Shown: positions 1 through 14,248 of the stretch, in pieces
Layout: every line of letters begins with the position of its first letter
Position numbering within the stretch: position 1 is the stretch's first letter
From: Candidatus Eiseniibacteriota bacterium
Lineage (GTDB): Bacteria > Eisenbacteria > RBG-16-71-46
Direction of reading: 5' to 3'
DNA: 14,248 nt
NCBI GenBank assembly: GCA_031366795.1
Contig: JANLOX010000355.1
Location: 1 to 14,248 of the forward strand
Notes under the pieces: generated by a model
What the model was told of the DNA's origin: nothing
Databases searched by the model: none
The model's input: only the letters and a program-made list of their open reading frames with translations
Made by a program: the position numbers and the translations under genes

Positions 1-50
1 GCTAGTTCGGATGACGGCCCGCCGCGCGGCGCACCCTCACGCAGCGCTCG

Positions 51-2093
51 TTACCAGATCTGCGCGCGCTTGTCTTCCGGCCGCACCATGTTGTCGCCTT
101 CCTTGCAGCCAAACGCCTTGCGGAACTCCAGCGAGTTCGACAGCGGGCCGATGATGCGCCAGTTGTCCGGCGAGTGCGGGTCGGTGAGGATCACCGTGCG
201 CTGAATCTCGGGGCGCATCTTGCCGCGCCACAGCTGCGCGTAGCCGAGGAAGAACCGCTGTTCGGGCGTGAAGCCATCGATGTCCTTGCGCCCGTGCTTC
301 TCGAGAAACTTCTGGTAGGCGTAGTACGCGATCTTGACGCCACCCAGATCGGCGATGTTCTCGCCCTCCGTCAGCTCACCATTGACGTGCAGCGTGTCGA
401 CGCCGACGTAGCCGTTGAACTGGTCGACGACGCGTTGGGCCCTCGCCTTGAAGTGTTCGTTGTCAGCGTCGCTCCACCACATCTTGAGGTTGCCGGCAGC
501 GTCGAACTTGCGGCCCTCGTCGTCGAAGCCGTGCGTCAGCTCATGTCCGATGACCGTGCCGATGCCGCCATAGTTCATGGCGTCATCCGCCGAAGGGTCG
601 AAGAACGGCGGCTGCAGGATGCCCGCCGGGAACACCACTTCGTTGAACGTCGGGTTGTAGTACGCGTTCACTGTCGACGGCGTGATGCCCCACTCCGTGC
701 GATCCACCGGCGTGTCGATCTGCTTCCAGGTACGCCGCTGCTCGAACGCCACCGCTAGGCGCATGTTCTCGTTCGCCGACTTCTTGGCGTCGATGGCGAG
801 CGCCGAGTAGTCACGCCACGTGTCCGGGTAGCCGATCTTGTTCATGATTGCGGTGAGCTTCTGCTGCGCCGCGGCCTTGGTCCCGGGGCCCATCCAATCC
901 AACGCGGCGATACTCTGGCCCAAGGAGGCCCGCAGGTTGTCGACCATCTCCTGCATGCTCGCCTTGGCTTCGGGCGAGAAAGCCTTCGTCACGTACGCCT
1001 TACCTACCGCCTCGCCCATCACGCCGTCCACGGCCTGAACAGCGCGCTTCCAGCGCGTGGACGGAGCCTTCTGCCCTGAAATCGCGGCCTGGTACTTGAA
1101 CCGCTCATTGAAGAAATCGTCGCCGATCCAGCTCGAATTGCTGCGCACCACCGCGAAGCGCAAGTAGGCGCGCCAGTCTTCGATCGGGGTGTTCTTCATG
1201 AGGTTGCTGATCTGGCGGGCGAACGAGGGAACGCTAACGTTGAGCCGCCCCATCGGCTTGGCCAGCGTCGGTAGGCCGGCGGCTTTGAAGTAGCCGGCCC
1301 AATCCATCCCCGGCGCCATCGCCTGCAATTCCGCCACGCTGACATTGTGGTAGATCGCCTCCGGCTGGCGCATGGCGACGCGCGTCATCGAGGAATCTGC
1401 GAGTGAGGTTTCGAGCTTCATCACCTTTTGCACATCCGCCTGCGCCTGATCGGGCGTCTCGCCGAGCATCTCGAACGTCTTCTCGGCATAGTCCGTGTAG
1501 GCCTTGCGCACCGCTTCCGACTTGGGATCAGAGCGGAAGTAGAAGTCGCGCTCCGGCAGTCCCAGTCCACCCTGGTTCAGGGCGCCAATCATGCGTGAGC
1601 TGTTCTTGAAATCCGTTTCACTCGCCAGGACGAAGGGGAAGTTCATGCCCGAGGCGTTGAAGTCGGCGATCACCGCCTGCAGCTCCGCCGCCGTCTTGAT
1701 GCCGGCGACTTGCGCCAGCAGCGGCTGGACCGGCGCAACTCCTTCGCGATTGGAGCGCAGCGAGTCCATCAGTGTCGCGTAGAGGATGCCGACCTTGCGC
1801 ACCGTGACGTCCTGCTCGTTCGCCACATTCGCCGCAGCACCCTCGACGGCCACGCGCAGGATTTCCTGGTTGTGGTCATGCACGTCGCGAAACGCGCTCA
1901 GCGCCATATAAGAGGACGGAATCTGCGCGGTGTCCGCCCAGGTGCCATTGGCGTACTTGTAGAAATCGTCGCACGGCGCGACCGTGGTATTCATGTAGGC
2001 CTTGTTGACGCCGTGCGGATCCGCGGCGGCGATACCCGCCAGCGAAACCAGGGCGCCCAGCCACAGCGCGAGCAAGAGGGTGCGTCGAATCAC
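51..2093 (-). CDS. pepO: M13-family (neprilysin/endothelin-converting enzyme-like) zinc metalloendopeptidase, secreted
   Basis: HExxH motif GHELTHGFDDEG, VNAYY substrate-binding motif, GENIAD third Zn ligand, DPHSP, and N-terminal PCDDFYKYANG. Start moved to GTG at 2093 because AAGGAG lies 6 nt upstream (2100-2105) and a signal peptide (IRRTLLLALWLGALVSLAGIAAA) follows. Confidence 0.93.
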   Translation of the reverse strand: MIRRTLLLALWLGALVSLAGIAAADPHGVNKAYMNTTVAPCDDFYKYANGTWADTAQIPSSYMALSAFRDVHDHNQEILRVAVEGAAANVANEQDVTVRKVGILYATLMDSLRSNREGVAPVQPLLAQVAGIKTAAELQAVIADFNASGMNFPFVLASETDFKNSSRMIGALNQGGLGLPERDFYFRSDPKSEAVRKAYTDYAEKTFEMLGETPDQAQADVQKVMKLETSLADSSMTRVAMRQPEAIYHNVSVAELQAMAPGMDWAGYFKAAGLPTLAKPMGRLNVSVPSFARQISNLMKNTPIEDWRAYLRFAVVRSNSSWIGDDFFNERFKYQAAISGQKAPSTRWKRAVQAVDGVMGEAVGKAYVTKAFSPEAKASMQEMVDNLRASLGQSIAALDWMGPGTKAAAQQKLTAIMNKIGYPDTWRDYSALAIDAKKSANENMRLAVAFEQRRTWKQIDTPVDRTEWGITPSTVNAYYNPTFNEVVFPAGILQPPFFDPSADDAMNYGGIGTVIGHELTHGFDDEGRKFDAAGNLKMWWSDADNEHFKARAQRVVDQFNGYVGVDTLHVNGELTEGENIADLGGVKIAYYAYQKFLEKHGRKDIDGFTPEQRFFLGYAQLWRGKMRPEIQRTVILTDPHSPDNWRIIGPLSNSLEFRKAFGCKEGDNMVRPEDKRAQIW

Positions 2094-2286
2094 AGGGAGC
2101 TCCTTCGAGTAGGGTTTCGCGGAGGGCCCCGCGTTCGCAAGGGCAGCAGGGACCCTAGCGCAGCGCGCCTCGCCGCAGCCAGCGCGGGCGACAGGCGCGT
2201 CGAACCGACCCACCGGCGCGGACGGCCCGGACGGCGCTCCGCGGGCTGCCCCGGCCAAGGAATCGCGGCGCAACCGCTGCTCTGCC

Positions 2287-2316
2287 TTGCTTCAAGGGTG
2301 TTCCGTCCCCTATCGT
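2287..2316 (+). promoter_or_regulatory. Candidate sigma70-type promoter for the OmpA-family gene
   Basis: TTGCTT (2287-2292), 18-nt spacer, TATCGT (2311-2316), about 100 nt upstream of the ATG at 2418. Confidence 0.45.
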
Positions 2317-2417
2317 CCGCCGCTCTTGGGCCCTCCGCATGCGAGTCTGGCCGCAACCCTCCTGTGGGCGCGCCGTCGCATGCTCGGCCGCTGTACCGGG
2401 ATTCTGGGGGAGGAAGG

Positions 2418-3995
2418 ATGCGATTCCGTCTGTCTTTGGCCCTGATCGCCGCGGCCATCTGCTTCAGCGTTTCAAGCGCCGCCGCGGATCCGACCGGGCG
2501 CTTCGTGACGCTCACGCCCACCGTGGGGTTCGCGGTGTTCGATGGCGACATCAAGGCTCCGACGCAGTCCTTGAAGGACGTCGGTTACTATGGCGGCCGT
2601 GTGGGCTACCAGTGGAATACCTGGCTCGCGCTCGAAGCCGCGGCCGGAGTCGCCTCGACTCACGAGAACGCACCGGGCGGCAACAAGATCTCCTACTGGC
2701 ATGGCTCGGCAAACCTCGTGCTGACGCCGTGGCGCGGCTTGATCGGCAACCCGTTCCTGTCGTTCGGCTTCGGCCGCGCGTCGTTGTCTCCCAAGGACAA
2801 ATCAGTCGGCTTCCCGCTCTACGCCGACAAGCCCGGCAACCTGCCGCAGGGCGGCTTCGAAGCCGCCATCGGGTGGACCGCGTGGGTGACCGATCGCTGG
2901 GGCGTCCGCTTCGAAGGCCGCGATATCGCGTGGCAGCCCAAGGATGACCTGACCAAGCCGCGGACGCACACGATGGTGACCGCGGTGGCGTTGAGCTACA
3001 CGCTGGGTTCCCAGCCGCGCGACACCGACGGCGACGGCGTGCCGGATCGCCGCGATCACTGCGCCAACACGCCGAAAGGCGCCACCGTCGATGGGATGGG
3101 TTGCCCGAAGGACTCCGATGGCGACGGCGTGCTCGACGGGCTCGACAAGTGCGCCGACACCCCGAAGGGCGCCAAGATCGATGCGACGGGTTGCCCGACG
3201 GATGCCGACGGCGATGGCGTGTTCGACGGCCTCGACGAATGCGCGGACACGCCGAAGGGCGCCACGGTCGACGCCAAGGGCTGCACCCGCGACAGCGACG
3301 GCGATGGCGTGCTCGATGGCCTCGACAAGTGCCCCGGCACGCCGAAGGGCGCCAAGATCGACGCCACCGGTTGCCCGATCGACTCGGATCACGACGGCGT
3401 GTTCGATGGTCTCGACAAGTGCCCCGACACGGGCGCCGGGATCGCGGTCGATTCGGTCGGCTGCCCGAAGGACTTCATGAAGCGCGAGCAGGAATTGCTC
3501 GATACCGGCAAGATCCGACTGCAGAACGTGCAGTTCGAGTTCGGCAAGGCAGACCTCAAGGCGGAGTCGAAGCCGACGCTCGACGTAGTCGGCGACCTGC
3601 TGAGCCACTGGCCGGATCTCAAGATAGAAATTGGCGGACACACCGATTCGAAGGGCTCGGCCAAGCTCAACTCGAAGCTCAGCCAGGCACGCGCGGATTC
3701 GGTGCGCGCATACCTGCTGGGACGCTTCCCGAAGCTGAATGGCGCACAGTTCACAACGAAGGGCTACGGGCCGTCGCGGCCGATCGTGGCGAACACCACC
3801 GAAGAGCTGCGCGCGCTCAACCGCCGCGTCGAGTTCGTGGTGCTCAACCAGGGCGTGCTGCAGCAGGAGATCGAGAAGCGCTCGAAGCCCGCGACTAGCC
3901 CCACGATGACACCGGCGCCGACCGATACGACGAAGACGCTGGCGCCGATGCCCGCGCCGACGGATACGACGAAGACGCCCGGCGGCGGGAAGTAA
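2418..3995 (+). CDS. OmpA-family outer membrane protein: signal peptide, beta-barrel, TSP3-type Ca-binding repeats, OmpA_C peptidoglycan-binding domain
   Basis: ATG at 2418 after GGAGGAAGG; signal peptide MRFRLSLALIAAAICFSVSSAAA; amphipathic strands (GGRVGYQWNTWLALEA, WGVRFEGRD); DxDxDGVxDxxDxC repeats; OmpA_C motifs GHTDSKG...LSQARA, GYGPSRP, NRRVEF. Confidence 0.92.
   Translation: MRFRLSLALIAAAICFSVSSAAADPTGRFVTLTPTVGFAVFDGDIKAPTQSLKDVGYYGGRVGYQWNTWLALEAAAGVASTHENAPGGNKISYWHGSANLVLTPWRGLIGNPFLSFGFGRASLSPKDKSVGFPLYADKPGNLPQGGFEAAIGWTAWVTDRWGVRFEGRDIAWQPKDDLTKPRTHTMVTAVALSYTLGSQPRDTDGDGVPDRRDHCANTPKGATVDGMGCPKDSDGDGVLDGLDKCADTPKGAKIDATGCPTDADGDGVFDGLDECADTPKGATVDAKGCTRDSDGDGVLDGLDKCPGTPKGAKIDATGCPIDSDHDGVFDGLDKCPDTGAGIAVDSVGCPKDFMKREQELLDTGKIRLQNVQFEFGKADLKAESKPTLDVVGDLLSHWPDLKIEIGGHTDSKGSAKLNSKLSQARADSVRAYLLGRFPKLNGAQFTTKGYGPSRPIVANTTEELRALNRRVEFVVLNQGVLQQEIEKRSKPATSPTMTPAPTDTTKTLAPMPAPTDTTKTPGGGK
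3021..3470 (+). repeat. Five tandem 90-nt (30-aa) thrombospondin type 3-like repeats in the OmpA-family gene
   Basis: Units start at 3021, 3111, 3201, 3291 and 3381, with approximate consensus DxDGDGVxDxxDxCxxTPKGAxxDxxGCP. Confidence 0.92.
3912..3977 (+). repeat. Duplicated PAPTDTTKT peptide (two 27-nt copies, 39-nt period) in the OmpA C-terminal tail
   Basis: ccggcgccgaccgatacgacgaagacg (3912-3938) and cccgcgccgacggatacgacgaagacg (3951-3977). Confidence 0.85.
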
Positions 3996-4020
3996 GCCGC
4001 TCGCAGCCTGCGGTCGGTGC

Positions 4021-4075
4021 GCAAAAACAGAACGAGCGGTGCGTGGACGCCATCACGCACCGCTCGTTTGTTTGC
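4021..4075. terminator. Probable bidirectional intrinsic terminator between the convergent OmpA-family and DUF2231 genes
   Basis: Perfect 15-bp stem AACGAGCGGTGCGTG (4031-4045) / CACGCACCGCTCGTT (4054-4068) with an 8-nt loop, flanked by GCAAAAACAG on the left and TGTTTGC on the right, giving U-rich tails on both strands. Confidence 0.8.
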
Positions 4076-4093
4076 TGGTCGCGTACGCCGCGA

Positions 4094-4567
4094 CTACTTG
4101 CTGTCGGGGCTGATCACGGGATGGTCGCCCACCGTCACGCCAGCCCCATGACGGTACACGAGCAGGCCGCCGTGATGGCCCGCCACGCCAATAGCGACGG
4201 CCGAGGCCAACTGCAACAACAGCGCGATGACGCTCACCAGCCCGCGCATGGCGCCCATGCCCACTTCCGCCAGGCGCGCGACCAGTGCGCCACCCGCCAG
4301 CCAGATGGACAGCTTCGCCAGATCGCCATGGGAATCCACGGCGTCCTCGGCGATGCGCTGGATCTTCTCGGCATGGTCCGCGGCCAACTCACCGGTCAGG
4401 ATCCCGGCGACGCCCGTGACCACCGCGATCACCAGCAGCGCGAGCGATGCCTTGCGCCACCACGGGCCATCGGTCGCGCGGCCCACCAGATCGAACAGCA
4501 GCGAGATCATGACCAGCACCACGGGGAAATGAACGATCAACGGGTGAAGCGGTACCTGGAACACCAT
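4094..4567 (-). CDS. DUF2231-family integral membrane protein (about 4 TM helices, conserved His residues)
   Basis: N-terminal LHPLIVHFP motif, hydrophobic segments, and C-terminal GHHGGLLVYRHG. ATG at 4567 with GGAGG 5 nt upstream (4573-4577). Confidence 0.82.
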   Translation of the reverse strand: MVFQVPLHPLIVHFPVVLVMISLLFDLVGRATDGPWWRKASLALLVIAVVTGVAGILTGELAADHAEKIQRIAEDAVDSHGDLAKLSIWLAGGALVARLAEVGMGAMRGLVSVIALLLQLASAVAIGVAGHHGGLLVYRHGAGVTVGDHPVISPDSK

Positions 4568-4624
4568 GGAGACCTCCACGCGGCAGTGATTTGCTGAGGG
4601 GCAATCTGCAAGCAGGCTAGCCGC

Positions 4625-4653
4625 ATGACGCACCTGCTCCAAGTTGCTAGTGT
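4625..4653 (+). promoter_or_regulatory. Candidate extended -10 promoter giving a leaderless transcript for the ICMT-family gene
   Basis: ATGACG-N17-TAGTGT with TG-n immediately before the -10 hexamer; the GTG start lies 6 nt downstream and has no Shine-Dalgarno sequence. Confidence 0.45.
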
Positions 4654-4659
4654 CCGTGC

Positions 4660-5397
4660 GTGCCGAATTCGCCGATGAACGAGACGCCGCCCAGCACGCC
4701 GCGGCGCACCAGCCCCGTGGTCGCCATTGTGGGCGCGCTCGCGGTGGTGGCGCTGAACGCGCTGCTGCTGGCGCTGGCCCTGGGCGGCATTGACGTGCTG
4801 CGCATCCACGCGCGAGCCCTCGCACTGCTGGCGATCTGGGCGGCCGGCGGCATCACGCTGGCGCTGCTGCAGCCGGTGCGCCGTCACGACCCCAAGGCGC
4901 TCGAACACGAATCGAAGTTCTCGCTGGTGATGATGCTGGTGCTGCCGATGCTCACGCCGCCGCTCGCGGCGCTGGGCGAGCGGCTCGGACTGTTCCTCGA
5001 TTTCGCGAAGGCGCCATTCGAGTGGGCCGGCGTCGCCTGCGTGGCGTTGGGACTCGCGATCCGCATCGCCGGCATGGCGCGGCTCGGCTCGCGCTTCTCG
5101 CCGCTCGTCGCGGTGCAGCAGGATCACGTGCTCGAGACCCACGGCATTTACGCTGCGGTCAGGCATCCCGGCTATCTCGGGGCATTGCTGGCCTGCGTCG
5201 GTGCGATGGTGGCATTCGGGAGCGCGCTCGCGCTGCCGCTCGTCGCGGCGTTCGCGGGGCTGCTGCAGGCCCGCATCGCGCGCGAAGAAGTGCTGCTCGA
5301 GCAATACTTTGGCGAGGCATTTTTCGATTACCGCAGGCGTGTGGGCGGGCTGCTGCCCCGCTTGTGGCCCGCGCGCGCGCCGCGGCCCGCGCGCTAG
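4660..5397 (+). CDS. Isoprenylcysteine carboxyl methyltransferase (ICMT/Ste14/PEMT-like) family membrane protein
   Basis: Multiple TM segments and the motifs LGSRFS, HVLETHGIYAAVRHPGYLG and RIAREEVLLEQYFGEAFFDYRRRV. Start is either GTG 4660 or ATG 4675. Confidence 0.85.
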   Translation: MPNSPMNETPPSTPRRTSPVVAIVGALAVVALNALLLALALGGIDVLRIHARALALLAIWAAGGITLALLQPVRRHDPKALEHESKFSLVMMLVLPMLTPPLAALGERLGLFLDFAKAPFEWAGVACVALGLAIRIAGMARLGSRFSPLVAVQQDHVLETHGIYAAVRHPGYLGALLACVGAMVAFGSALALPLVAAFAGLLQARIAREEVLLEQYFGEAFFDYRRRVGGLLPRLWPARAPRPAR

Positions 5398-5411
5398 CCA
5401 CGCGGCGATCT

Positions 5412-5446
5412 CCCGGGCAGGAAGCCTCGCAGGACCCGGGCAGGAA
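5412..5446 (+). repeat. 12-bp direct repeat CCCGGGCAGGAA (two copies, 23-bp period) upstream of ogt
   Basis: Copies at 5412-5423 and 5435-5446, with a third GCAGGA core at 5429-5434. Confidence 0.7.
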
Positions 5447-5483
5447 ACTGGTGCGCCCGCCCGGCCTGCGCTATCGTGGCAGC

Positions 5484-6071
5484 ATGCGCATTGCCTACCA
5501 CGTCATGTCGTCACCGCTCGGGCTGTTGTTTCTCGCCAGTGGCCCGAAGGGCCTTCAGTACCTTGAGTTCATGGATCGCAAGAGCATCAAGCGTATGATC
5601 GCCGCCCACGCCGACCACCATCCTGGCGCCACGTGGGAGCCCTCGCTGCTGGATCTCAAGGATGCCGTGGATCAACTCGAGGGCTACTTCTGCGGCGCGC
5701 TGACGACGTTCGACCTGACGCTCGCCCCGGCCGGCACCGACTTCCAGCACGCCGTGTGGAAATCGTTGCTCAGGATCCCCTACGGCGAGACCCGCAGCTA
5801 CGCGCAGATCGCCAAGGCGATCAAGCAGCCGAAGGCGGCGCGCGCGGTAGGCCTCGCCAACAACCAGAACCCGATCTCCGTCGTGGTGCCGTGTCACCGC
5901 GTCATCGGCGCGAACAAGAGCCTCGCGGGTTACGCGGGCGGCGTGCAGCGCAAGAAGTGGCTGCTCGCACACGAAGCAAAGTTCGCGCAGCACGGCGAGA
6001 CCGATGCGGATCTGTTCACGGCCGCGTCGAGCCGGTCGGGCAACAAGCGCGACAGCACACCGGGACGCTAA
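5484..6071 (+). CDS. ogt: Methylated-DNA--[protein]-cysteine S-methyltransferase
   Basis: Active-site PCHRVIG plus GTDFQHAVW, IPYGETRSY, ARAVG, NP and GYAGG...KKWLL motifs; N-terminal SPLG. Start placed at ATG 5484, 6 nt after TATCGT. Confidence 0.93.
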   Translation: MRIAYHVMSSPLGLLFLASGPKGLQYLEFMDRKSIKRMIAAHADHHPGATWEPSLLDLKDAVDQLEGYFCGALTTFDLTLAPAGTDFQHAVWKSLLRIPYGETRSYAQIAKAIKQPKAARAVGLANNQNPISVVVPCHRVIGANKSLAGYAGGVQRKKWLLAHEAKFAQHGETDADLFTAASSRSGNKRDSTPGR

Positions 6072-6104
6072 GCGGGCCCGATTGCTGCGTTGGCGACGGC
6101 ACCG

Positions 6105-8063
6105 CTAATTCAGCCGCACGCTGAAGATCACGGCGAAGACTTTTCCGGCGGCGAGATTCAGCTGAGCGTTGGCCTTCACCTGGTTGCCGAGATCGATGCG
6201 GCTCGACACCACGCTCACCACGTCGCCGTCGATCGCATCCGTGGCGGCGGTTCCCGCGTTGGCGGCGGTGAACAGCGCCGACTCCTCGACGCCGGTGCAC
6301 GTGGCGGCGGCGCAGGCACTCGGCGCGTTGGTCAGGCGCAGCGTCCCGCCGAGATACTGGAACGCGGGGGCCAGCACGTCCACGAGACTCACGTCGGTCA
6401 GTGCGCTGCCGGGATTGTTGACGTAGATCAGGAAGCGGAACAGCGTTCCCTTGGCGAGCACCGCCGCGTTGGGAATCGGCGTGCCGTCTACGCGAAACGC
6501 GCGCTTCACCAGGGCCAGCACGCTGACGGTCGTGGGGTCGCTGGCGCTATCATTCGCGGCATTGCTGTCCCCGCCCGTCGAGACGTAGGCGCGGTTGGTG
6601 ACCCCGGGTGCCGCCGCGGCGGACGGCGTCACGGTGATCGTGAAGGGAGCTGCGGCACCCGCGGGCAGCGCGCCCGCATAGGTCGCGATGACGATCTGTC
6701 CGCTGACGCTGAACGACCAGCCCGTGCCCACCGAGGAGACGTAGGTGATTCCCGCCGGCAACGTGTCCGTGACCGTGATGGAGTTGAGCGTCGAGTCGCT
6801 CCCCGCGTTGCTGATGCCGATCGTGTAAACGCCCGTGCCCCCGGCGTAGAACGGGCCGCTGTGCGACAGCGTGATCGCGGCGTCCGGAACACCGAAGTCG
6901 AGCCCACACGATGCTGGCCGCGTGGGCGGCACGAAGGCGGCGTTCAGGAACATGCGCTCGCCATTGGTGTGCGCGAGATCGCTGTTCAGGTACTCGTGAC
7001 CGCCCAGGTAAAACACCATGCCGCCGCGGCCCGCGACCGTCTTCTTCGCCGTGGCCTGCCAGGTCGCGGGTGAGACCCCCGCGTCGTCGGCGTGAACCTG
7101 CGCGCTGGCCTGCAGTGACGACGAGCCCCCCAGACTGAAGTCCTCCACCGAACCTCCCGGCGAAGGCGTCAGAGCGCCTTCGTACTGCGAGAACGCCAGG
7201 TCGGGATTGGGATAGGCGATCACAGTGTTACGGTTGCTCGAAACGATACCGCCCGTCGAGATGTAGCCACCGGGCGTGTTGTTCTCGTAGGTCAGCACCG
7301 AGGCGCACTGCCCGATGAAATTTCCGCCGCTGAGCACGAAGCTGTTGATCGCCGCGACGCCGGCCGGGCTGCCGTTGTGGGGTTCGCACGCCAGCGTGTA
7401 GCACGCGGCGGACAGCAGGCTGAAGTCACTGATCACGTCGTACTGGGTAATGCCTGCGCGCGTCAGGATATTCGTGTGGATCGCCGAGTTCGTGGCGTTG
7501 ACGGCGATCCGTGGCTTGAACAGCAACGTGTAGCGAATGTCGACCGTGACGTCCTGCGTCAACTGGTACACCGCAACATTCTGGCCGTAGGCGTTGATGA
7601 CAGGCAGCGCGATGGCGGCATAGGCCTTGGGGATGATGAACGGGCCGGCGCGAAAGTCGTTGGACGCCGAGGCCAGCACGCTCGGCTGCAATCGCAAGGC
7701 GTTGGCGGTGAAGTCGATCCCGTCCTTCGCCTTGCCCGCCTTGATCGCCCACTTTACCGCGACCTTCTTCTGCAACAAGGCGTTCACGAGCCCATACGCC
7801 TGCGTATTGAACGGCGCGGTGAGCGCCTGGTGCGCGTTGTCCATCGGGATCACCAGCGAGCCCGCGAGGATCAATTCGTTGTTCGGGGATGGGCCCGGGG
7901 TGTCCTGTGCCCTCGCCACATGCGCACTGAGCCCCGCGGCCAGCACCAAACAGGCGACGCCGAGCGAACCATGGCGCAGCCACCGCATCGCGCCGGAGCG
8001 CGAGCGGGGGTTGCTGTCAGTGAGGATCGTGGGTGAAGCAGTCATCGGCGTTGGAGCTCCCAT
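6105..8063 (-). CDS. Secreted/surface protein with an N-terminal class I glutamine amidotransferase-like domain and two C-terminal DUF11-type Ig-like domains
   Basis: Signal peptide ending VARA-QD. DUF11 hallmarks at about 6520-6887: YTIGISNAG...ITVTDTLPAGITYVS..G.GW...ANDSASD. A second domain reads LVKR...FLIYVNN...VSLVDVL...VIFSVRLN. FVLSGGNFIGQCAS and YLGGHEY are GATase1-like motifs. AGGAG lies close to ATG 8063; 8045 and 7988 are alternative starts. Confidence 0.75.
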   Translation of the reverse strand: MGAPTPMTASPTILTDSNPRSRSGAMRWLRHGSLGVACLVLAAGLSAHVARAQDTPGPSPNNELILAGSLVIPMDNAHQALTAPFNTQAYGLVNALLQKKVAVKWAIKAGKAKDGIDFTANALRLQPSVLASASNDFRAGPFIIPKAYAAIALPVINAYGQNVAVYQLTQDVTVDIRYTLLFKPRIAVNATNSAIHTNILTRAGITQYDVISDFSLLSAACYTLACEPHNGSPAGVAAINSFVLSGGNFIGQCASVLTYENNTPGGYISTGGIVSSNRNTVIAYPNPDLAFSQYEGALTPSPGGSVEDFSLGGSSSLQASAQVHADDAGVSPATWQATAKKTVAGRGGMVFYLGGHEYLNSDLAHTNGERMFLNAAFVPPTRPASCGLDFGVPDAAITLSHSGPFYAGGTGVYTIGISNAGSDSTLNSITVTDTLPAGITYVSSVGTGWSFSVSGQIVIATYAGALPAGAAAPFTITVTPSAAAAPGVTNRAYVSTGGDSNAANDSASDPTTVSVLALVKRAFRVDGTPIPNAAVLAKGTLFRFLIYVNNPGSALTDVSLVDVLAPAFQYLGGTLRLTNAPSACAAATCTGVEESALFTAANAGTAATDAIDGDVVSVVSSRIDLGNQVKANAQLNLAAGKVFAVIFSVRLN

Positions 8064-8075
8064 GGTCTCCTAGCA

Positions 8076-8104
8076 GAATCGACCCCTGCGCGGGCGGTCT
8101 TTAG
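8076..8104 (-). promoter_or_regulatory. Possible sigma28 (FliA/SigD)-type promoter for the DUF11 surface protein
   Basis: Minus strand reads CTAAAG-N15-GTCGATTC, compared with the consensus TAAA-N15-GCCGATAA. Confidence 0.3.
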
Positions 8105-8154
8105 CCTTGTGAGCGCCAATGAATTCGCGGGCGCTGACGTGCTGGCTCCCCGGC

Positions 8155-9192
8155 TCAAGGACGCGCCGCACGGAAGTGATCGTAGCCAGCGGGAGCCAGC
8201 GGCCTAACGCCGCCGCTGGCGTCTTTTAGAACAACTCCCGGACGGCTGGAAAATACCCCCACAAAGGTCAGTGGAATATCCAATTGCGCCGCAATCGACA
8301 GGCATCCCTCGCGGCCCGCGGGATCGACTGCCAGCACCAACTCGTAGTCGTCCGAGGCGCCAAAGCGCAACTCATCGAGCGGCTCCCCGAGTTCGCGAGC
8401 AGCAGCTGCGAGTTCCACGTCATTCGGCAGGATCTCCCCCGCCAGCCGGGCGCCCACACCGCTGGCCTCGCATAAGCGCGCCAGGTCGCTGGCCCAGCCA
8501 TCGGAGATGTCGATGGCGGCGCTGACCCAGCCCGTGCGCTCCAGCGTTCGCGCCAGTTCGACACGCGCGCGGGGGGAGCGCCACGCCGCGACGAGCCCCG
8601 CCCATCGTGAATCGCCCAGCGCAGCAGCATCACGGCTCGCCAGCCCAATGTTCGCACCAGAGCGCCCCGGCGATCCCGTCACCGCGATCAACTGGCCGGG
8701 ACGCGCGCCCGCGCGTGTCCATGCCTTGCCGGCGAGGCACTCGCCCATCAGCGTCAGCGTCAGCCATTCATCACCGCTCACCGCCGTGAGGTTGCCGCCC
8801 GCGATCACCGCGCCATGGCGCGCGAGCGCCAAGGCAATGCCGCGCTGGATCGCGACGAGATCCTCGACTGCATGTTCGCGCCGCGCGCCCAATGACACCA
8901 GGGCCCAGCGGGGCTCGGCGGCCATCGCGGCGAGATCGCTGAGATTCGCCTCGGCGAGGCGCGCGCCCAATTGCGGGGCGTCGATCCAGTCGCGCCGGAA
9001 GTGCACGCGGTCAACGAACGTGTCGGTCGTGACGACGAGGTCGTGCCCCGGCCGGGGCCGCATGACCGCCGCATCGTCGCCTGAGCCAAGCACCAATTGG
9101 CCCGCCGCCGTCGCGTCCGTCGGCACGGGCGCGACACCCACCAGGCGGCGAATCAGCTCGAACTCCCCGAGATCGCCGAGCGTTTCGTTCAT
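8155..9192 (-). CDS. thiL: Thiamine-monophosphate kinase
   Basis: GEFELI N-terminus, GDDAA, TTDTFVDRVHF, NLSDLAAM, DISDG, DDYEL and C-terminal GYDHF. Start placed at ATG 9192 (MNETLGDLGEF). Confidence 0.93.
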   Translation of the reverse strand: MNETLGDLGEFELIRRLVGVAPVPTDATAAGQLVLGSGDDAAVMRPRPGHDLVVTTDTFVDRVHFRRDWIDAPQLGARLAEANLSDLAAMAAEPRWALVSLGARREHAVEDLVAIQRGIALALARHGAVIAGGNLTAVSGDEWLTLTLMGECLAGKAWTRAGARPGQLIAVTGSPGRSGANIGLASRDAAALGDSRWAGLVAAWRSPRARVELARTLERTGWVSAAIDISDGWASDLARLCEASGVGARLAGEILPNDVELAAAARELGEPLDELRFGASDDYELVLAVDPAGREGCLSIAAQLDIPLTFVGVFSSRPGVVLKDASGGVRPLAPAGYDHFRAARP

Positions 9193-9199
9193 GCGGCGG

Positions 9200-9210
9200 A
9201 AACTACCACA
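9200..9210 (-). promoter_or_regulatory. Candidate extended -10 promoter (TGTG-G-TAGTTT) for leaderless thiL
   Basis: TRTGnTAnnnT match 7 nt upstream of the thiL ATG; no Shine-Dalgarno sequence. Confidence 0.5.
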
Positions 9211-9231
9211 GGGCTTGGGATTGGGCTCGTC

Positions 9232-9249
9232 GTTCTCTAATTGGAAAAT
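9232..9249. promoter_or_regulatory. Putative operator O1 (GTTCTCTAATTGGAAAAT)
   Basis: Quasi-palindrome TTYTCYA-NN-TRGARAA, repeated at 9341 and 9540. Confidence 0.6.
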
Positions 9250-9340
9250 AGCGGATTGGGCAACCCTAAGAATTGCCCCGCGCTCCCTCCACGTGGTAAG
9301 GCCCAGCCGGGCCGGGCCCGTGATTCCACATATCCCACAC

Positions 9341-9358
9341 GTTCTCCACATGGAAAAT
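9341..9358. promoter_or_regulatory. Putative operator O2 (GTTCTCCACATGGAAAAT)
   Basis: Same quasi-palindrome, upstream of the XRE regulator start. Confidence 0.6.
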
Positions 9359-9401
9359 TTACCGTGGCATCGATTGTCTCATTGGCCTACCCTGTGCGGG
9401 A

Positions 9402-10256
9402 ATGAGGCTAGCCCGCAAACCCCCACAAACAAAACGCCCCGCGGATCCCGTGGCGCAACTCATTCACGCCCAACGCACACGGCGCGATTGGTCATTCGCC
9501 AAGCTGGCGGCCGCGGCCGGACTACAATCACCCGCCTACGTTTTCCACATAGAGAACGGCACGAAGACCCCGCGCCCTGCGGTTGCTCGCAGGCTGGCAG
9601 AGGCTTTGGGGTTGGACGCGGAGCTCTTGGTCGCATGGGCGATCAGTCGTGGACGCGCGGACCTGGCGTCGTCGCTCCAAGCCGCGGAGCGGGTCCGGGC
9701 ATGGCTCGAGGAGACCCGTGCGCTGCCCCTTCCGGCAGGGGAGGGGGAGAGGGGAGAAGCATCGAGCAGGGCGTCAGCCGCTGCGTCCACACAACCCCCG
9801 GACACCGGACAAGGCACCGCACCACTCACCTCACCCGGCTCCATTACAATCCCGGTGTTGCCCGAGGGCGCCGATCCGCTGGCGGGCGACATCGCCGAGC
9901 GCGCCATCGAGACGATTCATGTCGAGCGCTCGATGTTGCCGCCGCTTAATGCCGGCGCGCGGCTCGTCGCCTTCCGACTGAGCGCCCACGGCGCGCGGCG
10001 CATTCCCGAATCGTTGCGAGCGGGCGATTGCGTCGTCGTGTTGCTCGGCGATGAACCGGCCGGCCCGGACACGCCATGCGCGATTCGCGTCGGCGCGCGC
10101 GTCGAGATCATGCGGCAGCCCGCTAGCGCGCCCGCCACACACTTGCCGCCGCCACGACCAGCGCACGATAGTGAAGCCTCCGCCACGCGCACCGCGGCAG
10201 CGGAGCGCGGCCGGCTGGTGGGCCGCGTGGTGCTGGCTATTCGCCGTTGGCTGTGA
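9402..10256 (+). CDS. XRE/Cro-CI family HTH transcriptional regulator with a degenerate peptidase S24-like C-terminal domain
   Basis: HTH_3-like segment QRTRRDWSFAKLAAAAGLQSPAYVFHIENGTKTPRPAVARRLAEALGLD. The C-terminal pattern IPVL...VAFRL...LRAGDCVVV...AIRVG...LVGRVVLAIR follows the S24 beta-fold pattern. Confidence 0.8.
   Translation: MRLARKPPQTKRPADPVAQLIHAQRTRRDWSFAKLAAAAGLQSPAYVFHIENGTKTPRPAVARRLAEALGLDAELLVAWAISRGRADLASSLQAAERVRAWLEETRALPLPAGEGERGEASSRASAAASTQPPDTGQGTAPLTSPGSITIPVLPEGADPLAGDIAERAIETIHVERSMLPPLNAGARLVAFRLSAHGARRIPESLRAGDCVVVLLGDEPAGPDTPCAIRVGARVEIMRQPASAPATHLPPPRPAHDSEASATRTAAAERGRLVGRVVLAIRRWL
9540..9557. promoter_or_regulatory. Putative intragenic operator O3 (GTTTTCCACATAGAGAAC) within the HTH-coding sequence
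   Basis: Same quasi-palindrome in inverted orientation; it coincides exactly with codons GTT TTC CAC ATA GAG AAC (V-F-H-I-E-N). Confidence 0.55.
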
Positions 10257-10281
10257 CGTCCATCTCGAGAAGGTCTCACTC

Positions 10282-11262
10282 ATGATTTCAGCGCTTCGCT
10301 CCAAATACGTCGCTCTCGCACTCGCGACATTCGCGCTGATCACGCTCGCCTCCTGCGCCAGGCGCTCCGAAGTGCGCGGCCACGGCACGATCGAGATCGA
10401 CGAGATCGACGTCGCCTCGCTGGTCGGCGGCCGCGTCGCTCGGCTCGCGGTCGACGAGGGCGATAGCGTGCGCGCCGGTGACACGCTGGTGGTGCTCGAT
10501 CGCGGCGAAGTCGGCGCGGCATTGACGGCGCAGGCGGCGCAGGCAGAAAAGGCGGCCGCGCAATACCAGGACATGCGCTCGGGGCCGCGCACGCCGGAAA
10601 TCATCAGCGCCCGCGCCCAAGCGGCCGCGGCGAACTCCGCCGTGGAAATCACGGAGCGCGAATTCCAGCGCATGCAGGAACTGATGAACAGCCACGTTAT
10701 CTCGGCCTCCGAGCTCGACCGCTCCAAGAGCGCGCGCGACGCCGCGGTGGCGCGGCGCGATGCCGCCAGCGAACAACTCAAACTGCTCGAGAACGGCTTC
10801 CGCAAAGGACAGATCGATGCGGCCCAACACGGCCTCGAAGTCGCACGCGCCGAACTGCTCGCCAGCCGCAGCCGCGCAGGCGAACTGGTGCTCGTGGCGC
10901 CCTCGAACGGCATCGTGCTGCTGCGCAACTTCGAAGTCGGGGAGATCGCTGCCCCGGGCCAGGCCGTCGTGACACTCGGCGATCCGGACAGGCTGTGGAT
11001 GCGCGTCTATCTCGCGGCACCCGAATTACCGCGCGTGCATCGCGGCGACGCCGTCGAGGCGACCGTCATGGGCTCGAAGCAGTCCTTCAAAGGGCACGTC
11101 GTCGAGATCGCCACCGAAGCCGAGTTCACGCCGCGCTCGGCGCTGACCGAGGAAGAGCGCGCGAACCTGGTGTTCGGGGTGAAGGTCCGCTTCGATCCGA
11201 CCGCCGGCGTGCTCAAGCCCGGCCTGCCCGCCGAAGCGCGCTTCCCGGGCGCGCAGCCGTGA
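10282..11262 (+). CDS. HlyD/YbhG-like periplasmic adaptor (membrane fusion protein), probable lipoprotein
   Basis: Lipobox LASC; lipoyl-like motif GGRVARLAVDEGDSVRAGDTL; coiled-coil hairpin; LVAPSNG; AEFTPR...RANLVFGVKV...LKPGLPAEA, typical of YbhG-like MFPs. ATG at 10282. Confidence 0.9.
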   Translation: MISALRSKYVALALATFALITLASCARRSEVRGHGTIEIDEIDVASLVGGRVARLAVDEGDSVRAGDTLVVLDRGEVGAALTAQAAQAEKAAAQYQDMRSGPRTPEIISARAQAAAANSAVEITEREFQRMQELMNSHVISASELDRSKSARDAAVARRDAASEQLKLLENGFRKGQIDAAQHGLEVARAELLASRSRAGELVLVAPSNGIVLLRNFEVGEIAAPGQAVVTLGDPDRLWMRVYLAAPELPRVHRGDAVEATVMGSKQSFKGHVVEIATEAEFTPRSALTEEERANLVFGVKVRFDPTAGVLKPGLPAEARFPGAQP

Positions 11263-11999
11263 GCACGGCCTTGGGGGAGGCCGTCGTCGTCGATGGGCTG
11301 ACGAGGCGATTCGGAACCCTCACGGCGGTCGACAACGTCTCGCTGTCGATCCGCGCCGGCGAATTGTTCGGCATGCTCGGCCCCAATGGCTCGGGCAAGA
11401 CGACGCTGATCCGCATGTTGTGCGGCCTGCTGGTTCCCAGCGCGGGCACGGCGCGTGTTGCCGGTATCGATGTGGGGAAGGAGCCGGATCGCGTGAAGGA
11501 ACACATCGGCTACATGTCGCAGGCCTACGGCCTCTACCGCGATCTCACCGCGGAAGAGAACCTCAAGTTCTACGGTGGCGTCTACGGACTCGGCCCCGAA
11601 CTCAAGCAACGCGTGGCATGGGCCACGGAGCGCATGCGGCTCGGCGAACTGGGGGGCCGGCTCTCCGGCGTGCTCTCGGGCGGCCAGAAGCAACGCGTCG
11701 CCCTCGGTTGCGCCTTGATGCACCGCCCGCCCGTGCTGTTCCTCGACGAACCCACCGCCGGCGTCGACCCGGCCGCACGCCGCATGTTCTGGGAGATCAT
11801 CCGCAGCCTCACCGCGGAAGGCGTGACGATCATCTGCACCACGCACTACATGGACGAGGCCGAACGCTTCGACCGGCTGGTATTCCTCTCGCGCGGCCAC
11901 GTCACCGCGCTCGGGACGCCTGCCGAAGTACGGGCGAAATACGGCGCGACCGCGAGCCTCGAGGACGTGTTCATCCTACTCCAGGACAAGGACTCATGA
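11259..11999 (+). CDS. ABC transporter ATP-binding protein (ABC-2/YbhF-like, single NBD)
   Basis: Walker A GPNGSGKT, Q-loop YMSQ, signature LSGGQ, Walker B LFLDEP, H-loop TTHYMDEAE. The GTG start overlaps the upstream stop (GTGA). Confidence 0.93.
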   Translation: MSTALGEAVVVDGLTRRFGTLTAVDNVSLSIRAGELFGMLGPNGSGKTTLIRMLCGLLVPSAGTARVAGIDVGKEPDRVKEHIGYMSQAYGLYRDLTAEENLKFYGGVYGLGPELKQRVAWATERMRLGELGGRLSGVLSGGQKQRVALGCALMHRPPVLFLDEPTAGVDPAARRMFWEIIRSLTAEGVTIICTTHYMDEAERFDRLVFLSRGHVTALGTPAEVRAKYGATASLEDVFILLQDKDS

Positions 12000-13123
12000 G
12001 CCCCCGCCGCCTGCGCGCCATCTTCGTGAAGGAATTCACGCAGATGCGCCGCGATCGCGCGACGCTGCGCCTGATGCTCGTGATCCCCGTCATGCAGCTG
12101 CTGATCTTCGGCTATGCCATCCGCATGGACGTACGCAACCTGCCGCTCGCGGTATTCGACCAGAGCCGCACGCAGGAGAGCCGCGCGCTGGTGCAACAGT
12201 TCGAGGCGACCCGCAATTTCAAGGTCACGCAACACGTGTCGTCCTACGAACTGGCCCAGCGCCTGATCGACGCCGGGGATGCGCACTCAGCCATCGTGAT
12301 CCCCGAGGACTACGCGCGCGCCATCAAGCGCATGCAGGGGGCGCGCGTGCAGGTGCTCGTCGATGCCAGCTCGCCGACCGCGGCGCAGGGCGCGATCGCG
12401 GCGGCGCAGATGGTCGGCCAGCGCGCCAACGTCCAGATGCTGCTCCAGCGCGCGGGAGGGCAGATCAAGGGCGACGCGACGCCGGTCGATATCCGCGTCC
12501 GCCCGCTCTATAACCCTGCGCTGTCGAGCCCCTTGTTCATCGTGCCCGGGATCATCGGCATGATCCTGTCGAACGTGCTGATCATCATCACCGCGCTGTC
12601 GATCGTGCGCGAGCGCGAATACGGCACGCTCGAACAGTTGATCGTCACCCCGCTGACCCGCACCGAATTGATGCTCGGCAAACTGTCGCCCTACATCTTC
12701 GTCGGCTTCTTCCAGATCACGGCGGTCCTGCTGCTCGGGCACTTCCTGTTCCATGTGCCGATCCAGGGCAGCCTGCTGCTGATCTACGCCACCTCATTCC
12801 TGTTCGTGGTCGCCAGCCTCGGCCTGGGACTGTTGATCTCGACGCTCGTCACGGCGCAGGCGCCGGCGATGCAGACCGCCTTCATGTTCCTGCTGCCGAA
12901 CGTGCTGTTGTCGGGCTTCATGTTCCCGCGGGAGGCGATGCCGACGATCGCGCGCGACATCGGCCTGTTCCTGCCGCTGACCTATTACCTCGAAATTCTC
13001 CGCGGCATCATTCTGAAGGGCGTGGGCCTGCGCGAGTTGTGGGTGCAAGCCCTGGCCCTCGTGGGATTCGCGGTGCTGTACTTCACCATCGCCACGCTGC
13101 GCTTCCACAAGAAGCTCGCCTGA
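11996..13123 (+). CDS. ABC-2 type permease (YbhS/YbhR-like)
   Basis: KEFTQMRRDR N-terminus, large periplasmic loop, YNP...VPG, IVREREYGTLEQLIVTP, LSGFMFP and PLTY. ATGA overlap with the ATPase stop. Confidence 0.92.
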   Translation: MSPRRLRAIFVKEFTQMRRDRATLRLMLVIPVMQLLIFGYAIRMDVRNLPLAVFDQSRTQESRALVQQFEATRNFKVTQHVSSYELAQRLIDAGDAHSAIVIPEDYARAIKRMQGARVQVLVDASSPTAAQGAIAAAQMVGQRANVQMLLQRAGGQIKGDATPVDIRVRPLYNPALSSPLFIVPGIIGMILSNVLIIITALSIVREREYGTLEQLIVTPLTRTELMLGKLSPYIFVGFFQITAVLLLGHFLFHVPIQGSLLLIYATSFLFVVASLGLGLLISTLVTAQAPAMQTAFMFLLPNVLLSGFMFPREAMPTIARDIGLFLPLTYYLEILRGIILKGVGLRELWVQALALVGFAVLYFTIATLRFHKKLA

Positions 13124-13150
13124 GTTTCTTGCGGAGCAGGAGTTCTCTAC

Positions 13151-13492
13151 ATGCCATCACCCGAAGACCTCGAACGCCTCGCCAAGGACTGCGACATCAC
13201 GCCCTACCGTTCCTCCGGGCCGGGCGGGCAGAAGAAGAACAAGACCGAGTCGAGCATTCGCATCCTGCACCGCCCGAGCGGCACCACGCGGCTCGCCACC
13301 AAGAGCCGCTCCCAGCTCCGCAACAAGGAGGCCGCGCTCGAGAGCCTGTGGATCGAACTGCAACGGCGCGCCCGCAAGCGCAAACCACGCGTGCCGACCA
13401 AGCCGACGGGGGCCGCCAAGAAGCGGCGGCTCGACTCGAAGCGGCGCGATTCCGACACCAAGAAACTGCGCCGCAAGGACAGCGATGAGTAG
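13151..13492 (+). CDS. arfB: Peptidyl-tRNA hydrolase domain / ribosome rescue factor (ArfB/C12orf65-like GGQ protein)
   Basis: SSGPGGQKKNKTES, RSQLRNKEAA and the basic tail RKPRVPTKPTGAAKKRRLDSKRR...KKLR. AGGAG Shine-Dalgarno at 13138-13142. Confidence 0.8.
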   Translation: MPSPEDLERLAKDCDITPYRSSGPGGQKKNKTESSIRILHRPSGTTRLATKSRSQLRNKEAALESLWIELQRRARKRKPRVPTKPTGAAKKRRLDSKRRDSDTKKLRRKDSDE

Positions 13493-13552
13493 GGAAGAGG
13501 CAGTGCTGCTGCCGCGATTCACGAGCGCCCCCAACGTAACGTCGAGGATCCC

Positions 13553-14167
13553 ATGATCCCGCTGTTTCCCAAGCAAGAGGACTTCTTCACGCTGTTCAAG
13601 CGCCAGTCCACGATGGTGCGCCAAGGTTGCAGCATGCTGCACGACATGATGGAGAACTTCGACCATCTCGAGGACCGCGCCCGCAAGCTCAAGCAGGTCG
13701 AGCACAACGCCGACCTCGTCACGCACGAGATCTTTGAGCGGCTGAACCGCACCTTTATCACGCCGCTCGAGCGCGAGGACATCCACGCGCTCGCCTCTGG
13801 GCTCGATGACGTGCTCGATTCCGCCGAAGCGATCGCCAGCCGGCTGCTGTTGTTCAAGATCCCCAACGCCACTTCGGAGGCGCGCCAGCTGACGGCGATC
13901 CTCGACCAGTGTGGCGGCCAGATCGACCAGGAGGTCGACCACCTGAGGGACATGAAAATCTTGATGGCGTTCACCATCGTGATCAACGGCCTCGAGAACG
14001 AAGCCGACATCGTGTCGCGCCAGGCAGTCGCAGACCTGTTCTCGGGGCGTCACGATATCCTCGACGTGCTGCGCTGGAAGGAGATTTACGGCCGCCTCGA
14101 GAACGCCGCGGACAACTGCGAGGACGTGGCGAACGCCATCGAGGCCATCGTGCTCAAGAGCCGGTGA
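13553..14167 (+). CDS. DUF47 / PhoU-like phosphate transport regulator (Pit accessory protein)
   Basis: EHNADLVTHEI...LNRTFITPLEREDI...LDDVLD, LENEAD and KEIYGRLE...DNCEDVA motifs; GAGGA upstream; coupled to a pit gene. Confidence 0.92.
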   Translation: MIPLFPKQEDFFTLFKRQSTMVRQGCSMLHDMMENFDHLEDRARKLKQVEHNADLVTHEIFERLNRTFITPLEREDIHALASGLDDVLDSAEAIASRLLLFKIPNATSEARQLTAILDQCGGQIDQEVDHLRDMKILMAFTIVINGLENEADIVSRQAVADLFSGRHDILDVLRWKEIYGRLENAADNCEDVANAIEAIVLKSR

Positions 14168-14248
14168 TGCCGCACCTGCCGCCAGCCCTGCTCGTCATCA
14201 TCGCGGTGGCGTTGTTCTTCGACTACAGCAACGGCTTCCACGACGCCG
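14167..14248 (+). CDS. pit: Inorganic phosphate transporter, PiT family (5' fragment running off the window)
   Basis: TGATG overlap with the DUF47 stop; translates as MPHLPPALLVIIAVALFFDYSNGFHDA, the start of the PiT NGFHDxxN signature. Confidence 0.88.
   Translation, partial: MPHLPPALLVIIAVALFFDYSNGFHDA

Follow-up and report, generated by a model that had tools for sequence, protein, structure and literature searches.

The 14,248-nucleotide stretch of DNA analyzed here, called the window below, encodes a transcriptional regulator in which six codons of the predicted DNA-reading helix also spell a palindrome that stands twice more upstream of the gene. This raises the question of whether the in-gene copy is an accident of coding, a feature of the mRNA, or an operator through which the regulator acts on its own gene, and, if it is an operator, which protein reads it and to what end.

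The regulator and its three palindromes

The regulator gene (9402..10256, plus strand; 284 amino acids) encodes an XRE/Cro-CI helix-turn-helix (HTH) at about residues 18-78 and a LexA/CI-like C-terminal beta domain. An initial annotation, made from the window alone, had called the HTH a Cro/CI type, and this agrees with the presence of an HTH_3-type domain above the curated Pfam cut-off (PF01381, HTH_3, 34.5 bits against 23; PF13560, HTH_31, 41.4 bits against 27). A structure model of the protein (pLDDT 77.8) has helices at residues 16-27, 32-38, 44-51, and 59-69 and the beta domain at about 147-280. The best Foldseek matches include a lambda-186 hybrid repressor, LexA, and lambda CI, with two Raf1 entries interleaved; those to the C-terminal domain are 7jvt, 3k2z, 3jsp, and 2hnf (E 4e-5 to 3e-3), and a profile search gave a weak match to the C-terminal part of T. 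maritima LexA (119-195, E 0.002). Pfam S24, which within the genome finds only the true LexA, has no match in the regulator. The GDSM of the genome's LexA aligns to GARR in the regulator, in a weak alignment (probability 0.4%), and the consensus of 40 family sequences has GARR and PEGADP, the Lys position being judged by eye; the catalytic Ser (GDSM) with its Lys and the Ala-Gly cleavage site of S24 repressors were not found in the regulator. Because GDSM appears to be replaced by GARR and Pfam S24 does not match, the C-terminal domain is likely non-cleaving. In the predicted recognition helix, His49 aligns with Ser33 of SinR, a recognition-helix residue that has been proposed to alter specificity (PMC3163267).

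Members of this unnamed family were found in 58 of 102 genomes of one Eisenbacteria-like order and in none of the 104 other genomes searched in the phylum, and wider data contributed 173 family representatives at E up to 1e-30, as protein without DNA. Among 34 candidate stretches from viral contigs, none is a relative.

The three palindromes are 18-mers that lie exactly where the initial annotation had placed them and fit the consensus that it gave, each being self-complementary at 12 of 18 positions. O1, the distal upstream site (9232..9249), is 26 nt from the predicted -10 of the divergent thiL gene and 109 nt upstream of O2; O2, the promoter-proximal site (9341..9358), ends 6 nt before the predicted -35 and 29 nt before the predicted -10 of the regulator. 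Their centers had been put at about 48 and 52 nt from the divergent starts; by measurement, O1 is centered 48.5 nt from the ATG of thiL and O2 52.5 nt from that of the regulator. O3 (9540..9557, plus strand) spans exactly six codons in frame with the ORF at 9402-10256, codons 47-52 (GTT TTC CAC ATA GAG AAC, read as VFHIEN), and these form the second half of modeled helix 3 (residues 44-51), in keeping with the earlier placement at the end of that helix. Its GTT and ATA codons are indeed disfavored: in this 66% GC genome, 2,157 long ORFs use GTT for 7.2% of Val and ATA for 2.4% of Ile, and none of the 31 [VI]xx[IV]EN peptides in these ORFs uses both xTT and xTA.

A genome scan had been suggested as a check on the motif, and with a matrix trained only on 23 upstream sites of other loci, from other genomes, the three sites outrank every other match. 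Over 4.18 Mb, O1, O3, and O2 take ranks 1-3 of 37 matches above 11 bits, with scores of 25.6, 23.3, and 23.2 bits against 20.2 for the fourth. The consensus used to pick the training sites placed no requirement on the six central positions, so the preferences seen there (Y at 7, A/T in the center, R at 12) do not stem from the filter. The stretch is also covered by contigs of two sequencing runs, with no listed change in O1-O3, though these contigs may be the assembly's own source. Another, degenerate copy, matching O3 at 11/18 positions and containing CCACA repeats, occupies 9321-9340 of the window, 20 nt upstream of O2; one related locus (L002) retains part of it.

Codon choice in the recognition helix across related loci

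DNA of related loci was taken from 54 of 68 genome match rows, the remaining 14 rows being from genera whose sampled members belong to subfamilies B or C, and from 13 metagenome loci. Grouping by the helix-3 peptide and not by the DNA motif gave subfamilies A (VFHIEN-like, 22 distinct loci), B (LFNIE, 27), C (I/LSQ[L/I/M]E, 13), and D (2). Genomes of 7 genera contributed 10 of the 22 A loci; because the metagenome scan picked loci by their helix peptide, amino-acid variety is under-sampled, and the loci are mutually related. We left out L085 (identical to L008 over the region), L055 (no helix motif matched), and L018-L022 (unrelated or duplicate matches); the truncated L086 is absent only from the synonymous-column alignment and the tree, and the near-copies L002 and L079 only from the phasing and shuffle tests.

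The common motif of subfamily A is the 18-bp RTTCTCY-N4-RGAGAAY. In 21 aligned A loci, the helix Ile codon is ATA in 19/19 cases and the helix Val codon GTT in 19/19, against gene-wide rates of 0.034 and 0.11, and of the 62 conserved columns these two depart most from codon usage (G = 129 and 84; the highest outside O3 is 22). Synonymous identity elsewhere in the gene is 0.43 in the same loci, compared with 0.39 expected at saturation, and their median protein identity is 38%. Counted over all 22 A loci, the first codon is GTT in 20 and ATT in 2, the fourth is ATA in 20, GTA in 1, and GTC in 1, and GAG is invariant (22); Ile at the fourth position is always ATA (20/20) and Val at the first always GTT (20/20), compared with ATA for 2/44 Ile and GTT for 18/63 Val elsewhere in the HTH region. 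Scored with the upstream-site-only matrix, the actual encoding of O3 is within the best 4 of 144-576 synonymous options in 21 of the 22 loci; L007 is the exception at the fourth codon, with GTC and an encoding rank of 43/256. Amino-acid exchanges mostly preserve the motif, as with ATT for Ile in L036 and L054 and GTA for Val in L054, and in L008 a CTC TAT pair gives a perfect palindrome, read as VLYIEN, the same sequence being found upstream in L076 and L084.

The alignment of orthologues proposed in the initial annotation thus finds the synonymous positions of the VFHIEN codons constrained across the 22 A loci rather than freely varying, and this conservation argues that the in-gene copy in the HTH coding sequence is real and under selection. 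All 22 A loci carry the motif both upstream and in the helix codons, and a selected copy of the upstream motif within the coding sequence is a feature by which own-gene operators such as those of purR and lacI are recognized. The further expectation that in-gene and upstream copies would co-vary site by site gained no support (p = 0.08).

The same pattern is absent from the sister subfamilies. The best 18-mer shared between HTH codons and upstream DNA falls in the O3 register in 17/22 A loci, 0/27 B loci, and 0/14 C-pattern loci (the last including L018, an unrelated XRE gene), raw identity alone giving no separation of the groups, as GC-rich chance matches reach 13-15. Subfamily B is without an in-gene copy and encodes its helix in common codons, with ATC in 27/27 loci. 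In the tree, the B loci group together with good support and fall within A at the end of a long branch; the backbone is weakly supported and the root is a midpoint root only, and the in-gene site was likely lost in this subfamily. We also considered whether such copies are a general property of XRE genes and rejected this, as 0/9 other HTH_3 genes of the genome share a palindromic 18-mer better than 13/18, compared with 15/18 for the regulator. In one HTH_3 gene elsewhere (L111, G000:C173 near 27899), the helix-3 region contains a palindromic 18-mer that is AT-rich and resembles an upstream sequence at 12/18 positions, which may be chance.

Predicted promoter architecture, the proposed brake, and the probable reader of the motif

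The predicted promoter of the regulator consists of a -35 (TGGCAT) at 9365..9370 and, 17 nt further on, a -10 (TACCCT) at 9388..9393, both on the plus strand, the latter 8 nt before the ATG; a sigma-70 consensus scan returned 0 promoters at its threshold. A TANNNT hexamer is found 5-8 nt before the start codon in 19/22 A and 27/27 B loci, and since the predicted -10 is only this far from the start, a leaderless mRNA is implied for the regulator. TANNNT hexamers before both thiL (9200-9205, minus strand) and the regulator (9388-9393, plus strand), and in most related loci, suggest that leaderless mRNAs occur more widely in the lineage. The -35 column is T in 18/19 A loci, and TGGCAY is conserved at the same place in subfamily B.

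In 14 of the 19 A loci with a -10 call, 27-30 nt separate the end of the nearest upstream site from the -10, which puts the site 4-7 nt upstream of a poorly conserved -35. A site just upstream of the -35 is in the place typical of activators, and a site in the promoter spacer in that typical of repressors. In L008, L078, L079, and, weakly, L084, the nearest upstream site lies over the predicted -35 (gap 10-16 nt) and the in-gene copy is still kept, so activation at O2 would not be universal. Several orthologues have a second upstream copy, with or without an adjacent thiL, and nearest upstream copies are 30-139 nt apart.

Our preferred reading, to which we assign a probability of about 0.62, is that the palindromes are operators of the regulator and that the copy in codons 47-52 brakes the regulator's own gene. 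A dimer of the regulator would read the palindrome, and O2, centered near -50 just upstream of the weak predicted -35, would stimulate the predicted leaderless promoter until rising protein levels fill O3 (+139 to +156) and transcription is cut. The brake would most simply be a roadblock to RNA polymerase, possibly reinforced by an O2-O3 loop via the CI-like C-terminal domain, and the circuit would set the level of the regulator together with that of the downstream efflux cassette and arfB-like gene. A regulator bound at least 75 bases inside a gene can cause transcription-translation complexes to stall (PMC13584721). Such a site may have been easy to acquire, as the half-site GAGAAY comes free with the common Glu-Asn codons of XRE helices and a few codon choices would complete it. 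In subfamily B, a half-site RGAGAAY lies in the promoter spacer, 4 nt before the predicted -10, in 26/27 loci, and together with the conserved -35 this may represent plain promoter repression that replaced the brake.

A possible but distinctly less probable arrangement would keep the operators as the regulator's own and make all of them repressive, with O2 (and O1) looping with O3 around the promoter and no activation. The closest folds are those of lambda and 186 CI-type repressors, and 186 CI is described as looping via distal sites about 300 bp away (PMC3675496). An O2-O3 distance of 178-200 bp in 16/20 loci, the four loci with an upstream site over the -35, and the apparent phasing of O1-O2 spacings at 10.8-11.1 bp (p 0.004-0.009, n = 8, four periods tried) would all suit such loops. 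However, the O2-O3 spacing shows no helical phasing (Rayleigh p 0.66-0.82), which slightly favors a roadblock over a tight loop, and the gap of 27-30 nt to the -10 in most loci together with the weak -35 better suits an activator site.

The braking circuit depends on the regulator being the reader of the motif, and here the subfamilies are informative. With up to 1 mismatch, the A motif is found upstream in 21/22 A, 0/27 B, and 0/13 C loci, and with up to 2 mismatches in 22/22 A loci. Subfamily C has its own palindrome, found upstream with up to 2 mismatches in 11/13 C, 1/22 A, and 0/27 B loci, a count that is partly circular because the C motif was defined by eye from the same C loci; its geometry is similar to that of the A motif, it was noted in L011, L012, L016, L017, L045, L046, L056, L059, L061, L068, and L073, and it is often shared with a divergent gene. 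Helix class therefore tracks motif class across A, B, and C, and the motif stays with the regulator gene through changing neighbors. In five carrier genomes, 11 of 17 motif matches are at the regulator gene, the other 6 being the same number as in five genomes without the gene; occurrence at background frequency, which the initial annotation had named as evidence against the idea, thus applies to the off-locus matches only. A wider regulon was rejected on the same grounds, and the five off-locus matches that were inspected lie in long GC-rich open frames. Because the motif is local and follows both the gene and its helix class, and because LexA, DnaA, and a hairpin are disfavored, the regulator protein itself is very probably the reader of the palindromes.

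Binding of the sites by some other factor, whether DnaA, LexA, or an unknown global regulator, is improbable. The DnaA box motif is TTWTNCACA, and O3 of the window contains a match to it; there are also nine other HTH_3 genes in the genome that could supply a reader. Yet the DnaA-box match is present at O3 in just 4/22 A loci and a conserved 9-mer was not found there, which tells against the DnaA alternative raised in the initial annotation, and a factor with no regulon beyond the regulator gene, whose motif follows that gene and changes with its helix, is hardly a global one. The genome's LexA box is a different palindrome with 6 copies genome-wide and 0 at 9100-9700, and membership of the SOS (LexA) regulon was rejected accordingly. 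This palindrome, TGYAC-N4-GTRCA, stands upstream of the true lexA (L087, G000:C230 near 35275) and is a candidate SOS box of the lineage, with other copies at C207:47130, C298:3050, C344:4210, C409:5415, and C421:956.

Marginally less likely still is that O3 is kept as an mRNA hairpin or a rare-codon translation pause and not as a DNA site. O3 does fold into a short stem-loop in most loci, with a median folding-energy rank in the top 7% of encodings, but the Ile codon is in the loop, and ATC would be equally or more stable than ATA in 17/20 loci. A purine is found at the Ile-codon position in 45/46 matrix strand counts, and for Ile only ATA gives it; moreover, the upstream copies precede the predicted start, and a pause would have no need to match an upstream motif. 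Least credible of all is that O3 is a by-product of the conserved peptide, for which GAG AAC is common as Glu-Asn and leaves the half-site free, or of copying between upstream and in-gene sites, as the two copies in L036, which differ at one base, might suggest, given that a 20-bit site arises from VFHIEN at the genome's codon usage with a chance of 0.0065, that subfamily B uses ATC throughout, and that in-gene copies are no closer to their own upstream copies than to those of other loci (p = 0.08).

What remains of the circuit first proposed, in which the same bases encode the helix and an autoregulatory operator, is a selected in-gene copy with the regulator protein as its likely reader; site-to-site co-variation is one part that gained no support. 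The initial annotation had further proposed that thiL and the efflux operon may be co-controlled. thiL, encoding thiamine-phosphate kinase (TIGR01379 over cut-off), lies divergently at 8155..9192 on the minus strand with a predicted -10 (TAGTTT) at 9205-9200. It neighbors the regulator directly in 5 distinct A loci, across gaps of 26, 45, 87, 26, and 4 nt, and no site near thiL was found in 7/7 A loci where another gene intervenes. Because neither the adjacency of thiL nor a nearby site is conserved, O1 is better seen as a putative second upstream operator than as thiL control, and a conserved co-control of thiL is not supported. In L005, L006, L036, L081, L082, and L084, an unnamed gene of about 200 codons with a shared C-terminal 'TWGAxKRRY'-like motif lies between thiL and the regulator, and beyond thiL the window has an Ogt-type DNA alkyl-repair gene (5355-6071), as do L003, L004, L008, and L078.

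The efflux cassette, in contrast, stays a likely target, though an optional one. It comprises an HlyD-type adaptor, an ABC ATPase, and an ABC-2 permease (RbbA-like pieces) at 10282..13123 on the plus strand, begins after a 25-nt gap from the regulator stop, and is likely co-transcribed with the regulator; it is downstream in many A and B loci. It is followed in the window by a gene for an ArfB-like RF-1-domain protein (13151..13492, plus strand; below the NCBIfam ArfB cut-off), which is likely also a target. This arfB-like gene is the steadiest neighbor of the regulator (window, L004, L007, L008, L076, L080, L054, and 7/13 C loci), and because it directly follows the regulator in 5 A loci as well as in those C loci, regulator and arfB may be the older unit. 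A roadblock inside the gene would leave ribosomes stalled, and arfB-like factors rescue ribosomes of this kind, a link that is speculative.

Probable dual coding and comparison with known systems

If the brake operates as proposed, this would be an unusually clean case of bacterial dual coding, in which six codons build part of a DNA-reading helix and spell its likely site, and the constraint can be measured at distances where synonymous sites are saturated, against sister subfamilies as controls. An ideal operator, on either strand, would translate into the second half of its own recognition helix (VLYIEN), and the helix choices held by the operator would include V to I as ATT, I to V as GTA, and FH to LY as CTC TAT. 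We suggest tentatively, as the odds are rather against it, that the operator limits the amino acids open to the helix and that one point mutation can alter the key and one lock together; a change of specificity or of promoter logic in a subfamily would then require loss of the in-gene site, as appears to have happened in B and C. That recognition-helix codons resemble their targets is a contested idea, and the likeness found here would be explained by selection for feedback and not by a code. The locus offers a small, portable test system for the co-evolution of regulators and their sites. For an unnamed family of regulators in uncultured bacteria, the analysis also provides a putative operator, a prediction of how the promoter works, and likely targets.

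In our literature search, which most of the subscription literature lay beyond, we found no paper on this regulator family or on an operator in recognition-helix codons, nor any case of an operator falling on the specificity half of the helix with which an XRE protein recognizes DNA, in which codon constraint had been measured and subfamilies served as controls. Lambda and 186 CI resemble the regulator in having an HTH and several operators, those of the regulator being putative, and its modeled C-terminal domain is similar to their LexA/CI-type fold. Lambda PRM is activated and leaderless and has a separate repressing site. For 186 CI, distal sites and loops are described (PMC3675496, PMC8053113). 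The regulator differs in being chromosomal and syntenic, with no phage relatives found and no Pfam S24 match, and in having its putative brake site in recognition-helix codons. The C proteins of restriction-modification systems also have an XRE HTH, and C.AhdI was among the regulator's matches; separate activating and repressing operators are described for them (PMC2647307). These operators are 4 nt apart, in contrast to the putative ones of the regulator, which are about 190 bp apart with one in the gene, and no restriction-modification genes were found among the neighbors examined (thiL, efflux cassette, and arfB). SinR of Bacillus subtilis, for which we know of no in-gene site, is a further XRE protein but has other helix residues, another C-terminal domain, and a global regulon. 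Its half-site is given as GTTCTYT, which resembles RTTCTCY, and inverted repeats are reported to bind best (PMC3163267).

Operators within a regulator's own gene are already known from purR and lacI, and ori-lambda likewise lies in gene O. The lacI site is at the 3' end of the gene and not in HTH codons. The overlap of a lac operator with lacI is noted in a source that, with a second one, also describes how LacI and PurR (the latter on purB) bound in coding DNA block RNA polymerase, with LacI giving rise to a truncated, tmRNA-tagged product (PMC13584721, PMC6524683). purB differs in not being PurR's own gene. In lambda, binding sites of the O protein are found inside gene O (PMC5043065), but these are four iterons of a replication origin, not a transcription operator in a reading helix.

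A close parallel is E. coli purR. In purR, the in-gene site spans the turn of the HTH and the beginning of the recognition helix. In the purR record one motif occurs twice, and its second copy, over codons 10-15, falls within the LacI HTH region that Pfam places at 3-48; both places overlap PurR operators (PMC5110547), and the gene is autoregulated (PMC3159470). Autoregulation of purR works through two control sites downstream of its promoter, and what the two systems share is a repressor-type site, putative in the present case, in the HTH codons of the regulator's own gene. PurR belongs to the LacI family, has a global regulon, and is controlled by a ligand, whereas the regulator described here is XRE/CI-like and would run a local circuit, and its site covers the second half of helix 3, with a codon constraint that could be measured in 22 loci.
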